A stretch of 64,000 bases of DNA from a virus. Its lineage: Duplodnaviria > Caudoviricetes. How positions within the stretch are numbered: position 1 is the stretch's first letter; each line of letters begins with the position of its first letter. Below, one piece after another: positions 1 through 64,000 of the stretch. The position numbers and the translations under genes are program-made. The notes below the pieces were generated by a model. It was not told the DNA's origin, made no database searches, and worked only from the letters and a program-made list of their open reading frames with translations. The DNA is taken from positions 45,564 through 109,563 of the IMG/VR virus record IMGVR_UViG_3300020379_000218; one strand, 5' to 3'.

Positions 1-860
1 CAAGAATTGGTATTAACTGGAACAGATACGGCGGAATTAAAATGTATCAAACAACTCACTCAAATGGTGGACACTCTTGTACACACATTTTAGATGGTGA
101 AGGATATATGTGGTTCACAGGTTATACAACTTCAGGCGCTTGGCCGATTGGTTCTCCTGGTTATACAGGAACACACCACATTGGTTCATTCAGAAGAGAA
201 GGTCACTTCTTAAATGGTGATATTGATTACTTCTGGTGCGGTGGAGATGAAAACAAATGGTTATATATCAGACAGAAAACTACTGGTATGTTATGGGTCC
301 ACGATGGTAACTACGGAACAGATGGTGGTCGTGGTCAATCAGTTGAGTCCAATGGATATTGGTATCAATCAGGTGGTCACCCAGGAAGTTTCTTACATAT
401 GAAAGGTCCTAAATGGGCAGTCAATGTATGTGATGTAGGTATGAGTAGAGCTGATGGTTCTTATATGTACTCTTTCCCAATGATACTTGATGACGAAGGT
501 TTAATTTGGGGTGGTGCTCCATATTCAAACAATGAACACGGTTTAGGTGGAGATTCATCTAATAGTGACCAATGGACAAACGGTGGTAGAAACGATACAC
601 AAGGTGCAATGGAAGACAATGAAATGTTTAGAACAAGAAAAAGAATTGTATTCCAACCTGCCGGTGGACATAGATGGACAGATTTATTCTATTCAGGAAC
701 TGGTTCTTCAAATATACCAAGAGCTCTTAACCAAAGAGGTCAAGTATACTGGACTGGTTATGACGGAAGTACTTCGGTAACTCAACACTACGATTATTAT
801 TCAGAAGGTGCTGATAGTAACCAGGCACAATACTTCTTCCACTTGGGTCCTAGAGACTAA
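1..860 (+). CDS. C-terminal part of a Gly/Trp/Tyr-rich repeat (RCC1-like beta-propeller) protein, probably virion structural; 5'-truncated
   Basis: Frame open from position 3 (RIGINWNRYGGIKM...); recurring blade-like motifs ILDGEGYMWFTGY, ILDDEGLIWGG, LNQRGQVYWTGY. Confidence 0.5.
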   Translation, partial: RIGINWNRYGGIKMYQTTHSNGGHSCTHILDGEGYMWFTGYTTSGAWPIGSPGYTGTHHIGSFRREGHFLNGDIDYFWCGGDENKWLYIRQKTTGMLWVHDGNYGTDGGRGQSVESNGYWYQSGGHPGSFLHMKGPKWAVNVCDVGMSRADGSYMYSFPMILDDEGLIWGGAPYSNNEHGLGGDSSNSDQWTNGGRNDTQGAMEDNEMFRTRKRIVFQPAGGHRWTDLFYSGTGSSNIPRALNQRGQVYWTGYDGSTSVTQHYDYYSEGADSNQAQYFFHLGPRD

Positions 861-868
861 TATAAATA
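861..868 (+). promoter_or_regulatory. T4-type late promoter upstream of the heme/bilin cassette
   Basis: Exact TATAAATA right after the stop codon, followed by hairpin AAGACTT-AAT-AAGTCTT (879-895). Confidence 0.7.
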
Positions 869-913
869 ATTATACAATAAGACTTAATAAGTCTTTTACA
901 TTAAACAATTGAG

Positions 914-1699
914 GTGAAAATGCAGGAAGTAGAAAAGTTTGTAGAACTGGCTCGTAAGAAGTTTGATTCACAACCATTCATAGAAGACTATCTAAATAAA
1001 AAACTTAAATACAAAGAACTTGTTGGTACATACTTGTACAATCAATGGGTCTATACTTGTCAAATAGAAGGACTATGCAAAGACGCAGGTCTACTTGAAG
1101 ACATAAAAGAAATTTGTATTAAAGAAAATCTAGCAGAAGCGTGGAAAGCAGAATGGCCTTATGACGCTGACGATATATCAAAACCTTGGGTAGAACCATC
1201 TGTAATGTACGCAACGCAAAGTTGGTGTGATGAGATACACAAGATAAAAGAAAATAAAGATTTATTACTTGCACATTTATATGCTTCGCATAGTGAGATA
1301 ATGGTTAATCAAGGCACTTCTGTCCTCAAAGAAAGACTTACAAAAAAATTTGAAGAAGCATATAAGAATAACGCTGACGCAATGTTAGAAGTTGTTAAGT
1401 TATCTTGGGACTTTAAAATTAATCTCGCACACGATTTAGAAGCACACAAAGACCATATGGAAGAAGTCTTACCTAGAATTGCAATGTTTAAAATTGCAGC
1501 CAAAGAGATTAGTGAAGATAAAAGTGGTATCAATGATTTATCTGCTGGCGCTAGAGACGAGGCAGAAGATAATAGAATAAGAGCTGAATTGATGGCAAAC
1601 CAAGTGTGGGTTAAAGAAATGGATGTCAATGATGTACCTGAAGAATATAAAGCAGATGTACAAGCAGAATTGAAAAAACGAGAAGTTGCTAATAAATGA
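914..1699 (+). CDS. Heme oxygenase-fold protein, catalytically degenerate paralog
   Basis: Aligns by eye with the next ORF (SQPF/RQHF, YLYNQ/YLFNQ, LLAHLY/IAAHIY) but has Arg at the proximal His position and no GDLSGG; GTG start with GAGG overlap. Confidence 0.6.
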   Translation: MKMQEVEKFVELARKKFDSQPFIEDYLNKKLKYKELVGTYLYNQWVYTCQIEGLCKDAGLLEDIKEICIKENLAEAWKAEWPYDADDISKPWVEPSVMYATQSWCDEIHKIKENKDLLLAHLYASHSEIMVNQGTSVLKERLTKKFEEAYKNNADAMLEVVKLSWDFKINLAHDLEAHKDHMEEVLPRIAMFKIAAKEISEDKSGINDLSAGARDEAEDNRIRAELMANQVWVKEMDVNDVPEEYKADVQAELKKREVANK

Positions 1700-2355
1700 A
1701 AACATTAAAAGAACTTACTTGGGAACATCACAAAGAAGCAGAAAGACAACACTTTGTTAAAGTATTAATGTCAGGTAAAATATTAGAAGAAGTCTACGCT
1801 GTTTATCTATTCAATCAACATCAAGCATATAACATATTAGAAGCGATAGCAATGTCGGAAGGTTTCTTTGATGATATGCCACAATTAAGAAGAGCACCTG
1901 AAATAAAAAAAGACTTTGATGAATTGTGGACTTGGAATCATCAACCTTGGTTATGTGAAAGTACAAAGAGATATGTTTATCATTGTCAAAATGAATTGAT
2001 GGACTCTCCTGAAAAAATAGCTGCACACATATATGTTAGACATATGGGAGACTTATCTGGTGGTCAAATGATTAAAAGAAAAACACCAGGTAGTAATAAA
2101 TATTACGATTTCAATTTTAAAAAAATTGATGATGGAGTACAAAGATATAAAAGTGTACAAGAACTAAAAGACGCATTAAGATTAAAAGTGGATAGTTATC
2201 AAAAGTATTCAGACGCAAGTACACTAACAGAAAATGTAAATAATGTTGTATACGAAGCAAGAGTTTGTTTTAGTTTTGCAACAGAATTATTTAAAGAAAT
2301 GATGAGTTTTATTAAAAATAATGAAAAGAGGTTTGGCGATGGAACGAAGAAGTAG
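1696..2355 (+). CDS. hemO: Heme oxygenase
   Basis: LKELTWEHHKEAE proximal-His helix; AHIYVRHMGDLSGGQMI distal helix; EARVCF. Confidence 0.93.
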   Translation: MKTLKELTWEHHKEAERQHFVKVLMSGKILEEVYAVYLFNQHQAYNILEAIAMSEGFFDDMPQLRRAPEIKKDFDELWTWNHQPWLCESTKRYVYHCQNELMDSPEKIAAHIYVRHMGDLSGGQMIKRKTPGSNKYYDFNFKKIDDGVQRYKSVQELKDALRLKVDSYQKYSDASTLTENVNNVVYEARVCFSFATELFKEMMSFIKNNEKRFGDGTKK

Positions 2356-3040
2356 AATATGGGAAATGCTAGAGCAACACACTCATAGCATTATTGCAAA
2401 TTTTGAAAGAGAAGGTGAAGAAATATTTGAACCTACAATGAAGAAGTTTAATAGACCAGAAGAAGGTTGGGTCAATAGAGTATGGGCAACACCAGAGGCA
2501 AGAAGATGTCATTTAGATGTTGTTGACGCTAGAGACGAAAAAGGTTTATATATGTTTCATTGTTGTGTATTTCCTAAACTTACAAGTACTGCGCCAATAT
2601 ATGGATTAGATGTAATCGCTGGTGCAAAAAAGGTTACAGGTTTCTTCCACGACTTTTCGCCACTTGCAAAGAAAGACCACTCAATGGTAGATTGGTTTGT
2701 AAAAGAAGCAAGTCTTTATACACCATCAAAACCTAGACCATTACCTGATTGGGCAATGAAAATTTTTAGTCCAGGTATGATTGCAGCTGGTAATATTAAT
2801 ACAGAAAAAGAATTGACACAAGCATTAAGTATGGCACAATCTAACTTAGGAGTTTATTTCACTTTATTAAGAAGAGAAAAAGAACAAGGAGATATACAGG
2901 AAATAAAAGACGCACAAAATAGATACGCAAAACATCAACGAGAAAATCCTCATACTCCTAGAGTTATGTTAAGTTTAGGATTGCCAGAAGATGATGTTAA
3001 AGAGTTTTGTTCAGACGCCTTATTCCCATATGTAGAATAA
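2339..3040 (+). CDS. pcyX: Ferredoxin-dependent bilin reductase, PcyX-like
   Basis: WVNRVW, RRCHLDVVD, HCCVFP, PIYGLDVIAG, FHDFSP, QNRYAKHQRENPHT motifs; sits between hemO and hemA. Confidence 0.85.
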   Translation: MERRSRIWEMLEQHTHSIIANFEREGEEIFEPTMKKFNRPEEGWVNRVWATPEARRCHLDVVDARDEKGLYMFHCCVFPKLTSTAPIYGLDVIAGAKKVTGFFHDFSPLAKKDHSMVDWFVKEASLYTPSKPRPLPDWAMKIFSPGMIAAGNINTEKELTQALSMAQSNLGVYFTLLRREKEQGDIQEIKDAQNRYAKHQRENPHTPRVMLSLGLPEDDVKEFCSDALFPYVE

Positions 3041-4233
3041 TGGAACATTTAGATAAATTTAAGGCAGTAATAAAAGATTTAAAAGATGACGGTAGATACC
3101 GTGTCTTCAATGATATTCTACGAACTAGAGGCGATTATCCTAACGCAATCTGGTATTCAAAATACTCAATCAAAAAAATAGTTAACTGGTGTTCAAATGA
3201 TTATCTAGGTATGGGACAACACTCTTATGTGCTAGATAGTATGAAAACAGCACTGGAGACGAGCGGAGCGGGCGCTGGAGGGACGAGAAACATATCCGGC
3301 ACTACTCACTATCACATTGCTTTAGAACACGAATTAACTCAATTACACAAGAAAGAAAGTGCGTTATTATTCACTTCAGCATACAATGCTAATCAAACAA
3401 CTTTAGAAACAATGGGCAAGATTATGCCTGACTTGTTGTTTATATCAGACGCACAAAATCACTCTTCAATCATACAAGGTTTAAGGCATAGTAAATGTAG
3501 AAAAGAAATATTTAAACATAATGATGTACAAGATTTAGAAAGTATATTAATGTCTAACCCAGGACCTAAATGTGTTGTATTTGAAAGTGTATATTCTATG
3601 GACGGTGATATTGCACCTGTAAAAGAAATTGTTGAAGTATGTAAAAAATATAATGCAATAACTTTTATAGATGAAGTACACGCTGTTGGTCTTTACGGTC
3701 CTACAGGTGCTGGTATTTGTGAGAGAGACGGTATTGAAGTAGATATTATTAACGGAACATTAGCCAAGGCCTACGGTGTACAAGGTGGATACATTGCAGG
3801 AAAGAGAGAGTTTATAGACGCAATAAGAAGTATGGCAAGTGCGTTTATATTTACAACTAGTTTATCTCCAGTATTATGCGCTGGTGCATTGACTAGTATA
3901 AAATATGTCAAAGACCATCCTGAATTAAGAATGAAATTACAGGAGAGAGCATTAAAAACAAAAGAAGAACTTGAAAGAATAGGTATAGAAGTGATGAAAA
4001 ACGATAGTCATATTGTACCTGTAATTATAGGTGACGCTAAAAAATGTAAAGCAGTTTCAGATGAATTACTTTACAAAAATGGTATCTATGTTCAACCAAT
4101 TAATTATCCTACGGTTGCTGTTGGTACTGAAAGATTAAGATTTACTCCAACACCATTTCATACAGACGCAATGATATTTGATATGGTAGTTAAAGTAAAA
4201 TCTGCTATGAGAAGATGTGGCAATAAGAAATGA
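3040..4233 (+). CDS. hemA: 5-aminolevulinate synthase (Shemin/C4 pathway)
   Basis: NWCSNDYLGM, GAGAGGTRNISGT, DEVHAVGLYG, GTLAKAYG (PLP Lys), YVQPINYPTV; TAATG coupling to pcyX. Confidence 0.95.
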   Translation: MEHLDKFKAVIKDLKDDGRYRVFNDILRTRGDYPNAIWYSKYSIKKIVNWCSNDYLGMGQHSYVLDSMKTALETSGAGAGGTRNISGTTHYHIALEHELTQLHKKESALLFTSAYNANQTTLETMGKIMPDLLFISDAQNHSSIIQGLRHSKCRKEIFKHNDVQDLESILMSNPGPKCVVFESVYSMDGDIAPVKEIVEVCKKYNAITFIDEVHAVGLYGPTGAGICERDGIEVDIINGTLAKAYGVQGGYIAGKREFIDAIRSMASAFIFTTSLSPVLCAGALTSIKYVKDHPELRMKLQERALKTKEELERIGIEVMKNDSHIVPVIIGDAKKCKAVSDELLYKNGIYVQPINYPTVAVGTERLRFTPTPFHTDAMIFDMVVKVKSAMRRCGNKK

Positions 4234-4424
4234 ATATAACAGAAGAGATTGATTGGTTAATTGTTGATGGTGCAAACGGATTAGAAATCTTATGGTTTAT
4301 GTTAAAACACGAACCATTTTTACAAGGACTCATAGTTTTCGGCATATTGTTAGTGATATTGTGTTGGTATTTAGATAAAAAAGACGATAAAGACACGAAA
4401 TGGGATTGCGACCCTCACGGATAA
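4230..4424 (+). CDS. Small single-pass membrane protein
   Basis: Hydrophobic stretch FLQGLIVFGILLVILCWYL; ATGA overlap with hemA. Confidence 0.55.
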   Translation: MNITEEIDWLIVDGANGLEILWFMLKHEPFLQGLIVFGILLVILCWYLDKKDDKDTKWDCDPHG

Positions 4425-4425
4425 T

Positions 4426-4433
4426 TATAAATA
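4426..4433 (+). promoter_or_regulatory. Late promoter for neck genes
   Basis: Exact TATAAATA upstream of gp13. Confidence 0.8.
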
Positions 4434-4458
4434 TTGCTAAAAGATAAAGGAAATAACT

Positions 4459-5265
4459 ATGGCTCAACCTAATACAAGACAGACACTTATCGCATATGCT
4501 AAACGAGCATTAGGGCATCCTGTTATTGAGATTAATGTAGATGATGACCAAATAGATGATAGAGTTGACGAAGCACTACAATACTATCAACAATATCACT
4601 ATGACGGTATCAAAAGAGTATACTTAAAATACGAATACACTCAAACAGACAAAACTAGAATACTAGCAGATAGCTCAGAAGGTGCAACAAAAAATTCTGT
4701 AACCACAACTTGGAAATCAGGCAACAACTATATCGTTGTACCTGAAAGTGTAATATCGGTTACAAACATATTTCCTTTTTCTAATAAAGGAAACTTAAAC
4801 TTATTTGATGTAAGATACCAATTAAGATTAAATGACCTTTATGATTTTTCATCTACAAGTGTTATTAACTATGACATTGTGATGAGACAATTAGATTTCC
4901 TAGACCATATATTAGTTGGTGAAAAACCATTAAGATTTAATCAACACGACAATAGATTATACATTGATATGGACTGGGCAAACGATTTACAAGTCGGTGA
5001 GTATCTAGTAATTGACGCATATAGAAAATTAGACCCAGACACTTATACAGATGTATATGATGATATATGGTTGAAGAGATACACAACTGCATTAGTAAAA
5101 AAACAATGGGGTGCCAACCTATCAAAATTTAATGGAGTAGCAATGATTGGTGGAGTTACCTTGAACGGACAACAAATTTATTCTGAAGCATTACAAGATG
5201 TTGAAAAACTTGAAACTGAAATCAGAAATTCGTTTGAGTTAAACCCAGCAATGTTAATAGGATAA
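4459..5265 (+). CDS. gp13: Neck protein gp13
   Basis: RALGHPVIEINVDDDQIDDRVDEAL, KQWGANLSKF, GGVTLNG; T4 synteny. Confidence 0.93.
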   Translation: MAQPNTRQTLIAYAKRALGHPVIEINVDDDQIDDRVDEALQYYQQYHYDGIKRVYLKYEYTQTDKTRILADSSEGATKNSVTTTWKSGNNYIVVPESVISVTNIFPFSNKGNLNLFDVRYQLRLNDLYDFSSTSVINYDIVMRQLDFLDHILVGEKPLRFNQHDNRLYIDMDWANDLQVGEYLVIDAYRKLDPDTYTDVYDDIWLKRYTTALVKKQWGANLSKFNGVAMIGGVTLNGQQIYSEALQDVEKLETEIRNSFELNPAMLIG

Positions 5266-5272
5266 AAATACA

Positions 5273-6112
5273 ATGGCCGTTAATCATTACTTTCAAGGCG
5301 GCGATGGCATAGGTAGTCAAAATGAGAAAAGATTAATAGAAGATTTAATCGTTGAAAATTTAAAAATCTATGGTCACGCTGTTTACTATTTACCTAGGAC
5401 TCTAGTCAATAGAGATTTAATTTTAGGCGAAGATTCTGCGTCTAGGTTTGATGAGTCATATCTAGTTGAAATGTACTTTGAAACGGTTGAAGGATTCCAA
5501 GGCGAACAAGAAATAATTAGTAAGTTTGGTTTAGAAGTTAGAGACGATACAACTTTTGTAATTGCGAAGAGAAGATTCCAAGAACAAGTTGATGACCCAG
5601 CAAACTTAATGGTAGATGGTAGACCTAACGAAGGTGATGTAATTTACTATCCTTTAATGAATAAGTTTTTTGAAGTTGCGTTTGTAGAAGACCAGGAACC
5701 TTTCTTTCAATTAGGAAACTTACCTGTATACAAATTAAGATGTAAAACTTTTGAATATTCTAGTGAAGAATTTAATACTGGTGTTTCTGATATTGATACT
5801 GCTGATGATAGAAAATCACTTGATACAAGTTTACAACATCAATTCAGACTTGAAGATGGTACATTAAATCAATCTTCATACAATGGTTTCTTATTATTAG
5901 AAACAGGAGACAAACACGGTAATCCACAATACTTAATTAATGAAGACTATGACGACACTACTACAGACGGAGACGCCGCTACAAGTATACAAACTAAATC
6001 TGTATATGCTGATAATTTAGATTTAGATACTGAAGCAGGTTTTGATACTGCAACGGTTTCAGATGACATATTAGACTTTACAGAAAGCAACCCATTTGGA
6101 GATGTTAAATAA
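5273..6112 (+). CDS. gp14: Neck protein gp14
   Basis: EQEIISKFGLEVRDD, RPNEGDVIYYP, EPFFQLG; synteny. Confidence 0.93.
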   Translation: MAVNHYFQGGDGIGSQNEKRLIEDLIVENLKIYGHAVYYLPRTLVNRDLILGEDSASRFDESYLVEMYFETVEGFQGEQEIISKFGLEVRDDTTFVIAKRRFQEQVDDPANLMVDGRPNEGDVIYYPLMNKFFEVAFVEDQEPFFQLGNLPVYKLRCKTFEYSSEEFNTGVSDIDTADDRKSLDTSLQHQFRLEDGTLNQSSYNGFLLLETGDKHGNPQYLINEDYDDTTTDGDAATSIQTKSVYADNLDLDTEAGFDTATVSDDILDFTESNPFGDVK

Positions 6113-6924
6113 TGTTCGGTACACATTTTTATAACGAAGGATTAAGAAAGTTAACTATTGCGTTTGGTCAAATCTTTAATAAGATTGTAGTACAAACTAA
6201 AGACGCAAATGATAGTGTTGTAAAAAGATTTACGGTGCCTCTTGCATATGCACCAAAAGAAAAGTTTATTACAAGATTAACTCAACAACCAGATTTACAA
6301 GACCAACAATTTTCAACTATATTACCTCGTATGGGTTTTGAAATATCAGGTATACAATATGACCCTAGTAGAAAATTAAATAAACTACAAAAGACAAGAA
6401 CACAAACAGATGAAGGTAATACATCTAATCAACAAAACAAGATGAAGTTTAATTATACTCCTGTACCATATAATATAACTTACTCTTTGTTTATTTTTAC
6501 TGCTACTGCTGAAAATGGTTTACAAATTTTAGAACAAATAGTTCCGTACTTTCAACCTGATTATACGGTTACTATAAATATGATACCAGACTTAAATATC
6601 AAGCGTGATGTACCTATTGTTATAGGTGATATTAATTACGAAGATAATTATGATGGTGACTTTAATACAAGAAGAGCAGTAATTTATACAATTAATTTTA
6701 CTGCAAAAACTTATCTATATGGTCCGTCAACACATCAAGGTGTTGTAAGAAAAGTACAATCAGATTTAGGTTCGGATCCTGTAAATAAAGCAAGAGAAGA
6801 AAGAATTGTAATTACACCAAATCCATCTTCTGCAAAACCAGGTGATGACTTTGGATTTACGACAACTATATCATTCTTTAATGATGGTAAGAAATATGAC
6901 CCATCAACAGGAAGTGATACATAA
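6112..6924 (+). CDS. gp15: Tail sheath stabilizer/terminator gp15
   Basis: VPLAYAPKEKF, LPRMGFE, PVPYN, QILEQIVPYFQP. Confidence 0.93.
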   Translation: MFGTHFYNEGLRKLTIAFGQIFNKIVVQTKDANDSVVKRFTVPLAYAPKEKFITRLTQQPDLQDQQFSTILPRMGFEISGIQYDPSRKLNKLQKTRTQTDEGNTSNQQNKMKFNYTPVPYNITYSLFIFTATAENGLQILEQIVPYFQPDYTVTINMIPDLNIKRDVPIVIGDINYEDNYDGDFNTRRAVIYTINFTAKTYLYGPSTHQGVVRKVQSDLGSDPVNKAREERIVITPNPSSAKPGDDFGFTTTISFFNDGKKYDPSTGSDT

Positions 6925-6936
6925 TGAGAGGCGAAA

Positions 6937-7569
6937 ATGAAACGAGAAGATGTATTAGTAATAGACAATGTTTTACCAGAAGTTGTAAATAATAGTTTCT
7001 GTCAAAACATTTATAGATTAGGTTATATTATATCAATGGATATATTGCCTAGTCAAACAGACAATAAAGGTATTATGAAAGACGATAATACTTTTTCATC
7101 AATGCAAATGGTTCATAGAGTATACTTGCATAACGAACCAGCAAATATGCCAAAAAATCCTGCAATGGAACCAGTAAAACATTCTTTATCTGAAATGGTT
7201 GGTAAAGCAGGTCTGTTAACTAAAGACTTTGATAAAGTAGAATTGTTAAGAGCAAAATTTAATTTAATGTTTCCACATCCTGACTTTAAAGATGGTCAGT
7301 ATAATATGGCACATATTGATGATGAACAAGAAGAGCATTTAGTTTGTATTTACTATCCTGAAGATACAGATGGTGATACAATATTGTTCAATGAGTTTTT
7401 TAATAAAGATAAGAAACCAGAAAAACTAACTATTCATAAGAGGGTTACACCAAAAGCAAATCGTTGTGTAATATTTAATGGTTGGAGATTTCACGCAAGT
7501 AGTAATCCAGTTGCATATAATAAACGAATAGTTTTAAATACAAATTTTAGGATAACAAACAATGGGTAA
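6937..7569 (+). CDS. 2OG-Fe(II) oxygenase family protein
   Basis: HxD (AHID), distal His (RFHAS), RIVLN. Confidence 0.75.
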   Translation: MKREDVLVIDNVLPEVVNNSFCQNIYRLGYIISMDILPSQTDNKGIMKDDNTFSSMQMVHRVYLHNEPANMPKNPAMEPVKHSLSEMVGKAGLLTKDFDKVELLRAKFNLMFPHPDFKDGQYNMAHIDDEQEEHLVCIYYPEDTDGDTILFNEFFNKDKKPEKLTIHKRVTPKANRCVIFNGWRFHASSNPVAYNKRIVLNTNFRITNNG

Positions 7570-8050
7570 ACTAGAAGACAAAGTAAATGATATTTTAGGT
7601 ATCAAAGAAGAGAGTACTCCTGTATCAGATTTAATGATACAAGAGAAACAAGTACCTGTGCCTAGAAATGAAGACCCAAAGAAAGACGATATAGATAACG
7701 ATTACAAATATAGTAGAGAGAACTATTATAATTTAATTGAAAGAGGACAAGACGCAATACAAGGCATTTTAGATGTTGCAAAAGAAGGGCAACACCCTAG
7801 AGCATACGAAGTCGCTGGTGCATTAATTAAAAATGTAGCCGACACCGTTGATAAATTACAAGACTTACAAAGTAAATTATCTAAACTAAAAGATGTACCA
7901 AATAAGACAACTAACAATATTAAAAATGCTTTGTTTGTAGGTTCTACAGCAGAATTACAAAAACATTTAAAAGATAAAAAGTTTGACGAAAACAATAGAG
8001 ATACTAAAGACGACCCTTTCAAAGGTACTACTATTGAAGGCAAAGATTAA
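7562..8050 (+). CDS. gp16: Terminase small subunit gp16
   Basis: DYKYSRENYY, HPRAYEV, ALFVGSTAELQK. Confidence 0.93.
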   Translation: MGKLEDKVNDILGIKEESTPVSDLMIQEKQVPVPRNEDPKKDDIDNDYKYSRENYYNLIERGQDAIQGILDVAKEGQHPRAYEVAGALIKNVADTVDKLQDLQSKLSKLKDVPNKTTNNIKNALFVGSTAELQKHLKDKKFDENNRDTKDDPFKGTTIEGKD

Positions 8051-8052
8051 TT

Positions 8053-9684
8053 ATGAGTACAGACGCATATTTAGGCAACCCTAATCTAAAGAAAGTAAAC
8101 ACACCACAAGAGTTTACTGCTGAAGAGATTAGCGAATTTAAAAAATGTGAAAAGGATCCGTTATACTTTATGATGAAGTATGTACAGATTGTTTCACTTG
8201 ACGAAGGTTTAGTGCCTTTTAATATGTACGACTTTCAAAAGAAGATTGTAGAAACTATACATAATAATAGATTTACAATTTGCAAACTACCTAGACAATC
8301 AGGTAAATCAACAACAACGATTTCGTATCTATTACATTATGCGTTATTTAATCCTAATTGTAATATTGCAATTCTTGCCAACAAATCTTCAACTGCAAGA
8401 GATATATTAGGTAGACTACAACTTGCATATGAGAACTTACCAAAGTGGTTACAACAAGGCGTATTAAACTGGAACAAAGGTAATATAGAATTAGAGAATG
8501 GAAGTAAAGTAGTAGCAGCCGCAACATCTTCAAGTGCTGTCCGAGGAGGTTCATATAACATTATCTTCCTTGACGAGTTTGCTTTCGTACCTACAACTAT
8601 TGCCGAACAATTTTTTAGTTCCGTTTATCCTACAATTACTTCTGGTAAATCAACTAAAGTAATTATTGTATCAACTCCACACGGAATGAATCAATTCTAT
8701 AAATTGTGGGTTGACGCTGAAAACGGACAAAACGATTATGTACCGATTGAAGTACACTGGTCAGAAGTACCAGGTAGAGACGCAAAGTGGAAAGAAGAGA
8801 CAATAAGAAACACTAGTGAAAGTCAATTTGCTAGTGAGTTTGAGTGTGAATTTTTAGGTAGTATTGATACACTAATCAGTCCTGCTAAAATCAAAGCGAC
8901 ACCGTATAAAACACCACTTAAAACAAATGGACGATTGAGTATCTTTGAAGAACCTGTAAAAGGCCATACTTACTTATGTACGGTTGATGTTGCCAGAGGT
9001 ACACTAAAAGATTTCTCAGCATTTATTATATTTGATGTAACCGAATTACCATATAGAGTTGTTGCAACATTTAGAGACAATGAGATTAAACCTATATTGT
9101 TTCCTGAAATGATTGCGAAAGTCTGTACACAATATAACAAAGCACACATACTTGTTGAAGTTAACGATATTGGTGCTCAGATTTCAGATGGTTTACATTT
9201 TGAAATAGAGTATGACAATATATTAATGACTACACAAAAAGGTAGAGCAGGTCAAATACTAGGTGCTATGTTTAGTCAAAGAGGTTCACAATTAGGTGTT
9301 CGTATGACTAAACAAATTAAGAAGATGGGAACTGCAAACATTAAAGCGATTATTGAGAGTGATAAACTCGTTATCAATGACTTTAATATTGTAGGTGAAA
9401 TGTCTACTTACACAAGAAAAAATCAATCTTGGCAAGCAGAAGAAGGCTGTAATGACGACTATATGACTTGTTTAGTTATATTAGGTTGGGTTGCAAACCA
9501 AAGATATTTCAAAGAAATGACTGATAGAAATATCAGAGCAGAAATGTACAAAGAGCAAGAGAAGTTAATTGAGCAAGATATGGCACCATTTGGGTTCGTA
9601 GATGATGGTACTCCTGAAGAAGAAAAACCGTTTTCAGACGAATATGGTCAGGTCTGGCATCCCGTGGTACGCAAAGGAAGTTAA
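8053..9684 (+). CDS. gp17: Terminase large subunit gp17
   Basis: YLGNPNLK, PRQSGKST Walker A, IIFLDEFAF Walker B, VSTPHG, nuclease DVARG and NDD. Confidence 0.97.
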   Translation: MSTDAYLGNPNLKKVNTPQEFTAEEISEFKKCEKDPLYFMMKYVQIVSLDEGLVPFNMYDFQKKIVETIHNNRFTICKLPRQSGKSTTTISYLLHYALFNPNCNIAILANKSSTARDILGRLQLAYENLPKWLQQGVLNWNKGNIELENGSKVVAAATSSSAVRGGSYNIIFLDEFAFVPTTIAEQFFSSVYPTITSGKSTKVIIVSTPHGMNQFYKLWVDAENGQNDYVPIEVHWSEVPGRDAKWKEETIRNTSESQFASEFECEFLGSIDTLISPAKIKATPYKTPLKTNGRLSIFEEPVKGHTYLCTVDVARGTLKDFSAFIIFDVTELPYRVVATFRDNEIKPILFPEMIAKVCTQYNKAHILVEVNDIGAQISDGLHFEIEYDNILMTTQKGRAGQILGAMFSQRGSQLGVRMTKQIKKMGTANIKAIIESDKLVINDFNIVGEMSTYTRKNQSWQAEEGCNDDYMTCLVILGWVANQRYFKEMTDRNIRAEMYKEQEKLIEQDMAPFGFVDDGTPEEEKPFSDEYGQVWHPVVRKGS

Positions 9685-9820
9685 TGAAGATCCCCTATTT
9701 CATAAATATAAACGATTGAGAAATTTGAATATGGGCGTATGAATAATACGAATTTTGAACAAAGGTAAACATTATGTATTTTTATAAAAATACAAACAAT
9801 AAAATAGAGGAGAAAACCTA

Positions 9821-11755
9821 ATGGCATTTCAAGTATCACCAGGTGTTCTCGTACAAGAAAAGGATTTAACTAACATAATTCCTGCTGTTTCTACTAGTAT
9901 CGGAGCATATGCTTTCAATTCTAGCAGAGGTCCAGTTGGAGAGGTAACGCTTATCTCTTCTGAACAAGAACTTGTTAGTATCTTTGGAAAACCAACTGCA
10001 AGCAACTTTGAAGAGTATTTTACTGCTTCATCTTTCCTTCAGTATTCCAATGCTCTGAAAGTTGTACGAACAGAAAACTCTGGAATTTTAAACGCTGTAA
10101 CCAACGGTGGTTCAGCAGTATTGGTCAAAAATACTGACCAGTATAACTCAACATACTTAGCAGATGGTTCATACACTGGTTTATCCGGTAGAGAGTTTGT
10201 CGCTAGATTTGCAGGTGCATATGGAAACGGTTTAGAAGTTTCTGTTTGTCCTTCATTACAAGCCTATGAAGTAGCGGTGGTAACAACCGTTAATGATAGT
10301 GCTGTATCTATCGGCGATACAACTATAACAATGACAAGTGGAACTAACATTAATGTTGGTGACATTTTAAGCTTTTCAACAACAGCAGCAACTTCAGATT
10401 ATGATGACGGAATAGAGTACGAGGTAACAGCCGTATCTACTAATGATGTTACCATAAAGAAAAAAGTTGGTACTGGAGGTTTAACTAGAGTTATCGTAGA
10501 TGGCGCTAATGTTAGACGAAGATGGAAATATTACGACCAAGTAAGTGGTGCACCTGGAACATCTCCAGATGTAGCAGCTGCTGGTGGTAGTGATGACGAA
10601 TTGCACATTGTAGTAGTAGATTCTGACGGAACAATTAGTGGAACTAAAGGTGAAGTTTTAGAAGTATACGAAAAAGTATCAAAAGCAAAAGACGCCAAAG
10701 ACGCAGGTGGTTCAAATAATTTCTATCCAGAAGTTATTTACAGAAAATCATCTTTCATCTATTGGGGTGACCATAACACAAACGGAACTAATTGGGGTGA
10801 CGCAAAAGCAAATAAAGCATTCACTGCTGTTTCTGGTCCTATCGCATTATCATTTACAGGTGGTGCTGACGGAACGGTAACTGACGGTGTAAGAAAAACT
10901 GCATTTGAATTATTCCAAGATTCAGAATCCGTTGATGTTGGTTTGATTATGGCAGGTAATGCTAGTGCAAACTTAATCGGTGATTTAATTACAATCGCTG
11001 AAACAAGAAAAGATTGTGTAGTATTTGCTAGTCCACAAAGAAGTGATGTAGTTAATATTGCTTCTGCGATTACTCAAACTAATAATGTGCTTGGATTCTT
11101 TAATGCAATCCAATCATCTAGTTATGTTATCTTTGATAGTGGTTACAAATATATGTACGACAGATACAATGATGTCTACAGATATGTACCATTAAACGGT
11201 GATATGGCTGGCTTGGCTGCAAGAACTGATTTAACTAATGACGCTTGGTTTAGTCCTGCTGGATTAAATAGAGGTATTATTAGAGGAGCAGTTAAACTTG
11301 CTTATAATCCTAATCAAACACAAAGAGACGAATTGTACAGAGCGAGAGTAAACCCAGTTGTTTCTTTCCCTGGACAAGGAATTATCTTGTTTGGTGATAA
11401 GACAGGATTATCAACACCAAGTGCATTTGATAGAATCAATGTAAGAAGATTGTTTATCGTTTTAGAAAAGGCGATTGCTACAGCTTCTAAATTCCAACTC
11501 TTTGAATTCAATGATGAGTTTACAAGAGCGAACTTTAGAAACCTAGTAGAACCTTTTTTAAGAGAAGTACAAGGTAGACGAGGTATCACAGACTTTTTAG
11601 TAGTGTGTGATGAAACTAACAACACAGGCGAAGTAATTGATAGAAACGAATTTATTGCTGAAATCTATATCAAACCAGCAAGAAGTATCAACTTTATCAC
11701 ATTATCTTTCGTTGCAACAAGAACTGGCGTGGCTTTTGAAGAAGTCGCAGGTTAA
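9821..11755 (+). CDS. gp18: Tail sheath protein gp18
   Basis: SPGVLVQEKD, WFSPAG, FDRINVRRLF, PARSINFI; late-promoter variant CATAAATA at 9701. Confidence 0.97.
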   Translation: MAFQVSPGVLVQEKDLTNIIPAVSTSIGAYAFNSSRGPVGEVTLISSEQELVSIFGKPTASNFEEYFTASSFLQYSNALKVVRTENSGILNAVTNGGSAVLVKNTDQYNSTYLADGSYTGLSGREFVARFAGAYGNGLEVSVCPSLQAYEVAVVTTVNDSAVSIGDTTITMTSGTNINVGDILSFSTTAATSDYDDGIEYEVTAVSTNDVTIKKKVGTGGLTRVIVDGANVRRRWKYYDQVSGAPGTSPDVAAAGGSDDELHIVVVDSDGTISGTKGEVLEVYEKVSKAKDAKDAGGSNNFYPEVIYRKSSFIYWGDHNTNGTNWGDAKANKAFTAVSGPIALSFTGGADGTVTDGVRKTAFELFQDSESVDVGLIMAGNASANLIGDLITIAETRKDCVVFASPQRSDVVNIASAITQTNNVLGFFNAIQSSSYVIFDSGYKYMYDRYNDVYRYVPLNGDMAGLAARTDLTNDAWFSPAGLNRGIIRGAVKLAYNPNQTQRDELYRARVNPVVSFPGQGIILFGDKTGLSTPSAFDRINVRRLFIVLEKAIATASKFQLFEFNDEFTRANFRNLVEPFLREVQGRRGITDFLVVCDETNNTGEVIDRNEFIAEIYIKPARSINFITLSFVATRTGVAFEEVAG

Positions 11756-11774
11756 GGAAGAGGAGAAATAAAAA

Positions 11775-12302
11775 ATGGCAAACATTAATGACTTCAAAAC
11801 TAAACTTGCTGGCGGCGGCGCTAGAGCGAACCAATTTAAGGTTACTATGCCTTTTCCTGGTTATGCACAAGTTGGTGGAGAAACAGAAGAGTTAGCATTC
11901 TTATGTAATGCTACATCTATTCCTGCAATGAGTATTGGAACTACAACGGTTAACTTCCGTGGTAGACCAGTGTATCTAGCAGCTGATAGAAATTTTGAAC
12001 CTTGGAATATTACGGTACTTAACGATACTAACTTCAAATTAAGAGACGCTTTTGAAAGATGGCAAAATGGTATCAATAATATGTCTGATAACGAAGGATT
12101 AGTTAATCCAGTAGATTATCAAGTAGACGCATTTATTGACCACCTTGACAGAAATGGCTCTACTATTAAATCATACACATTAAGAGGTTGTTTTCCAACT
12201 TCTATCGGTGCTATTGATTTGAATATGGAACCAACAGAAGCAGTTGAAACTTTTGAAGTATCGTTTAGATACTTATTCTTTGAAGCAAGAACGACTACTT
12301 AA
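11775..12302 (+). CDS. gp19: Tail tube protein gp19
   Basis: GGARANQF, FRGRPV, WNITVLND, FERWQNGIN. Confidence 0.95.
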   Translation: MANINDFKTKLAGGGARANQFKVTMPFPGYAQVGGETEELAFLCNATSIPAMSIGTTTVNFRGRPVYLAADRNFEPWNITVLNDTNFKLRDAFERWQNGINNMSDNEGLVNPVDYQVDAFIDHLDRNGSTIKSYTLRGCFPTSIGAIDLNMEPTEAVETFEVSFRYLFFEARTTT

Positions 12303-12349
12303 TAGTTGAATAAATATATAATAAAAAGTAAAATTGTGAGGAAATTATA

Positions 12350-13873
12350 ATGGCGGAACTTTTCGGTTTTCAAATTACTAGAGTTAAAGATACTCCAGAC
12401 CCGAAGCAAAGTTTTACTCAACCGAAGGCAGATGACGGTACACAAACCGTCGCTGCCGGCGGTTATTTCGGTCAGTACCTTGATATGGAAGGTAATGCGA
12501 AAACTGAGCAAGACTTAATCAGAAGGTATAGAGAGATTTCAATCCATCCTGAATGTGATATGGCTGTTGAAGATATTGTCAACGAGGCTATTGTCGCAAA
12601 CGAGATTGATAAAGATCCGGTGCGAGTAGATTTATCTGACACAGACTTTAGCGATAAAGTCAAGCGTAAGGTAGAAGACGAGTTTAAAGAAATACTAAGG
12701 TTAATGAATTTTAGTACTAAAGGACACGACATATTCAGAAGATGGTATGTTGATGGAAGAATTTACTATCATAAAATTATTGATAGAGAATCACCTGTAA
12801 AAGGTATAACAGAATTAAGATATATTGATCCTCGTAAAATTAAAAAAATACGAGAGATTAAAAAAGGTCGTCCAGTTGCTATGGCAAACATACAAGTGAT
12901 ACACGACTATAACGAATATTTTTTATATAATGAAAAAGGTGTTGCAGGACCTGGTATGGCTGCTGGTGGTATTAAGATTGCCACAGACGCTATCTCATTT
13001 TGTCCAAGTGGATTAGTAGACTTGAACAAAAATATGGTTATGGGTTATATGCACAAGGCAATTAAACCAGTTAATCAATTAAGAATGATTGAAGACGCTG
13101 TTGTTATTTACAGAATTGCAAGAGCACCTGAAAGAAGAATATTTAAAATTGATGTAGGTAATTTACCTAAAGTAAAAGCAGAGCAATATCTCCGTGATGT
13201 AATGGCAAGATACAGAAATAAACTTGTCTATGACGCAAGTACAGGAGAGATTAGAGACGACAGAAATTATATGTCTATGCTTGAAGACTTTTGGTTACCA
13301 AGTAGAGAAGGTGGTAGAGGTACAGATATTTCTACATTACCTGGTGGACAAAATCTTGGTGAAGTAGCAGATATTGAATACTTCCAAAAGAAACTCTACA
13401 GAAGTTTAAATGTACCAGTAAGTAGATTAGAAGGAAGTCAAGGTTTCAATCTAGGTAGAACAACTGAAATCACAAGAGACGAACTTAAATTTACAAAATT
13501 TGTACATAGATTAAGAAAGAAGTTTACAGATTTATTTAATGACTTGCTAAGAACTCAATTAGTTTTAAAAGCAGTTATAAATGAAGAAGATTGGCAATCT
13601 ATTGCTCAAAAAATCAAATATGATTTTATAGCAGATGGTCATTTCTCGGAACTAAAAGACGCTGAACTATTAAGAGAAAGAATAGCATTAGCGAATGATG
13701 TTAGAGATTATGTTGGTAAATATTTTAGTGTTAACTTTGTTAGACGAAATATTTTAAAACAATCTGAAAGAGAAATTGTTATGATTGACAATGAAATTAA
13801 GAAAGAAATTGATGATGGTATTATCGCAGCTCCACAAACAAATGTCGGTGCTGATGATGACGGCATTATGTAA
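12350..13873 (+). CDS. gp20: Portal vertex protein gp20
   Basis: FRRWYVDGR, YRIARAPERRIF, EDFWLPSREGGRGT, EITRDELKF. Confidence 0.97.
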   Translation: MAELFGFQITRVKDTPDPKQSFTQPKADDGTQTVAAGGYFGQYLDMEGNAKTEQDLIRRYREISIHPECDMAVEDIVNEAIVANEIDKDPVRVDLSDTDFSDKVKRKVEDEFKEILRLMNFSTKGHDIFRRWYVDGRIYYHKIIDRESPVKGITELRYIDPRKIKKIREIKKGRPVAMANIQVIHDYNEYFLYNEKGVAGPGMAAGGIKIATDAISFCPSGLVDLNKNMVMGYMHKAIKPVNQLRMIEDAVVIYRIARAPERRIFKIDVGNLPKVKAEQYLRDVMARYRNKLVYDASTGEIRDDRNYMSMLEDFWLPSREGGRGTDISTLPGGQNLGEVADIEYFQKKLYRSLNVPVSRLEGSQGFNLGRTTEITRDELKFTKFVHRLRKKFTDLFNDLLRTQLVLKAVINEEDWQSIAQKIKYDFIADGHFSELKDAELLRERIALANDVRDYVGKYFSVNFVRRNILKQSEREIVMIDNEIKKEIDDGIIAAPQTNVGADDDGIM

Positions 13874-13893
13874 TAGTATATAGGAGATAAAAA

Positions 13894-14229
13894 ATGGCAG
13901 ACAATGATAAACCTAATTATGTAGATACTTTTGTATCGCAATTGCAAAAAGGTAATAACACGGAAGCAGGAGACGCTTTCAAAGACGCATTAAGAGATAA
14001 AGTTGGAGACGCATTAGACACAAGTAGAAAAGAATATGCTTCTTCATTATTTCAAAGTGCAGCTGATGTTATGACTGGCACAACTACTCCAGTAGCAGAT
14101 ACGACAGACGCAGCTGCTGAGCATAGTGATAGTAAACCTGAAGTTGCGGATGCTTTACCACAAAGTGCTACACAAGACGAAGTACAACAAGCATTTAATC
14201 AGGCAACACCTGATAACACAGGAGAGTAA
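13894..14229 (+). CDS. Small acidic prohead core protein (gp67 position)
   Basis: Directly after gp20, acidic, AGGAG RBS. Confidence 0.55.
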   Translation: MADNDKPNYVDTFVSQLQKGNNTEAGDAFKDALRDKVGDALDTSRKEYASSLFQSAADVMTGTTTPVADTTDAAAEHSDSKPEVADALPQSATQDEVQQAFNQATPDNTGE

Positions 14230-14231
14230 AA

Positions 14232-14468
14232 ATGGCATTAACGGTATCAAGTATTGTAGGTAATACATCTGGATTCATTAAGAACGATAGATACAATTCT
14301 CTATCGCCTGCAATGAAAACAGCGGTAGAATCTTTAGTCGCAGGACTAGACGCAATAGACTGGTCGCAACCACAAGATTTAGTAAACATTATTGAAACTA
14401 AAATTAGTGAAGTTGCAGCTGGTGACAGCGATGTAGAAACTGCTTTGACAACTTATTTTTCGGAGTAA
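14232..14468 (+). CDS. Hypothetical protein in head module
   Basis: GGAG RBS, tight packing. Confidence 0.55.
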   Translation: MALTVSSIVGNTSGFIKNDRYNSLSPAMKTAVESLVAGLDAIDWSQPQDLVNIIETKISEVAAGDSDVETALTTYFSE

Positions 14469-14471
14469 TTT

Positions 14472-14813
14472 ATGGCATTAAGTATCTCAACAAAAGTTGA
14501 CGATACCACAAAGGCTATAATTAACGCTAGTGGTGCGGACAACGAAAGCGGAACTTTATATTCTGCTGGGCAAAATGTATCGCTGGCAAATGTATATTAT
14601 GAAATTAGAGGAACAGGCACAGCGACTCTTAAACTCGGAGACCATTCTTTAAGTTTAACTGGGTTTGGTAATTGGGGTTTAAAAGAAGGCGAACCTCGTA
14701 AAGTAATTGAACAAGATTTAAACTCTTCAACTACTTTAGAAATTACTACAGACGCTAATGTGTCAAAATTTAATATGGCTGTAGAAGTACAGAAAGAGAC
14801 GGAGACAAAATAA
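14472..14813 (+). CDS. Hypothetical beta-rich head-module protein (paralog of next gene)
   Basis: GGAG RBS; shares motifs with 14815-15210. Confidence 0.55.
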   Translation: MALSISTKVDDTTKAIINASGADNESGTLYSAGQNVSLANVYYEIRGTGTATLKLGDHSLSLTGFGNWGLKEGEPRKVIEQDLNSSTTLEITTDANVSKFNMAVEVQKETETK

Positions 14814-14814
14814 A

Positions 14815-15210
14815 ATGGCAGATTTGGTTACACAACAAATTATATCAGATACGGCAGGAGTTAAGTATGTTGTAAAACAAACTAACTATTCAGACGGCAC
14901 AGGTGAAACAAACACCGTGATTGCTAATCCTACTACTTCTAATTTTATGACAGCAGATGGAACAAAAGAGATTGCAAAAGTGTGGTATTCTATTAATACT
15001 GCAAACCGAAAATCAGCAGTAGAGATTGCTTGGGGAGGCGCTACTGAAAATACAACTGCATTGTTATTGTCTGGACAAGGGTATTTAGACTTTAGAACTG
15101 CGGGAAATGATATTACTAATAATGCAACAAGTCCTAATGGATTTGTCTATTTGACAACAAAAGACTTTGCTTTAAACGATAATTACACGATTGTTGTTGA
15201 ATTTAGATAA
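14815..15210 (+). CDS. Hypothetical beta-rich virion protein
   Basis: GGAG RBS; Thr/Asn/Gly-rich; between gp20 and gp21. Confidence 0.6.
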   Translation: MADLVTQQIISDTAGVKYVVKQTNYSDGTGETNTVIANPTTSNFMTADGTKEIAKVWYSINTANRKSAVEIAWGGATENTTALLLSGQGYLDFRTAGNDITNNATSPNGFVYLTTKDFALNDNYTIVVEFR

Positions 15211-15217
15211 AAAATAT

Positions 15218-15225
15218 TATAAATA
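15218..15225 (+). promoter_or_regulatory. Late promoter (gp21)
   Basis: Exact TATAAATA. Confidence 0.8.
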
Positions 15226-15250
15226 TTAGGAAAGAGAGAGATAAACAACT

Positions 15251-15898
15251 ATGAAACTTATTACAGAAACTCTGGAAAATGTAGAGTACATTACAGAAGA
15301 AACTAATGGCAAAACGAATTATAAGATTCGTGGTGTATTTCTACAATCTGAAATCAAAAACAGAAATGGAAGAGTTTATCCTAAAGATACATTAACACAA
15401 GAAGTTAATAGATACAATAGAGAATTTGTGGAACAGAAAAGAGCGTTTGGTGAATTAGGACATCCTGATGGACCAACGGTCAACTTGGAGAGAGTTAGTC
15501 ATATGATTACAAAACTCTATCCAGATGGCAACAACTTTATCGGTGAAGCAAAAGTAATGGACACACCCTACGGAAAGATTGTAAAAAATCTTATAGATGA
15601 AGGCGCTAAATTAGGCGTTTCTTCTCGTGGTATGGGTTCATTAGAGAGAAGTAGAAGTGGTGAAGCTAGGGTCGGAAACGACTTCTATCTTGCTACTGCT
15701 GCCGACATTGTGGCGGATCCAAGTGCTCCTGACGCTTTCGTAGAAGGAATTATGGAAGGTAAAGAGTGGATTTGGGACAATGGTGTTATTAAAGAAAAAG
15801 ATATAGAAGAATATAAACAATACATTAAGGAAGCAAAAAGACTAAAAATCGCTGAAGCGAAAGCTGAGGTATTTAGTAAGTTCCTTAAAGGATTGTAA
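15251..15898 (+). CDS. gp21: Prohead protease gp21
   Basis: MKLITE, NRNGRVYP, GELGHP, GVSSRGMGS, DIVADPSAPDA. Confidence 0.96.
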   Translation: MKLITETLENVEYITEETNGKTNYKIRGVFLQSEIKNRNGRVYPKDTLTQEVNRYNREFVEQKRAFGELGHPDGPTVNLERVSHMITKLYPDGNNFIGEAKVMDTPYGKIVKNLIDEGAKLGVSSRGMGSLERSRSGEARVGNDFYLATAADIVADPSAPDAFVEGIMEGKEWIWDNGVIKEKDIEEYKQYIKEAKRLKIAEAKAEVFSKFLKGL

Positions 15899-15901
15899 TA
15901 T

Positions 15902-15909
15902 TATAAATA
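15902..15909 (+). promoter_or_regulatory. Late promoter (gp22-gp23)
   Basis: Exact TATAAATA. Confidence 0.8.
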
Positions 15910-15968
15910 TCTTATAACAAAACAAGAAAATAATTATTTTTTTTAAAAGAAATAAGGAGAACTTCAAT

Positions 15969-17147
15969 ATGGCCGAGACAGAAAAACAAGTTGCCGAAAT
16001 GACAGCTCCAGACGCTCCTAAAAAGAACGCCGTAGCTGCTGAAACTTCACCGTTAAAAAATGACGCTGAAGATTTAGGTGCTGCTGTAGTAAAACCTACA
16101 GATAGCAATCCAGACGCAACAAAAAAAGTTAAAGAAGTTTCAGGTGACGCACAGCAAAAAAACGCTGGTTCTGCTGAACCAATGCCTTCTGTAAAGAAGG
16201 AAGAAACTGCTTCTGAAGGCGAGAAGATTTCCGAGGGAGAAATGCCTGACGGTCTGAAAAAATTCCTAGATAAAAAGAAAGAAAAAGAAGAAACTAAAAA
16301 AGAAGGCTATAAGATGAAAAAAGAATCTGAAGCTGAAAAAGTGGACTCTAAATCTGAAAAATCTGAGGAAACAGCTGACCAGAAAGCAAAAGATGTTGAT
16401 GTAAAAGAACACATTGACGCTTTGACCTCTGGCGAATCAGACTTGTCGGAAGAATTTAAAACGAAAGCTGCTACTATTTTTGAAGCTGCGATTAAATCTA
16501 AAGTAAAAGAAATCGCTGAAGAAATGGAAGTAGACTACAATAAGAAATTTGAAGAAGAAAGTGCTAAAGCAAAATCTGAACTTGTTGAAAAAGTTGACAA
16601 TTACTTAAACTATGTTGTAAACGAGTGGATGAAAGAAAACGAACTTGCTATTGAAAAAGGTATCAAGGGAGAAATTGCTGAGGACTTCATCAACGGTCTG
16701 AAAAAACTTTTTGAAGACCATTATATTGATGTACCTGATGAAAAATATGATGTGTTAGAAGACCAAGCTTCAAAAATTGAGTCGTTAGAGAAAAAACTAA
16801 ACGAACAGATTGCGAAGAATGTTGACTTGAATAGTAAGGCTAACTTACTTGAAAAATCTGACATTTTAGCTGATGTTGCTTCTGATTTAACAGATGTCTC
16901 TAAAGAGAAATTTGCTAAACTTACAGAAGAAGTTGAATTTTCAACGGCTGAAGATTTTAGAAACAAGGTAACTACTATCAAAGAAAGTTATTTTGGTGCT
17001 AAAAAAGAAGCTAATTCTGACAGCGAAGTAGATAATGCGGTAGCTGATAATGCTGGTGTAGACAATACGCAAGACTTATCTAGTGCAATGGCTGCTTATA
17101 CTACCGCTATTAGTAAAACAAAAGACATTAAATTGTCTATAAAATAA
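15969..17147 (+). CDS. gp22: Prohead core scaffold gp22
   Basis: LSEEFKTKAATIFEAA, VDNYLNYVVNEWMKEN; charged coiled coil. Confidence 0.93.
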   Translation: MAETEKQVAEMTAPDAPKKNAVAAETSPLKNDAEDLGAAVVKPTDSNPDATKKVKEVSGDAQQKNAGSAEPMPSVKKEETASEGEKISEGEMPDGLKKFLDKKKEKEETKKEGYKMKKESEAEKVDSKSEKSEETADQKAKDVDVKEHIDALTSGESDLSEEFKTKAATIFEAAIKSKVKEIAEEMEVDYNKKFEEESAKAKSELVEKVDNYLNYVVNEWMKENELAIEKGIKGEIAEDFINGLKKLFEDHYIDVPDEKYDVLEDQASKIESLEKKLNEQIAKNVDLNSKANLLEKSDILADVASDLTDVSKEKFAKLTEEVEFSTAEDFRNKVTTIKESYFGAKKEANSDSEVDNAVADNAGVDNTQDLSSAMAAYTTAISKTKDIKLSIK

Positions 17148-17169
17148 TAATAGGAGAGAGGAACAAGAT

Positions 17170-18510
17170 ATGTACTTATCTGAAAACTACCAAAAAAAGT
17201 GGCAGCCAGTATTAGAGCATCCTGATTTACCAAAAATCACGGATACTTATAAACGAGCTGTTACCAGTGTTATCCTTGAGAACCAAGAGAAAGCACTAAA
17301 AGAAGACGCTCAGTTTATGACTGAAACTGCGCCTACTAACTCAACAGGTTCTTCAATCGCTAACTGGGATCCAATTTTGATTTCATTAGTAAGAAGAGCA
17401 ATGCCAAACCTTATCGCTTACGATATTGCTGGCGTTCAACCTATGAGCGGTCCTACTGGTCTTATATTTGCAATGAGAAGCAGATACAAAGCTCAGGACG
17501 GTACTGAAGCATTATTTGATGAAGCAGAATCACAATTCTCAGCTGCAGGAACTAAAGCAAACATTCCTGGTTCAGCTGGTACTTCTTCTGCTGGAGAAAC
17601 TAACCCTGCTGTACTTAACGACTCATCACCTGGAGCATACACTGCTGAAGGTGGAATGTCTACTGCTAACGCAGAAGCATTAGGAGACGGTTCAACATCT
17701 GGATACGAGCAATTTGCTGAAATGGCATTCTCAATTGAGAAGTCAACGGTAACTGCTAAGTCAAGAGCATTGAAAGCCGAGTACACAATGGAACTTGCAC
17801 AAGACCTTAAAGCTATTCACGGTTTAGACGCTGAGTCTGAACTTGCGAATATTCTTTCTGCTGAAATCCTTGCTGAAATCAATAGAGAAGTTGTAAGAAC
17901 TATCTATGTAAATTCAGAAAAAGGTGCTCAGACTGACACAACTACTGCTGGTATCTTTGATTTAGATACTGACTCAAACGGTAGATGGTCTGTTGAAAGA
18001 TTTAAAGGACTTATGTTCCAATTAGAAAGAGACGCTAACGCTATCGCACAAAGAACAAGAAGAGGAAAAGGTAACATAATTATCTGTTCTTCTGATGTTG
18101 CTAGTGCATTACAAATGGCTGGTGTTTTAGACTATACACCTGCATTAAACAACAATTTATCTGTTGATGACGCAGGAAACACTTTTGCTGGAGTATTAAA
18201 CGGCAGATTTAAAGTGTACATTGATCCATATTCAGCGAACCAAGCTAGCAAACAATTCTATGTTGTTGGTTACAAAGGTACTTCACCTTATGACGCTGGT
18301 ATGTTCTACTGCCCTTATGTACCATTACAAATGGTTAGAGCAGTTGGTCAGGACACTTTCCAACCGAAAATCGGTTTCAAAACTAGATACGGCCTACAAG
18401 CAAATCCTTTTGCTGAAGCTTCTTCTAGTACAGACGCTGTAATTGACGGTGCTGGTGCTGCTAACGCTAACAGATACTACAGAAAAGTACAAATCGTTAA
18501 CCTTGCGTAA
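17170..18510 (+). CDS. gp23: Major capsid protein gp23
   Basis: LISLVRRAMPNLIAYD, GVQPMSGPTGLIFAMR, AKSRALKAEY, FQPKIGFKTRYG; predicted maturation site FMTE|T. Confidence 0.98.
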   Translation: MYLSENYQKKWQPVLEHPDLPKITDTYKRAVTSVILENQEKALKEDAQFMTETAPTNSTGSSIANWDPILISLVRRAMPNLIAYDIAGVQPMSGPTGLIFAMRSRYKAQDGTEALFDEAESQFSAAGTKANIPGSAGTSSAGETNPAVLNDSSPGAYTAEGGMSTANAEALGDGSTSGYEQFAEMAFSIEKSTVTAKSRALKAEYTMELAQDLKAIHGLDAESELANILSAEILAEINREVVRTIYVNSEKGAQTDTTTAGIFDLDTDSNGRWSVERFKGLMFQLERDANAIAQRTRRGKGNIIICSSDVASALQMAGVLDYTPALNNNLSVDDAGNTFAGVLNGRFKVYIDPYSANQASKQFYVVGYKGTSPYDAGMFYCPYVPLQMVRAVGQDTFQPKIGFKTRYGLQANPFAEASSSTDAVIDGAGAANANRYYRKVQIVNLA

Positions 18511-18545
18511 TTGCAAATAACGATTGTATAGTAGACAATCTTACG

Positions 18546-18577
18546 AAAAAAGGCGATGTAAAAGTCGCCTTTTTTTT
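18546..18577 (+). terminator. Intrinsic terminator after gp23, potentially bidirectional
   Basis: AAAAAAGGCGA-tgtaaaag-TCGCCTTTTTTTT. Confidence 0.9.
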
Positions 18578-18629
18578 AGCCCAAATTATAATATTAGTAT
18601 ATTCAGATTTTATTATATACATCAAATGC

Positions 18630-18660
18630 TTGACACAAAAACATCTTTATGTTATAAATA
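18630..18660 (+). promoter_or_regulatory. Composite sigma70/late promoter of the alkB-like gene
   Basis: TTGACA(18630)-17 nt-TATAAATA(18653). Confidence 0.7.
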
Positions 18661-18719
18661 ATATTAATAAGATAAACGAGTTATCTTTGCAATTAATGTC
18701 TGAAAGGACAGGAGGCATT

Positions 18720-19784
18720 ATGTTAAAGTTATTAACTAATGTCCGTTATTTCATTGCACCAGTATTAATAATCACAACAGCAATATCAATATTGTATGGC
18801 GGTCTATTTGCGTGGACTGGCGTTGCGTTATTAGGTGTTGGAATAATACTAGATACATTAATCACAAAGCAGACGAAAGGTGCCGTTGATGAAAACGGAG
18901 AAACACTAGGTATTGCTTGGTTGCAAAACACGGTTATGTATCTTATGTTACCTGTGTTTATATTTCTACAATGTGCTGTCGCATACAAAATTTTTAGCGG
19001 TATCACAGGACTAGAACTTGTAGGCACTACCTTATCAGCTGGTATCTTTTTAGGTATCGGTATCATCTACGGACACGAACTATCGCATACGAAAGGTTTT
19101 GCTTTTGTTATTAGTAGATGGATGATGGCGTTAAGTGGGTCAGCACATTTCTGTTATGCTCATTGTTATAATCATCATTTAGAACTTGCGACAGAAGACG
19201 ACCCAGCGACTGCTCCTCGTGGTCGTACAATCTATGGACATTATCTACTTTCATATCTTGGTCAATCAAAGTTTCTTTTTGAAATGGAGAAAGCAAGATT
19301 ACAAAGACTAGATAAATCTTTTATCTGTTTTGATAACAGATGGATTAGAGGTTATCTAATGTCCGTACCTACCGTAGCACTTTTCTTTATGGCAGGTGGT
19401 TGGGTAGGTATTACTTGTCTCGCTGTAATGTGGGTAATTTCAAACTTTGAATTAGAAGCTTTGAACTATCTGGAACATTATGGTTTGATAAGAGTAAAAT
19501 CTCAACCTATTGATTACAGACACAATTGGGACAATTCAACATTGTTTACTTCTTGGTTCTTTATTGAAATCGGAAGACAAGCAGACCACCACGATAGAGG
19601 GGAAACTCACTTCTGGGAACTTGATGATGTTGGCGCTCCTAATACAGGTGTTGGATATTTCACTCTATTTACAATTGCATTAATACCACCATTGTTTAGA
19701 AAGTTTATGAAGAAACATTTAGACAAATGGGATAGAGATTATGCAAGTAAAGAAGAACAAGAAATCGCAAAACAACTAGTCTAA
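18720..19784 (+). CDS. alkB: AlkB/XylM-family membrane di-iron monooxygenase/desaturase
   Basis: His boxes HELSH, AHCYNHH, NYLEHYG, QADHH; DPATAPRG; several TM helices; GGAGG RBS supports start at 18720. Confidence 0.85.
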   Translation: MLKLLTNVRYFIAPVLIITTAISILYGGLFAWTGVALLGVGIILDTLITKQTKGAVDENGETLGIAWLQNTVMYLMLPVFIFLQCAVAYKIFSGITGLELVGTTLSAGIFLGIGIIYGHELSHTKGFAFVISRWMMALSGSAHFCYAHCYNHHLELATEDDPATAPRGRTIYGHYLLSYLGQSKFLFEMEKARLQRLDKSFICFDNRWIRGYLMSVPTVALFFMAGGWVGITCLAVMWVISNFELEALNYLEHYGLIRVKSQPIDYRHNWDNSTLFTSWFFIEIGRQADHHDRGETHFWELDDVGAPNTGVGYFTLFTIALIPPLFRKFMKKHLDKWDRDYASKEEQEIAKQLV

Positions 19785-19790
19785 TATCGG

Positions 19791-19812
19791 TCCCCTAGTT
19801 TTTACTAGGGGA
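19791..19812 (+). terminator. Hairpin/terminator after the alkB-like gene
   Basis: TCCCCTAGT-TTTT-ACTAGGGGA perfect 9-bp stem; weak U tail. Confidence 0.6.
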
Positions 19813-19823
19813 TTATTAGGTCG

Positions 19824-19831
19824 TATAAATA
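19824..19831 (+). promoter_or_regulatory. Late promoter (gp3)
   Basis: Exact TATAAATA. Confidence 0.75.
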
Positions 19832-19836
19832 GTAGT

Positions 19837-20460
19837 ATGACTATTACAGATTCAATTAAGCGACAACCAACGCAACTTGACTATGCAAGTCCAACGCAAT
19901 TCAAGTTTAGTATAAACAAACTTCCAAAGGTTGAATACTTTTGTACAGAAGTTAATATCCCTAGTTTGCAAATGAGTAATGCTACACAGGTTACTCCTTT
20001 GAGAGATATACCTTTACCTGGTACAAAACTTGACTTTGGTGATTTAGTACTTACATTTATGGTAGACGAAAAGTTAGAGAACTATGAAGAAGTATTTGGT
20101 TGGTTAAGAGGTCTTGGTTTTCCTGAAGACCACAACGATTATGGTGTATTAGTCAACGCAGGAAGAGATAGATTTCCTACTGCCGGCAAAGGTAACATTA
20201 ATAAAAATGCTGGTAGAGAAGGTAGCGCAATACCTCAAGGACCTATATTATCAGACGCAACACTTACCATACTATCTGCAAAGAACAACCCAATCAAAGA
20301 AGTGAGATTTAAAGACATATTTCCTGTATCTATTACAGGTGTCAACTATAGTCAACAAGCAAGTGATGTACAATACTTGACTAGTAGTGTGTCATTTAAA
20401 TATCAGACATATACTTTTGCTGAACCTGGCAAGGATCCAAAAGTAAACTTTACAGCATAG
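19837..20460 (+). CDS. gp3: Tail completion/tube terminator gp3
   Basis: YASPTQFKF, FMVDEKLENY, SDATLTIL, FKDIFPVS; synteny gp23-gp3-uvsY. Confidence 0.85.
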   Translation: MTITDSIKRQPTQLDYASPTQFKFSINKLPKVEYFCTEVNIPSLQMSNATQVTPLRDIPLPGTKLDFGDLVLTFMVDEKLENYEEVFGWLRGLGFPEDHNDYGVLVNAGRDRFPTAGKGNINKNAGREGSAIPQGPILSDATLTILSAKNNPIKEVRFKDIFPVSITGVNYSQQASDVQYLTSSVSFKYQTYTFAEPGKDPKVNFTA

Positions 20461-20464
20461 AAGC

Positions 20465-20493
20465 TTGACAAATTACTAGATTTAGTATATACT
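20465..20493 (+). promoter_or_regulatory. Sigma70-type promoter (uvsY)
   Basis: TTGACA-17-TATACT. Confidence 0.75.
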
Positions 20494-20524
20494 TTATATA
20501 AATCTAACAAACGGATACTAGATT

Positions 20525-20953
20525 ATGACATTAGAAGAATTACAAGAATTAGCAGATAAAAAATTAAAAATCAATGATACTGAGCTTGATATTGAAGCTC
20601 TTAAAACACCACAATTACATAATGAATTTTTGAAACACTACAATAAGTTTAATCTTTTACTTACTAAAACAGAAAGTGAGTTAAGGATTATTAAATTACA
20701 TAAGTGGGAATATTACACAGGGAAAGCAGACCCAGCAGTTTATCAAACTAAACCATTCAATTTAAAAATTCTAAAGCAAGATGTTGATAAGTACATTGAA
20801 GCAGATGAAGATTACATTAAGATTAAACAAAAAGTTGACTACTTAAAAACTATATGTGATTTTCTGGACAAAACAATCAAACAAATATCAAATCGTGGAT
20901 TCCTAATCAAGGATGCTATTGAATGGCGTAAGTTTACTTCTGGCGCTATTTAA
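20525..20953 (+). CDS. uvsY: Recombination mediator UvsY
   Basis: KWEYYTGKA, YIEADED, IKDAIEWRKF. Confidence 0.92.
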   Translation: MTLEELQELADKKLKINDTELDIEALKTPQLHNEFLKHYNKFNLLLTKTESELRIIKLHKWEYYTGKADPAVYQTKPFNLKILKQDVDKYIEADEDYIKIKQKVDYLKTICDFLDKTIKQISNRGFLIKDAIEWRKFTSGAI

Positions 20954-20956
20954 TAG

Positions 20957-22438
20957 ATGGTAGAAAATCGTTATATTATATTAGAAAAGAAAGACGAAGT
21001 ATATCTTTCAATTGAAGCCGAGAGCGACATTCGTAGAGAACTATCGGAGTTTTTTACTTTTGAAGTACCTGGTTATAAGTTTATGCCTCAATATAGAAAT
21101 AGATATTGGGACGGAAAGATAAGACTATTTAAGTATGCAAGTGGTGAGATATACTATGGTCTTTTACCTTATGTTAGAAAATTTTGTGAAGATAACAATA
21201 TACAAGTTGTTTCTAAAATTAAAGAACAAAGTAAACCATTAGATAAGATAGAGTGTGCTAAATTTTGTAAAGCATTAAACATACCTTTAACTATTAGAGA
21301 TTATCAATTCAATGCTTTCTATCACGCTATACAAGAAGATAGATGTTTATTACTATCGCCAACTGCTAGTGGTAAATCACTTATTGCATATCTAATATTG
21401 CGATTTCAACTATTACGATTAAAAGAAAAGAAAGCAAATAAGATATTAATTATTGTACCTACAACATCATTAGTAGAACAATTGTATAAAGACTTTGGCG
21501 ACTATGGTTATAATACTAAACATATACATAGAATATATCAAGGACACGATAAAGATACTACAAAGAAAGTTATCATATCTACTTGGCAGTCTATTTACAA
21601 ACTACCTAAAAAGTGGTTTGCACAATTTGGTTGTATACTTGGTGACGAAGCACATTTATTTAAATCCCAGTCCCTAACAAGTATAATGACAAAGATGACT
21701 AATTGTAAGTATAGAATAGGTATGACAGGTACACTTGATGGTAGTAAGACACATAAACTAGTATTAGAAGGTTTATTTGGTGCTGTAAATAGAGTTGCAA
21801 GTACAACTGATTTAATAGAAAAGAAACAACTAGCAGAATTTAAGATACATTGTTTAATACTTAAACACGGAAAGAATAGTAAAGACTTTTTAAAAGATAA
21901 GAACTACCAAGAAGAAATGGACTTCTTGTGTGCTAGTAAAGCAAGAAATAAATATATAACGAACTTGACAAATGGTCTACAAGGTAATACTTTATTGTTA
22001 TTTCAATATGTAGAGAAACACGGAAGAGTATTACAAGAACTTATAGAAAAGAAAGTAGAAGATGGTCGTAAAGTCTTCTTTGTATTTGGAGGAGTATCAG
22101 CAGATGATAGAGAACAAATTAGGGCAATTACTGAAAAGTCGGATAACGCAATTATTATCGCCAGTTATGGAACATTTTCCACTGGTATTAATATACGAAA
22201 CTTACATAATATTATTTTTTCTAGTCCTAGTAAGAGTAGGATAAGAAATCTACAATCTATTGGTCGTGGTTTACGACTAGGAGATAACAAAGTAAATGCG
22301 ACACTATACGATATATCAGATGATGTATCATATGGAGAAAAAGAAAATTACACATTGCAACACTTCCGAGAAAGAATAAATATATACAATGAAGAGAACT
22401 TTGATTATGAAATTCACAATGTGGAACTAAAGGAGTAA
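20957..22438 (+). CDS. uvsW: DNA helicase UvsW
   Basis: WDGKIRLF, SPTASGKS, DEAH, TGT, QSIGRGLR. Confidence 0.96.
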   Translation: MVENRYIILEKKDEVYLSIEAESDIRRELSEFFTFEVPGYKFMPQYRNRYWDGKIRLFKYASGEIYYGLLPYVRKFCEDNNIQVVSKIKEQSKPLDKIECAKFCKALNIPLTIRDYQFNAFYHAIQEDRCLLLSPTASGKSLIAYLILRFQLLRLKEKKANKILIIVPTTSLVEQLYKDFGDYGYNTKHIHRIYQGHDKDTTKKVIISTWQSIYKLPKKWFAQFGCILGDEAHLFKSQSLTSIMTKMTNCKYRIGMTGTLDGSKTHKLVLEGLFGAVNRVASTTDLIEKKQLAEFKIHCLILKHGKNSKDFLKDKNYQEEMDFLCASKARNKYITNLTNGLQGNTLLLFQYVEKHGRVLQELIEKKVEDGRKVFFVFGGVSADDREQIRAITEKSDNAIIIASYGTFSTGINIRNLHNIIFSSPSKSRIRNLQSIGRGLRLGDNKVNATLYDISDDVSYGEKENYTLQHFRERINIYNEENFDYEIHNVELKE

Positions 22439-22440
22439 GT

Positions 22441-22911
22441 ATGCCAGATAAAACAGACAGAAATCCTGACGGAACTACCTCAATCAAAATCGTAAAGATT
22501 ATGAATGGCGCTGATATTGTATGCGTTATTCCTGCTACGGTAGACCAGCAAAAATCGCCGTTGCTGACATTAGACAAACCATTAGAAATAAAATATGTTC
22601 CACAAATTACTAACATTGGTGTTAAAGATTATATAGCACTAGTGAAGTGGGCAGCTTACACAAACGACCAACTGGTCACAATTCCCAAAGACAAGATATT
22701 GACGATTACTAACGCTAGTGAAGAAATGATTAAATCTTACAAGCAAGTGATACACGACTACACTAACCACGATAAAGTGATGAGACGAGAAGACAATCCG
22801 AGAACTGAAAGACTTATGGATAGAGAAATGATGAGACAAGATGAACTTGACGAATATGAAGAGATATTTGAGGCCTTTAATGATGTTAAAAAGAAAAGTA
22901 CAATTCACTAA
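22441..22911 (+). CDS. Conserved T4-like hypothetical protein (uvsW-gp55 interval)
   Basis: AGGAG RBS; IKIVKIMNGADIV N-terminus. Confidence 0.65.
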   Translation: MPDKTDRNPDGTTSIKIVKIMNGADIVCVIPATVDQQKSPLLTLDKPLEIKYVPQITNIGVKDYIALVKWAAYTNDQLVTIPKDKILTITNASEEMIKSYKQVIHDYTNHDKVMRREDNPRTERLMDREMMRQDELDEYEEIFEAFNDVKKKSTIH

Positions 22912-22952
22912 ACGCTACTCTATAGACTCTATCTCTCAGCGGCAACACGCTG

Positions 22953-22981
22953 ATAATAACATAGGAAATTTAATCTGTCAA
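22953..22981 (-). promoter_or_regulatory. Antisense sigma70-type promoter
   Basis: Minus strand GC-TTGACA(22981-22976)-17-TATTAT(22958-22953). Confidence 0.5.
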
Positions 22982-23017
22982 GCGCCTATGCCAGAAACTG
23001 GAAATTTTCACAGGTGC

Positions 23018-23046
23018 TTGACCTTTGAAACAAAATATAGTATAGT
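23018..23046 (+). promoter_or_regulatory. Sigma70-type promoter (gp55)
   Basis: TTGACC-17-TATAGT. Confidence 0.6.
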
Positions 23047-23055
23047 GAGAACATA

Positions 23056-23643
23056 ATGACAACTACAGAAACAAAAAAGAAAAGAGTACGAATCCCTGCC
23101 AAAAAAGAGCACTATGTAAATAACAAAGAGTTTCTTCAGGCGATGATTGAGTACAAAGAGAAATGCAAAAAAGCAGAAGCGAGAGGACGAAAGAATCCTC
23201 CGGTTACGAATTACATAGGTGAATGTTTTTTAAAGATTGCAAACCATTTATCATACAGACCTAACTTTATTAATTATACATTTAGAGACGATATGATTTC
23301 TGATGGCATAGAGAATTGTTTACAATATCTAGGTAACTTTAATCCAGAAAAATCAAACAATCCTTTTGCCTATTTTACACAAATTATCTATTATGCGTTT
23401 GTTAGAAGAATACAGAAAGAGAAAAAACAAACAACAATCAAACACAAACTTATTCAGGATGCCAACTATGATGATATGACATTGCAACCTGGAGACGATA
23501 GAGATTTTAAAAATCAGTTTACAGAATTCTTACAAAAGAACTTACCTGTACAAGAACCAACAAGTGAACCAGCACCCACGAAACCAAAAGGTGCAAAACT
23601 AAAGAGAACTAGAAAAGCAAAGATTAATTTAGAGAACTTTTAA
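23056..23643 (+). CDS. gp55: Late-transcription sigma factor gp55
   Basis: HYVNNKEF, YIGECFLKIA, DMISDGIENC, NPFAYFTQI. Confidence 0.96.
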   Translation: MTTTETKKKRVRIPAKKEHYVNNKEFLQAMIEYKEKCKKAEARGRKNPPVTNYIGECFLKIANHLSYRPNFINYTFRDDMISDGIENCLQYLGNFNPEKSNNPFAYFTQIIYYAFVRRIQKEKKQTTIKHKLIQDANYDDMTLQPGDDRDFKNQFTEFLQKNLPVQEPTSEPAPTKPKGAKLKRTRKAKINLENF

Positions 23644-23645
23644 TT

Positions 23646-24707
23646 ATGAAGATAGCGTTATTGAATGATACTCACTTCGGTGCGAGAAGTGATAGTCCTG
23701 CATTTATCAAATATTTTAACCGGTTTTATGACGAGATATTTTTCCCATACCTAGAAGAACACAAGATAACAACACTTATTCATTTAGGTGATGTTGTTGA
23801 TAGAAGAAAGTTTATTAACTTTAATACAGCACATAACTTTCAAAATAAATTCTGGAAAAGACTATGGGATATGAAAATAGATACTCATATTATACTTGGC
23901 AACCACGATACTTATTATAAGAATACAAACTCTATTAATAGTATGCAACAATTGATTACTACTTTTGATGGTATCAATGAACCATTTATATATGAGAAAC
24001 CAAAGACGGTTGAGTTTGATGGTCTACCTATACTATTCGTTCCTTGGATATGTCCAGAGAATGAAGAAGAAAGTCTATACGAAATAGAAAATTCACAAGC
24101 ACAAATTTGTATGGGTCACCTTGAAGTTAAAGGTTTTGAAATGCACAAAGGACACTTCCAAGAACACGGACTAGAGATAGACTTATTTAAAAGATTTGAC
24201 AAAGTATTATCTGGTCACTATCATAGAAAATCAGATAATGGTACTATCTACTATCTAGGTACACAATACGAAATTACTTGGTCAGATTATCAATGCCCTA
24301 AAGGTTTTCATATATTTGATACAGATACTAGAGAACTTACAAGAGTGCCTAATCCTATTAATATGTTTAAGAAGATAACATATAACGATAAGAAAAATAA
24401 CTATGCAAATATGGATATATCTGAATACGAAGATTGTTTTGTAAAAGTTATAGTAGAAGAAAAACAAGATGTAAATATGTTTGGTGAGTTTATAGACAGA
24501 TTACATAATGAGATACATACACACGAAGTTAATGTCATAGAAGATAGTTATAATATAAATTCAACTGCCAATATTAATATTGTAGACCAAGGTGAAGATA
24601 CTTTAACCTTCTTACAAAATTATATTAATAGTTTAGATACTGAACTAGATAAGCACAAGATGAATACAATAGTTAAAGACTTATATAATGAGGTGCAAGA
24701 TAAGTGA
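23646..24707 (+). CDS. gp47: Recombination nuclease gp47 (Mre11/SbcD-like)
   Basis: DTHFG, HLGD, GNHD, SGHYH. Confidence 0.96.
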   Translation: MKIALLNDTHFGARSDSPAFIKYFNRFYDEIFFPYLEEHKITTLIHLGDVVDRRKFINFNTAHNFQNKFWKRLWDMKIDTHIILGNHDTYYKNTNSINSMQQLITTFDGINEPFIYEKPKTVEFDGLPILFVPWICPENEEESLYEIENSQAQICMGHLEVKGFEMHKGHFQEHGLEIDLFKRFDKVLSGHYHRKSDNGTIYYLGTQYEITWSDYQCPKGFHIFDTDTRELTRVPNPINMFKKITYNDKKNNYANMDISEYEDCFVKVIVEEKQDVNMFGEFIDRLHNEIHTHEVNVIEDSYNINSTANINIVDQGEDTLTFLQNYINSLDTELDKHKMNTIVKDLYNEVQDK

Positions 24708-26419
24708 TAATTTTTCATAATATAACCTGGAAGAATTTTCTTTCAACAGGCAATACACCAATCAGCGTAAATTTAAGAGAAGCACCTACGACATTAATCA
24801 TAGGTAGTAATGGGTCAGGTAAATCAACTTTACTAGACGCATTGTGTTTTGCTCTCTTCAATAAACCTTTTAGAATTATTAAGAAAGACCAGATGGTAAA
24901 TACTATCAACAATGCTGATACACTTGTTGAAGTTTATTTTAGTATAGGTCCTAAAAAGTATAAAGTACGAAGAGGTATTAAACCTAACATATTTGAAATA
25001 TACCAAGACGGCATTTTATTAAATCAGGATGCCTCTTCTATAGATTATCAAAAGTACCTAGAACAAAATATAATGAAACTAAATTACAGGTCATTTTGTC
25101 AAGTTGTAATTTTAGGTTCTTCTTCATATGAACCATTTATGAAGATGAGAGCAAGTTATAGGCGTGATGTTATTGAAGAGATACTTGATATTAAAGTATT
25201 TGCAAGTATGAACTTATTATTAAGAAGTAAACAACAAGACTTAACAAAAGAGATTACTACATTAAGACACCAAGTAGACTTGATTGAAAACAAAGTTGAC
25301 TTACAAGAGAAACATTATAATGAATTACAAGGTAGAGATACAGACGCTATATCTAAAAAGAAAGAAGACATAGAGAAAGCACAAGAACATAAAAGAGATT
25401 ATATGTTGCGTATCAGTAGTCTTAATGAAGAGATTACAAAGAACAAACTAAAACTAGAAGGCACAGAAGAAACTAAAAGTAAATTTCTTCAATTACAGAA
25501 ACTAGAAAGTAAGATTGATACAAACTTAAAGACACATAAAAAGGCACTTAAATTCTTTGAAGAGAATACTAATTGTCCTGTTTGTACACAAGAACTTGAA
25601 CCTGGTTTCAAACAAGAGAAAGTAAACGAAGAGAAGGCTGCTGTAGATAAGTTAAACGAAGGTTATAAAAAACTATTAACTGAAATTACTAATACAGAAG
25701 AGAAGATATTAAATATAGACAAAGTATCTGAAACTATTAGAAGTATAGAAACTAATGTTGCAAAACTAAACACAAGTGTTGATGAACTTAAAAGACATAG
25801 TGATAGAATACAAAACGAGATTGACTTGTTATCTGTAGAGGATGCTTCAGGCCTAAATATAAAAGAAGAGATTGTTAGACTAAAACAAGAGTTAGTCAAA
25901 ACAAAAGAAGATAGAGACAAAGTTATTGATGAGAAAAAATATGTTGATGTATTAAGACAGATTGTAGACGATAGTGGTGCTAGAGCACAGATTATTAAGA
26001 AGTATATACCAGTTATGAATACACTTATTAATCAGTATCTACAATCAATGGACTTCTTTATATCTTTCCATTTAGATGAAGAGTTTAAAGAAACGGTTAA
26101 GAGTAGACATATGGATTCTTTTAACTACAATAATTTTAGTGAAGGTGAAAAGATGAGAATAGACTTGTCATTACTATTCACTTGGAGAAGTATTGCGAAG
26201 ATGAAGAACTCCGTCAATACTAACTTATTAATACTTGATGAGATATTTGATAGTAGTTTAGATGGTCAAGGAACAGATGATTTCTTTAAGATTATCAAAA
26301 CACTTACAAAAGAAAATATCTTTATCATATCGCATAAAGGAGATATAATGTTTGACAAGTTTACAAATATAATTAAATTTGAGAAATACCAAAACTTTAC
26401 GAGGTTAGAAAATGTCTAA
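24704..26419 (+). CDS. gp46: Recombination ATPase gp46 (Rad50/SbcC-like)
   Basis: GSNGSGKST, CPVC zinc hook, FSEGEK, LILDE, ISH. Confidence 0.96.
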   Translation: MIIFHNITWKNFLSTGNTPISVNLREAPTTLIIGSNGSGKSTLLDALCFALFNKPFRIIKKDQMVNTINNADTLVEVYFSIGPKKYKVRRGIKPNIFEIYQDGILLNQDASSIDYQKYLEQNIMKLNYRSFCQVVILGSSSYEPFMKMRASYRRDVIEEILDIKVFASMNLLLRSKQQDLTKEITTLRHQVDLIENKVDLQEKHYNELQGRDTDAISKKKEDIEKAQEHKRDYMLRISSLNEEITKNKLKLEGTEETKSKFLQLQKLESKIDTNLKTHKKALKFFEENTNCPVCTQELEPGFKQEKVNEEKAAVDKLNEGYKKLLTEITNTEEKILNIDKVSETIRSIETNVAKLNTSVDELKRHSDRIQNEIDLLSVEDASGLNIKEEIVRLKQELVKTKEDRDKVIDEKKYVDVLRQIVDDSGARAQIIKKYIPVMNTLINQYLQSMDFFISFHLDEEFKETVKSRHMDSFNYNNFSEGEKMRIDLSLLFTWRSIAKMKNSVNTNLLILDEIFDSSLDGQGTDDFFKIIKTLTKENIFIISHKGDIMFDKFTNIIKFEKYQNFTRLENV

Positions 26420-27302
26420 AGATTTAAAAGATAATCCTACTACTGCTGTTCATACAGGCGACAGACAAAGAATGACGGTTGCTGAAGAAGAAAAATTTAA
26501 AGATGATATAATGAAACAAGCAGAAGAACAGATTAAAGCAGGTGATGTTGAAATTGCAAAAGAAGGTGAGTGGGTTGACCACGCCAACATCAAAGAAAAA
26601 CTAGAAAAGATGAGAGACGAAGATAAGGCAAAAGAAGGTGTCGTAGAGGATATGACAGATAAGAATAAGTCTGTTGAAATCAGAAAAGGCATTGACCCTA
26701 AATCGTTTCAGTACGAATTATTACCACCACAGGATCCTAGAGTTAGACAACCTGTAGCACCTTTCAAAGATGAAATGCTAGAAGAGTATGGTCTAAAAAG
26801 TAGACAAGAACTTGTTGATGGTATGTTTGCTCTTATGCACAAATATGGTGGTATCGGTTTGAGTGCGATACAAATAGGTTTACCATTTAATATGTTTGTT
26901 GCAGGAGACCACGAATCAATAGAAAAGGGGTTAAAGATAGCGGCCTTTAATCCTGTTATTATACAAGCAAGTGAAGAAGAAGTACTAATGAAAGAGGGAT
27001 GCTTGACTTTTCCTTTCTTATTTGTTAGTATTAAAAGACCTCGTAAATGTGTTATGAAATACGAAGATGAGAACAAAGATTTAAAAGAAGCACATTTAGA
27101 TGGAATGATGAGTAGAGTTTGTCAACACGAATACGACCATCAAACAGGTACATTGATGGTACAGAAAGTTAGTAAACTAAAACTAGACTTAGCATATAAA
27201 AAAGCAGAAAAGGAGATGAAGAAGTGGAGACGCTATCAGGAAGCAATCAAGTCCAGTCAGCCAGTGAAAATATCAAACCCTGGCAAAAAGGATTTGAGTT
27301 AA
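26412..27302 (+). CDS. def: Peptide deformylase with long acidic N-terminal extension
   Basis: GIGLSAIQIG, EGCLT, QHEYDH. Confidence 0.92.
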   Translation: MSKDLKDNPTTAVHTGDRQRMTVAEEEKFKDDIMKQAEEQIKAGDVEIAKEGEWVDHANIKEKLEKMRDEDKAKEGVVEDMTDKNKSVEIRKGIDPKSFQYELLPPQDPRVRQPVAPFKDEMLEEYGLKSRQELVDGMFALMHKYGGIGLSAIQIGLPFNMFVAGDHESIEKGLKIAAFNPVIIQASEEEVLMKEGCLTFPFLFVSIKRPRKCVMKYEDENKDLKEAHLDGMMSRVCQHEYDHQTGTLMVQKVSKLKLDLAYKKAEKEMKKWRRYQEAIKSSQPVKISNPGKKDLS

Positions 27303-28426
27303 GTTATTTAAAAGATTTAGAAAAGAGATTTAATTCTTACAACGAATATGCTCAGCACGAAATGAGCAAGTTTAAAAAGAATAATATAGCAGACGCCTTG
27401 TCAAAAGATGAGATACAACTTCTAGGCAAAGGTTTAATACACTTCTCAAAAGTAAAAGTAAAATCAAACATCTTTATGTTCCCAGGTGTACTAATCGGTA
27501 CTAAACTACCTGGCGATATTCATATTAAACATTTAGGTTATACAGAAGAATTTGATAAAAGAAATATTATCACTACATTAATGGAAGACGCTCAATACAC
27601 TAATAACAATGTGTGGTTGTTTATTAACGAAGAGAGTGGACCTGATAAACATATTGCAACAGAAACAGGATTTGAGAAAGTCGGTACGAAGTATAATTCA
27701 GTTGCAGATATTATAGGTGTTTATTTTAGACACGCTAGTAATGTATTAGAAGATAGACAACACCCTAAAGTACCTGTCTATGAGAACTATACATTGAAAC
27801 CTATGAATGTATCATTTAAAGATATTACAACACAACTTGCAAAACAACTACACGAAATGGAAGTTGAGTTTACTAATCACTATTCAAACTACAATAAAGC
27901 AAAGTCTTGGAGTGCAATCTCATTAAGAGGTTATAAACCAGACTATAAGTTTATTACAAAACCTGTAGAAATGAATAAGAAGTGGAAAGAAGAAAACAAA
28001 GATGAACATTTTGAATTACAAGATACAGACTGGAGACAGAAGTTTCCTTTAGTAGAAAAGATATTAGATGTATTTGAAACAGAAATACATAGAGTTAGAT
28101 TTATGAATTTGAAACCAGGTGGTGGAGAATTACAAAGACATACAGACCAAGTAGACCCAGACATAGGAATTGCAGATGGTAGATTAATGAGAATACATAT
28201 ACCTATCAAAACAAATCCAGATGTAGAGTTTACAAGTTGGTCTATATCAGGTTCTAAAGTGATGACTAATATGGAAGAAGGAAGTTGCTGGTACCTAGAT
28301 ATTAGAAAACCACATATGGCAATTAACAATGGTGAAGACTGGAGAACACATTTAGTTATTGATGTAGTTGCTAATGATAAAGTGAGAAGTTTATTTAATG
28401 CTGACGCCCATAGAAAAATACGATAA
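27224..28426 (+). CDS. Fusion of a putative GNAT-like domain and an AspH-type 2OG-Fe(II) hydroxylase
   Basis: C-terminal RVRFMNL, HTD, RIHIPI, KPHMAIN, RTHLVID; N-terminal VWLFINEE...GFEKVG; AGGAG then GTG start. Confidence 0.7.
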   Translation: METLSGSNQVQSASENIKPWQKGFELSYLKDLEKRFNSYNEYAQHEMSKFKKNNIADALSKDEIQLLGKGLIHFSKVKVKSNIFMFPGVLIGTKLPGDIHIKHLGYTEEFDKRNIITTLMEDAQYTNNNVWLFINEESGPDKHIATETGFEKVGTKYNSVADIIGVYFRHASNVLEDRQHPKVPVYENYTLKPMNVSFKDITTQLAKQLHEMEVEFTNHYSNYNKAKSWSAISLRGYKPDYKFITKPVEMNKKWKEENKDEHFELQDTDWRQKFPLVEKILDVFETEIHRVRFMNLKPGGGELQRHTDQVDPDIGIADGRLMRIHIPIKTNPDVEFTSWSISGSKVMTNMEEGSCWYLDIRKPHMAINNGEDWRTHLVIDVVANDKVRSLFNADAHRKIR

Positions 28427-29297
28427 TATATATTACAAACGAGACGATTTGTTTGCACCATATGGAGATGTCAATGGTGGTAAAATGCGACAGACAATTG
28501 CCTTGTTTGAAAAGTATAAAGATAAGATAAGAAATGAACACAATAACGGAGTTATACAATCTGTTTCAGTACATAGTCCTACCGCTAGTGTTATCAGTAG
28601 AGTTGCGAAAGAGTATGGTTTTAAATCTATATTTGCAGTTGGTGGTACTAAACCTGAAACATTACAGAAACGCCATATAATGCACCTTGCACAATACTAT
28701 GGTGGCGAGATAAGAATAGTTGCAGGACACGGTATCAATAGTGTACTTGCAAAGAGAACTAAAGATATTATAGAAAAAGAAAAATATTTCTATACTTCTT
28801 TTGATAAATGGATTATGGAAGAACCTGAATTAATGTTAGAAACAAATGGCGAACAAGTGCAAAATCTACCAGATGAAATAGACAATTTAGTTATGAGTTG
28901 TGGTGTAGGTATTCAGATGTCTGCTGTTATGTATGGATTAAAGAAGTATAATAAGAAAGTAAAAAGAGTTATCGGTGTCGGTGTAGGACCTGATAGAACA
29001 AAGAATATAAGAAGTTATTTTGGATTAGAACAGAATGATTATCCTTTTGAATTTCACACACCAAAAACAAGTTATAGTACTCCTCTGAAAACTACAATAA
29101 CAAATCCTAACTACACGGATTCAGAAGAGTACTATCCATCAGAAAAATCATTTATGTTAGATGACTTATACGAAGCAAAAGCACATAAATGGATGTGTGA
29201 GAATATAAACATTTACGAAGGTACAAATGTCTTCTGGTGTGTCGGTAGAAGATTAAATCAAAACGAAGTACACGATATAACTGGAGGTATACAATGA
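28398..29297 (+). CDS. Fold-type II PLP enzyme (ACC deaminase/D-cysteine desulfhydrase-like)
   Basis: LTPIE, YYKRDDL, NGGKMR (PLP Lys), CGVGIQ phosphate loop, LDDLYEAKA. Confidence 0.8.
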   Translation: MLTPIEKYDNIYYKRDDLFAPYGDVNGGKMRQTIALFEKYKDKIRNEHNNGVIQSVSVHSPTASVISRVAKEYGFKSIFAVGGTKPETLQKRHIMHLAQYYGGEIRIVAGHGINSVLAKRTKDIIEKEKYFYTSFDKWIMEEPELMLETNGEQVQNLPDEIDNLVMSCGVGIQMSAVMYGLKKYNKKVKRVIGVGVGPDRTKNIRSYFGLEQNDYPFEFHTPKTSYSTPLKTTITNPNYTDSEEYYPSEKSFMLDDLYEAKAHKWMCENINIYEGTNVFWCVGRRLNQNEVHDITGGIQ

Positions 29298-29833
29298 AAT
29301 ACGATATGACAACTTTCTTTAAAGATGGTTTCTATACTGGTGATGTAGATATAAATGTACAACTATTTGATGATATAAAGTTTCCTAATATAGACTACAA
29401 TCCTGAAGACTTAAAACTACCTGATAATGTAAAACAAGAGATTAAGAAAGTACAAGAACAACTAGAAGAAGTTATATCAGAAACATATCCTAAATTTGAA
29501 CTTACAGAAGAACCTGGTTTATGGAACGGAGTAACCAAAGAGAATAATGAATTTCACAATGACTTTGTTGCAGGAGATAAATTCAATTCAAACATATTAG
29601 TATACCTAGATGAAGGTAACGATATGAATGAAAACTATATTGAGATTGCAGGTGAAGACATTTTAGATAAAGATGGCACACCATATGGTGTAAGTAAGTG
29701 TAGAATATTCTGTAGACCAGGACAATTTGTCTGGTTAAATCAATCACCTCAATTTGAACATAGAGCAAACAACGGAAGTGGGAATAGAAGATTGATACAC
29801 TTTGCATACTATATACCGGAGATTAAAAAATGA
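29294..29833 (+). CDS. Putative 2OG-Fe(II) oxygenase
   Basis: FHND, ILVYL, FEHRA, NRRLIHF. Confidence 0.6.
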   Translation: MKYDMTTFFKDGFYTGDVDINVQLFDDIKFPNIDYNPEDLKLPDNVKQEIKKVQEQLEEVISETYPKFELTEEPGLWNGVTKENNEFHNDFVAGDKFNSNILVYLDEGNDMNENYIEIAGEDILDKDGTPYGVSKCRIFCRPGQFVWLNQSPQFEHRANNGSGNRRLIHFAYYIPEIKK

Positions 29834-30525
29834 AAGATGTAATTAATAAGTTTCATCACGGTGACGCTTTTGATATATTTCCTAAAGTACCAGATAGAAG
29901 TATTGACTTAACATTTACAAGTCTACCTGATATATCACAAGGTCCGTGGGGCAAAGACATAGAACAATACCAAGAGTTTCAAAATAGAAGTTGCGACCAG
30001 ATGGCAAGAATTACGAAAGATGAAGGCTTCGTAGTTATATCGCAAACAGATAGAAAGATTAACGGAGAGATATTACCTAATCATATAACATATTACAATG
30101 CAATGTTAAGAAATGGTTTTGCATTGAAAGACTATAAGATTATGGTAAGAAATCATCCTGTTGATAAAAGAGATATGTATTACTTCAACTATCAACACAC
30201 ACTTGTATTTACTAAAAAAGGTACAATCAAAAGAAGTGGTGATTGGTTAAAGAACATATTAGTATATGATACAAAGAGATTAGGAAATGTAAAAGGTCCT
30301 TTTAATCTCTATGTATGGAACGATAACTTTATTAAACTTGTGGTTGATTATCTATCAAAAGAGAATGAAATAGTATTTGACCCATTTGCAGGTAGTGGAA
30401 TAGTACCTTGGATTGCAAAAGAAATGAGAAGACGATATATAGGTATTGAACTAGATAAAGAGGTTTTTGATAAATCTTACTTTAATCGTTTAGACCTGCT
30501 TGACAAGTTTGGGAAAGTAGTATAG
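29830..30525 (+). CDS. Beta-class amino-DNA-methyltransferase-like protein with altered catalytic motif
   Basis: HGDAF, DLTFTSLPD (in place of TSPPY/DPPY), VFDPFAGSG, YIGIELD. Confidence 0.75.
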   Translation: MKDVINKFHHGDAFDIFPKVPDRSIDLTFTSLPDISQGPWGKDIEQYQEFQNRSCDQMARITKDEGFVVISQTDRKINGEILPNHITYYNAMLRNGFALKDYKIMVRNHPVDKRDMYYFNYQHTLVFTKKGTIKRSGDWLKNILVYDTKRLGNVKGPFNLYVWNDNFIKLVVDYLSKENEIVFDPFAGSGIVPWIAKEMRRRYIGIELDKEVFDKSYFNRLDLLDKFGKVV

Positions 30526-30528
30526 AAT
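30500..30528 (+). promoter_or_regulatory. Sigma70-type promoter within the MTase 3' end
   Basis: TTGACA-17-TAGAAT. Confidence 0.65.
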
Positions 30529-30535
30529 GTCTATT

Positions 30536-30691
30536 ATGAATAAAAAAGAAAAAATATACGAAAGGAATCCGAACACAGGTGTTATTCGTTGGCGTTATGT
30601 AGGCGAGAGTCCTGATAAGTTTGGGTGGCCGAACTATGGCAGAATATTGCGAGAAGGAAAAAAGAAGAAGAACACTAATAACATTAAGTAA
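30536..30691 (+). CDS. Small basic protein (51 aa, not in ORF track)
   Basis: MNKKEKIYERNPNTGVIRWRYVGESPDKFGWPNYGRIL...; fills the gap after the promoter, probably leaderless. Confidence 0.55.
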   Translation: MNKKEKIYERNPNTGVIRWRYVGESPDKFGWPNYGRILREGKKKKNTNNIK

Positions 30692-30692
30692 G

Positions 30693-30842
30693 ATGAAAAT
30701 GAAAACACAACACAAAGTAGATAGAACAGATTATCAGGATGTAGCAGATTGTATAAGAAGTGACCAAGTACCTGCTAGTGCTATTGCAGAATACTTTACT
30801 GATAAAAGATTTTACAAGTGGTACAAAAAGAAATACTTATGA
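30693..30842 (+). CDS. Small hypothetical protein
   Basis: MKMKTQHKVDRTDYQDVADCIRSDQVP...; abuts both neighbours. Confidence 0.55.
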   Translation: MKMKTQHKVDRTDYQDVADCIRSDQVPASAIAEYFTDKRFYKWYKKKYL

Positions 30843-31123
30843 AAAAAGAGAGCATAGAAGACTTTTTAAAAAGAGGTGGTAAAGTAGAGAAGTTAAGACC
30901 TGGGTTTCCATTAGATGTCGGAAGTTTAGACAAGTCAAAGAAACCTAGATTTAATAAACAAGAAGTTGAGAGTGGCAAAGATAAAGGCACAGCGCCTATG
31001 CCAGACTTAACAAGTATCAGAAAACAGGAAGCATACAATGGCAACACGGTTACATATTCAGATAGTGTGCCTGTAAATGAACCTGGTAAAGGTACTGGTA
31101 AATCAGATATGAGTGGTAAATAA
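30839..31123 (+). CDS. Hypothetical protein with a SutA-like FLxRGGKV motif
   Basis: MKKESIEDFLKRGGKVEKL; ATGA overlap with upstream gene. Confidence 0.55.
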   Translation: MKKESIEDFLKRGGKVEKLRPGFPLDVGSLDKSKKPRFNKQEVESGKDKGTAPMPDLTSIRKQEAYNGNTVTYSDSVPVNEPGKGTGKSDMSGK

Positions 31124-32308
31124 ATGAAGAAATTAACAGATGTAAAAGGTAGTGCTAGTTTAGAAGATATAATGTCTGCCCAAGGCGTAGAAGTCAAAGG
31201 CGAAGAGAACATTACTAGTAAAGGAAATCTAAAAGGTTTTACAGAAGATGAAACTCAACTAGAAGAGAACATAAACGAAGTTTATAACTTCTGGCAAGAA
31301 AGAGGTTTTCCTTACTACAATACAGACCCAACTTGGCGAAAAGAAAAGATGGCGAAACTACAGGCTGTTAATTGTAAAGATTTATTAACTAAAGATAATG
31401 TAATTAAACCACACCAAGAAGGTCTATCACTTGCTTGGTCTTATATGCCACATAGTTTTGGTATCAGATGTGGTAAGATGAGAACTCCTATGGAGATATA
31501 TGAAGATGAAGAACACTTTAAGAAAGGTATCAAAAAACTATTAACTGGTTCTTTCTTTGGTAAGTATTCAGTAAGTGATTTAAAACCTGCCTCAAAGACA
31601 AAGAATGTATTAGAAATGTTTAAAGAAGGTATCACAACATACAGGTCAGAGGAATCAAAACATAAAGCAGAAAGTGTAATGAGAAGTCTATTAAGAAGAT
31701 ATACAGGAACTCAATGTGTATCTAATTTCAGACCTACAGCAGCTGCTTGTTTATATCAGAATTTTATGAAACCAGGCGAACTAGTCTGGGATATGTCAAT
31801 GGGTTATGGTGGTCGTATACTAGGTGCGATTATATCAGATGTTAATTATGTAGGTACTGACCCAGCAACATTAACATTTAAAGGACTATGTGAGATTAAA
31901 GAAGACCACGCTAGACCTAATAGACAATACTTCTTAAATAAGAAAGGTAGTGAAGTCTTTATACCTAAAGAAAATAGTTTAGACTTTGCCTTTACAAGTC
32001 CACCTTATTTCAATTGGGAACAATATTCAGATGACGCTGAACAATCATTTAAAAACTTTAGTACTAATGAAGACTGGAATAATGGCTTCTTACGAAAGAC
32101 TATACAGAATGTTTTTACTGGTTTGAAACCAGGTAAGTATATGGGTCTTAATGTAGCGAACATTAAATCACATAAAACCTTTGAAGATGATACCGTGCGA
32201 ATCGCCGTTGAGGAAGGCTTTGAACATACTGATACATACAAGTTGCAGTTGTCTTCACAAGAGAGTGGCGCTAAATACGAACCAGTGTTTATATTCAGAA
32301 AACCCTAA
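31124..32308 (+). CDS. DNA amino-methyltransferase (SPPY type)
   Basis: SNFRPTAA, WDMSMGYGGR, GTDP, FTSPPYF. Confidence 0.85.
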   Translation: MKKLTDVKGSASLEDIMSAQGVEVKGEENITSKGNLKGFTEDETQLEENINEVYNFWQERGFPYYNTDPTWRKEKMAKLQAVNCKDLLTKDNVIKPHQEGLSLAWSYMPHSFGIRCGKMRTPMEIYEDEEHFKKGIKKLLTGSFFGKYSVSDLKPASKTKNVLEMFKEGITTYRSEESKHKAESVMRSLLRRYTGTQCVSNFRPTAAACLYQNFMKPGELVWDMSMGYGGRILGAIISDVNYVGTDPATLTFKGLCEIKEDHARPNRQYFLNKKGSEVFIPKENSLDFAFTSPPYFNWEQYSDDAEQSFKNFSTNEDWNNGFLRKTIQNVFTGLKPGKYMGLNVANIKSHKTFEDDTVRIAVEEGFEHTDTYKLQLSSQESGAKYEPVFIFRKP

Positions 32309-32465
32309 AATCCCGACATACAAACATACACGGGACTACCGGAAACCCTATCCTCCGCCCTCCTAGCCCCTCGTTTTTTTAACATTTAGGGCATATTAGT
32401 ACAGATATATCAAAAACCCTCATATTTACACGCTAAAAAAAATTTAAAAAATGCTCGGAAAGTGC

Positions 32466-32494
32466 TTGACATATGTATTGGTCTATGGTATTAT
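32466..32494 (+). promoter_or_regulatory. Strong early promoter with A-tract UP element
   Basis: GC-TTGACA-17-TATTAT; near-repeat at 34901. Confidence 0.8.
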
Positions 32495-32525
32495 GTATGT
32501 ATAAATGAAAAAGGACACTAACATT

Positions 32526-34841
32526 ATGAATAAATCAACTATCAATTTTGACCAGAAGTCATCATTAGCAAAATTACTTGCTACAGAAAATCTACAAGTA
32601 CAACACGACAATGTAAAAACTGCTTCTTTTAATTTAGAAGACAGGATACTTACAATACCAGTTTTCAAAAAACCTGAAGGTGCTGTATATGATATGTTGA
32701 TTGCACACGAAGTTGCTCACGCTTTACATACGCCAACTAAAGAATGGCAGACTTCTGTAGTTGTGAATAAAGAATTAAGAGATTATATTAATGTCCTAGA
32801 AGATTGCAGAATTGATAAGATAATCAAAAAACAATATCCTGGTGTAGTACAAGACTATAAAGATGGTTTCAAAATATTATGGTCAGATAACTTCTTTGGT
32901 TGTAATGATAAAGATTTAGATACTGAATTAATGTTGATTGATAAAATCAACCTATTCTATAAGTCTTCTGAAACTTTACCATTTGATTTAAATAATGTTG
33001 AAAAGTTATGGTTCAATGAAGTTGAGAAAGTTGTTACCTTTGATGATGTTGTTGAACTTGCAAAAAAGATTGCTGACTTTCAGAAAAAAGAAAACGAAAA
33101 ATTACAAAAGTTACCAGACTTTGATAGTCATCCTTTGACTTTAATGTATGGTGAAAAAGAAGAAAAGGACGAAGAAGAAAAAAATGATAATCAATCCTCA
33201 AATTCGCAACCTCAATCGTCTGAACAATCTAACGAAGAACAGACGGAGAGTGGAGAAGATACACAAAACAAACCAGAACAATCTGAAAACTCCGAAGAAA
33301 AAAACGGAGAAGGAAACGATAAATCAGACGACAAAAAAGAAGACGATAAATCTGGTGATTTAGAAAAGGTTACTGGTAATCCTGACGGTGCCGGTGCTGA
33401 TAAAAAGATTAATATGCCTTTGAAGTCTATTACTACTGAAAAGGCTGAAGAGAATACTCAAAAAGATTATGTGAATACCGAACATAGAGGTTATTCATAT
33501 ATGAATTTACCAGAAGCAAATTTAGATGATATTATTGTTTCTCCTAAAAAATGGTTAAAAGAAAACATCAAAAATGCTAATCAGTATAAATCAACTTATG
33601 TTGACAATATGGCAAGATTTAAAACTTTCCATAGAGATAGTAAAAAGACTATTCAGTATCTTGTAAAAGAATTTGAAATGAAGAAGTCTGCTGATGGTTA
33701 TAAAAGAATGACTACTGATAAAACTGGTATCATTGACCCATTGAAATTAAAAGACTACAAATTTTCAGAAGACATTTTCAAAAGAATGTCTGTTATTCCT
33801 GACGCTAAAAACCACGGTATGATTTTATTACTTGATTGGTCAGGTAGTATGGCAAATGTAATTGATAAAACAACTGAACAATTATGTCAGTTAGTTTGGT
33901 TCGTAAAACAAATTAATATACCTTTCAAAGTATATTTCTTTTCAGATAAGATTGACTTTTCAGATGAGCAAGTATACGGTAGAGACAGATGGTCTACTAT
34001 GAGAGAAAGAAGAAAACTAATGAAGTCATTTAAATACAAAGCAGGTGACGCTCATTTTGATGATTTTAATTTAGTTGAAGTTGCAAACCACACTATGAAA
34101 AAAGGTGAACTTGAACAATCTCTAATGTTCTTGTGGTCATATTCAAAATACTACAATGACGGAAGAAGATGGACTAGAGACGGTGAGTATATTGAGTATC
34201 TTTATCCACCATCTGCTTTTCACTTATGTTCAACACCTTTGAATGAAGCACTTGCTACAATGTATAGAATTATACCAGTGTTCAAACAAAAATATCAAGT
34301 TGACAAAATGTCATTAATTACTTTGACAGATGGTCACTCTAATAATGATAACAAGTCTACTTACAAAACTTGTGAAGAAGGTCTTGGAATTAAAAGAGAC
34401 GGTTATGGTAAGAAAGCATTATTAAAGATTGGTACAAAGTATATTCAATCAAAAGGTAATACAACTTCTTTATTACTTCAAGGACTTAAAAAGAAATTCA
34501 ATATTACAACTATCGGTTTCTTCATTGTTAAAACTAGAAGAAGTTGGGAGTTTGAAAGATACCTTGGAGTTGACCATATAAAAGACTACTCTTTAAGAGA
34601 ACAAAAGATTATGACTTTGAAAAAAGAGTTTAGTAAGAATAAATCTTGTTCTACAATGCAAGAAGGATATAATGAATTTTATCTTATTAATGGTAAGGAT
34701 ATGTCAGTACAAAATGCTAACCTTAATGAGTTAAAAGAAGACGCTAAGAAAGGTGATATTAAGAGAATATTCACTAAATCAATGAAATCCAGAACGGTAT
34801 CCAGAGTGCTGTTAAGTAAATTTATCAGACAGGTTGCCTAA
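32526..34841 (+). CDS. HExxH metallopeptidase plus vWA domain protein (CobT-like partner of MoxR ATPase)
   Basis: AHEVAH, NVLEDCRI, acidic linker, MIDAS DWSGS, STPLNEAL, LTDG. Confidence 0.85.
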   Translation: MNKSTINFDQKSSLAKLLATENLQVQHDNVKTASFNLEDRILTIPVFKKPEGAVYDMLIAHEVAHALHTPTKEWQTSVVVNKELRDYINVLEDCRIDKIIKKQYPGVVQDYKDGFKILWSDNFFGCNDKDLDTELMLIDKINLFYKSSETLPFDLNNVEKLWFNEVEKVVTFDDVVELAKKIADFQKKENEKLQKLPDFDSHPLTLMYGEKEEKDEEEKNDNQSSNSQPQSSEQSNEEQTESGEDTQNKPEQSENSEEKNGEGNDKSDDKKEDDKSGDLEKVTGNPDGAGADKKINMPLKSITTEKAEENTQKDYVNTEHRGYSYMNLPEANLDDIIVSPKKWLKENIKNANQYKSTYVDNMARFKTFHRDSKKTIQYLVKEFEMKKSADGYKRMTTDKTGIIDPLKLKDYKFSEDIFKRMSVIPDAKNHGMILLLDWSGSMANVIDKTTEQLCQLVWFVKQINIPFKVYFFSDKIDFSDEQVYGRDRWSTMRERRKLMKSFKYKAGDAHFDDFNLVEVANHTMKKGELEQSLMFLWSYSKYYNDGRRWTRDGEYIEYLYPPSAFHLCSTPLNEALATMYRIIPVFKQKYQVDKMSLITLTDGHSNNDNKSTYKTCEEGLGIKRDGYGKKALLKIGTKYIQSKGNTTSLLLQGLKKKFNITTIGFFIVKTRRSWEFERYLGVDHIKDYSLREQKIMTLKKEFSKNKSCSTMQEGYNEFYLINGKDMSVQNANLNELKEDAKKGDIKRIFTKSMKSRTVSRVLLSKFIRQVA

Positions 34842-34900
34842 TGGGGGAGAAATCGTTGAAAAATATGATGAAAAAAAATGAAAAAATGCTCACTTTTTGC

Positions 34901-34929
34901 TTGACATATGCTAAAAAGTGTGGTATTAT
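34901..34929 (+). promoter_or_regulatory. Strong early promoter
   Basis: GC-TTGACA-17-TATTAT with upstream A tracts. Confidence 0.8.
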
Positions 34930-34961
34930 GTATGTATAAAATGAAGAAAGGACAAAACACT

Positions 34962-36209
34962 ATGTTAAAACTAAATGATAAACAACTTGAATTCGTAAAT
35001 GAGTGTTCAAAGTTGTTCCCTAATAAAGATACTTTAGATAATGCTGAATTATTGTCAGTATCTAAATCTCTTGGAATGAATTTCAAACCACAATGGTTGG
35101 TTAGAAATCCAGATTTAAGAGTTGGTAGAGGTCAATACAAAATCCCGATGAACGGTGAGATTACTTCTACTGCCAAAGTTATTCCTAATATCTTAAATGA
35201 TGATAAGAAGGCACCTGCTGATGATACTGAAAAGGTTGTTGCTACTGATACTAAATCAGAAGCTGCATATGTTGTATCTTCACTAGTTGACAATCTTGTT
35301 CCTAAAAAAGATGAGACTTTTGTTTCATTTGGAAATCATCCTGATGTTAGAAATATCATAAAATCAAAACAATTTTATCCGATATTCATTACTGGTCTTT
35401 CTGGTAACGGTAAGACTTTTTCAGTTGTTCAGGCTGCTGCCGAAGCAAAAAGAGAACTGATAAGAGTTAACATTACAATTGAGACCGATGAAGATGATTT
35501 ACTCGGAGGATACAGATTAAGAGACGGTCAAACCGTTTGGCAAAATGGTCCTGTTATTGAAGCAATGGAAAGAGGTGCAATCCTTTTACTTGATGAAGTT
35601 GACCTTGCTTCTAATAAGATTATGTGTCTACAACCAATCCTTGAAGGTAACGGAGTTTATGTTAAGAAGATTAACAAATTCGTTAAACCAAATATTGGTT
35701 TCAATGTAGTCGCTACTGCCAACACTAAAGGTCAAGGAAGTGATGATGGTAAGTTTATCGGTACTAACATACTGAACGAAGCTTTCCTAGAAAGATTTCC
35801 TGTAACCTTTGAACAGCAGTATCCTGCTGCCAAAACTGAACAAAAGATACTTAACAATACTCTTGCTCAAACTGGTAAGAAAGATGAAAAGTATGTTGAG
35901 AAGTTATCTACTTGGGCAGATGTAATCAGAAAAACCTACTTTGACGGTGGGGTTGATGAGATTATATCAACAAGAAGATTAGTCCACATTGTTCAAGCAT
36001 ATTCAATCTTTGGTAATAAGATGAAGGCTATTGAATTGTGTACTAACAGATTTGATAACGATACAAAAGCTTCTTTTGTTGACTTATACACCAAAGTGGA
36101 CGCTGGGGCAACTGCTGAAAGCATTGCCGAAATGCAGAAACAAGAGGCGTTAAAGGAACAAATGATGTCCAATGATAGTGAGGAAGAAGACGAGGAAGAC
36201 CTTGTCTAA
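34962..36209 (+). CDS. cobS: CobS-like MoxR AAA+ ATPase
   Basis: GLSGNGKT, DEDDLLGG, LLLDEVD, TANTKG, NEAFLERF, ISTRRL. Confidence 0.9.
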   Translation: MLKLNDKQLEFVNECSKLFPNKDTLDNAELLSVSKSLGMNFKPQWLVRNPDLRVGRGQYKIPMNGEITSTAKVIPNILNDDKKAPADDTEKVVATDTKSEAAYVVSSLVDNLVPKKDETFVSFGNHPDVRNIIKSKQFYPIFITGLSGNGKTFSVVQAAAEAKRELIRVNITIETDEDDLLGGYRLRDGQTVWQNGPVIEAMERGAILLLDEVDLASNKIMCLQPILEGNGVYVKKINKFVKPNIGFNVVATANTKGQGSDDGKFIGTNILNEAFLERFPVTFEQQYPAAKTEQKILNNTLAQTGKKDEKYVEKLSTWADVIRKTYFDGGVDEIISTRRLVHIVQAYSIFGNKMKAIELCTNRFDNDTKASFVDLYTKVDAGATAESIAEMQKQEALKEQMMSNDSEEEDEEDLV

Positions 36210-36233
36210 AAAATCTATCCATAGTGTGGTCCT

Positions 36234-36267
36234 TGGAGAGAGGTGTAGTGGCCTCTCTCCACTTTTT
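36234..36267 (+). terminator. Intrinsic terminator after cobS
   Basis: TGGAGAGAGGT-gtagtg-GCCTCTCTCCA followed by CTTTTT. Confidence 0.75.
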
Positions 36268-36295
36268 CACACTAGAATAAATATGAAGGATAACT

Positions 36296-36568
36296 ATGAA
36301 ATATAATGAAGATAAAATAATTAAAGAAATAAAAGACTATGTTGAAGGTACATATGGTGAACACTATAGTACTACAAAAGATGGTTTTCAAGTCCAAGAT
36401 ATGTTAAGGCACTTGAATATAGATAAAGACTTTTGCCAGGCTAATGCAATTAAATATTTGTGTAGATATGGTAAGAAGGCAGGTAGAAATAGAAAGGATT
36501 TGTTAAAAGCAATCCACTATGTTATTCTATTGATGTCTAGTGAAGACAACGATAAAGGTAAAAAATGA
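36296..36568 (+). CDS. DUF3310-like protein
   Basis: HY...FCQANAIKYLCRYGKK...DLLKAIHY. Confidence 0.75.
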   Translation: MKYNEDKIIKEIKDYVEGTYGEHYSTTKDGFQVQDMLRHLNIDKDFCQANAIKYLCRYGKKAGRNRKDLLKAIHYVILLMSSEDNDKGKK

Positions 36569-36777
36569 GTACAGATGTTTTAGGATACAGCTCACACGAT
36601 TGGCGTAAACATACAGATGACGCTGTTATTGAAGATGGTGAACACATTTTAAAAGTAAATGATAGTAGGGTATTATTTAAAAACCCAAAAACATTGAAAG
36701 AGGAAAATGTTGATGTGTCCAGATTGATTAGAGTTTTTGTAAATAATAGAGACGACTTGAAAAGGAGTGTTAAATGA
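36565..36777 (+). CDS. Hypothetical protein
   Basis: ATGA overlaps on both sides. Confidence 0.6.
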   Translation: MSTDVLGYSSHDWRKHTDDAVIEDGEHILKVNDSRVLFKNPKTLKEENVDVSRLIRVFVNNRDDLKRSVK

Positions 36778-37424
36778 TGAGTATGAAATTTAAAGTACAA
36801 GTGAAAACTCAAACTTTGAGGTATAGTTTAAATCAAGGTTATGAGATTGTTGCCTTTCCTATGAAAGATAGTCAGATACAAAATTTATTACAGACCAAGT
36901 TTTGTTATTTTTTCGGTACAGGAGATTATAATTTACCACCTACAATAGGTCATAGACGAGAAGGTGAGGTTGTTCGTGCCAACTCAAAAGACTTACACAA
37001 ATGGTTAACAGAAGATATGGGAAAGTACTTTCCTAATAATGAAATGCTTATGAATAAAATGAGTAAGAACGGATTTAAGAGAGGGTTTGATATGAGAGAC
37101 CCTTGGGTAAACATACCTATCAACCATCAAGGTACTAAAGGTTGGTTGAAGAAGACAGGTCAGATTACCGATAAAACTGAATTAGAACACCTACGACATA
37201 TGGGTACTTCTAAATACTCTTCTAATGTAGCAGATACGGTATATAGAGATAACAAAAATAAAATAGATACAAATGTTATGGGTAAAAAAGGTACCGTTGG
37301 TGAGAATGTAATTACAAATTACTTTAAAAAACAACCAGGTGTTATATCAGTTGTACCAAGTGGTGATGTATATGCCAAGTGGGATTTAGAAATAGAGTAT
37401 GAAAAGATGAAGGAGGTAATATAA
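36774..37424 (+). CDS. Hypothetical protein
   Basis: 216 aa, AGGAG RBS, no motif recognised. Confidence 0.6.
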   Translation: MMSMKFKVQVKTQTLRYSLNQGYEIVAFPMKDSQIQNLLQTKFCYFFGTGDYNLPPTIGHRREGEVVRANSKDLHKWLTEDMGKYFPNNEMLMNKMSKNGFKRGFDMRDPWVNIPINHQGTKGWLKKTGQITDKTELEHLRHMGTSKYSSNVADTVYRDNKNKIDTNVMGKKGTVGENVITNYFKKQPGVISVVPSGDVYAKWDLEIEYEKMKEVI

Positions 37425-37634
37425 GTGGGTATACTAGTAACCGTTCGTAATGGTAACTTGGAACAAGCAATGAGAGTGCTTAAGAAAAAAGTTGCTAAAG
37501 AAGGTTTAGTTAAAGAGCTGCGTCAACGACAATACTATGAGAAACCTAGTGATAAGAAAATCCGTAAAAAGAAAGAAAACACTAGAGCGTGGATGAAAAA
37601 GCAGAAAAAACTAAAAGCACAAAGAGGATATTAA
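37425..37634 (+). CDS. rpsU: Ribosomal protein bS21
   Basis: VTVRNGNLEQAMRVLKKK, RQYYEKPS; AGGAGG RBS, GTG start. Confidence 0.93.
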   Translation: MGILVTVRNGNLEQAMRVLKKKVAKEGLVKELRQRQYYEKPSDKKIRKKKENTRAWMKKQKKLKAQRGY

Positions 37635-37675
37635 AGAATTTGTCCTCCTCTCTTATGAGAGTGTATATATAATAT

Positions 37676-37851
37676 GTTAGGCTATTCGTAAGACCTAATG
37701 AGGACAAAGGGTGCCGTAATTACCCAATACAGATAGAGTATTAAATACGGTGTCGCTAGAGTTTTTTTGGGGTGTCCCTGTGGTTCTTCTCTTTAAAAAA
37801 GAACCTAAAGCGCTGAGAGTTTTGGCAGTATACTCTTTAAAGAAACTGCCA
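37676..37851 (+). ncRNA. Putative structured ncRNA with a 5' hairpin and three H-type pseudoknots
   Basis: ORF-free gap with nested complementary pairs (see findings); TATATATAAT element at 37664-37673. Confidence 0.55.
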
Positions 37852-37858
37852 CTTTAAT

Positions 37859-38080
37859 ATGAGACGAGAAAAGAAGTTGAATGAATTTGATATTGAGGCA
37901 AAGACTTCAGGTGGTGCAGTATTTGAGTTAGGTGTAAAAACCTCTAAAGAAAGCACAGCGATTAGAAGACTTGCTGAACCTTTAATGAATAAACATTGGA
38001 AAGGTCAGGTAACTAATTTACATAGAATATATAAAGTTGCCGCCTATCTATTAAAAAGAAGTAAAAGGCTTGACAAATGA
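37859..38080 (+). CDS. Hypothetical protein
   Basis: 73-aa ORF; weak RBS. Confidence 0.5.
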   Translation: MRREKKLNEFDIEAKTSGGAVFELGVKTSKESTAIRRLAEPLMNKHWKGQVTNLHRIYKVAAYLLKRSKRLDK

Positions 38081-38101
38081 GATATAATGATTATATAAAT
38101 A
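38070..38101 (+). promoter_or_regulatory. Composite sigma70/late promoter for Hsp20
   Basis: TTGACA(38070) and TATAAATA(38094); leader hairpin GAGAAC...GTTCTC (38107-38128). Confidence 0.65.
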
Positions 38102-38163
38102 ACTATGAGAACGCCATAATGGGTTCTCTAAACATTAACTTTGCTTAACAATAGGAGGTTACA

Positions 38164-38610
38164 ATGACCAATCACAGAGCAATTTCATTTTTTAACAATT
38201 TAAGACCTATGACCGTAGGGTTTGATGATGTATTTAATAGTTTTGAAACTATGTTAGATACTACAGACTTCGGTAATAGAGTCCCTAACTTTCCACCTTA
38301 CAATATCGTAAAGACTGGAGACTTTACTTACGACATAGAGTTGGCATTAGCAGGATACTCAAAAGCAGATGTATCTGTTGATTATGCCGATAGTGTTTTA
38401 TCTATCAAATCTTTACATAAAGACGAAGATAGTAAAAAAGGTCCTGAGGTTATACACAAAGGTATTGCGAAAAGACATTTTAGTAGGTCTTTCACAATCG
38501 CTGATGATGTAGAAATCAAAGGTGCCGAACTCAAAGACGGACTTTTAAAAGTCAGTTTAGAGAAGATTGTTCCAGATAGTAAGAAACCTAGAACAATCAA
38601 AATCAAATAG
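38164..38610 (+). CDS. hsp20: Small heat shock protein (IbpA-like)
   Basis: FPPYNI, IELALAG, HKGIAKRHFSRSF, AELKDGLL. Confidence 0.95.
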   Translation: MTNHRAISFFNNLRPMTVGFDDVFNSFETMLDTTDFGNRVPNFPPYNIVKTGDFTYDIELALAGYSKADVSVDYADSVLSIKSLHKDEDSKKGPEVIHKGIAKRHFSRSFTIADDVEIKGAELKDGLLKVSLEKIVPDSKKPRTIKIK

Positions 38611-38769
38611 TGGTTGAATAAGATTCACACATATTTGGTTATAACAACACAGACAGGAGAATAGGATTTAGGCGATGGGAAGCGCCAGATAGAATTCAAC
38701 CATCGCCTATTGACTTGTTTCTCGTATTATGTTATATTAACTGAATTGAATTAACACATAAGGATAATT

Positions 38770-39315
38770 ATGATAAATGGAATGAAAATACCAAAGGTCA
38801 CTTTTAGAGTAAGAGAAGGTGACGAAGTTGAAACAGATGGCGGTTGTGCTATCGGCGGTCAATGGCTGAACAAGACAACAGACGATTACTTCAAAGGTAA
38901 GAGAGTTGTGTTATTCAGTTTACCAGGTGCATTTACACCTACTTGTTCTTCACAGCAATTGCCTGGGTTTGAAGAACACTATGATACAATCACAAAATTT
39001 TCAGTAGACGAAGTTTATTGTATTTCAGTAAACGATAGTTTTGTAATGAATGCTTGGGCAGACCATATGGGTATTGAAAAAGTAAAAATGATACCAGATG
39101 GTTCAGGCAATCTTACACGATTTATGGGAATGCTAATTGGCAAAAACCATTTAGGTTTCGGTAATAGAAGTTGGAGATATATGGCAGTTATCAATGACGG
39201 AGTTGTTGAGAAATGGTTCCAAGAACCAGGTATCAATAATGAAGGAACAGATGATGACCCATATGTGGAATCAACACCTGAAAAAATGTTAGACTACTTA
39301 CGACATAGTGAGTAG
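38770..39315 (+). CDS. Peroxiredoxin (Prx5 family)
   Basis: LPGAFTPTCS, SVNDSFVMNAW, RSWRY; promoter TTGACT-17-TATATT at 38710. Confidence 0.92.
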   Translation: MINGMKIPKVTFRVREGDEVETDGGCAIGGQWLNKTTDDYFKGKRVVLFSLPGAFTPTCSSQQLPGFEEHYDTITKFSVDEVYCISVNDSFVMNAWADHMGIEKVKMIPDGSGNLTRFMGMLIGKNHLGFGNRSWRYMAVINDGVVEKWFQEPGINNEGTDDDPYVESTPEKMLDYLRHSE

Positions 39316-39319
39316 GCTA

Positions 39320-39348
39320 TTGACAAAGACGACCCTATGATATATAAT
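39320..39348 (+). promoter_or_regulatory. Consensus sigma70 promoter (gp45)
   Basis: TTGACA-17-TATAAT. Confidence 0.85.
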
Positions 39349-39374
39349 GTTTATAATTTAATGAAGGAGAATAT

Positions 39375-40043
39375 ATGATGAACTTATCAAACGATACACT
39401 TGCATTGTTAAAAAACTTTGCAAACATTAATCAAAATATTTTAATTAAACCAGGTAAGAAATTAAATACAATTTCTACTATGAAAAATATTTTGGCAACA
39501 GCAGATATTAAAGAAGACTTTGAACAGCAGTTTGCTATCTATGACTTACCAGAGTTTTTAAGAACGGTTGATTTATTTGAACAACCTAACTTAAAATTCA
39601 ATGGTGGTTCTAGTGTAGGAATCTCTGGTAAAGACGGAAGGTCAGCAAGTAAATATACTTTCGCTGATGAATCTGTTATCGTTGCACCTACCAAAACTAT
39701 ATCAATGCCTGATACAGAAGTTTCTTTTGTATTTAAGAAAGCAGATATGGAAAGACTTATGAAAGGTGTGGTTACTCTTAACTTACCTGACATATCAGTT
39801 ATTGGTGATGGTAAGAATATGACACTTGTTGCAGAAGATAGAAAGAACAAAGCTTCTAACAAGTTTGATATCCAAGTTGGTACTACTGACAAAACATTTA
39901 AGGCATTTTTCAAAGCAGAAAACTTTAAAATGTTAACAGATGATTATGATGTTGCAATCTCAAAACAAAAGATTTCACATTTTGTTAATAGAACAAGACC
40001 AGTACAATATTGGATTGCATTAGAGCCAGAAAGTGAATTCTAA
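39375..40043 (+). CDS. gp45: Sliding clamp gp45
   Basis: LKNFANINQNI, FAIYDLPEFL, YWIALE. Confidence 0.95.
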   Translation: MMNLSNDTLALLKNFANINQNILIKPGKKLNTISTMKNILATADIKEDFEQQFAIYDLPEFLRTVDLFEQPNLKFNGGSSVGISGKDGRSASKYTFADESVIVAPTKTISMPDTEVSFVFKKADMERLMKGVVTLNLPDISVIGDGKNMTLVAEDRKNKASNKFDIQVGTTDKTFKAFFKAENFKMLTDDYDVAISKQKISHFVNRTRPVQYWIALEPESEF

Positions 40044-40134
40044 TAAACACTATAAATTTGTTGAGAAATATAAACTTGACACTTGGGCGTTTATTATATT
40101 CATTGCAGTATTGGCTATTATTGCATTGATTTAA
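40033..40134 (+). CDS. Possible 33-aa membrane peptide (not in ORF track)
   Basis: GTG start; MNSNKHYKFVEKYKLDTWAFIIFIAVLAIIALI fills the gp45-gp44 gap. Confidence 0.4.
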   Translation: MNSNKHYKFVEKYKLDTWAFIIFIAVLAIIALI

Positions 40135-40156
40135 ATTAAATTATGAGGTATATATT

Positions 40157-41101
40157 ATGGCAGACTTTTTGTGGGTTGAGAAATACCGACCGAAAACAAT
40201 TGAAGAGTGTATCTTACCAGAAGATATAAAATCAACTTTTCAAAACTTTTTAAAACAAGGCGAGATTAGTAATCTACTCTTATCAGGTACAGCAGGTACA
40301 GGTAAGACAACGGTTGCTCGTGCCTTGTGTGAAGAGTTAAAATGTGATTATATGATTATCAATGGGTCAGACGAAGGTAGACAAATTGATACATTAAGAA
40401 CTAAAATTCAACAATTCGCTAGTACGGTGTCTTTAACAGAAGACGCTAATCATAAAGTTGTGATTGTTGATGAAGCAGATTATATGAATGCTGATAGTGT
40501 TCAACCTGCTTTGAGAAACTTTATAGAAACCTTTTACAAGAATTGTAGATTTATCTTCACTTGTAATTTCAAAAACAAAATCATACCAGCATTACATAGT
40601 CGTTGTACGGTAGTAGACTTCAAAATTGTCAATGGGCAGAAGAAGAAGTGTGCTGACGCTATGATGTTAAGACTAGGTAAGGTACTGAATGATGAGAATA
40701 TACCATACGATAAGAAAGTTTTGGCAGAATTAATTATCAAATATTTTCCTGATTTCAGAAGAACTATCAACGAACTTCAAAGATATTCAGTTAGAGGTAA
40801 GATTGATAGTGGTATATTATTCACATTATCAGAAGCAAATAACAAAGAACTAGTCGCTACATTAAAAGAAAAAAGATTTAATGATATGCGAAAGTGGGTT
40901 ATTCAGAATATAGATAAAGAACCTACAAGTATGTTCCGTAATATTTACGAGGTATTACAGAAAGCACTTGACCCTAAATCTATCCCACAGGCAGTTTTAG
41001 TTATTGCAGGTTATCAGTACAAGGCGGCTTTTGTCGCAGACCAAGAAATCAATATGGTCGCTTGTCTTACCGAGATAATGGCAAATTGTAAGTTTAAATA
41101 A
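40157..41101 (+). CDS. gp44: Clamp loader large subunit gp44
   Basis: LWVEKYRP, GTAGTGKT, VDEAD, LHSRC, FPDFRR. Confidence 0.96.
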   Translation: MADFLWVEKYRPKTIEECILPEDIKSTFQNFLKQGEISNLLLSGTAGTGKTTVARALCEELKCDYMIINGSDEGRQIDTLRTKIQQFASTVSLTEDANHKVVIVDEADYMNADSVQPALRNFIETFYKNCRFIFTCNFKNKIIPALHSRCTVVDFKIVNGQKKKCADAMMLRLGKVLNDENIPYDKKVLAELIIKYFPDFRRTINELQRYSVRGKIDSGILFTLSEANNKELVATLKEKRFNDMRKWVIQNIDKEPTSMFRNIYEVLQKALDPKSIPQAVLVIAGYQYKAAFVADQEINMVACLTEIMANCKFK

Positions 41102-41496
41102 TGGCTTACGAACTCAAAGATTACCTGAATAGTATTAATTTTACTAAACAGGATGTGATGAAGACAGACGATATTACCTGGGAAAAGAAGTATCCTGCGT
41201 TTATCGTAAACAAGTGTTTATCATACCATTACGATACCTTAATCGCTGCCAACGAAATGAATGGGTATCATTTTCTTCCCAATAATATGCAATATCAATT
41301 TTTACTAAATATAGTAAGAAAGAAAAAGCGTTTTGCGAAATGGATGAAAGCAGAAAAGCTTAAAGATATAGAGTATGTAAAAGAGTATTATGGCTATAGT
41401 AATGAGAAAGCTAAAACCGCTCTAAGCATATTGACTAAAAACGATATTGAACATATAAAAAAATCCTTGAATAAGGGTGGGAGAAAAAGAAAATGA
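41101..41496 (+). CDS. gp62: Clamp loader small subunit gp62
   Basis: YPAFIVNKCLS, VKEYYGYSNEKA; synteny. Confidence 0.92.
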   Translation: MAYELKDYLNSINFTKQDVMKTDDITWEKKYPAFIVNKCLSYHYDTLIAANEMNGYHFLPNNMQYQFLLNIVRKKKRFAKWMKAEKLKDIEYVKEYYGYSNEKAKTALSILTKNDIEHIKKSLNKGGRKRK

Positions 41497-41939
41497 CAGA
41501 CAATGTAAAATGGTCACCGGAAGATATGCTAGAGGTCACAATCAAGCAACCTGACGATTTCCTAAAAGTAAGAGAGACATTAACAAGAATAGGTGTTGCT
41601 AGTCGTAAAGACAAAACACTATTTCAAAGTTGCCACATATTACACAAACAAGGCAAGTATTACATAGTACACTTCAAAGAACTATTTGCTTTAGATGGTA
41701 AGAAAGCAACCTTAACAGACAATGATATTCAGCGTAGAAATACTATTGCAGTATTACTAACAGATTGGAACTTAATTACGATAGTAAAACCAGAGGCTGC
41801 TGAAAACAAAGCACCACTATCACAAATTAAAGTGCTACCTTTCAAAGAAAAGAAAGAATGGAATCTTTCTGCCAAGTATAATATTGGTAAGAAGTTAGAC
41901 GAAAAAACCGAAGACAAAGTTTCAAATGAAGGTAAATAA
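41493..41939 (+). CDS. regA: Translational repressor RegA
   Basis: DDFLKVRETLTRIG, QSCHILHKQGKYYIVHFKELF. Confidence 0.96.
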   Translation: MTDNVKWSPEDMLEVTIKQPDDFLKVRETLTRIGVASRKDKTLFQSCHILHKQGKYYIVHFKELFALDGKKATLTDNDIQRRNTIAVLLTDWNLITIVKPEAAENKAPLSQIKVLPFKEKKEWNLSAKYNIGKKLDEKTEDKVSNEGK

Positions 41940-43432
41940 TGCAAGTAAAACAATTCAGCGACTTCCTATCTGAACAAACATTAGATAGAGAAAACAAACC
42001 AATAACTATTGCAGTTATCACAAAGACAAATCCTAATCTCAAAAAGAGAAAGGTTGGTGGTAAAGAAAGTAAAGAGTTAACGGTTAAGTTGATTGATGAA
42101 GCTTGCCAAGCAGTAAATCTAAAGTGTGTAGTTATTGAAACTAGACACGCAATTATCACAGGTAAAGACGAAGAAAAGAATACTTTGACCGTATATAACT
42201 ATGACGGCAAAGATAACGAACATACATTTATAGGTAAAGATACCGTTTGTATTACTAGAGCAGGTTCTGTAGAAGACGAAAGTGGTTTATCAATCGTTTC
42301 TGCTTTTCAAAACTCTGGTTCATTTATGTGTAATACAAGAAATGCAATGTTAACTTGTAATAACAAATTGACTACTGCTTTATTATTTGAAAAGTTTGGT
42401 ATACCAACACCGAAGACAGCGTTTGTATCTAACGAGAAAAACATAGATGACGCTTTAGAACTAATTGGTGGTGTAGATAAGTTTCCAGTAATATTAAAAA
42501 CACTAACAGGTACACAAGGTATCGGAGTTGTAAAGGTAGAGAGTTATGATTCTCTAGTTTCAACTATTCAAGCATTGTGGAAACATAATGCAGAATTACT
42601 AATACAAGAATTTATGCCTAGTGATTTTGATATTAGAACTTTCGTAGTAGATAACAAGATATTTGCAAGTACAAAAAGAATTCAAGGCTCAGACGATTTT
42701 AGAACTAATACTCATAGAGGTGCTGAAGCAGTACCATATAAGTTAAAAGACGAGGAAATAGAGGTCATACTCCGTGCTAGCAGGGCGTCAAAGGCGTATC
42801 TTTGTGGAGTTGACCATATCATACATAAAGGCAAACCTTATGTATTAGAAGTAAATGGTTCACCAGGAACTGGTGCAGAATATGAAGGATATATCTATAA
42901 AGACTTCTATTCGGATCCAGAAACAAAAGGTTCAATTAAAGGTGCTCAACTTGTAAAGAATTTAATCAAGTGGGTATCAGATAGAAAGAATTGGGATAGA
43001 CAATCTATTGCTGAAGTAGGTTGGTTAGAAACAATAGAAGTCGGCGACATTGGTAAAATGAGAGCGAAGATGGACACTGGTAACGGTGCTCACGCTTGTT
43101 CAATGCACGCTGAGAATATTAAAGTAGAAGGTAAAAAGGTAACCTGGAAGTACAACGGCAAGACATATTCGGCACCGAAGTACGGGGAATCAAAAGTCTT
43201 TCGTGCTAACGCAGAAGGTGAAGAACCATCAGAAGTTAGAACAACGGTACTACTTGACCTTACCTTTAACGGTTTCACATATCCTGATATTGAATTCGGA
43301 CTTGACCAAAGACCAAGGTCTGGTTCCGATGTTCTACTTAATAGAGAAGTAATCAGAATGTTCAATGCGTCTGTTAATCCTAATAGAACATTTGTACTAT
43401 CAAAAAGATTACCGCCTATTGACAAAGACTAA
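41939..43432 (+). CDS. rimK: RimK-family ATP-grasp ligase fused to a RimK-associated (RimB-like) aspartyl protease
   Basis: FPVILK, GTQGIGV, LIQEF, DFRTN, LEVNGSPG; C-terminal AKMDTGNG and LLNRE. Confidence 0.85.
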   Translation: MQVKQFSDFLSEQTLDRENKPITIAVITKTNPNLKKRKVGGKESKELTVKLIDEACQAVNLKCVVIETRHAIITGKDEEKNTLTVYNYDGKDNEHTFIGKDTVCITRAGSVEDESGLSIVSAFQNSGSFMCNTRNAMLTCNNKLTTALLFEKFGIPTPKTAFVSNEKNIDDALELIGGVDKFPVILKTLTGTQGIGVVKVESYDSLVSTIQALWKHNAELLIQEFMPSDFDIRTFVVDNKIFASTKRIQGSDDFRTNTHRGAEAVPYKLKDEEIEVILRASRASKAYLCGVDHIIHKGKPYVLEVNGSPGTGAEYEGYIYKDFYSDPETKGSIKGAQLVKNLIKWVSDRKNWDRQSIAEVGWLETIEVGDIGKMRAKMDTGNGAHACSMHAENIKVEGKKVTWKYNGKTYSAPKYGESKVFRANAEGEEPSEVRTTVLLDLTFNGFTYPDIEFGLDQRPRSGSDVLLNREVIRMFNASVNPNRTFVLSKRLPPIDKD

Positions 43433-43456
43433 CAATTAACATATAATGGAGATATT

Positions 43457-43756
43457 ATGAAAAAAGATATAAAAATTGTAAGAATAATTACAGGTGAGGA
43501 TATCATTGGCGATTTTAGTCAAGGTAACGGTGAGGTCAAAGTCAAACAACCATACATCATTTATCCAACATCAGCGCCTAAACCAGGCGAAGCAATTAAA
43601 TTTGGTATGTTCACATATATTCCATATGCTGAAACAGAAGAAATAACTTTTAAAGACGATAAGATTATAACGGTAGTAGAACCTAAACAGGATTTACTTG
43701 CGTCATATGAGCAATCAGTTTCTAAAATAATTCAAGGACCAGGTTTAATAACTTAA
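43457..43756 (+). CDS. Conserved hypothetical protein
   Basis: IKIVRIITGEDII; promoter TTGACA-17-TATAAT at 43419-43447. Confidence 0.65.
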   Translation: MKKDIKIVRIITGEDIIGDFSQGNGEVKVKQPYIIYPTSAPKPGEAIKFGMFTYIPYAETEEITFKDDKIITVVEPKQDLLASYEQSVSKIIQGPGLIT

Positions 43757-44121
43757 TGAGTGATAGTGTCCAAACAAAGGATACTATAACAATTCATTTC
43801 ATTAGTAAAGACGGAAATAAACAAGAAGTTATAGTACCACCAGGTTATACAATTATGGAGGCAGCAAGGACTTTTGCTGAACCATCAATTGATGAAATAC
43901 CAGGCGATTGTGGTGGGTGTACTGCTTGTGGAACTTGCCATATTAATATTAAAGAGGACATTGACAAAGTGGGTCGGGTAGAGTATAATAGTTTAGAAAA
44001 TGAGATATTAGAAACAAATATGGAATATGATAGAATGTATTCCAGATTAGGTTGTAATGTTATGTTAGAGAAAAAACATAATGGTTTAAAAATATATTTG
44101 AGAAGTATGGAGTCCGTATAG
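43756..44121 (+). CDS. fdx: [2Fe-2S] ferredoxin, adrenodoxin/ISC type
   Basis: CGGCTACGTCH and SRLGC. Confidence 0.9.
   Translation: MSDSVQTKDTITIHFISKDGNKQEVIVPPGYTIMEAARTFAEPSIDEIPGDCGGCTACGTCHINIKEDIDKVGRVEYNSLENEILETNMEYDRMYSRLGCNVMLEKKHNGLKIYLRSMESV
43961..43989 (+). promoter_or_regulatory. Consensus sigma70 promoter inside the ferredoxin gene, facing gp43
   Basis: TTGACA-17-TATAAT. Confidence 0.7.
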
Positions 44122-46613
44122 TGAATTTTTATAAAGATGTAATTGAACATAGAGGTAAGTTATTAGTCCGTGGTATACTAGACGGCAAAGAATTTAAAGA
44201 GAAGGTAGCATTTAGACCAACTCTATATGCACAAACACAAGAGAATACAAATCATAGAACTTTACAAGGTAACAATCTAAAACCTATTACCTTTGATAGT
44301 ATCAGGTCAGCAAGAGATTTCAGAAGAAACTATGCAACTTCTAATAGTCCGTTGTATGGTAATGATAGATGGCACTTTCAATATATCAGTAAAGAATATC
44401 CAGAGAATATTGAGTTTGATAAGAACTTAATTAAAATCTTTACTATTGATATTGAGACAACTGCTGATGGTGGTTTTCCTGATGTAGAAAATCCGACAGA
44501 AGAGATACTATGTTTGACTATTAAAAATCAATCTAACAAACAAATTATTACTTGGGGTACAAGACCATATCTTGCAAAACAAGAAAATGTAACCTATATA
44601 GAATGTAAATCAGAAAAACAATTACTGATGGAGTTTTTTAAATTCTGGATGAAGAATTATCCTGATGTTATTACAGGTTGGAATACTAAATTTTTTGATA
44701 TACCATATCTATGTAATAGAACTAAAAGACTTGTAGGTGACAAAGTTATTAATAAGTTATCGCCTTGGGGTTTGATTGAAGAAGAGAAACTAACCGTAAG
44801 AGGTAGACAACAAACTATATTTAAGATTATGGGTATATCTAATTTAGATTACCTAGACTTATATGTAAAATTTATTCCGACTAGACAAGAAAGTTATAAA
44901 CTTGATTATATCGCAAAGGTAGAATTAGGTAGTGATGGTAAAGATAATAACCCATACGATACTTTTAGAGAATGGTATACGAATGACTTTCAATCTTTTG
45001 TTGATTACAATATCAAAGATGTTGAACTCGTTGACCAACTAGAAGATAAGTTAAGATTGATTGAACTTATCTTAACAATGGCCTATGAGGCAAAGATTAA
45101 TTATACAGATGTATTTTCAGAAGTTAGACTTTGGGATACATTGATTTACAATCATCTATTAAAAGAGAATATACATATCCCACCTCGTACTGATAATGTT
45201 AAAGAAGAAAAATATGTCGGTGCATATGTTAAACCACCACAAGTCGGTCAACATAAATGGATTGTATCTTTTGATATTAACTCACTATATCCTCACTTGA
45301 TTATGCAGTATAATATTAGTCCTGAAAAGATGATTGGTGTTAAACCTAATGGTATATCTGTAGACAAGTTATTGAAACACGCTACACCTCTTACACATTT
45401 ACAAACACAAGGTGCAACTATCACACCTAATGGTGCAATGTTTAAAACAGATAGTCAAGGTTTCTTACCGAAGATTATGGAAAGTATGTACAATGATAGA
45501 GTGCATTACAAACAATTAGAATTTAAAGCAAAACAAGAATATCAAAAAACAAAAGACCCAATCTATGAAAAAGAAATATCTCGTTGTCATAATATTCAAT
45601 GGGCGAAAAAGATTTCTTTGAATAGTGCCTATGGTGCAATCGGTAATCAGTATTTTAGATTTTACAATGTCAATCAAGCGTCAGCGATTACAACTGCTGG
45701 GCAGTTTATTATTCAGTATGTTGAACAAAAAGTAAATGAATTGATGAATGATATACTACAGACAAAAGGTAAGAAAGATTATATTGTTGCGTCTGATACA
45801 GATTCAATTTACCTTTGTTTAGATAGATTAGTAGAAAAGGTATGTAAAGATAAAACAAAAGAACAGAAGTTAAACTTTGTTGATAAGGTTGCAAAACAAA
45901 AGATAGAACCATTTATTGAAAAATGTTTTGAAGAAGTATCTAGTTATACAAATGCCTTTCAACAGAAGATGGTTATGAAACGAGAAGTTATCGCAGACAA
46001 AGGTATCTGGACTGCCAAGAAAAGATATATGTTGAATGTGTTAGACGAAGAAGGTTTTAGATATGAAGAACCTAAACTAAAGATTATGGGTATTGAGGCA
46101 GTAAAATCTTCAACACCAGAAGTCTGTAGAAAAGGTATTAAAGAAGCAATCAGAATTATTATGAACAAAGATGAAGACGCATTACATAATTATATTTCAA
46201 ACTTTAAAGAAGAGTATTTGAAATATGAACCTGAACAGATTGCGTTTCCTAGAAGTTGTAATAATTTAAGAAAGTATTTTAGTCCTAGTGATATATTCAT
46301 TAAAGGCACACCTATACATATTAAAGGTAGTCTGATATATAACTGGCACTTAAAAAATCAAAACCTAGACCAGAAGTATCCTTTGATACAAGAAGGTGAT
46401 AAAATTAAATTTATATTGTTGAAAGAACCTAATCCTTTCAAGTTTAATGTATGTGCTTATCTATCTACATTACCTAGAGAGTTTAATCTGAAAGACTATA
46501 TAGATTACGAGGTTCAATTTGAAAAGACTTTCCTTGACCCAATGAGATTTATACTTGGTGCGATAGGTTGGAATGCAGAACCTCAAGCAAGTCTGGAGGC
46601 TTTCTTCGGATAA
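44121..46613 (+). CDS. gp43: DNA polymerase gp43 (family B)
   Basis: DIET exonuclease motif, SFDINSLYP, KISLNSAYG, SDTDS; no intein seen. Confidence 0.98.
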   Translation: MNFYKDVIEHRGKLLVRGILDGKEFKEKVAFRPTLYAQTQENTNHRTLQGNNLKPITFDSIRSARDFRRNYATSNSPLYGNDRWHFQYISKEYPENIEFDKNLIKIFTIDIETTADGGFPDVENPTEEILCLTIKNQSNKQIITWGTRPYLAKQENVTYIECKSEKQLLMEFFKFWMKNYPDVITGWNTKFFDIPYLCNRTKRLVGDKVINKLSPWGLIEEEKLTVRGRQQTIFKIMGISNLDYLDLYVKFIPTRQESYKLDYIAKVELGSDGKDNNPYDTFREWYTNDFQSFVDYNIKDVELVDQLEDKLRLIELILTMAYEAKINYTDVFSEVRLWDTLIYNHLLKENIHIPPRTDNVKEEKYVGAYVKPPQVGQHKWIVSFDINSLYPHLIMQYNISPEKMIGVKPNGISVDKLLKHATPLTHLQTQGATITPNGAMFKTDSQGFLPKIMESMYNDRVHYKQLEFKAKQEYQKTKDPIYEKEISRCHNIQWAKKISLNSAYGAIGNQYFRFYNVNQASAITTAGQFIIQYVEQKVNELMNDILQTKGKKDYIVASDTDSIYLCLDRLVEKVCKDKTKEQKLNFVDKVAKQKIEPFIEKCFEEVSSYTNAFQQKMVMKREVIADKGIWTAKKRYMLNVLDEEGFRYEEPKLKIMGIEAVKSSTPEVCRKGIKEAIRIIMNKDEDALHNYISNFKEEYLKYEPEQIAFPRSCNNLRKYFSPSDIFIKGTPIHIKGSLIYNWHLKNQNLDQKYPLIQEGDKIKFILLKEPNPFKFNVCAYLSTLPREFNLKDYIDYEVQFEKTFLDPMRFILGAIGWNAEPQASLEAFFG

Positions 46614-46753
46614 TGACGACATACGATTTATTTACAATCTGGTTGTTATGTCTGATAGGTTTTCAGATAGGAGAAAGGATAGCACACACAAGAATATCTT
46701 TGGCGACTTTCTTATTATGTGTTATATTAACTAAAATATTATTGATGAGTTAA
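46613..46753 (+). CDS. Small hydrophobic protein
   Basis: TAATG coupling to gp43; two hydrophobic segments. Confidence 0.45.
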   Translation: MTTYDLFTIWLLCLIGFQIGERIAHTRISLATFLLCVILTKILLMS

Positions 46754-46756
46754 CAT

Positions 46757-47248
46757 ATGAAATTATTTAAAGACAAGACAGATGACTTTTTTAGATGGTT
46801 AAAAGGAACCGAACTAGTTGAACTAGATGATATAGATGTATCAGAGGATCCTGTAAGACCAGAGTTAACATTAGGTTGGCGTATCTCTAAAGGTAGAAAA
46901 ATATTTGGATTAAAGTACGAAGAAAATATAGAAGGTATAATTTGTATTGCGTTTACAAATGACATACCATCAAATGTAAAAGAATTAGATATGATGTCTG
47001 AACTTGCAGACCTAAAGAACGAGAAACGAATTGCAATTGCATATACGGTATGGTCTCGTAAGAGAGGTGCAGGTAAAGAGATTATCAGTAAGGTATTAGA
47101 ATATGCAAAAGCAAACTATATTGAAAGAGTGATTACATTATCACCTCTTACACCTATGGCAACACACTTTCATATTCGTAATGGTGCAAAACAAATATCA
47201 ATCAATAAGGAAACGCAGAACTTTGAGTATAAACTTTCCAGTAAATAA
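46757..47248 (+). CDS. Putative GNAT-like protein
   Basis: AYTVWSRKRGAGKEII (acyl-CoA loop-like), TLSP, FHIRNGA. Confidence 0.55.
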   Translation: MKLFKDKTDDFFRWLKGTELVELDDIDVSEDPVRPELTLGWRISKGRKIFGLKYEENIEGIICIAFTNDIPSNVKELDMMSELADLKNEKRIAIAYTVWSRKRGAGKEIISKVLEYAKANYIERVITLSPLTPMATHFHIRNGAKQISINKETQNFEYKLSSK

Positions 47249-47771
47249 AAAGTATAAGGTAATATATGCTGACCCACCTTGGTCATTTAAATCATTTAGT
47301 CCTAAAGGTGATGACAGAAATCCTAATCAGCATTATCAAACATTAGAACTTAAAGATATAACAGACTTACCTGTAAAACAAATTGCAGATGACAATTGTA
47401 CTTTATTAATGTGGGTTGTAGACCATAGTTTAGATTTAGCGTTTGATGTTATAGACGCCTGGGGTTTCCAATACAAGACGGTAGGATTTACTTGGGCAAA
47501 AACAAATAAGAATAAACTAGGTTTCTTCACAGGTTTAGGATACTGGACAAGAGGTAATCCTGAAATGTGTTTACTTGCAACAAAAGGTAAACCTAAAAGA
47601 AAATCAAAATCAGTACCACAATTAGTCGTATCAAATAGAGAACGACATAGTAAAAAACCAGATATTATGTATCAACACATAGAAAATTTATTATCAGGTC
47701 CTTACATTGAACTTTTTGCTAGACAAAGAAGAGAAGGTTGGGATGCCTGGGGAAATCAAATAGAGGCTTGA
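47181..47771 (+). CDS. MT-A70 family adenine methyltransferase (true start possibly TTG at 47223)
   Basis: IYADPPW, AWGFQY, GLGYWTRGNPE, HSKKP, IELFAR, GWDAWGNQ. Confidence 0.9.
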   Translation: MVQNKYQSIRKRRTLSINFPVNKKYKVIYADPPWSFKSFSPKGDDRNPNQHYQTLELKDITDLPVKQIADDNCTLLMWVVDHSLDLAFDVIDAWGFQYKTVGFTWAKTNKNKLGFFTGLGYWTRGNPEMCLLATKGKPKRKSKSVPQLVVSNRERHSKKPDIMYQHIENLLSGPYIELFARQRREGWDAWGNQIEA

Positions 47772-47773
47772 CA

Positions 47774-47869
47774 ATGGCGATATTTTATAGTATATTACTC
47801 TTAACAATTATATTTTTAATACCAATAAGTTTACTAATAATGTGGAATGATGAAGACCCTAAACCTTAA
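47774..47869 (+). CDS. Possible 31-aa membrane peptide overlapping a promoter
   Basis: AGAGG RBS; MAIFYSILLLTIIFLIPISLLIMWNDEDPKP; TTGACA(47768)-17-TATATT overlaps. Confidence 0.4.
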   Translation: MAIFYSILLLTIIFLIPISLLIMWNDEDPKP

Positions 47870-49082
47870 AGATTACGCAGATGAAAATGGTTTGCCTATT
47901 ATGGACACTATCCAGTTTGATAGATGGACAGAAGAACTAGGTAAAGAAAAATTTAGAGAATTACTAGCAGAATATATTGCTACTGAAAGACCAAAGTTTC
48001 CTCTCAAACAAATATCATATGAAGATATGAGAAAAAGTATTATTGACTTATCAAAGTTTGATACTTCAAAGATATGTACGCCTAAAGAACAGATTGAAAA
48101 GAAAGTATTTGAGAAGTATGATGATTACGAATATGGTTTTGATAAGTATGGTCTAGGATTGATTGACGCTCCTAGTACATATAATATATCATCTAATTAT
48201 TTTCATCAACATTTAAGATTAAATTGTAGTAGTTATGGTTTCAAAGCACCTATAGATGTATGGCAAAATGGTAATGCAAAAGATGTATGGCGTTGTCTAG
48301 GTCCTATATGGCGTGGTATTAATAGTGAAAGACATTTAAAAGAAGGTACTTATATTAGTGCATTTAGATTAGGTACATATATTGCAACACAATTTAAACC
48401 TGTTGTTGCGAAAACTTTATATGATATGACAAATGCAAGAACGGTATTAGATACCTCTTGTGGTTGGGGTGATAGACTTGCAGGTTTCTTTTCTAGTAGT
48501 GCAGAAGAATATTATGGTTGCGACCCAAACCCTAACACATATAAACAATATATGAAACAGATTGAAGAGTATAGTAAATTCTTTCCTAATAAAAAAGTTA
48601 AGATATATAATTGTGGTGCAGAAGATTTACCTTATGATGAATTACCAGATATAGATTGTGCCTTTACAAGTCCACCATACTTTAGTACTGAACAATATAA
48701 TAAAGGTGGTGATAAAGAAGAAAATCAATCGTGGTTTAAATTCAACGAATACGAGAAGTGGAGAGACGACTTCTATTTACCTGTTGCAGAAAAGACTATG
48801 AGTAAATCAAAGTTTATGTTAGTCAACATTATGGATCCAAAGATTAAGAATGTTAGATATAGGTCAAGTGATGAATTGATAAATAGTCATAGAGAAAAGT
48901 TTTTAGGTCAAATTGGTATGGTTATTATGCAAAGACCTCAAGGTAATGCTAAGTTTAAAACTAAAGAAGAACTGAACGAATTTATGGCAATGAAATATAT
49001 TGAGAATGTTTGGTGTTTCGGTCCTAAAGATTATGATTTCTTCTCTTCTAGTAGAAAAGGTACATTAGAAAACTTTTTATGA
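47847..49082 (+). CDS. DNA amino-methyltransferase (SPPY type)
   Basis: TQFKPVVAK, LDTSCGWGDRL, GCDPN, FTSPPYF. Confidence 0.85.
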   Translation: MMKTLNLKDYADENGLPIMDTIQFDRWTEELGKEKFRELLAEYIATERPKFPLKQISYEDMRKSIIDLSKFDTSKICTPKEQIEKKVFEKYDDYEYGFDKYGLGLIDAPSTYNISSNYFHQHLRLNCSSYGFKAPIDVWQNGNAKDVWRCLGPIWRGINSERHLKEGTYISAFRLGTYIATQFKPVVAKTLYDMTNARTVLDTSCGWGDRLAGFFSSSAEEYYGCDPNPNTYKQYMKQIEEYSKFFPNKKVKIYNCGAEDLPYDELPDIDCAFTSPPYFSTEQYNKGGDKEENQSWFKFNEYEKWRDDFYLPVAEKTMSKSKFMLVNIMDPKIKNVRYRSSDELINSHREKFLGQIGMVIMQRPQGNAKFKTKEELNEFMAMKYIENVWCFGPKDYDFFSSSRKGTLENFL

Positions 49083-49396
49083 TAGGAATGATAAAAGAAA
49101 AAGAATATAACGATTTAAAACCATACTGGGATTATCAAAGAAAAGTTGCATACAATAAAGAACAAGTGTTCAAAATGGTTGCAGGCTTTGAAGGTAGAGT
49201 ATTATCCCACGATGGACCTGTTTCATTAGACGAGTTTAGAACAAACTTGTGGAACAAGATACCATCAGAAGAGTATGAAGACCCACCGAAAGATTGGGTA
49301 CCGGAAGATGAGAATTTACGATTAGAAAACGAAGTATACAAGCCTGGTCGTAAAGTTATTCTCAAAGCAAAACAAGCACAGGCTGTTGACAAATAA
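49079..49396 (+). CDS. Hypothetical protein
   Basis: ATGA overlap; 105 aa. Confidence 0.6.
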   Translation: MIGMIKEKEYNDLKPYWDYQRKVAYNKEQVFKMVAGFEGRVLSHDGPVSLDEFRTNLWNKIPSEEYEDPPKDWVPEDENLRLENEVYKPGRKVILKAKQAQAVDK

Positions 49397-49423
49397 GCAA
49401 CATTAGTATAATATGGAGTAATT

Positions 49424-50437
49424 ATGAGTGATTTTTTAAAAGATATAATTAAAGAGACTGGCAACGAATATGCCACACTTGCAAGTGAAGGTGTGGATGC
49501 TGGTGATGTATCAAACTTTGTTGATACAGGTTGTTATTCATTAAACGCCTTATTATCTGGTACCATTCACGGTGGTATGCCTGGTAATAAAATTACAGCA
49601 ATCGCTGGCGAGGCTGCAACAGGAAAGACTTTCTTTGCATTAGGTATCTGTAAACATTTTTTAGATAACGATAAAGACGCAGGTGTTATTTACTTTGAAA
49701 GTGAAAGTGCCGTATCTAAAAATATGATTGAAGATAGAGGTGTAGATAGTAAAAGATTTGTCGTAGTACCTGTAGCAACCGTACAAGAATTTAGAGCTCA
49801 AGCAATCAAAGTTGTAGACAAGTATCTGGAACAACCAGAAGATAAAAGAAAACCTATTATGTTTGTATTAGATAGTTTAGGTATGTTATCTACTACAAAA
49901 GAAATGCAAGACACAGCAGAAGGTAAAGAGACTAGAGATATGACAAGGTCTCAAATTGTGAAGTCTACATTTAGAGTATTAACTTTGAAACTTGGTAAAG
50001 CAAACATTCCTATGATTATGACCAATCACACCTATGATGTTATTGGTTCAATGTTCCCTCAAAAAGAAATGGGTGGTGGTAGTGGTCTTAAATATGCTGC
50101 CTCATCTATCATCTATCTTGGTAAGAGAAAAGTAAAAGACGGCACAGAAGTTGTCGGTAATATTATTCATTGTAAAAATTACAAGTCAAGGTTGACAAAA
50201 GAAAATGCACAAATTGATGTTATGTTAACTTATGAAAAAGGCCTTGACAAATATTATGGTCTATTAGATATTGCAGTTGAAGAAGGTATCTTCAAAAAAG
50301 TATCTACTAGAATTGAAACGCCTGATGGTAAAAAAGTATTCGGTAAGAATATAATTGAAAATCCTGAAGAGTATTTTACAAAAGAAGTATTAGAGAAGAT
50401 AGATGAAGCAACAAAACGAAAATTCCTCTACGGATAA
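49424..50437 (+). CDS. uvsX: RecA-like recombinase UvsX
   Basis: [24 protein letters not shown]; promoter TTGACA-17-TATAAT at 49386-49414. Confidence 0.96.
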
Positions 50438-50720
50438 AAGATACACCTTTGCACAAAGACCAGGAGACGATTATAGTTGTATAAAAATCGTTGAAGGTAA
50501 GTACAAAGATGTCATATACAAGTATGGCAAGGTACAATTTGCGAAAGATGAAAACGCAGATGGTAAGTTGCCTTTGCAGTTTGAATGGACTCTATTAAAG
50601 AAACCAGAAGAACTGGACTTGGATATTGACAAAGAAGCATTTTTGCAGTATATTGGAGATATATTAGTAGAACTTTTAGAAGAGAGAGTAAATGATGGAA
50701 CAATCCTTGATGACAAATAG
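50403..50720 (+). CDS. Conserved hypothetical protein in the gp40 position
   Basis: Between uvsX and gp41; [13 protein letters not shown]. Confidence 0.6.
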
Positions 50721-52077
50721 ACTTGAAGACACAATCTTAACAAACTTAATATTCAATGAAGAGTATAGTAGAAAAGTATTGCCTTTTCTTAAAGATGAAT
50801 ATTTTGGCACAAGAAGTGATAAAATTTTATTTGCCTCAATTGAAGAGTTTATAACTAAATATAATAATCTTCCTACAAAAGAGACCTTGATTATAGAATT
50901 AAACAATCGGAAAGATATAAACGAGGAAGAGTTTAAGGCTATACGAACAACGATAAACGGATTAACTCCGCAAGAAAATGATATACAATGGTTGTTTGAC
51001 ACTACGGAGAAATTCTGTAAAGACAAGGCGGTAAACAATGCAGTACTTAACGGCATTAAAATCTTGGATGGAAAAGACCAGAAAAGAACTCCAGAGGCCA
51101 TTCCTTCAATTTTATCTGAAGCTCTTGCTGTGTCTTTTGATAATCATATTGGGCACGATTACATTGGGGATGCAGATGATAGATTTGATTATTACCACAG
51201 GAAAGAATTAAGACTTCCTTTTGATTTACAATATTTTAATCGTATAACTAAAGGCGGTGTTCCGCAGAAAACTTTAAATGTTTGTCTTGCAGGTACAGGT
51301 GTAGGTAAATCTTTGTTTATGTGTCACCTCGCCGCCTCTAGTTTACTTGAAGGTAAGAATGTATTATACATTACACTTGAAATGGCAGAAGAAAGAATTG
51401 CCGAAAGAATTGACGCAAACTTATTAGATGTAACCACAGACGACTTACACGCTTTACCTAAACAAATGTTTGATGATAGAATTGAGAAGTTAAAGAAGAG
51501 AAGTCCTGGTACATTAATTGTCAAAGAATATCCTACAGCGTCTGCTCATAGTGGACATTTCAAAGCATTATTAAATGAACTTGCATTAAAGAAAAGTTTT
51601 AAACCTGATGTATTGATGATTGACTATCTTAACATATGTGCTTCTAGTAGATTTAAAGGTGGTAATATATCATCTTATTTCTATATCAAAGCAATCGCCG
51701 AAGAGTTAAGAGGTCTTGCTGTTGAGTTTAAATTACCTATATTTACTGCCACTCAAACAACTAGAAGTGGTTTTGTATCTACAGACATTGGTCTGGAAGA
51801 TACTTCTGAAAGTTTTGGTCTACCGGCAACTGCTGACTTTATGTTTGCTTTGATGTCTAGTGAAGAACTAGATAGTCTTAATCAGATGAAAGTAAAACAA
51901 TTGAAGAACAGATATAGTGACCCAGCAATCAATCGTAGTTTTATTATCGGCGTTGATAGAAGTAAGATGAGATTGTATGATGTAGAGCAAAAGGCACAAA
52001 ACATTGTAGACGCCAATCAGGAGAAAGATATTGCTGAAACAGACCCTTACGACAAGTTTTCAGACTTTAAAGTTTAA
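50710..52077 (+). CDS. gp41: Replicative helicase gp41
   Basis: AGTGVGKS, ITLEMAEE, IDYLNI, TATQTTR, SESFGLP, LKNRY. Confidence 0.96.
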   Translation: MTNRLEDTILTNLIFNEEYSRKVLPFLKDEYFGTRSDKILFASIEEFITKYNNLPTKETLIIELNNRKDINEEEFKAIRTTINGLTPQENDIQWLFDTTEKFCKDKAVNNAVLNGIKILDGKDQKRTPEAIPSILSEALAVSFDNHIGHDYIGDADDRFDYYHRKELRLPFDLQYFNRITKGGVPQKTLNVCLAGTGVGKSLFMCHLAASSLLEGKNVLYITLEMAEERIAERIDANLLDVTTDDLHALPKQMFDDRIEKLKKRSPGTLIVKEYPTASAHSGHFKALLNELALKKSFKPDVLMIDYLNICASSRFKGGNISSYFYIKAIAEELRGLAVEFKLPIFTATQTTRSGFVSTDIGLEDTSESFGLPATADFMFALMSSEELDSLNQMKVKQLKNRYSDPAINRSFIIGVDRSKMRLYDVEQKAQNIVDANQEKDIAETDPYDKFSDFKV

Positions 52078-52081
52078 ACTT

Positions 52082-52345
52082 ATGCCTAGAAAATCAACTA
52101 AACCTATCAAACAAAAACAAAGTAGAATGCTTGAGAAAGGCGAGAAACTTCATTACACTAAAGTAATGATTAAGAAAAAAGGAAAGATTTACTGGAGAGT
52201 TATAGAAAAACCTACCAATGTAATAGTAAAAGATTTCTTTTTTGAAAAAGACGCCAGAGCATTAGTTAGATTTCAAAACAAACACCGTGTATGGGAAGTC
52301 AATGGTGGTATCCCACACTTTCTTTGTGAATTAAATCCAAAATAA
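52082..52345 (+). CDS. Small basic hypothetical protein
   Basis: MPRKSTKP...; follows gp41. Confidence 0.55.
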   Translation: MPRKSTKPIKQKQSRMLEKGEKLHYTKVMIKKKGKIYWRVIEKPTNVIVKDFFFEKDARALVRFQNKHRVWEVNGGIPHFLCELNPK

Positions 52346-52368
52346 TTTATTTTTTGCTCGTTTTTTGC

Positions 52369-52397
52369 TTGACACTATGCTGTATGCGTGTTATAGT
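52369..52397 (+). promoter_or_regulatory. Early promoter module
   Basis: T tracts then GC-TTGACA-17-TATAGT, then AAAAGGA RBS. Confidence 0.75.
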
Positions 52398-52429
52398 ATA
52401 CACATAATCAAACAGAAAAGGACTAAATT

Positions 52430-52711
52430 ATGAACTTTCCACTTAAAAATACTAACGACCAAATCAACTTCTTGTCTGCTGACAACGGAGAAATTCAAAT
52501 ACAGACCGAACAAGGTCTTATCTACAACACAGCGAAAGTAGAAACTATCGCTAAAATCATTAAGAACCATACCATTCCTATGGACGGTGTTATGTCTTCT
52601 TCATCTATGGACTTTGCAGATGAATATGGATTTAAGACTTGGGACGGCGCTCAGAAGTTGTGGCAAGCTGCCTGTGATATGGTTGCAAACGAAATACTAG
52701 AAACAGCATAA
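52430..52711 (+). CDS. Hypothetical early protein
   Basis: Own promoter and RBS; SSSMDFADEYGF. Confidence 0.65.
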   Translation: MNFPLKNTNDQINFLSADNGEIQIQTEQGLIYNTAKVETIAKIIKNHTIPMDGVMSSSSMDFADEYGFKTWDGAQKLWQAACDMVANEILETA

Positions 52712-52727
52712 AGGATAATCCAAGTGA

Positions 52728-52804
52728 GGCCTCGTAGCTCAACTGGATAGAGCACCAGTCTTCTAAACTGGATGTTGCAGGTTCAAGTCCTGCCGAGGTC
52801 GCCA
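52728..52804 (+). tRNA. tRNA-Arg (anticodon TCT)
   Basis: Acceptor GGCCTCG/CGAGGTC, D arm GCTC/GAGC, anticodon stem CCAGT-CTTCTAA-ACTGG, T arm GCAGG-TTCAAGT-CCTGC, encoded CCA. Confidence 0.96.
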
Positions 52805-52867
52805 GCTTGACAAATCCATAAATATGTAGTAGTATTAATCATTATATAAACTTTTATGGAGATATAA

Positions 52868-54286
52868 ATGGCAGTTTTTAAGAAAGACGACTTTATCAGA
52901 CAAGGGCAACCTTACCGTGCCAAAAGTGGTAAGTATGCAGGTAAAACTAGGTTTGAAATTGTTGAGTTAATGATTAAGAACAAAGAGAGATTTGTAGAAG
53001 GTGCTACTTCTTCTGGTCGTAAACTAGAAGGTATGTCTGTAGTATCTAAAAAAGGTGAATGGCCTTGTGTGATTAAAGTTAAATCAGATACAGGTAATAA
53101 GTCAGAAGAAATCTCACTTACTAAAGTTTACAAGTCGCCACTCTTCGGAGGTGGTGGAGGTTCTGGAGGTGGTGCAGCTGTAACCGCAGTAACCGAAAGT
53201 GGTCAATGTTATTATTGTTCACTAGCATTTAATGTAGTACGAGGACCTATTAAATTAGAACATTGTACAGACGAGAACTTTACAAAGGCTGCTCGTTATG
53301 TTCAAGCAACCGTATCGTACAAAGCATTTAAAGATAGAGTACCATCTGATTGGATTGAAAGTGGTACATTTATAAAAACAGCAAATGTAGTTTATAAAAA
53401 GTATTCAAGTAAAATTTCTGGTGCAACATACTTTCATAGAGGTAGTCCTTTTATGGCAAAAGTATATGCAGCCAAAAAAGAAGTAGTGCGATTAGATAAA
53501 GCAATGGCACAAAAAGATGGTAGAGCACCTGCCGCTCCTGGTAGTTTTTCAGATGACAAATGGAATCCAGGTGATATATGGATGACGACAATGAGTCCTG
53601 GTGCAGACCCATTAATGCAGTTTAAAAAAGATTGGGGTGTATTAAATCAAGCAGTACTAGATAAGGCTGGTAGATTGAATACTCCTAGAACTTTCTTATT
53701 AGGTATCTCTCTAAAGAAATTAGGTAGTACCGTTAAGTTAGAAGAATACAATGCTCCTGATAGAGTGAAGTTAGTATCACACCCATTTAAGAGATTTGTA
53801 TTTGGAAGAAATAATGATTTCTTTTCGTCAATTGATATGTATATGTACATAGGTCAAGCGAATGTTCAGTTTAGAGCATTTAATTCTACTTCAAGTTGGC
53901 AAGGAGAAATAAAAGGATTGAGTGCTGCCGGTGGTAAAATCGGTGGTGGTAATTTGAATTTTTATTGCGAGAAACACATACGAAAATCTATAGGTCAACA
54001 AGGCATAATGAACGGTTGGAGAGAAACACCTAGTAATCAAGTCAAGTTAAATGATATGTATTACCTATATAAGAAGTATGCGAAGAATCCTTGTGATGTA
54101 AAACAATTTATCAAACAATGTTTAGAAAAAGGTGGTAGTTTTATATTCAGTAAGAATATGTGCCTTCTCTTTTTAGACACAATGATGTCGGCAACCTCTA
54201 CACAAAGAAATAAAGTATGTACAGATATTATAAAATATGCAGCTTCTAGTACTGATTTATCATCTTTTTATGTGAAGGTGTCATAA
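52868..54286 (+). CDS. Putative PD-(D/E)xK-like nuclease
   Basis: TESGQC, DKWNPGDIW, LLGISLKK. Confidence 0.55.
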   Translation: MAVFKKDDFIRQGQPYRAKSGKYAGKTRFEIVELMIKNKERFVEGATSSGRKLEGMSVVSKKGEWPCVIKVKSDTGNKSEEISLTKVYKSPLFGGGGGSGGGAAVTAVTESGQCYYCSLAFNVVRGPIKLEHCTDENFTKAARYVQATVSYKAFKDRVPSDWIESGTFIKTANVVYKKYSSKISGATYFHRGSPFMAKVYAAKKEVVRLDKAMAQKDGRAPAAPGSFSDDKWNPGDIWMTTMSPGADPLMQFKKDWGVLNQAVLDKAGRLNTPRTFLLGISLKKLGSTVKLEEYNAPDRVKLVSHPFKRFVFGRNNDFFSSIDMYMYIGQANVQFRAFNSTSSWQGEIKGLSAAGGKIGGGNLNFYCEKHIRKSIGQQGIMNGWRETPSNQVKLNDMYYLYKKYAKNPCDVKQFIKQCLEKGGSFIFSKNMCLLFLDTMMSATSTQRNKVCTDIIKYAASSTDLSSFYVKVS

Positions 54287-54290
54287 GACT

Positions 54291-54298
54291 TATAAATA
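54291..54298 (+). promoter_or_regulatory. Late promoter heading the 54366-63331 operon
   Basis: Exact TATAAATA in the intergenic gap. Confidence 0.75.
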
Positions 54299-54365
54299 TA
54301 AGAGACGAAGTGAGTATTATATTGATGGATAGTTTATTTGTATATGGAAAAAATGAAGGACAACA

Positions 54366-55580
54366 ATGTTTAGTTTTAAAGGATATTCTAGCTCAGGTAC
54401 GAACACACACCTAGAGCATTTAGAAGACGAAATTATTAATAACGGAGCCAAAGGCGGTAGAAACGCAATAGCATTTTTACAATCTTTGCAGAAAATGTTA
54501 ACAGGTAATGTTAGCAATAGAGTAAATGTAACCGTTAAGTGGGACGGTGCTCCTGCGATAGTATGTGGAATCAATCCTGAAAACGGCAAATTCTTTGTCG
54601 GTACAAAATCTGTATTCAATAAAACTCCTAAAATCAATTACACTTCAGCAGACATTAATAGAAATCACCCAGGTGGTGTCGGTGCAAAATTACAAGTTGC
54701 ATTGAGAGAATTAAAAAAATTGGGTATAAGAGGTATCGTACAAGGCGATTGTCTCTTTACCAATGAAGATAAGAAAGTGGCAAACATAGATGGACAATCT
54801 ATGATTACCTTTACTCCTAACACAATAACATATGCTATGCCTGTTGCTAGTGCTGTCGGTCGTAAGATTGCTCGTGCTAGAATGGGCATAGTGTTCCATA
54901 CACAATATACAGGTTCAAAGATGTCTGAACTAAATGCCAACTATGGATATGTTAAAGGTATTAGAAGTGGTAGTGTATGGGTACCATCAGCAGAATATAA
55001 AGACGCAAGTGGTAGTGCCAGTTTCAATCGTGGAGAAGTTGCCAAGTTTAATGCACAATTAAGAATGGCACAAGGAAGTTTATCTAAAGCAGGTCCTATG
55101 TTAAATCAGTTTGATAGTAGAGACCCGAATAGTGTAGGTTTTAAATTAAAAACTTATTTCAATAGTATCGTAAGAGGTACACAAGGTATGGGAAGTGTTA
55201 AATCATTAGTAGATGGTTTTGGTCCATACTATGAGAATTTTATCAATGCAGAAATAGACGCAAGAAAAACAGCAAAAGGTAAAGAAAAATTTAAACAAGC
55301 AAAAGAAGAGAATATGAAATTTATTGCAAGAAATAAACAAGCACTTTATTTTGCAATTGCAACATATGTAACCTTACAGAATTGCAAAAACATTGTACTA
55401 CAAAAACTAGCACAGATACAATCAATCGGACATTTTTTAAGAACTGATAATGGTTATAAGGTAACATCACCTGAAGGTTATGTTGCAACAGATAAGATTG
55501 GTAATGTAGTTAAACTTGTAGACAGATTAGAATTTAGTAGAGCAAACTTTACTATTGCAAAAGATTGGGTGAAAGGATAA
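54366..55580 (+). CDS. Conserved T4-like protein with ligase-type nucleotidyltransferase motifs
   Basis: NTHLEHLED; TVKWDG (KxDG), VQGD, EGYV, VKLVDR. Confidence 0.6.
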   Translation: MFSFKGYSSSGTNTHLEHLEDEIINNGAKGGRNAIAFLQSLQKMLTGNVSNRVNVTVKWDGAPAIVCGINPENGKFFVGTKSVFNKTPKINYTSADINRNHPGGVGAKLQVALRELKKLGIRGIVQGDCLFTNEDKKVANIDGQSMITFTPNTITYAMPVASAVGRKIARARMGIVFHTQYTGSKMSELNANYGYVKGIRSGSVWVPSAEYKDASGSASFNRGEVAKFNAQLRMAQGSLSKAGPMLNQFDSRDPNSVGFKLKTYFNSIVRGTQGMGSVKSLVDGFGPYYENFINAEIDARKTAKGKEKFKQAKEENMKFIARNKQALYFAIATYVTLQNCKNIVLQKLAQIQSIGHFLRTDNGYKVTSPEGYVATDKIGNVVKLVDRLEFSRANFTIAKDWVKG

Positions 55581-55581
55581 T

Positions 55582-56181
55582 ATGGACACATTTAAACAAT
55601 ACCTATTTAATTATTTAAATGAAGCAAAACAAACCAGAGTTATCATAATGGGTGGTCCTGGAAGTGGTAAATCAACTTATAGTGAATACATTATAAGACA
55701 CTTCGGTATCAAACATATTTACCCAGGTGGTTTATTAAGAAAAGAAATTGATAAAGGTGGTCCTGAAGGACAAAAGATTAAGAACTTATTAGACCAAGGT
55801 AAGTTTGCACCTAACGAAACGGTATTAAAATTAGTTAAGAAAGCATTACAAGAGAAAGACGCTTCAAAAGGTTATGTGTTAGATGGTTATCCTAGATATA
55901 TGCAACAAGTAAGAGATATGGAACAAAATGGTATCGCTTATGATGTTGTTGTATTCCTTGATGTGAGTAAAGAAGAAGTTATTAAGAGACTTACAAAGAG
56001 AGGAAGAAAAGATGATAAGCCAGATATTATTAATGATAGAATCCAGTTATACAAAAAAGAGACAGGACCTGCCATTGAACATTTTAGGAAAAGACCTGGG
56101 TTTATATCTGTCAAAGCAGAAGGAAAAGAACCTGGCGATATTGCGAAAGACATTATTAAGGAGATAGAAAATGCAATTTAA
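55582..56181 (+). CDS. adk: Adenylate/NMP kinase, short LID
   Basis: GGPGSGKST, GGLLRKE, LDGYPR, RGRKDD. Confidence 0.9.
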   Translation: MDTFKQYLFNYLNEAKQTRVIIMGGPGSGKSTYSEYIIRHFGIKHIYPGGLLRKEIDKGGPEGQKIKNLLDQGKFAPNETVLKLVKKALQEKDASKGYVLDGYPRYMQQVRDMEQNGIAYDVVVFLDVSKEEVIKRLTKRGRKDDKPDIINDRIQLYKKETGPAIEHFRKRPGFISVKAEGKEPGDIAKDIIKEIENAI

Positions 56182-56488
56182 TGAATATCAAACTCTCGCT
56201 GCCAACACAGCAATATATCCACTTGCAAGTAAGGTAACTTATCCTGCATTAGGATTATGTGGTGAAGCAGGTGAAGTCGCAGAAAAAGTTAAGAAGAATA
56301 TTAGAGACGGTGCAAGTGAAACATTTAAAGAAGATATGAAAAAAGAACTAGGTGATGTACTATGGTATGTATCAGCACTCGCTAGAGATTTAGATATTAC
56401 ACTTGAAGATGTTGCAAATGCAAACTTAAAAAAATTAGAAGATAGAAAGAATAGAAACAAAATTAAAGGTAGTGGAGATGACCGATAA
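56171..56488 (+). CDS. mazG: MazG-like NTP pyrophosphohydrolase
   Basis: LGLCGEAGEVAEKVKK, KELGDVLWY, NLKKL. Confidence 0.9.
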   Translation: MQFNEYQTLAANTAIYPLASKVTYPALGLCGEAGEVAEKVKKNIRDGASETFKEDMKKELGDVLWYVSALARDLDITLEDVANANLKKLEDRKNRNKIKGSGDDR

Positions 56489-56768
56489 GTATAGACCTTT
56501 ACCAGATAATATTACAATTAAATTATCGCCCATAGAAGGTTTTGGTTTATTCGCTACAAAGAAGATTGATAAGATGACAGATTTAGGTATATCTCATTTA
56601 ACTATGGGAAGAGAATTATATAGAACACCACTTGGTGGTTTCTTAAATCATAGTGATAAACCTAATTGTCAAAAGATAGAAGTTGATGGAAAATATTATG
56701 TACAAACACTAACAGATATTAAAAAAGGAGAAGAGTTAACTTTAAAGTATACTCTATATAAAGTATGA
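56478..56768 (+). CDS. Minimal SET-domain methyltransferase
   Basis: SPIEGFGLFA, FLNHSDKPNC, IKKGEELTLKY. Confidence 0.88.
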   Translation: MTDKYRPLPDNITIKLSPIEGFGLFATKKIDKMTDLGISHLTMGRELYRTPLGGFLNHSDKPNCQKIEVDGKYYVQTLTDIKKGEELTLKYTLYKV

Positions 56769-57439
56769 AGACTTTTAAAGCACTAATACAAGAAGGCGTT
56801 TACGACCCAGGTATATTCAAAGCGTTCTTCCTTGCAGGTGGTCCAGGTTCTGGTAAATCATATGTTACCAATAGAACAACTGGAGGTATGGGTTTGAAGT
56901 TAGTAAACTCCGATATAAGATTTGAAAAATATTTAACAAAGGCAGGTCTCTCATTGAAAATGCCTGACAAAGAAGCAGACGCTAGAGACCCATTAAGACA
57001 AAGAGCAAAACAGGTTACTGGTGACCAGATGGACTTATATATTAGAAATAGATTAGGTCTAGTCATTGACGCTACTGGTAGAGACTATAACATTATTAAT
57101 AAACAAAGAAGTATGTTAAGAATGTTAGGTTACGATACTTATATGATGTTCGTAAATACTTCACTAGAAGTTGCATTAGCAAGAAACAAAGTAAGAACAA
57201 GAAGCGTACCACCTGAAATCGCAAAGAAAAGTTGGTCTGTCGTACAAAGTAATATCGGTAGATTTCAAAACTTATTTGGTGGTCAGAATATGATTGTTGT
57301 TGATAATAATAACGCAAGTGAAGATACATTAAATAAAGTATACACACGAATTAGAGGTTTAGTTAACAAACCTGTCCAGAATTTTGTTGCAAAAAGATGG
57401 ATAGAAAACGAGTTATCTAAAAAGAAAAATGCCAGATAA
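56765..57439 (+). CDS. Zeta-toxin/polynucleotide-kinase-like P-loop kinase
   Basis: LAGGPGSGKS, VNSD, LVIDATG, RNKVRTRSVP. Confidence 0.8.
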   Translation: MKTFKALIQEGVYDPGIFKAFFLAGGPGSGKSYVTNRTTGGMGLKLVNSDIRFEKYLTKAGLSLKMPDKEADARDPLRQRAKQVTGDQMDLYIRNRLGLVIDATGRDYNIINKQRSMLRMLGYDTYMMFVNTSLEVALARNKVRTRSVPPEIAKKSWSVVQSNIGRFQNLFGGQNMIVVDNNNASEDTLNKVYTRIRGLVNKPVQNFVAKRWIENELSKKKNAR

Positions 57440-60386
57440 TTTTCAAAAGAAACATAGAATGGACTATGTAAAAGAATTATTGAAGAAGTGCAAGTCTGTA
57501 GCAGAAGACTTGAATGATTTAACACACCCTAAAGTAGAACCAAAACCTGTACAAAATATTGTAGGTGATTGGAAGAAAATAGATGTAGCACCACCTACAG
57601 AAAACGATAGTCCAGAAACTAAAAGAGAAATGGAAATGATGACTGAACTATTTAAAGAAAGAAATAGTGCAGTTGAGAAAAGTGTAGAGAACCACGACCA
57701 AGAAGTATTTTATGGTATAGAAAAATACCTAATGCAATACAACCTTGAATATAATATGAAAGATATTAAAGAGTTGAAAAAAGCAGGTAGTGGTGTAGTA
57801 AGACATTATAAAAACAAATTTCAAAGACCAAGACCATATGAACTTGCAGAAGCAATGAATATGAAGTTTGATAGTATGGAGTTAATTTCAGATAGTATGA
57901 AAACTCCTGCGTATCCATCTGGTCATAGTTTACAAAGTAGACTACTTGCAGAATACTATGGTAAATTATATCCTAAACATAAAGATAATCTAATAGAACT
58001 TGCTGATGAATGTGGTTATGGTAGAGTTGTTGCAGGTTGGCATTATCCATCTGACCATTTAGTTTCTGTAAAAATTGCTCAGGAATTAATCAATATGGTT
58101 AATATTCAGGAAAGTATTATAGATATTCCTAGAAAAACATATGCACCAGGTGTATTTGATGACGAAGATACAAACAATCCTAAATTAAAACCAAGTGTAG
58201 TAAAACAAATACAAGACCAAATTAAAGTATTTGCAAAAGATTATCCAGTAATTAAGTATGGTTTAATCGGTTCTATATTAACAAAGAGATATAGAAATGA
58301 CGCAGATTTAGATATTAATGTATTGTTTGATGTACCAGTAGAAAAAAGAGAAGAAGAAAGAGTTAATCTTTCACAAAAATATTTAAGTGCAAAGAATCCT
58401 AATAGTGTGAATGGTAAATTAATACCAGGCACAAAACATCCTATTAACTATTATTTCTTAACAGACGAAGAAACATATAAATCACAAGAGAAGAAAGCAG
58501 ACGCAGTATTTTCAATTACTAGAAATGTATTTGTAAAAAGACCAGATGACTTTACTTTTAATGTAAGTGATTATATTGATGACTTCAATAAGAAAGTACA
58601 AGAAATAGATGTAGTCAAAGGTGAATTAAAAAGAGACATTATTGACTATGACGAATTACAAGAATTAGGTCCTAACGATATAGAAAACTTACAAGGTAGA
58701 ATAGAAAGTAAGTTAGAAGAAATAGAAAACGATATAGAGGACATAATAAAAATTGGTGACGGAGTTGACGCAGATAGACGAAGTGCGTTTGACAAAGATA
58801 TGTCGCCAGACGAAATCAGAAAGTATGGTATAAAAAATAGATTGCCTAAAAATGTAATCTATAAGATGTTAGAGAAATATCATTACATTACTTTCTATAA
58901 GAAGTGCAAGAAGATTTTAGATGACGGCGAGGTAACAGACGCTGAAATAGATAGTCTAAAAACTGAAGCAGTAGGCACACCTAAAAAACATATAGCATTT
59001 ACATTTGGTAGATTTAATCCACCAACGATAGGCCACGAAAAGTTAATTAACAAAGTGGCGTCTGTAGGTGCTAATGATTATCTCATTGTGCCAAGTGGTT
59101 CGCAAGACCCAAAGAAAAATCCATTAAAAGTTAACGACAAGATTAGAGTTATGAAGTCTATGTTTCCTAGACACGCAAGTAAGATAAAACAAATTACTGG
59201 TGCTAGAACAGCGATTGAAGTTGTTAATAAATTAAATGGCAAAGCAAACGAAATAACAATGGTAGTTGGTTCAGATAGAGTAAGAGAATTTGAAACACTA
59301 CTTAAAAAGTACAACGGTGTACAAGCAAGAGGAACTAATTACGAGTTTGATAAAATCAATATCGTATCTGCTGGCGAAAGAGACCCAGACGCTGAAGGCG
59401 CTATGGGAATGTCAGCAAGTAAAATGAGAGACGCTGCCACTAAAGGTGATTTAGTATCTTTCAAAAAAGGTTTACCAACTACATTTAGAGACAAAGAAAA
59501 ATTATTTGGTCTAATTAGAAAAGGTATGAACTTGGCTGCTGGTTATGGTCCTGGTTTAGGAACATATAAACCTATGACAAGTATTGAAAACTTTACTCAA
59601 TGGCAATTGAGAGACTTGTATATCCGTGAACAAATATTTAACATAAATGATATGGCTGAAGACCAAGAACAAGAAATTACAGGTAAAGTAATTCGTAGAA
59701 GTACGAACTATATTGTGTTAGAAGATAATAATTCTAACTTACATAAATGTTGGATTTGGAATTGTATTCCACAATCTTTCATAGACGAGACTAAACTACA
59801 CGAAATTAATTTAAATGTTGATTATGGTTTTGAAGCCGTGTCGGAAACGGAAGTCAAAATGAACAACGAAGAATATGGTAAGAAATTACCACAAGATAAA
59901 GATGTAAAAGATAAGAAAGGTACTCAACCGAAGAAGTACTATAAAGATATGAAGAAAGGTGAGAAAGACAAAAGAGCTGCTCACTTTGCAAAACAAAAAT
60001 ATAAGAAGTCTGATGGAGACAAAGATTATAAGGCTGCACCAGGCGACAAAGACGCAAAGACTAAAACTAGTGTACATACGAAGAAGTATCAACAGATGTA
60101 TGGTAAAGAAGCGTATGAGATAGGTAAAGATTGGGCTAATCATACTAAAGATATGACACCTGGAGAGACTAGTCCAGAGCGTCCTATAACGGCAAAAGAG
60201 CGTGCTGAACAAAGTCCAGAGAGAATTAATGCAGAAGATATACAGAAATGGGCTTCTTCAAGTGAGACTATTGATAAATATAAGAAACGATACGGCGAAG
60301 AGTATCAAAAAGAATTAGATGAAGCTGTGAATAAAATGGAGGAAAGATTGAAAGTACAATCTTTTAAAGAGTATGTTAAGATTTAG
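57429..60386 (+). CDS. Multidomain protein: PAP2 phosphatase, Pol-beta nucleotidyltransferase, HIGH-type cytidyltransferase-like domain and C-terminal modules
   Basis: KNKFQRPRP, PSGH, GRVVAGWHYPSD; IGS...DADLD; FGRFNPPTIGH and MSASKMR. Confidence 0.85.
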   Translation: MPDNFQKKHRMDYVKELLKKCKSVAEDLNDLTHPKVEPKPVQNIVGDWKKIDVAPPTENDSPETKREMEMMTELFKERNSAVEKSVENHDQEVFYGIEKYLMQYNLEYNMKDIKELKKAGSGVVRHYKNKFQRPRPYELAEAMNMKFDSMELISDSMKTPAYPSGHSLQSRLLAEYYGKLYPKHKDNLIELADECGYGRVVAGWHYPSDHLVSVKIAQELINMVNIQESIIDIPRKTYAPGVFDDEDTNNPKLKPSVVKQIQDQIKVFAKDYPVIKYGLIGSILTKRYRNDADLDINVLFDVPVEKREEERVNLSQKYLSAKNPNSVNGKLIPGTKHPINYYFLTDEETYKSQEKKADAVFSITRNVFVKRPDDFTFNVSDYIDDFNKKVQEIDVVKGELKRDIIDYDELQELGPNDIENLQGRIESKLEEIENDIEDIIKIGDGVDADRRSAFDKDMSPDEIRKYGIKNRLPKNVIYKMLEKYHYITFYKKCKKILDDGEVTDAEIDSLKTEAVGTPKKHIAFTFGRFNPPTIGHEKLINKVASVGANDYLIVPSGSQDPKKNPLKVNDKIRVMKSMFPRHASKIKQITGARTAIEVVNKLNGKANEITMVVGSDRVREFETLLKKYNGVQARGTNYEFDKINIVSAGERDPDAEGAMGMSASKMRDAATKGDLVSFKKGLPTTFRDKEKLFGLIRKGMNLAAGYGPGLGTYKPMTSIENFTQWQLRDLYIREQIFNINDMAEDQEQEITGKVIRRSTNYIVLEDNNSNLHKCWIWNCIPQSFIDETKLHEINLNVDYGFEAVSETEVKMNNEEYGKKLPQDKDVKDKKGTQPKKYYKDMKKGEKDKRAAHFAKQKYKKSDGDKDYKAAPGDKDAKTKTSVHTKKYQQMYGKEAYEIGKDWANHTKDMTPGETSPERPITAKERAEQSPERINAEDIQKWASSSETIDKYKKRYGEEYQKELDEAVNKMEERLKVQSFKEYVKI

Positions 60387-60912
60387 TGATTACGCAAACA
60401 AGATAACTACTAGTTTACACTATCACATAGAGAACAACATACCTCTTGCTGAAAACATTTATAGAGTACACAGCGAAGAGTTTTATGCCTTGTTTAGAGA
60501 AGCAAGACACTTATATAATGAAGGCCTTTTACAATGCGATAGTGAATGGGATGTAAAATTGTTAGAAACTAATATCGGAGAATTTGCCGATTACGAAGGT
60601 ATGAAAGTACCTTTAGATTGTCCGATACAAGAAGAAGACGAAAAGAATCCGCCTTTAAACAAACCAAAAAAAGGTGGACCTAAAAAGTTTTATGTCTTTG
60701 TAAGAGACGGTGAAAAGATTAAAAAGGTAACTTGGGGAGACACAACTGGTTTAAAAGTCAAATTGAATGACAAAGAAGCCAGAAAATCTTTTGCAGCTAG
60801 GCACAGATGTGACCAGCAGAAAGATAGAACAAAAGCCGCATATTGGGCTTGTAATCTTCCGAGATATGCGAAGTCATTAGGACTATCGGGAGGTGGTAAC
60901 TTTTACTGGTAG
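60373..60912 (+). CDS. Conserved hypothetical protein
   Basis: LNKPKKGGPKKFYVFV, ARKSFAARHRC, AAYWAC. Confidence 0.65.
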   Translation: MLRFSDYANKITTSLHYHIENNIPLAENIYRVHSEEFYALFREARHLYNEGLLQCDSEWDVKLLETNIGEFADYEGMKVPLDCPIQEEDEKNPPLNKPKKGGPKKFYVFVRDGEKIKKVTWGDTTGLKVKLNDKEARKSFAARHRCDQQKDRTKAAYWACNLPRYAKSLGLSGGGNFYW

Positions 60913-60915
60913 GAG

Positions 60916-61197
60916 GTGACGATGGAATTTTATGATATGCGACCAGATGAAACGGCGACGGAAGATGTATTTCAACGAAGTTTCAATCAGGATGCCAAAG
61001 AAGAAAATTTAGTTTGGCATAGAGATAAAAGAGATAGAGAGATAAGAATTATTGCAGGAGTAAATTGGAAATTACAAATGGACAATCAACTCCCAGTCGT
61101 TATGAAAGTCGGAGATGTTTTCAACATACCTAAGGAAACATTTCATAGAGTACATAAAGGTGAAGGTAGACTAATAATAGAAATAAAGGAATCTTAG
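60916..61197 (+). CDS. Cupin-fold protein
   Basis: WHRD, IPKETFHRV; AGGAG RBS. Confidence 0.7.
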   Translation: MTMEFYDMRPDETATEDVFQRSFNQDAKEENLVWHRDKRDREIRIIAGVNWKLQMDNQLPVVMKVGDVFNIPKETFHRVHKGEGRLIIEIKES

Positions 61198-61206
61198 GAG
61201 AATAAA

Positions 61207-63024
61207 ATGACAAGATATACGCAATCAATGAGAGCCGCATTAGAAGAGGTGTGGGCAAATGATATTCAAATTGATGAAGGCAAAATGAAGACTATCGCAA
61301 CTCTCTTTGACCAGGGTAAATCTGCCGAAGACATTGCAAAGAAAATGAAGTTGCCACTAGCAACTATCAAAACAATTCTAGGTGAAGAAGATATTAAAGA
61401 AGATAATCTTTTAGAGTTTACAGACGCTCAAATTGCAAAACTTAAAAAAGAATATTCAGGACTTGCAGGTAAAAGAATTTCACTTGCGAGAGCAAACCAA
61501 TTAAGAAATATCTTTGATAGAATTGCAGATGTTCAATTACCTAAACTCTTCAAAGCAGACATTCCTTTTATTAGTGCTATGGCAGTATCTCGTATGATAC
61601 AAAAAGGTATCAAAGTACCTAAAGGTGTTAAACTAACAGCATTTGAAAATAAATCTTGGGACCAAGTTATTTCAGAATATACAGAATATGTTGAGTATAT
61701 GGCAAAGAACTCTGGTGAAGCAAGTAAGATTGCCTCTATGTTTAAAGGTAAAACTGGTGGTGGAGAAATTTCTAAATCTGGTTCAGAAGTTAGAATTGAT
61801 AGTGCAAAAGATGTTGAACCTATACACAACACGGTAATGAAAAACTTTCCTGATACTAGAATACTTACAAAAGAAGATGACGAATTAAAAGAAGGTACTG
61901 GAACTATCAAAGGTTTTAGAGACGACAAAGAAAAATCAAATATGATTTCACTTGCGAAACAACACGGACTTAAAGTTTCAGATGTTGCAGGTGGTATACA
62001 ATTAAAAGGTAATATGAGAAAGATATTAGATATGCAGTTGGCTGCTGGTTCACACTTGAAGACAGAAAGTTTAGATGAAGCAGTACTTGCTGGTAGAGAT
62101 TACAAATATACAGGTAAAGGTCCTGTAGAAATCAGTAAAGCAAACTTTAAAAAGATTTCAAAAGACTTTAAGAAGACAACACCAGGGCAAGAAATGATGG
62201 TAGTACTTGACCCTAAAACACACGGCACGGTACTTGCACCTGTTAAGTTTACAGAAGAAACAGAAAACGGTGAAGTAGATAGTGGTAAGATTAAATTAAA
62301 AGATTTAATTGGTAAGAAAGAAGACAAGAAAGAAGATAATAAAGAAAAGACTAAAGATACAATTGATGGTTTAAAAGACCAAATTCATATGTTGAAAACA
62401 AAATTAGAAAACGAAAAGAATAAGGCAATCAAACCTGAACCAAATCCTGATACAGGTGAAGTTCCTCTCCAAGTTGGTATTGCACATAAGATATTAAGAG
62501 ATAAAGAAAAAGCTGAAACAAAAAAGAAATCTGTAGATGAAGGCTTCGCTTCAGACGCACAAAGAAAAGCTGCGTTTGCAAACGGATATAAAGAAAAAGG
62601 TAAAGACAAAAAAGAAGATACAGACTTAACTAAAGACCAAATCAAACAAGTACACAAAAAGGCAGATGAATTACCGAAGAAGAAATTTAAAGACGCTTAT
62701 GGTAAAAAAGGTGATAGTGTAAGATATGGTACAGCAACTAATATAGTTAAGAAGAAATTAAATATAGAGAATAAAGACCATCCTGCTAAAATGAAGTACG
62801 AACAGATAGAAGGTCTTAAAAAGAAAGCAGAAAAATCTGGAATGCCATATGGTATTCTAAAGAAAGTTTACGATAGAGGAATGGCTGCCTGGAAAGGTGG
62901 ACATAGACCTGGTGCTAGTCAACATCAATGGGCATTTGCTAGAGTAAATTCATTCATAACAAAATCAAGTGGAACTTGGGGTGGGGCAGACAAAGACCTT
63001 GCCGCTAAAGTAAAAGGAAAGTAA
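61207..63024 (+). CDS. Lys/Glu-rich modular protein, probable internal head polyprotein
   Basis: Short modules separated by hydrophobic-x-E sites; C-terminal VYDRGMAAW...WAFARVNSF domain. Confidence 0.6.
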   Translation: MTRYTQSMRAALEEVWANDIQIDEGKMKTIATLFDQGKSAEDIAKKMKLPLATIKTILGEEDIKEDNLLEFTDAQIAKLKKEYSGLAGKRISLARANQLRNIFDRIADVQLPKLFKADIPFISAMAVSRMIQKGIKVPKGVKLTAFENKSWDQVISEYTEYVEYMAKNSGEASKIASMFKGKTGGGEISKSGSEVRIDSAKDVEPIHNTVMKNFPDTRILTKEDDELKEGTGTIKGFRDDKEKSNMISLAKQHGLKVSDVAGGIQLKGNMRKILDMQLAAGSHLKTESLDEAVLAGRDYKYTGKGPVEISKANFKKISKDFKKTTPGQEMMVVLDPKTHGTVLAPVKFTEETENGEVDSGKIKLKDLIGKKEDKKEDNKEKTKDTIDGLKDQIHMLKTKLENEKNKAIKPEPNPDTGEVPLQVGIAHKILRDKEKAETKKKSVDEGFASDAQRKAAFANGYKEKGKDKKEDTDLTKDQIKQVHKKADELPKKKFKDAYGKKGDSVRYGTATNIVKKKLNIENKDHPAKMKYEQIEGLKKKAEKSGMPYGILKKVYDRGMAAWKGGHRPGASQHQWAFARVNSFITKSSGTWGGADKDLAAKVKGK

Positions 63025-63025
63025 T

Positions 63026-63331
63026 ATGTCATATTTAAAAAGTAAACCTGGTTCAGTAGAAGAAGCGATAACAGCTGCAGTAATGCAAGAGAAGTTATCT
63101 CCTAAACAACAGAAACTAGATAAGAACAATAACGGTAAGATAGATGGTTCTGACCTTGCAAAATTAAGAGCAAAGAAAGAAGATAATACTGGAGATACGG
63201 TATTACCTAAATCACAGGAACCAAAAGACCCTATGAACATCAAGTCTAAAGAACCTGAAAAGAAAACTACTGAAAATCAGACAAAATCTGACAAGATAGA
63301 TGTTAATCCAAAGATAGATTATCAAGCATAA
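63026..63331 (+). CDS. Small EF-hand-like protein
   Basis: LDKNNNGKIDGSDL. Confidence 0.65.
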   Translation: MSYLKSKPGSVEEAITAAVMQEKLSPKQQKLDKNNNGKIDGSDLAKLRAKKEDNTGDTVLPKSQEPKDPMNIKSKEPEKKTTENQTKSDKIDVNPKIDYQA

Positions 63332-63355
63332 TCGTATTTTTTTTCATTTTTTTGC

Positions 63356-63384
63356 TTGACAAGGCTGATTTTTTATGTTAGTAT
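63356..63384 (+). promoter_or_regulatory. Early promoter module
   Basis: T tracts then GC-TTGACA-17-TAGTAT, then AAAAGGA RBS. Confidence 0.7.
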
Positions 63385-63413
63385 AAAGCATAATGAGAAA
63401 AGGATTAAACACT

Positions 63414-64000
63414 ATGAAATACAAAGAACTACGACAAGATGTAGTACATCAAGTCAAAAAAATATCACTTACAAACGAAGCATTTAGACAAGACAATAAG
63501 AAGTTGCCTCGTATCTATTGTGATATGGACGGTGTTCTTTGTAATTTTGAACAGGCTGCTGAAAAAGCAGTTAAAATGCCATTATCACAATGGGCATTAG
63601 AACCTAGAAAAAAATTTAAAACAATAAGAGATAAGTGGCAACCAATAATGCAGACTAAAAATTTCTGGTCTACATTACCTTGGAACCCAGGTGGTCAAAG
63701 ACTATGGTCATTTATTAATAAGTATGACCCACATATCTTATCTGCTTATGTAGAACAAACTACAGACCCTAATTGTATACCTGGCAAAAGTAAATGGGCT
63801 AGAACAAAATTAGGAATGTCTGGTAGTAAAGTGAATTTAGTAAAAAGAAGAGAAAAACAAAACTTTGCTAAAGTTGGTGGTATGCCAACAATTCTGATTG
63901 ACGACTATATAAAAAACATAAATCAGTTTAGAAGTAGAGGTGGTATCGGTATTCATCATACAAGTACTGCTAAAACTATCAATGAACTAAAGAAACTTGG
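63414..64000 (+). CDS. HAD-family 5'(3')-deoxyribonucleotidase-like protein, 3'-truncated (not in ORF track)
   Basis: Manual translation: IYCDMDGVL, ILSA, GKSKW, LIDDY, GGIGIHH; no stop before window end. Confidence 0.85.
   Translation, partial: MKYKELRQDVVHQVKKISLTNEAFRQDNKKLPRIYCDMDGVLCNFEQAAEKAVKMPLSQWALEPRKKFKTIRDKWQPIMQTKNFWSTLPWNPGGQRLWSFINKYDPHILSAYVEQTTDPNCIPGKSKWARTKLGMSGSKVNLVKRREKQNFAKVGGMPTILIDDYIKNINQFRSRGGIGIHHTSTAKTINELKKL

What the first reader, a model, noticed from the sequence alone, without database searches (positions are those of the whole stretch)
27224..30525. Four-gene GNAT/oxygenase/PLP/odd-methyltransferase cluster: possible DNA hypermodification pathway
Seen: overlapping genes for a GNAT-like plus AspH-type hydroxylase fusion, an ACC-deaminase-like PLP enzyme, a second 2OG oxygenase and a DNA-MTase-fold protein with intact DPFAGSG but SLPD in place of SPPY, inside the replication region. 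Known: phage base hypermodification uses 2OG oxygenases, PLP enzymes, GNAT proteins (Mu Mom) and SAM enzymes. Inference: a pathway building an amino-acid-derived base adduct or a small metabolite. No donor-nucleotide enzyme is visible in this window.
Basis: inference. Interest (0 to 1): 0.72.

Follow-up and report, generated by a model that had tools for sequence, protein, structure and literature searches.

The report
Candidate DNA-hypermodification tailoring cluster, marine phage
An uncultured ocean phage related to SAR11 phages carries a tight set of genes (an acetyltransferase-fold/hydroxylase fusion, a vitamin-B6 enzyme of the only family known to trim amino acids hanging on DNA, and two DNA-methylase-like proteins) that travel together in about a hundred phage contigs and probably build an undescribed chemical decoration on the phage's DNA, though no chemistry has been measured.

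Summary
The four overlapping genes are real and under purifying selection (dN/dS 0.06-0.11). P1 is a GNAT-fold domain fused to an AspH/Cpz10-type 2OG oxygenase. P2 is a homologue of Salmonella phage ViI gp226, the proven PLP decarboxylase of serine-decorated thymine in DNA, and keeps its Schiff-base lysine. P4 is a beta-class DNA-methylase fold with motif I intact and motif IV changed to (S/G)xPD in all 75 homologues examined. P3 is only weakly supported as a 2OG oxygenase and is dispensable in relatives.

The functional unit extends beyond the given coordinates. An SPPY methylase-like gene (31124-32308) is the most constant partner. It is adjacent to the PLP enzyme in marine phages and in mycobacteriophage Vincenzo, and fused to it in one metagenomic protein. 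In mycobacteriophage LilMcDreamy the P1 homologue sits beside an amino acid:DNA transferase.

None of the known thymidine-pathway core genes (hmU source, kinase, transferase) occur in this 109.5 kb contig, which is about 59% complete.

Best reading (about 0.5): a methylase-centred, post-replicative DNA base hypermodification with an amino-acid-like side chain that is trimmed, hydroxylated and methylated. The chemistry is unproven. This scan has already flagged the same module on other genomes.

The parts
26412..27302 (+). Peptide deformylase gene (296 aa), the upstream neighbour, overlapped by P1 and probably co-transcribed with it. This is context, not a core part.
   Evidence: Pfam Pep_deformylase E 5.8e-35. 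PDF-P1 adjacency occurs only in some clades.
27224..28426 (+). P1: two-domain protein, GNAT fold plus AspH/Cpz10-type Fe(II)/2OG oxygenase.
   Evidence: (AF2 pLDDT 87.9, pTM 0.84). There are 749 homologues in metagenomes.
27293..27748 (+). P1 residues 24-175: GNAT-fold domain without a recognisable acetyl-CoA pyrophosphate loop.
   Evidence: VIA Z 12.2 / rmsd 3.2 / 143 aligned to 2pc1; all top hits are GNATs. The beta4-alpha3 loop is variable and lacks Gly.
27821..28399 (+). P1 residues about 200-392: 2OG oxygenase domain. H306-x-D308, H364 and R374 are invariant.
   Evidence: Pfam PF05118. Best PDB sequence hit is Cpz10, 7v4f. Foldseek hits: 4p7w at 4e-9, 7v4f, AspH. Invariant columns.
28398..29297 (+). 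P2: fold-type II PLP enzyme of the ViI gp226 family (phrog_3650). K29 is the putative Schiff-base lysine.
   Evidence: blastp to gp226 28.6% identity, E 5e-26. Full-length alignment. K29 aligns with gp226 K92. gp226 matches phrog_3650 at E 2.5e-241.
29294..29833 (+). P3: small protein, possibly a 2OG oxygenase (H87-x-D89, H155, R165). It is a variable accessory.
   Evidence: It is absent or replaced in most related loci.
29830..30525 (+). P4: beta-class amino-methyltransferase fold, with motif I DPFAGSG and motif IV S-L-P-D.
   Evidence: (S/G)xPD in 75 of 75 homologues. 29 representative clusters at E<=1e-30 among 1.84 billion proteins. SPPD variants also occur in more distant small PF01555 proteins.
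30500..30528 (+). Sigma-70-like promoter (TTGACA-17-TAGAAT) at the end of P4. It starts a second transcription unit.
   Evidence: 11 of 12 matches. This is a consensus match only.
30527..31123 (+). Small ORFs (54 aa, a conserved 73-aa ORF at 30621-30842, and 101 aa) between P4 and the SPPY methylase-like gene. They are conserved only in the closest clade and their function is unknown.
31124..32308 (+). P394: SPPY methyltransferase-fold protein (motif I DMSMGYGGR, motif IV FTSPPYF). It is the most constant partner of P1, the PLP enzyme and P4.
   Evidence: Fused to a P2-type enzyme in P0121. Related to the MTase half of Vincenzo gp1 (hhalign 94.3%).

Best explanation
The cluster is the tailoring part of a post-replicative DNA base hypermodification system that is built around DNA-methylase-fold proteins rather than around the known 5-hmdU kinase and amino acid:DNA transferase pair.

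Inferred order of events:
1. The SPPY methylase-fold protein (31124-32308) recognises and flips a base in phage DNA and installs a group carrying a primary amine and carboxylate.
2. P2, a gp226-type PLP enzyme, forms a Schiff base with that amine and trims the group, most likely by decarboxylation.
3. The P1 oxygenase domain hydroxylates the side chain, while its GNAT-fold domain binds or acylates it.
4. P4, whose base-stacking aromatic residue is replaced by an invariant Asp, methylates the resulting alkylamine rather than a base amino group.

Shown: the folds, the conserved catalytic residues, the homologies and the gene linkage. Inferred: DNA as the substrate, the order of steps and every chemical step.
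For: 1. P2 is closer to ViI gp226 than to any cellular family: phrog_3650 E 3e-35 against PALP 2e-8 and CysK 1e-4. It keeps the lysine aligned with gp226 K92. gp226 and M6 gp52 are proven decarboxylases of amino-acid-thymine conjugates in DNA (PMC8989533).

2. Linkage within 5 kb. Around P1 (n=23): methylase-like 20, PLP 16, P4 13. Around P4 (n=29): 22, 17 and 12 for methylase-like, PLP and P1. Around the PLP enzyme (n=27): 23, 18 and 16 for methylase-like, P4 and P1. This holds in at least six different gene orders and positions.

3. Loci that lack P2 carry a second, distantly related PLP enzyme after P1 (phrog_7093; hhalign 96.8% to the P2/gp226 family).

4. P0121 fuses a long SPPY methylase-like protein to a P2-type enzyme.

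5. Mycobacteriophage Vincenzo has ParB plus a P394-like methylase (gp1) followed by a phrog_3650 PLP enzyme (gp2).

6. LilMcDreamy has ParB, gp2, a Pfam ADDT protein (E 2.7e-12) and a P1-type oxygenase (hhalign 99.9%) next to terminase. This is the architecture described for thymine-dioxygenase pathways (PMC13229309).

7. An Acidobacteriota prophage carries methylase-like, P1-like and GNAT genes near a family A DNA polymerase.

8. One close relative has an MBD4-type DNA glycosylase (E 2.7e-15, catalytic Asp kept) inserted inside the cluster.

9. The cluster lies in the replication/recombination module. The Vibrio phage homologue of P394 sits among nucleotide-metabolism genes.

10. Chemical precedent: the best PDB sequence hit of the P1 oxygenase is Cpz10. 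Cpz10 beta-hydroxylates an amino-acid-type side chain on a uridine nucleoside whose alternative fate is decarboxylation by Mur23, in a scaffold that also bears N-methyl groups (PMC9814697).
Against: - No modified nucleoside has been measured for any carrier.
- No hmU source, 5-HMUDK, ADDT, TET/JBP or TGT occurs in the 109.5 kb contig. The MAG that holds a 141.7 kb relative contig has no ADDT or ThyA-type enzyme either. Nothing in the locus is therefore known to attach an amino acid.
- P2 is only 28.6% identical to gp226, and fold-type II PLP enzymes do many reactions.
- The genome shows extreme avoidance of short palindromes: ACGT, CATG, TCGA and CGCG are all 0, and GATC is 28 against 303 expected. 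This argues against a blanket protective modification. The GATCC-only pattern is also present in Mosig, which lacks the cluster, and is absent from other cluster carriers.
- A Planctomycete P1 homologue sits among P450, hydrolase and efflux genes with no methylase.
- The methylase-like family also occurs without a PLP partner: loci L013, L024 and L025, and the paralogue at 47847-49082. An earlier scan note says this holds for most family members (e1-5631944, not re-counted here).
- The fusion rests on one predicted protein whose DNA I could not inspect.
- The co-occurrence sample was retrieved with these same proteins and contains related contigs.
Confidence: 0.5

Rival explanations
1. Small-molecule or nucleotide-pool pathway. 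The PLP enzyme, the oxygenase/GNAT fusion and P4 make or alter a free amino acid, polyamine, SAM derivative or nucleoside (an auxiliary metabolic function). The neighbouring SPPY protein is an ordinary orphan DNA methylase that merely shares the island.
For: The best fold relatives of the P1 oxygenase act on free amino acids or nucleoside antibiotics: proline hydroxylases 4p7w and 1e5r, and Cpz10. Fold-type II PLP enzymes are mostly metabolic. The Planctomycete P1 homologue lies in a P450/hydrolase context. Marine T4-like phages are rich in metabolic genes and 2OG oxygenases. No base-activating enzyme is present.
Against: A predicted fusion joins the PLP enzyme to the methylase-like protein. 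The same pair is adjacent in an actinophage, where the methylase carries a ParB domain. P2 is far closer to the DNA-acting gp226 family than to metabolic enzymes. P4 and P394 belong to families that act on polymer DNA. An MBD4-like glycosylase is inserted in a relative's cluster.
Confidence: 0.18
2. Protein or RNA modification aimed at the translation apparatus or a virion protein. In this reading the GNAT domain is an N-terminal or side-chain acetyltransferase, the oxygenase is a prolyl/aspartyl hydroxylase, and the (S)PPY methylases are PrmC/RsmD-like enzymes. All would work alongside the adjacent peptide deformylase.
For: PDF is directly upstream and overlapped by P1 in several clades. The top Foldseek GNAT hits are N-terminal and ribosomal-protein acetyltransferases. 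AspH and the EF-Tu prolyl hydroxylase are among the oxygenase fold hits. (D/N/S)PPY enzymes also methylate Gln and guanine-N2 (own knowledge). The same genome has another protein-maturation cassette according to scan note e1-5884887, which was not checked here.
Against: PDF adjacency is lineage-specific: many carriers have gp46-P1 or methylase-P1 instead. GNAT fold hits are generic, and the CoA loop is missing. P2's only characterised relatives act on DNA. The ParB fusion, the ADDT neighbour and the MBD4-like insert all point to DNA. No conserved candidate substrate ORF accompanies the module across clades.
Confidence: 0.12
3. Ordinary thymidine hypermodification. The cluster holds only tailoring enzymes, and the canonical core (dUMP hydroxymethylase or T-dioxygenase, 5-hmdU DNA kinase, amino acid:DNA transferase) lies in the unsequenced ~41% of the genome.
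For: The contig is about 59% complete. P2 belongs to the gp226 family. The LilMcDreamy P1 homologue is next to an ADDT gene. PLP decarboxylase and acetyltransferase tailoring of amino-acid-thymine adducts is established (PMC8989533).
Against: No ADDT, HMUD2, TET_JBP or ThyA hit in 109.5 kb here. ADDT is absent, and ThyA too in G001, from the other carrier records tested, including the MAG holding a 141.7 kb contig. In known systems these genes usually cluster with the tailoring genes (PMC8989533). Here the constant partner is a methylase-fold protein instead, once fused to the PLP enzyme.
Confidence: 0.1

Closest known systems
ViI gp226 and M6 gp52, PLP-dependent decarboxylases of amino-acid:thymine conjugates in DNA (Lee et al., PMC8989533, PMC5889632)
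   Same: P2 is a full-length homologue in the same PHROG (3650), with the same NG(G/S)K lysine and C-terminal YEGK...W.VG motifs.
   Different: Only 27-29% identical. P2 is shorter (299 against 424 aa). It is not accompanied by a 5-hmdU kinase or amino acid:DNA transferase. Its partner is a methylase-fold protein.
Thymidine hypermodification gene clusters (5-HMUDK + AADT core with rSAM, PLP, FAD-lyase and acetyltransferase tailoring; ViI, M6, PaMx11, SP10, PhiW-14)
   Same: Combinatorial phage clusters near replication genes that mix a PLP enzyme with an acetyltransferase-fold protein and further tailoring enzymes. The P1 homologue in LilMcDreamy sits beside an ADDT gene.
   Different: No hmU source, kinase or transferase was detected here. 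A 2OG hydroxylase and two methylase-fold proteins are not part of the described pathways.
Caprazamycin/muraymycin side-chain tailoring: Cpz10 (aKG beta-hydroxylase, PDB 7v4f) and Mur23 (decarboxylase) (PMC9814697)
   Same: Cpz10 is the best PDB sequence hit of the P1 oxygenase. The enzyme logic matches: hydroxylation or decarboxylation of an amino-acid-type side chain on a nucleoside, plus N-methyl groups.
   Different: That pathway is small-molecule antibiotic biosynthesis in Streptomyces. The similarity is weak (E 0.003 over 59 residues; about 15% identity by fold), and Mur23 is not shown to be related to P2.
Beta-class N6-adenine/N4-cytosine DNA methyltransferases (M.MboIIA 1g60, CcrM 6pbd, DpnA 5hek; Pfam PF01555)
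   Same: P4 shares the fold, the motif order (IV before I) and the FxGxG SAM loop. P394 has a canonical SPPY and motif I.
   Different: P4 lacks the aromatic residue of (D/N/S)PP(Y/F/W/H) and has an invariant Asp there. P394 has motif I before motif IV and a ~190-aa N-terminal region of unknown fold.
ParB-associated thymine dioxygenase (5mYOX) pathways near terminase (PMC13229309)
   Same: The LilMcDreamy and Vincenzo cassettes holding the P1 and P2 homologues have the ParB-first, terminase-adjacent layout with an AADT.
   Different: The marine cluster has no ParB and no TET/JBP hit. The P1 oxygenase is in PF05118, not TET/JBP.

Membership tests
gp226-type PLP enzymes (phrog_3650) | Significant full-length homology to ViI gp226 | tested here: met
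   blastp E 5e-26 at 28.6% identity. phrog_3650 E 3.4e-35. gp226 itself matches phrog_3650 at E 2.5e-241.
gp226-type PLP enzymes (phrog_3650) | Schiff-base lysine (gp226 K92) | tested here: met
   P2 K29 aligns with K92 and is invariant in 13 sequences.
gp226-type PLP enzymes (phrog_3650) | Decarboxylation of an amino acid attached to a base in DNA | not testable with these tools
   Needs an enzyme assay on modified DNA.
Thymidine hypermodification pathway (Lee et al.) | Source of 5-hmdU (ThyA-like hydroxymethylase or TET/JBP dioxygenase) | tested here: inconclusive
   No PF00303 or PF12851 hit in the 109.5 kb contig, but the contig is about 59% complete.
Thymidine hypermodification pathway (Lee et al.) | 5-hmdU DNA kinase | tested here: inconclusive
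   No PF18747 hit and no tblastn hit with ViI gp243. Only one of the kinase families was tested, and the genome is incomplete.
Thymidine hypermodification pathway (Lee et al.) | Amino acid:DNA transferase (Pfam ADDT / aGPT-Pplase) | tested here: inconclusive
   No PF18724 hit in the own contig or in 5 carrier records, including the MAG with the 141.7 kb contig. The one weak hit lies antisense to a 1102-aa ORF and is spurious.
PF05118 Asp/Asn beta-hydroxylase-type Fe(II)/2OG oxygenases (P1 C-domain) | Pfam score above the gathering cut-off | tested here: met
   47.2 bits against a cut-off of 22.6.
PF05118 Asp/Asn beta-hydroxylase-type Fe(II)/2OG oxygenases (P1 C-domain) | HxD...H iron triad and 2OG-binding Arg | tested here: met
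   H306, D308, H364 and R374 are invariant in 14 sequences. H364 and R374 align with Cpz10.
GNAT acetyltransferases (P1 N-domain) | GNAT fold | tested here: met
   VIA Z 12.2, rmsd 3.2, 143 aligned. The top 50 hits are all GNATs.
GNAT acetyltransferases (P1 N-domain) | Acetyl-CoA pyrophosphate loop Q/R-x-x-G-x-G/A after beta4 | tested here: not met
   The loop between strand 99-105 and helix 109-121 has no Gly and is indel-rich across homologues. No Pfam GNAT hit.
Beta-class amino DNA methyltransferases, PF01555 (P4) | SAM-binding motif I FxGxG | tested here: met
   DPFAGSG is conserved and aligns with motif I of M.MboIIA and CcrM.
Beta-class amino DNA methyltransferases, PF01555 (P4) | Catalytic motif IV (D/N/S)PP(Y/F/W/H) | tested here: not met
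   (S/G)xPD in 75 of 75 homologues, with no aromatic at position 4. It aligns with DPPY of M.MboIIA and CcrM.
Amino methyltransferases with SPPY (P394, 31124-32308) | Motif I and motif IV both present | tested here: met
   D-x-S-x-G-(Y/W)-G-(G/D)-R and FTSPPYF are invariant in 12 sequences. The Pfam hit is below the cut-off (17.3 against 26.7 bits).
2OG-Fe(II) oxygenases (P3) | Profile match to a 2OG oxygenase family | tested here: not met
   No Pfam hit at E<=5 for 6 homologues. hhalign probability 2.6%.
2OG-Fe(II) oxygenases (P3) | HxD...H...R pattern | tested here: inconclusive
   Present in P3 and close homologues but lost in the divergent copies in L034 and L035. Atlas look-alikes partly carry PF13640.

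The most novel reading that the evidence does not exclude
The SPPY methylase-fold protein does not methylate. Instead it transfers the 3-amino-3-carboxypropyl end of SAM (or an aminopropyl group after PLP-dependent processing) onto an exocyclic nitrogen of a base in duplex DNA. The gp226-type PLP enzyme then decarboxylates this DNA-borne amino acid, the P1 oxygenase beta-hydroxylates it, and P4 N-methylates the new alkylamine. This would be a route to amino-acid-type DNA hypermodification that needs neither 5-hmdU nor a kinase or transferase, and possibly the first such adduct on a purine or cytosine nitrogen.
Probability: 0.2. Interest if true: 0.9.

Novelty: new variant of a known kind. Interest (0 to 1): 0.68.

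Why it matters
Known amino-acid-derived DNA hypermodifications all start from 5-hydroxymethyluracil and use a kinase plus an amino acid:DNA transferase. This module keeps the tailoring logic (PLP trimming and an acyltransferase fold) and adds a hydroxylase. It replaces the known core with methylase-fold proteins.

The module is widespread in abundant, uncultured marine T4-like phages: 749 P1 homologues at the 90% cluster level. It has cultured counterparts in mycobacteriophages Vincenzo and LilMcDreamy, so the prediction can be tested directly on existing phage stocks.

If it holds, it would add a new entry route to DNA hypermodification and a new activity for the DNA methylase fold. It would also supply new enzymes for site-specific DNA functionalisation, and would affect how marine viral DNA is sequenced and restricted.

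Tried and rejected
- blastn of the cluster against 50,697 phage records gave no match. None of P1, P4, P394 or its paralogue is present in cultured pelagiphages.
- TGT, ThyA, ADDT, HMUD2 and TET_JBP searches of the own contig were all empty.
- A weak ADDT hit in the 126 kb contig carrying a lone P2 homologue was rejected. It has 4 in-frame TAG codons and lies antisense to a 1102-aa ORF.
- I tested whether the striking GATC-only-as-GATCC/GGATC pattern (28 of 28) marks this cluster's product, and rejected the idea. Mosig, which has no cluster, shows the same pattern. Distant cluster carriers have 20-37 GATC per 10 kb with only partial context bias.
- P3 was compared with a neighbouring bona fide 2OG oxygenase and with Pfam, with no support.
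- Longer forms of P4 show no informative fusions, only generic methylases.
- PDB sequence searches with P394 or its profile found nothing significant.
- The P0121 fusion DNA was sought in viral and metagenome contigs and not found.
- Iyer et al. 2013 (NAR 41:7635) is not held in the library and is cited from memory only.
- LilMcDreamy gp2 is annotated as queuine tRNA-ribosyltransferase (phrog_6059). It has no Pfam TGT hit and only a weak Tet_JBP hit (E 0.002), so its identity is left open.

Full report
**Setting.** The window is part of a 109,563-bp IMG/VR viral contig estimated to be 59% complete. It is a T4-like pelagimyophage. Its gp46 homologue is 59.7% identical to that of Pelagibacter phage Mosig, and the order gp47-gp46-PDF ... 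peptidase-AAA-S21-clamp-clamp loader-polymerase is syntenic. The four genes sit in the replication/recombination module. Mosig fills the same slot with other genes (2OG oxygenases, PDF, a DUF4338 protein, MazG). Neither blastn nor tblastn finds P1, P4 or the downstream methylase-like gene in any cultured pelagiphage. GC content is uniform across the region.

**Observation.** P1 also overlaps the end of the peptide deformylase gene by 79 nt. Against relatives of 83-97% protein identity, dN/dS is 0.056 (P2), 0.081 (P3) and 0.09-0.11 (P4), so these are working genes. No strong sigma-70-like site lies inside the cluster. A near-consensus site (TTGACA-17-TAGAAT) sits at 30500-30528, at the very end of P4. 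PDF-P1-P2-P3-P4 therefore look like one transcription unit, and the small ORFs plus the next methylase-like gene look like a second.

**P1 (400 aa).**
- Pfam places residues 203-382 in Asp_Arg_Hydrox (E 2.9e-12).
- An AlphaFold model built on 14 homologues is confident (pLDDT 87.9, pTM 0.84), which suggests the two domains form one rigid unit.
- The C-domain matches L-proline cis-4-hydroxylase (Foldseek E 4e-9), the caprazamycin beta-hydroxylase Cpz10 (7v4f), proline 3-hydroxylase and human AspH. Cpz10 is also the best sequence hit in the PDB.
- H306-x-D308, H364 and R374 are invariant.
- The N-domain, modelled alone (pLDDT 86), is a GNAT fold. The best match is 2pc1 (VIA Z 12.2, rmsd 3.2 A, 143 residues), and every one of the top 50 chains is a GNAT.
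The loop where GNATs bind the pyrophosphate of acetyl-CoA has no glycine and varies with indels, so acetyl-CoA use is doubtful.
- The family is large: 749 homologues at the 90% cluster level, on contigs up to 173 kb.

**P2 (299 aa).**
- The generic PALP model scores just below its cut-off (34.2 against 35 bits).
- Cellular families match only weakly (CysK and ACC-deaminase-related at E about 1e-4).
- By contrast, PHROG 3650 matches at E 3.4e-35.
- I fetched Salmonella phage ViI and confirmed that its gp226 (YP_004327553) is the archetype of that PHROG (E 2.5e-241).
- P2 aligns with gp226 at 28.6% identity (E 5e-26) over its whole length.
- P2 K29 falls on gp226 K92, the lysine Lee et al. proposed for the internal aldimine.
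- gp226 and M6 gp52 were shown with pure enzymes to decarboxylate O-serinyl- and C-alpha-glycinyl-thymidine in DNA (PMC8989533).
- 'ACC-deaminase-like' is thus correct only at superfamily level. The informative relationship is to the only PLP family known to work on DNA-borne amino acids.

**P3 (179 aa).** This is the weak member.
- It has no Pfam hit, even at E 5, for six homologues.
- It matches only an unknown PHROG.
- Profile comparison with a true 2OG-FeII_Oxy_3 neighbour failed.
- An HxD...H...R pattern is present, but divergent copies have lost the first His.
- A language-model search puts P3 near viral clusters of which 22-100% of members carry PF13640.
- P3 is missing or replaced in most related loci.
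- I treat it as a possible small oxygenase and not as core.

**P4 (231 aa).**
- PF01555 matches at E 1.6e-19.
- A family profile aligns the N-terminus with motif IV of M.MboIIA and CcrM, and the C-terminus with their motif I.
- Motif I (DPF-A/S-G-x-G) is conserved.
- Motif IV is (S/G)-x-P-D in all 75 homologues of 41-100% identity, never with an aromatic residue in the fourth position.
- A search of 1.84 billion representatives finds only 29 clusters at E<=1e-30, so this is a compact family.
- More distant small PF01555 proteins also carry SPPD followed by Phe or Tyr. The Asp variant therefore defines a wider, unstudied clade rather than decay of a single gene.
- Since the aromatic residue stacks on the flipped base in amino-methyltransferases (established for the family), a different acceptor is likely. 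An alkylamine bound by the Asp is my inference.

**The unit is larger than the finding.** The gene at 31124-32308 (394 aa) has an intact motif I and FTSPPYF. Its homologues come in three forms: 334-394 aa, 518-537 aa, and a 411-442 aa form that includes a paralogue at 47847-49082. These are the most constant partners of the other genes.

| Anchor gene (at least 2.5 kb on both sides) | n | Methylase-like within 5 kb | PLP enzyme | P4 | P1 |
|---|---|---|---|---|---|
| P1 | 23 | 20 | 16 | 13 | - |
| P4 | 29 | 22 | 17 | - | 12 |
| PLP enzyme | 27 | 23 | - | 18 | 16 |

The sample is biased, because the loci were fetched with these same proteins and include related contigs. Even so, the association survives at least six different arrangements:
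- gp46-PDF-P1-P2-P3-P4-...-MT
- clamp loader-MT-2OG-P1-P2-P4
- MT-P2-P4
- MT-P1-P4
- gp46-P4-P2-...-MT
- gp46-P1-PLP'-...-MT

In the last type, the gene after P1 is a 250-265-aa protein of PHROG 7093. Profile comparison shows it to be a distant member of the same P2/gp226 superfamily (96.8%, E 2e-10, full length). The P1 + PLP pairing is therefore more general than BLAST suggests.

**Independent links.**
1. A metagenomic protein, P0121 (829 aa), is a fusion. It consists of a long SPPY methylase-like protein (35% identity, E 1e-99 to the 531-aa form), a Lys-rich linker and a P2-type enzyme (45% identity to P2). It is known from a single contig, and I could not see its DNA.
2. In mycobacteriophage Vincenzo, gene 1 is a ParB domain fused to a methylase related to this family (hhalign 94.3%). 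Gene 2 is a PHROG 3650 enzyme (E 2.7e-106).
3. In mycobacteriophage LilMcDreamy, the gene before the P1-type oxygenase (hhalign 99.9%, E 6e-31) is a Pfam ADDT amino acid:DNA transferase (E 2.7e-12, above the cut-off). The set ParB-gp2-ADDT-oxygenase abuts terminase. This is the layout reported for ParB-dependent thymine dioxygenase pathways (PMC13229309).
4. An Acidobacteriota prophage has methylase-like, P1-like and GNAT genes next to a family A polymerase and a serine recombinase.
5. One close relative has an MBD4-type glycosylase domain (E 2.7e-15, catalytic Asp retained) and a DUF4385 protein inserted between the P3-like gene and P4.

As a counter-example, a Planctomycete P1 homologue lies among P450, hydrolase and efflux genes.

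**What is missing.** The contig has no ThyA-type hydroxymethylase, TET/JBP, HMUD2 kinase, ADDT or TGT. ViI gp243 and gp247 find nothing by tblastn. ADDT was absent from all five other carrier records tested. Of these, only the MAG holding a 141.7 kb T4-like contig with P1-PLP'-MT was also searched for ThyA, which it lacks. All of these records may be incomplete.

**Restriction-site test.** Prompted by an earlier scan note, I counted short palindromes. ACGT, CATG, TCGA and CGCG are absent (expected 51-267). GATC occurs 28 times (expected 303), always as GATCC or GGATC (chance about 0.31 per site). This is a real and striking signal, but it does not track this cluster. Mosig, without the cluster, shows the same GATC context. 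Distant carriers of P1-P2-P4 have ordinary GATC densities. The strong avoidance also argues against a modification that protects all sites.

**Mechanism.** The facts to explain are:
- a PLP enzyme of a DNA-acting family is tied, once by fusion, to a DNA-methylase-fold protein;
- no known amino-acid-attaching enzyme is present;
- there is an oxygenase whose nearest relatives hydroxylate amino-acid side chains, including one on a nucleoside;
- there is a second methylase fold with an Asp where the base-stacking aromatic should be.

A PLP enzyme needs a primary amine, and a methyl group offers none. The most economical scheme is that the SPPY protein installs an amine- and carboxylate-bearing group on a flipped base. 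The aminocarboxypropyl part of SAM is the obvious candidate, since methylase-fold enzymes such as TYW2 do this on RNA (own knowledge). P2 then decarboxylates it, P1 hydroxylates it, and P4 methylates the resulting amine.

The caprazamycin/muraymycin pathways show the same tailoring logic on a uridine nucleoside. Cpz10 beta-hydroxylates an amino-acid-type side chain that Mur23 can alternatively decarboxylate (PMC9814697).

Only the folds, residues and linkage are shown. Substrate, order and chemistry are inferred. I give the general DNA-hypermodification reading 0.5 and the specific SAM-aminocarboxypropyl version 0.2. The methylase family also occurs without a PLP partner, so plain methylation with optional helpers remains possible.

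**Rivals.**
- A metabolite pathway sharing an island with an orphan methylase (0.18).
- Protein or RNA modification linked to the adjacent deformylase (0.12).
- Canonical thymidine hypermodification with the core genes off-contig (0.10).

**Novelty.** The enzyme families are known. Phage clusters combining PLP, acyltransferase and other tailoring enzymes are known. The methylase-centred architecture, the GNAT-oxygenase fusion and the (S/G)xPD methylase fold are not described in the papers I could search. This scan has already reported the same module on other genomes with a similar reading (e1-5667518, e1-5667520, e1-5631944). I reached mine before seeing those notes. I class it as a new variant of a known kind.

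**Limits.**
- The identity of LilMcDreamy gp2 (annotated TGT, weak Tet_JBP) is unresolved.

Noticed in passing
whole contig (window 1-64000 and the 45.5 kb upstream): Extreme palindrome avoidance. ACGT, CATG, TCGA and CGCG occur 0 times (expected 170, 267, 129 and 51). GATC occurs 28 times (expected 303), always as GATCC or GGATC. 29 of 34 GCGC sites are also flanked by G or C in the same way. The same GATC context is seen in Pelagibacter phage Mosig. It is not linked to the cluster studied here.
   Followed up: partly
window 26412-27302: The peptide deformylase is 296 aa, with a ~100-aa N-terminal extension ahead of the Pfam domain (residues 107-257). Mosig's is 184 aa. Its 3' end is overlapped by P1 for 79 nt.
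   Followed up: no
window 47847-49082: A second SPPY methyltransferase-fold gene (411 aa), paralogous to 31124-32308, lies two small ORFs downstream of an 830-aa ORF (44121-46613, not annotated here). Homologues occur in other marine phage contigs but not in cultured pelagiphages. It has no PLP partner nearby.
   Followed up: partly
window 30621-30842: A 73-aa ORF (TTG start, probably an internal ATG) is highly conserved among the closest relatives, more so than the overlapping 54-aa ORF. No family match.
   Followed up: no
L002 (Mycobacterium phage LilMcDreamy) 855-1787: Gene 2 is annotated queuine tRNA-ribosyltransferase (phrog_6059). It gives no Pfam TGT hit and only a weak Tet_JBP hit (E 0.002). 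It lies between a ParB gene and an ADDT gene, where a ParB-dependent thymine dioxygenase would be expected. The annotation may be wrong.
   Followed up: partly
L034 9754-10597: An MBD4-type HhH-GPD glycosylase domain protein (E 2.7e-15 to human MBD4, catalytic Asp kept) and a DUF4385 protein are inserted inside the cluster of a close relative. The MBD4-like gene was seen in one contig only.
   Followed up: partly
L016 9115-11496: In the P1 / PLP' / long-methylase type of locus, an NAD-dependent epimerase/dehydratase (E 2e-63) and a PAPS-reductase-domain protein (E 7e-42) flank the PLP' gene, between P1 and the long methylase.
   Followed up: no
L124 (Acidobacteriota MAG contig, 457.6 kb): A prophage edge with serine recombinase, family A DNA polymerase, a split SPPY methylase-like gene (two ORFs, possible frameshift), a P1-like gene and a separate GNAT. 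Chromosomal sulfatase and phosphodiesterase genes follow.
   Followed up: partly
P0122 (565 aa, ENA): A P2-type PLP domain (54% identity) is followed by polysaccharide-export (Poly_export, SLBB) domains in one predicted protein. This may be a gene-call or assembly artefact.
   Followed up: no
window 32466-32494 and 24196-24224: Two further near-consensus sigma-70-like promoters (11 of 12 matches). One lies directly upstream of the 778-aa peptidase gene.
   Followed up: no

Follow-up and report, generated by a model that had tools for sequence, protein, structure and literature searches.

Ribosomal proteins S4 and S15 autoregulate via mRNA pseudoknots, and the leaders of the E. coli S4 alpha operon and the S15 rpsO gene share with the RNA described here a conserved pseudoknotted structure beside a small-subunit ribosomal-protein gene, as well as a basic RNA-binding protein encoded next to the RNA. 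The S4 and S15 operators lie 5' of their genes, overlap the ribosome-binding site and mimic rRNA, whereas the S21-trailing RNA lies 3' of the stop codon, has no detected rRNA resemblance, and its binding by bS21 is putative. To our knowledge, no bS21 operator of this 3' pseudoknot kind is known. Among T4-type phages, the gene 32 mRNA pseudoknot, which serves protein recognition and mRNA stability, is likewise an H-type fold in a phage transcript beside AU-rich unstructured RNA, but in that case one pseudoknot occupies the 5' end of the gene 32 message, while the S21 RNA is 3', consists of several domains and shares no sequence with it. Viral xrRNA arrays and bacterial terminator/REP stabilisers, which resist exoribonucleases or protect 3' ends, would be a further parallel, as compact pseudoknotted modules conserved mainly in shape and frequently present as tandem duplicates in the untranslated ends of viral RNAs. 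However, the ring-like fold of xrRNAs carries defined signatures and stops Xrn1-type enzymes that degrade 5'-to-3', whereas the S21-trailing RNA has an additional sequence-conserved domain. The manA (RF01745) and wcaG (RF01761) RNAs of marine cyanophages are, like this one, conserved structured RNAs of marine T4-like phages established by comparative analysis alone, but their folds and gene contexts differ and no Rfam match connects them. Finally, the HK022 putL/putR and Bacillus EAR RNAs, which act in cis, are structured RNAs between genes of one transcription unit, as is the S21-trailing RNA, which differs in having no sequence or structure match to them and no sign of terminators to override.

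The window analysed here is a 64,000-nt stretch of a 109.5-kb IMG/VR record (IMGVR_UViG_3300020379_000218) from a T4-like, SAR11-type phage of the ocean, and around the S21 region it is about 75% identical in nucleotide sequence to the Pelagibacter myophage HTVC008M. The bS21 (rpsU) gene of the ORF list (37425-37634, + strand; Pfam PF01165, E 1.1e-17) closes a four-gene block that is preceded by a strong terminator-like hairpin followed by CTTTTTCA (36234-36261). A late-type box, AATAAATA (36276-36283, + strand), lies 3' of this hairpin, with three small + strand ORFs between the box and bS21. The gap between bS21 and the next gene, a 73-aa ORF (37859-38080, + strand), is 224 nt long and holds the RNA; the TAA stop of bS21 is 4 nt upstream of the first RNA helix. 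The 73-aa ORF is outside the RNA, between it and the hsp20 promoter, and has no Pfam match and a weak helix-turn-helix match to phrog_5497 (E 0.006).

The 5' domain of the RNA (37639-37708, + strand) consists of an outer stem, P1, that encloses a small hairpin, P1b, an AU-rich bulge and a hairpin, P1a. P1 pairs TTTGTCCTC (37639-37647) with GAGGACAAA (37700-37708); the optional P1b pairs 37648-37652 with 37657-37661 and changes from CTCTC/GAGAG to CTCAC/GTGAG in one relative (L014). The bulge spans 37662-37676 and includes TATATATAAT (37664-37673), and P1a pairs TTAGG (37677-37681) with CCTAA (37694-37698) around the loop CTATTCGTAAGA. Across the family, P1 is a 7-9-bp stem with a 5'-side AU-rich bulge of the TATATATAWTATG type, mostly about 19-34 nt long, while P1a follows the consensus GGC-NR-UUCRUAA-G-W-CC and is stacked directly on the 3' strand of P1. 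Its loop core UUCRUAAG is nearly invariant among 47 distinct sequences, in which compensatory changes occur at 7/7 pairs of P1 and 3/5 pairs of P1a. In the family variants P1 starts 0-16 nt past the bS21 stop codon, mostly 0-10 nt, and a terminating ribosome must therefore open it. The loop was considered as a possible mimic of a tRNA anticodon loop, a T-loop, 16S rRNA positions 1495-1500 or a codon-anticodon pairing, none of which fits all variants. A T4 late or sigma-70 promoter within the bulge was rejected, as exact TATAAATA or GATAAATA is present there in some lineages only and absent from the window, and no consistent -35 box was found among the lineages.

Three pseudoknots follow on the + strand. 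PK1 (37709-37751) is the P2 hairpin of the family made into a pseudoknot: stem 1 pairs GGGT (37709-37712) with ACCC (37722-37725), stem 2 pairs GCCGTA (37713-37718) with TACGGT (37746-37751), one G-U included, and an inner hairpin pairs AATAC (37726-37730) with GTATT (37738-37742). Stem 2, equivalent to P2, covaries (CCGAC/GTCGG, CCGAG/CTCGG, CCGC/GCGG, GCTTG/CAAGC). Stem 1 is the weakest element of the fold, being mostly conserved as GGT/ACC, with GGTC/GACC and GGGT/ACCC as further forms and little covariation, and absent from many relatives. The linker GGTGTCGC(T) at 37749-37757 corresponds to the family linker GGUGUCGC, of which GGnGTCGC is nearly invariant in the 47 distinct sequences. In this clade, CGCT (37754-37757) can pair with AGCG (37809-37812) and so clamp PK2; the clamp is invariant in 9/9 close relatives, and covariation thus neither supports nor refutes the pairing.

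PK2 (37758-37805) is an extra H-type module of this subclade, missing from most family members. Its stem 1 pairs AGAG (37758-37761) with CTCT (37789-37792), its crossing stem 2 pairs GGTTCTT (37782-37788) with AAGAACC (37799-37805), and loop 1 contains a mini-hairpin (37769-37771 with 37776-37778). Stem 1 occurs as AGAG/CTCT, GATG/CATC and GTTG/CAAC, compensatory at 3/4 pairs. PK3 (37816-37851) is the universal H-type pseudoknot of the family, with AGAGT (37816-37820) pairing ACTCT (37832-37836) as stem 1, TGGCAGT (37823-37829) pairing ACTGCCA (37845-37851) as the crossing stem 2, UU as loop 1 and UUAAAGAA as loop 3; both stems covary family-wide, stem 2 with compensatory changes in 5/8 pairs. 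PK2 (48 nt) and PK3 (36 nt) are non-identical modules with the H-type order S1-L1-S2-L2-S1'-L3-S2', a topology that can be read from the sequence. The pairings listed in the sequence-only reading of this locus are all present on the + strand between 37639 and 37851, and the homologues support the three consecutive H-type pseudoknots that it had proposed, crossing stems included. Its view that PK2 and PK3 are related, with stems that differ yet remain paired, holds as well: they are paralogous modules in a subclade of nine sequences. Regarding its suggestion that the loops are suited to triplexes, a U-rich loop 1 and an A-rich loop 3 recur throughout the family, which fits a triplex without proving it.

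Folding of the single sequence gave z-scores of -2.18 for the + strand and -4.45 for the minus strand. The + strand fold is modestly better than chance, which proves nothing by itself, and a comparative test was therefore needed. A covariance model was built from eight close sequences with the helices P1, P1a, P2 and pseudoknot stem 2, leaving stem 1 out, and the resulting alignment held 67 matches, 47 of them distinct. In the 47 distinct sequences, standard pairs filled 95.9% of cells compared with 77.6% after shuffling and 39-48% with slid partners, in an alignment that is model-fitted and thus favours the modelled helices. Compensatory double changes were found in 22 of the 31 pairs, and the covariation score of 0.486 was reached by 0/500 shuffles and compared with at most 0.11 for slid partners. 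The unmodelled stem 1 of the pseudoknot covaries too (column pair 167/200: CG 19, GC 18; another pair: AU 18, UA 9), and RNAalifold independently recovered P1, P1a, P2 and stem 2. When the nine closest relatives were aligned with MAFFT, blind to structure, 88% of cells could pair, compared with 32-51% for slid partners, and 10/42 pairs show compensatory changes, PK2 stem 1 contributing three of its four. Mutual information revealed no extra tertiary pairs, as the known helices alone stood out.

On the opposite strand, the roughly 65 G-U cells of the helices would turn into A-C mismatches, and the RNA is therefore read from the + strand, in the same sense as S21 and hsp20. The minus-strand RNA, despite its better z-score, is ruled out by these G-U pairs, which are workable on the + strand only. 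The gap had been described as free of ORFs, which is not strictly so, as it contains a 35-aa GTG ORF (37750-37857, + strand) and a 41-aa minus-strand ORF; it does lack a conserved reading frame, because the indels among relatives are not multiples of three. A coding reading fails for the same reason, and the frame that starts from the ATG where the bulge ends runs for 31 codons in L054 and stops after 5 in the window. With every core helix covarying, the gap is shown to specify a real structured RNA, non-coding, about 213 nt long and read from the + strand, as the earlier reading had inferred, and the comparison of S21-downstream regions of related phages that it had called for bears out the pairing.

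The common core of the family is about 130 nt long (e.g. L075:816-947) and comprises P1, the bulge, P1a, P2, the linker and one H-type pseudoknot. The subclade of the window, nine sequences in all, carries three elaborations of this core, namely the P1b hairpin, the conversion of P2 into PK1, and the insertion of PK2 between the linker and PK3, which creates the CGCU/AGCG clamp. Over the family, the RNA measures 130-220 nt and is present in one copy per locus.

A protein search of IMG/VR with bS21 yielded 80 loci, and a homologous non-coding stretch was found in almost every distinct downstream region. An S21-independent scan with a motif of the P1a loop and the GGnGTCGC linker returned at least 118 stretches. 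Among the motif matches listed, bS21 lies immediately upstream in 99 of the 113 loci analysed; the 14 exceptions are eight contig-end truncations, four GC-rich false positives, L189, in which a 74-aa ORF lies between S21 and the RNA, and L112, in which S21 adjoins the RNA too and the tblastn match is partial. The RNA follows S21 in more than 100 related phage contigs, every true motif match examined lay in an S21 context, and hsp20 is downstream in 96 of the 98 evaluable loci among the same matches. Among cultured phages, Mosig has the RNA at L245:1720-1848, and more modules follow it as far as about position 2080. Its record (MT647606) annotates 'hypothetical proteins' of 39 aa (L245:1775-1894) and 38 aa (1907-2023) over this region, and both ORF calls are probably spurious. 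HTVC008M has a reduced form (L001, about 3010-3100) after gp110 rather than directly after S21, which lacks P1 and consists of one pseudoknot and a pair of hairpins, UAGCUCGUAAAU and CUCUCGUAAAU, whose CUCGUAAAU loops are of the family type; this form escapes the covariance model.

The RNA is absent from two other S21-encoding phages, the OM43 phage Melnitz and the SAR11 siphophage Kolga. A cellular origin was rejected for the genes and genomes searched: the covariance model matched nothing next to any of 49 cellular rpsU genes, nor anything in a sample of 151 alphaproteobacterial genomes, rRNA operons included, that was taken without selection for SAR11. Because no resemblance was found in these 151 genomes, rRNA operons included, rRNA mimicry is without support. 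Within the contigs and genomes searched, this distribution shows the family to be specific to T4-like phages of SAR11.

Several further elements were observed around the family loci. In several lineages the core RNA is separated from hsp20 by additional non-coding modules, about 200-300 nt in length (L245:1850-2080, L037:990-1330 and L045:3355-3650). One module is enclosed by GGGCT...AGCCC, and another, pseudoknot-like unit is located at the end; the modules have no Rfam or ARAGORN match and are absent from the window. Downstream of hsp20, Rfam reported a tRNA of 41-44 bits at L045:4186-4256, L037:3512-3582, L039:5690-5760 and L060:2433-2503, and ARAGORN reported none at these four loci; the tRNA may be atypical or degenerate. 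A glutamine riboswitch (RF01739, 57.5 bits) is present in the related contig L072 (1071-1119), and such riboswitches have been reported in these pelagimyophages (PMC9004378).

Comparison with Rfam 15 at the gathering threshold returned tRNA-Arg alone for the whole window. Relaxed searches gave chance matches alone over the fold in an 801-nt region (E up to 10) and nothing over the RNA in eleven homologous loci (E up to 3). No Rfam 15 family matches the RNA in the window or in these homologues, and the Rfam match that the sequence-only reading had named as removing novelty was thus not found. ARAGORN likewise found only the tRNA-Arg at 52728 of the window and nothing in ten homologous loci. A tRNA or tmRNA, including the permuted two-piece tmRNA known in related phages, was rejected on the lack of any ARAGORN detection and of an Rfam tmRNA match. 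A literature search found no paper describing an S21-trailing RNA, and as judged by these searches the family is uncatalogued. It also falls outside the class of ribosomal-protein leaders, which are 5' UTRs overlapping the ribosome-binding site, as it starts past the S21 stop codon.

Turning to transcription, no promoter proper to the RNA was recognisable, and it is therefore most simply a 3' trailer of the S21 operon transcript, which we infer to be co-transcribed with S21. At the other end, the hsp20 promoter region (38070-38101, + strand), which is kept in relatives and contains a match to TATAAATA, has TTGACA at 38070-38075, an 18-nt spacer and a TATAAA that overlaps the late-type box TATAAATA (38094-38101); hsp20 itself occupies 38164-38610 (+ strand). 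In most relatives this promoter adjoins the 3' end of the RNA. The window contains nine exact TATAAATA boxes, all on the + strand. An intrinsic terminator was sought and rejected in the window, where PK3 stem 2 is followed by CTTTAAT, not by the U-tract that comes directly after the short-looped, GC-rich hairpin of such terminators, and a terminator scan reports none. Among the 93 distinct variants, 14 have a U-tract after the last pseudoknot stem and 21 run directly into a TTGAnn -35-like box, and a canonical terminator is not a conserved property of the family. The closest relative, L002 (99% S21 identity), lacks the 73-aa ORF and has TTTTTT directly after PK3. On this comparison, the 73-aa ORF is an insertion relative to L002 that took the place of the U-tract in the window. 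In L002, the TTTTTT run and 14 nt join PK3 to the hsp20 promoter.

Two further features of this boundary were observed. Family-wide, the TTGACA -35 box of the hsp20 promoter comes immediately after the A-rich loop 3 and the stem 2 3' strand, AAAAAAGTGCC (e.g. L054:1425-1460). These elements thereby hold a position resembling that of an UP-element, and selection on the DNA itself may be a second constraint on part of the pseudoknot. The 5' leader of hsp20 (window 38105-38169) has a ROSE_3 (RF02523) match of 20.1 bits, below the gathering score of 43, with matches at the same place in relatives (L019:505-571, 31.3 bits; L075:982-1045, 23.7 bits), and its hairpin GAGAAC(G)CC...GGGTTCTC covaries between loci. 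This leader may be a ROSE-like RNA thermometer that travels with the small heat-shock gene.

For the function of the RNA, we tentatively favour, well short of calling it probable, a protein-recognised 3' trailer of the S21 operon in which the pseudoknots are end modules conserved for shape only. The sequence-conserved 5' domain, made up of P1, the UUCRUAAG loop, P2 and the GGUGUCGC linker, would be the docking site for a specific protein, and the prime candidate ligand would be the phage's own bS21, very basic and RNA-binding, caught as it leaves the ribosome a few nucleotides upstream. The pseudoknots, whose number varies by lineage, would act as end-caps against 3'-to-5' exonucleases, and in lineages with a U-tract they may act as transcription terminators as well. 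Together these parts would set how long the S21 mRNA lasts and thereby the dose of S21; cleavage in the AU-rich bulge could also free a stable RNA-protein particle. The retention in HTVC008M of loop-type hairpins and a pseudoknot points to the loop as a putative autonomous recognition unit, and the duplication of PK2 and the swapping of modules would fit additive barrier elements.

The link with S21 is favoured by the closeness of P1 to the stop codon and by the finding that this type of pseudoknot is not a general gene-boundary element of the genome. Such a generic element was rejected after a scan of the 109-kb genome gave 4 matches compared with 0-4 in shuffled sequence, PK3 alone being convincing. 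Against a trailer specific to S21, the linkage to hsp20 is equally tight (96/98 loci among the motif matches listed), an ORF parts the RNA from S21 in HTVC008M and L189, and known ribosomal-protein operators sit 5' of the gene, not 3'.

In a related proposal, which we consider possible but unlikely, the RNA would be a dedicated partner of phage bS21, either as an operator or chaperone RNA, placed 3' of the gene, to which fresh bS21 would bind in cis, or as a ribosome-docking RNA. In the docking form, the RNA and bS21, perhaps with S1, would sit on the 30S platform and reprogramme host translation initiation. If true, this would be the first viral ribosomal protein to travel with its own RNA cofactor.

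A doubtful alternative is a 3' end element whose role is structural alone, a stabiliser, insulator or terminator of the S21 operon that would work without a specific protein partner and hold back exonucleases, or transcription that would otherwise run on into the hsp20 promoter. It would account for the placement of the RNA where a transcription unit ends and a promoter immediately follows, for pseudoknots conserved in shape alone and duplicated in some clades, and for the U-tract that comes right after stem 2 in 14 of the 93 variants, L002 included. However, a barrier has no need for a nearly invariant 9-12-nt loop and the GGUGUCGC linker, the other operon ends of the genome lack such pseudoknots, and most variants have no U-tract.

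Release of a trans-acting RNA or decoy seems to us improbable to about the same degree. RNase E-type cleavage in the bulge would here free a stable fragment of P1a, P2 and the pseudoknots, which would either bind a host factor (an RNase, ribosomal protein S1 or the 30S platform) or base-pair with a target by way of its loop or linker, an idea close to the ribosome/S1 decoy of the sequence-only reading. The single-stranded AU-rich bulge of about 20-25 nt between helices would suit such cleavage, S1 selects pseudoknot ligands in SELEX, and the conserved unpaired loop and linker resemble seed regions, with UUCRUAAG complementary to CUUAUGAA whether R is A or G. Nevertheless, no target was found, the loop complement occurs 26 times in the window compared with 27.6 expected, which is chance level, and the AUG beside P1a is missing in about 30% of variants.

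Much less likely is a cis-acting processive antitermination RNA of the HK022 put or Bacillus EAR kind, by which polymerase would read into hsp20 and the replication genes. A pseudoknotted intra-cluster RNA between two co-oriented genes, in tight synteny with both, is what such a mechanism would lead one to look for, but there is no similarity to the Rfam EAR or put models, the downstream sequence showed no strong terminators, and hsp20 is served by a conserved promoter of its own. A riboswitch or other ligand aptamer controlling downstream read-through or translation, one of the roles suggested by the sequence-only reading, is very doubtful as well. The compact pseudoknotted fold has invariant nucleotides, and pelagimyophages do carry riboswitches (the glutamine riboswitch of L072, 57.5 bits; PMC9004378). 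This suggestion proved weak, however, as there is no consistent expression platform, the U-tract is present in only 14/93 variants, a promoter lies ahead of hsp20, after the RNA, what comes downstream varies by phage (an ORF here, other RNA modules elsewhere) and no Rfam aptamer matches. The proposed ToxI-like type III antitoxin or pseudo-antitoxin, which has the general idea of repeated pseudoknot units alone in its favour, is effectively refuted by gene context, since ToxI is a tandem array of near-identical repeats of about 34-36 nt beside a gene for a ToxN/AbiQ-family endoribonuclease, while this RNA has bS21, the 73-aa ORF and Hsp20 as neighbours with no ToxN/AbiQ-like gene nearby, two non-identical units of 48 and 36 nt, a single pseudoknot in most relatives and no Rfam ToxI match.

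SAR11 myophages are among the most abundant viruses of the ocean, and bS21 is one of their core genes. Their "S21 module" consists of the gene plus an RNA that is tied to S21 in more than 100 contigs and missing from Rfam, which gives a tangible starting point for learning how viruses control or use their ribosomal proteins. The RNA is accessible to experiment, as cultured Mosig has the full RNA and HTVC008M a reduced form, and the family provides clean natural examples of the duplication and swapping of pseudoknot modules.

Follow-up and report, generated by a model that had tools for sequence, protein, structure and literature searches.

The window analysed here, a stretch of 64,000 nucleotides, comes from an uncultured marine phage of the pelagimyophage-type, T4-like kind; HTVC008M and Melnitz are cultured relatives. 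In its replication region, adjoining gp41, lies a tightly coupled run of ten ORFs (54366-63331; intergenic gaps from -14 to +9 nt), which is composed of the following features (slashes mark leader/mature boundaries).

54291..54298, + strand: T4-type late promoter TATAAATA, at the head of the operon
54366..55580, + strand: DUF6267 protein, 404 aa, an RNA-ligase-like nucleotidyltransferase (PF19782, E = 8e-123)
55582..56181, + strand: adenylate kinase (Adk), 199 aa, with the 14-residue leader MDTFKQYLFNYLNE/A (PF00406, E = 9e-40)
56171..56488, + strand: MazG-type pyrophosphohydrolase (PF03819, E = 2e-14; phrog_229), no leader
56478..56768, + strand: small SET-domain protein (PF00856, E = 1e-11), no leader
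56765..57439, + strand: P-loop kinase, 224 aa, with the 10-residue leader MKTFKALIQE/GVYDPG (AAA_33, Zeta_toxin)
57429..60386, + strand: 985-aa fusion of PAP2, Pol-beta NTase, and NMNAT-like cytidylyltransferase, plus a K-rich tail (Pfam, NCBIfam)
~58101-58133, + strand: relic leader boundary NIQE(228)/SIIDIPR in the 985-aa protein (homologue comparison)
60373..60912, + strand: ORF179 (phrog_7595), with the half leader MLRFSDY
60922..61197, + strand: small protein weakly matching cupin (PF07883), no leader
61207..63024, + strand: ORF605, K/E-rich, with a DUF5824 C terminus (PF19141, E = 7e-16), no leader
63026..63331, + strand: ORF101, which closes the unit; no assigned family, no leader

The cupin match (E = 1.3e-3, 18.9 bits) is under the Pfam cut-off of 27.2, and the C terminus of ORF605 resembles that of the HTVC008M cytidyltransferase gp130. 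After ORF101, a sigma-70-like element (TTGACA-17-TAGTAT, 63356-63384) opens the next gene. An earlier, sequence-only reading had placed a late promoter at the head of nine coupled genes; the promoter is an exact match on the + strand, 75 nt ahead of the ATG at 54366, whereas the genes number ten. By raw count the octamer is not over chance in the window (9 observed versus 11.7 expected). All 9 copies are nevertheless on the + strand, and 8 of them are intergenic, 13 to 75 nt ahead of gene starts, with gp21 and gp22 among the genes so preceded. Of 75 related IMG/VR loci, 68 keep the promoter 64 to 83 nt 5′ of the DUF6267 gene, and another 5 carry NATAAATA. At the sequence level, the operon is preceded by a conserved promoter of the late type.

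The head-maturation machinery is encoded in the same genome as the leader-bearing enzymes, including the cleavage site of gp23.

15251-15898, + strand: gp21 protease, 40% identical to T4 gp21
15969-17147, + strand: gp22 scaffold (PF25623 T4_CASP, E = 2e-73)
17170-18510, + strand: gp23, with cleavage site FMTE52/T

The gp23 site, which had been noticed earlier, aligns column for column with FLTE/A of T4 gp23.

The earlier reading had also proposed that several enzymes of the operon start with a capsid-targeting-like motif, often followed by a hydrophobic-x-E site. The termini that it quoted are exact (the two leaders given above, MFSFKGY of the DUF6267 protein, MLRFSDY of ORF179, and the C-terminal VQSFKEYVKI of the 985-aa protein), and two enzymes bear the proposal out. 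A full T4-type leader, i.e., a targeting half plus L/I-x-E, is present in the operon only in Adk and the P-loop kinase; the DUF6267 protein and ORF179 have a half leader, with targeting positions of the F4/Y7 type and no L/I-x-E, and the 985-aa protein has a relic. The leader was sought in all ten genes, and none was found in MazG, SET, cupin, ORF605, or ORF101. The L/I-x-E sites in the window are IQE10/G (kinase), LNE14/A (Adk), and the relic IQE228/S. For scoring, we used a 10-residue matrix whose sole training data were 60 leaders taken from Adk and kinase homologues on IMG/VR contigs; the window and relatives of >75% identity were left out of the training set.

The Adk leader (MDTFKQY...) has a matrix score of 8.5. 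The PF00406 match starts at residue 22 (136.7 bits versus a cut-off of 26.8), and the P-loop GGPGSGKST is present; the score of 154.9 against the NCBIfam adk subfamily is under the cut-off of 168 and does not fix the exact substrate class. Cellular adk models begin at residue 19 or 20. The best 120 homologues all bear a leader, often joined to MRIVMLGGPG, and two leaderless homologues begin directly with MRIIML. The kinase leader scores 9.8. All of its top 5 Foldseek matches are the C. thermocellum Pnkp kinase (E = 2e-6, TM 0.57/0.72), with adenylate kinases close behind, and phrog_505 polynucleotide kinase is matched at an E value of 2e-5. In the AlphaFold2 (AF2) model of the kinase (pLDDT 87), residues 1 to 10 average 49. 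Among 46 unique leaders of kinase homologues, 10 to 20 residues long, P1 is E and P3 is L/I in all 46. The invariant L/I-x-E-G of the kinase could partly reflect a constraint of the kinase fold.

The DUF6267 protein carries an invariant KxDG motif I (K58-x-D60-G61 in 59 sequences). Its AF2 model has a pLDDT of 90.7, and its 12 best VIA-align matches are, without exception, ATP-dependent RNA/DNA ligases, with Z scores of 8.2 to 6.0 that the tool grades as middling; searches of the PDB by Foldseek and by sequence gave no clear match. Residues 1 to 11 (MFSFKGYSSSG), modeled with pLDDT below 50, form half a leader with F4 and Y7. Across 62 diverse family representatives, a full leader is present in 24 and none in 12; the full leaders end in L/I/V-x-E, directly ahead of an N-T-H-L-E-H motif. 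Homologues of ORF179, the other half-leader protein, begin with MLSFSDY or, in relative L081, with MKTFKEFENIDE. Leaderless Adk and DUF6267 homologues, the start of the adk models, and the low AF2 pLDDT support the view that the leader is an add-on outside the enzyme fold.

The 985-aa protein does not begin with a CTS-like N terminus (matrix score, -23). Its unfused homologues begin with MRFKDFIKE/SIIDIPRR exactly at the relic boundary, and fused homologues keep MRKTFKE/S there; leaders of the NTase-CTase proteins have E at P1 in 42 of 43. Kinase-NTase-CTase fusions occur in relatives L077 and L079. On the basis of these homologues, we propose that the ancestor of the 985-aa protein was a cargo protein with a leader. 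A leader now buried behind a PAP2 domain would also be expected if the tags were inherited relics, i.e., if the ancestors of these enzymes were head cargo and the tags are now decaying on cytoplasmic auxiliary metabolic enzymes. The window DUF6267 protein has likewise lost the L/I-x-E kept by many family members, cyanophage DUF6267 proteins are leaderless altogether, and Adk in the window has a longer leader, with D at position 2. Against such decay, purifying selection on the kinase and Adk leaders is clear over hundreds of contigs, the DUF6267 peptide MFSFKGF hardly varies at 58 to 90% protein identity, and the relic junction itself preserves I-Q-E/S; we regard this explanation as distinctly unlikely.

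The matrix recovers the known T4 cargo. When 1,326 ATG positions of T4 were ranked, IPII and IPIII came 2nd and 3rd and IPI came 5th; rank 1 is gp61.1, an uncharacterized ORF between genes 61 and 41 that is not known to be packaged. In the published T4 capsid-targeting sequence (CTS), MKTYQEFIAE, residues 4 and 7 serve targeting and residues 8 and 10 serve processing, and the motif suffices experimentally for head loading (PMC9026906). Across families, the leaders are 3 to 30 residues long, and at their boundary P1 is E and P3 is L/I or some other hydrophobic residue, which is the gp21 cleavage rule. At the level of sequence, the short amphipathic leader M-K-T-F-x-x-hydrophobic-L/I-x-E and the T4 CTS are one and the same signal, as had been suspected. 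Our literature search found no paper in which marine phages are linked to the targeting peptide of T4.

Short K/F-rich N termini easily arise in an A/T-rich genome (G+C here, 33%), the motif is short, and the count of the octamer TATAAATA by itself is not over chance. However, in the 109.6-kb genome, 3 N termini (2 of them in the operon) attain a matrix score reached by internal 9-mers at a rate of 1.9e-4, against 0.09 expected (P = 1.3e-4). Aromatic residues at both positions 4 and 7 occur in 3/10 operon genes versus 1/110 others (Fisher P = 0.0016), the lone exception being a mis-called start. With the leaders also conserved among relatives and the ranking tests positive in T4 and in S-CREM2 (below), chance likeness is barely credible.

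The highest matrix score in the genome, 14.3, belongs to a gene outside the operon.

41939..43432, + strand: RimK-type ATP-grasp plus retropepsin-like fusion, with leader MQVKQFSDFLSE/Q

The same leader recurs in 67 related loci, and in none of the 67 does a late promoter lie within 150 nt of the gene. Such a carrier would fit a peptide shared at the N terminus for a role outside the capsid, either boosting translation from A/T-rich starts or docking enzymes on a replisome or nucleotide-synthesis complex, as would the location of the operon beside gp41 and the top rank of gp61.1, itself from the T4 replication region. Several observations speak against that role: leader codons vary between genes while the peptide is conserved, also in a phage of 48% G+C, which points to selection at the peptide level; the gp21 rule closes the leaders in 46/46 and 42/43 cases; the same motif loads T4 heads in experiments; and the DUF6267 promoter is late-type and conserved.

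Published cyanophage virion proteomes bear on the same alternative. Among 1,389 candidates in S-CREM2, the matrix ranks gp154 cytidylyltransferase, gp6 SAM hydrolase, gp155, and gp136 1st to 4th and gp156 6th, and all five are in the published virion proteome; the virion kinase gp14, with a GTG start, scores 9.9. For these 6/6, P = 1.4e-4, and late-promoter motifs lie 27 to 30 nt ahead of their genes or operons. SSZBM1_140 and S-CREM2 gp154, both seen in virions, are orthologues of the cytidylyltransferase module in the 985-aa protein (31 to 43% identity), and orthologues were detected in virions of S-SZBM1, S-SM1, S-SCSM1, and S-CREM2; that of S-SZBM1 begins with MRFRQFIIE/A. As a second proteome check of packaging, S-SZBM1 is weak, and its best two leaders (gp191 and gp192) are absent among the 30 reported virion proteins. 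The proteome authors caution that late proteins made in abundance may come along when virions are purified, and under a non-capsid role, detection in virion preparations would reflect abundance and co-purification; the proteome papers list no N-terminal peptides and draw no connection between cytidylyltransferases or kinases and a targeting peptide. The motif nevertheless singles out the S-CREM2 virion proteins, and we consider a non-capsid role unlikely.

On balance, the leader-bearing late enzymes are probably T4-type CTS head cargo that is injected with the DNA. In the proposed mechanism, these enzymes would be made late and would dock, through the leader, on the prohead's gp22 scaffolding core; gp21 would cut after the Glu of L/I-x-E, as in gp23 at FMTE/T, and the mature enzymes would remain in the head with the DNA, entering the host cell alongside it. 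Packaging, cleavage, ejection, and function in the window phage are inferred. The suggestion of enzymes tagged as head cargo fits Adk and the kinase and does not extend operon-wide, with five proteins leaderless and two without a cleavage site. Since the DUF6267 protein and ORF179 retain the targeting half only, they may be targeted yet uncut. With a cut site retained at its old leader boundary, the 985-aa protein may be loaded into the head and cleaved at that point. The untagged MazG, SET, cupin, ORF605, and ORF101 proteins may work in the cytoplasm or be carried along via protein contacts. As several of the encoded enzymes begin with the T4 head-loading peptide, these “metabolic” genes are likely to specify injected virion cargo.

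The closest known cargo (IPI, IPII, IPIII, and Alt of T4) loads onto the scaffold core and is cleaved by gp21. The window phage shares with that system a leader of about 10 residues with K2, T/S3, aromatic 4, hydrophobic 7 and 8, and E10, as well as the L/I-x-E cut site, homologues of gp21, gp22, and gp23, and a late promoter. The T4 cargo, however, consists of small basic anti-restriction proteins and not folded enzymes; the window genes follow gp41 in the replication region and do not occupy the T4 ip loci; and marine leaders range from 3 to 30 residues, some members retaining half the signal. S-SM1, S-SZBM1, S-SCSM1, and S-CREM2 carry the orthologous cytidylyltransferase in the same syntenic block after gp41, and the virion-detected orthologues bear leaders. 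Unlike in the cyanophages, the window cytidylyltransferase follows PAP2 and Pol-beta NTase domains within one fused protein, and the Adk and PNK-like kinase companions are specific to pelagimyophages.

The likeliest function of the operon, with its predicted enzymes for nucleotides and RNA ends, would be an RNA/nucleotide “healing and sealing” kit, ready at injection. Like T4 Pnkp plus Rnl1, bacterial Pnkp-Hen1, and fungal Trl1, the operon combines a candidate ligase-fold KxDG enzyme, a Pnkp-like P-loop kinase, a phosphatase, and nucleotidyltransferases, and the DUF6267 protein matches RNA ligases at Z scores of 8.2 to 7.0, with middling structural scores. Unlike in those systems, the operon has no sequence-level membership, and its phosphatase is of the PAP2 type and not a HAD or metallophosphoesterase enzyme.

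The operon belongs to a single 109.6-kb contig (59% complete by CheckV estimate) whose nearest named relative, with proteins about 50% identical, is Pelagibacter phage HTVC008M. All long ORFs of the window are on the plus strand, and T4-type head, tail, and replication genes are found among them. The operon lies directly downstream of the gp41 helicase gene; the same position is taken by DUF6267, kinase, and cytidylyltransferase genes as core members in HTVC008M and by DUF6267 and cytidylyltransferase genes in cyanophages S-CAM9 and S-SZBM1. When the operon was compared by megablast with 50,697 phage records, no match emerged, and relatives are visible at the protein level only. The late promoter and tight coupling described in the sequence-only reading are borne out, except that the unit has ten ORFs instead of nine, with inter-gene gaps of -14 to +9 nt. 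The features of this region, with family calls from Pfam, PHROGs, and NCBIfam, are as follows:

52369-52397: sigma-70-type promoter, 5' of ORF93/tRNA-Arg
52807-52835: sigma-70-type promoter, 5' of the phrog_1462 gene
54291, plus strand: late promoter TATAAATA, 75 nt upstream of the first ATG
54366-63331, plus strand: late unit, in order DUF6267; adenylate kinase (Adk); MazG; SET; AAA_33/zeta-type kinase; 985-aa fusion of PAP2, Pol-beta nucleotidyltransferase, and NMNAT-like cytidylyltransferase; ORF179 (phrog_7595); cupin match (weak); ORF605 (DUF5824-ended); ORF101
63356-63384: sigma-70-like promoter, 5' of the 5'-nucleotidase-like gene next after the operon

The TATAAATA octamer is not over-represented in the window (9 observed versus 11.7 expected); every copy is on the plus strand, and eight of the nine are intergenic, shortly 5' of genes including those for gp21 and gp22. 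Among 75 IMG/VR relatives with sufficient upstream DNA, 68 have it 64 to 83 nt 5' of the DUF6267 start, and 5 more have NATAAATA instead. This spacing (54299-54365 in the window) is unusually long, and its retention in the 68 loci suggests a conserved 5' leader RNA between promoter and start. Near-consensus sigma-70-type promoters (TTGACA-17-TATAGT or TAGTAT) stand on both sides of the late unit.

The capsid-targeting sequence (CTS) system is textbook T4 biology, and the sequence-only reading, whose quoted peptides are all exact in the window translation, had likened the operon N termini to it. We built a leader matrix from residues 1 to 10 of Adk and kinase homologues in 80 IMG/VR loci (60 unique leaders, after exclusion of the window itself and of relatives sharing more than 75% identity) and scanned all 1326 T4 ATG positions followed by at least 50 codons. 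This matrix, trained on marine leaders, placed gp61.1 at the top of the list, with IPII and IPIII in second and third place and IPI in fifth, which supports the resemblance to the MKTYQEFIAE-type signal. MKTYQEFIAE is the published T4 CTS, in which positions 4 and 7 serve targeting and positions 8 and 10 serve processing (PMC9026906). In the window genome, the top N termini are those of a RimK-like fusion at 41939 (14.3), the kinase (9.8), and Adk (8.5), that is, three at this level versus 0.09 expected (P=1.3e-4). T4 gp61.1 (NC_000866, 18966-19130, minus strand), the best T4 match and above the internal proteins, is a 54-aa uncharacterized ORF between genes 61 and 41 that begins MKTFKEFIKE; the marine block of putative cargo genes likewise lies in the gp41-gp61 interval.

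When leaders were anchored on the conserved mature start, all 46 unique kinase leaders (10 to 20 residues) had glutamate at P1 and leucine or isoleucine at P3, counted back from the predicted gp21 cut (slash hereafter). Leaders of the nucleotidyltransferase-cytidylyltransferase (NTase-CTase) proteins, of 3 to 30 residues, have P1 glutamate in 42 of 43 and a hydrophobic P3 in 41 of 43, and hydrophobic-x-E is found in 24/26 Adk N termini, at 9 to 14 (one at 25). Two Adk homologues without a leader begin MRIIML, as in cellular enzymes; the best 120 database homologues all carry one, many reading as leader plus MRIVMLGGPG, and alignment to cellular adk models begins at residue 19 to 20 of the window Adk. 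Searches turned up no close homologue of this Adk in HTVC008M or Melnitz. In the DUF6267 family, the full leader is present in 24 of 62 representatives and absent from 12, and the cyanophage proteins begin MAKNTHLEH, without it. AlphaFold models place residues 1 to 11 of DUF6267 below 50 (overall pLDDT, 90.7) and the first ten kinase residues at an average of 49 (overall, 87.0). The window also encodes a gp22-type scaffold and a gp21 with 40% identity to T4 gp21, and the gp23 site FMTE52/T, pointed out before, does align with T4 FLTE/A. Spread of the leaders as a DNA recombination cassette was rejected because their codons and the upstream regions vary from gene to gene.

The signal is less widespread in the operon than the sequence-only reading had supposed: it is full on the kinase and Adk and half on DUF6267 (MFSFKGY) and ORF179, and MazG, SET, cupin, ORF605, and ORF101 have no leader at their N termini. 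MazG MQFNEYQ, counted under a loose pattern, was dropped because the alignment to the phrog_229 MazG profile starts at residue 1, making it part of the family match. The 985-aa protein, whose own N terminus scores -23, retains only a relic: its PAP2/NTase junction reads NIQE/SIIDIPR, at the exact point of MRFKDFIKE/SIIDIPRR in unfused homologues, and other fused forms keep MRKTFKE/S there. At 60354-60395, two leader-core copies, separated by 18 nt and differing in frame, form the C terminus of the 985-aa protein (SFKEY) and the N terminus of ORF179 (RFSDY). As the upstream protein of relatives either stops just short of the motif (...KMIRNL) or includes it (...KMLSFKDYVKF), this boundary points to an old junction, once in frame and later split. 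A programmed frameshift at the duplicated FKEY/FSDY, joining the two proteins, was considered; with a +1 offset between the frames and no canonical in-frame slippery heptamer, overlapping start-stop coupling is the simpler account.

The cultured T4-like cyanophage S-CREM2 has a published 52-protein virion proteome (PMC10665884). Across 1389 candidate starts of its 174.9-kb genome, the matrix ranked gp154 (cytidylyltransferase), gp6 (SAM hydrolase), gp155, and gp136 first to fourth and gp156 sixth, all of them virion proteins. For the virion kinase gp14, which begins with GTG, the score is 9.9, and its FLTE ending recurs in virion gp13; membership was 6/6 in this single proteome used as a test (hypergeometric P=1.4e-4). 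Late-promoter motifs are located 27 to 30 nt 5' of gp154, gp6, gp136, gp13, and the gp15-12 operon. The cytidylyltransferase orthologue is also reported in S-SZBM1, S-SM1, and S-SCSM1 virions, beginning MRFRQFIIE/A in S-SZBM1. The predicted cuts follow FLTE in S-CREM2 gp154, gp13, and gp14, FLEE in gp6, FFSE in gp136, and IIE in SSZBM1_140. A whole-genome replicate in S-SZBM1 was nonsignificant, with one of the three best leaders virion-detected and the top two (gp191, gp192) absent from the 30 reported virion proteins. The S-CREM2 virion "Cas9-like" gp12 (OR473000, 7704-10313, minus strand) lacks a leader at the annotated Met; its start may be misannotated, because LRFASFMAE/A occurs about 17 residues in.

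Regarding enzyme identities, KxDG is invariant in DUF6267, and its 12 best structural matches are all ATP-dependent RNA/DNA ligases, at middling Z scores (8.2 to 6.0); Foldseek gave no clear match for its model. The kinase is structurally nearest to the Clostridium thermocellum Pnkp kinase, closely followed by adenylate kinases, and neither protein matched PDB sequences under an E value of 0.1. Kinase-NTase-CTase fusions are present in relatives. Because of the KxDG motif and ligase matches, the Pnkp-like kinase, and these fusions, the operon enzymes look like a putative RNA-end healing-and-sealing kit, as judged from sequences and models. Among these fusions, those of contigs L077 and L079 join kinase and NTase-cytidylyltransferase in one 910-aa chain starting MKFKEFLLQE/GLYDPG, a Rosetta-stone link between what are two separate genes in the window.

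We tentatively put forward a broader reading, possible but rather doubtful, in which the marine myophages of greatest abundance (pelagimyophages and partly cyanomyophages) use a T4-type address peptide to fill their capsids in advance with a conserved RNA/nucleotide-repair kit. Entering the cell along with the DNA, the kit would counteract host defenses aimed at RNA or nucleotides, or would jump-start slow, streamlined hosts. Such a kit may comprise an RNA-ligase-like enzyme, PNK-like kinase, phosphatase, Pol-beta NTase, NMNAT-like enzyme, and adenylate kinase. SAR11 and picocyanobacteria, which such phages infect, are among Earth's most numerous hosts. If the reading holds, the T4 internal-protein system, whose cargo is small anti-restriction proteins, would widen to whole enzyme kits. 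Marine phage genomics classes adk and "cytidylyltransferase" as auxiliary metabolic genes, and pelagimyophage work treats adk as metabolic; if the reading is true, genes so catalogued would be virion effectors. Kinases and cytidylyltransferases in cyanophage virions are published, and the proteomics authors puzzled over their cause and left contamination open; a shared T4-type address peptide carrying a gp21 cut site would be one simple, testable explanation. The T4 CTS and cyanophage virion enzymes are each known, and joining them is new as far as we found: literature searches (subscription journals outside their scope) returned one general T4 review and nothing linking CTS to marine or cyanophage T4-like phages, on which two T4-superfamily reviews are silent. 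With the leader as a sequence rule, virion cargo could be predicted from metagenomes, and the exact mature N termini that the leader predicts are searchable in existing mass-spectrometry data.

Leaders also occur elsewhere. The Melnitz kinase, encoded among baseplate genes, begins MKTFAELQE/G with GATAAATA 59 nt 5', and Atu_ph07 retains VTE/G at an internal junction. Ralstonia jumbo phage RsoM2USA (344 kb) has three adjacent leader-bearing genes at 360-2244, starting MKFSDYILE, MNQTFKQFLTE, and MTTFKEYLLE, the last a homologue of the window kinase. The best leader of the window genome, MQVKQFSDFLSE/Q, is on the RimK-type ATP-grasp and retropepsin-like fusion (41939-43432); it is kept as MQ[VI]PKFKDFITE in 67 related contigs, and a late promoter within 150 nt is absent from all of them. 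Near-perfect leaders are found on small ORFs of S-SZBM1 (122311-123125; SSZBM1_192 MKTFKQYITE, SSZBM1_191 MKSFKSFLSE) and S-CAM9 (14462-15217; 095 MKTFKQFQDLIE, 093 MKTFRQFVNDITE), which by sequence look like putative cyanophage counterparts of T4 internal proteins. The SSZBM1_191/192 pair lies between the two terminase genes, the same place as virion-detected S-CREM2 gp136.
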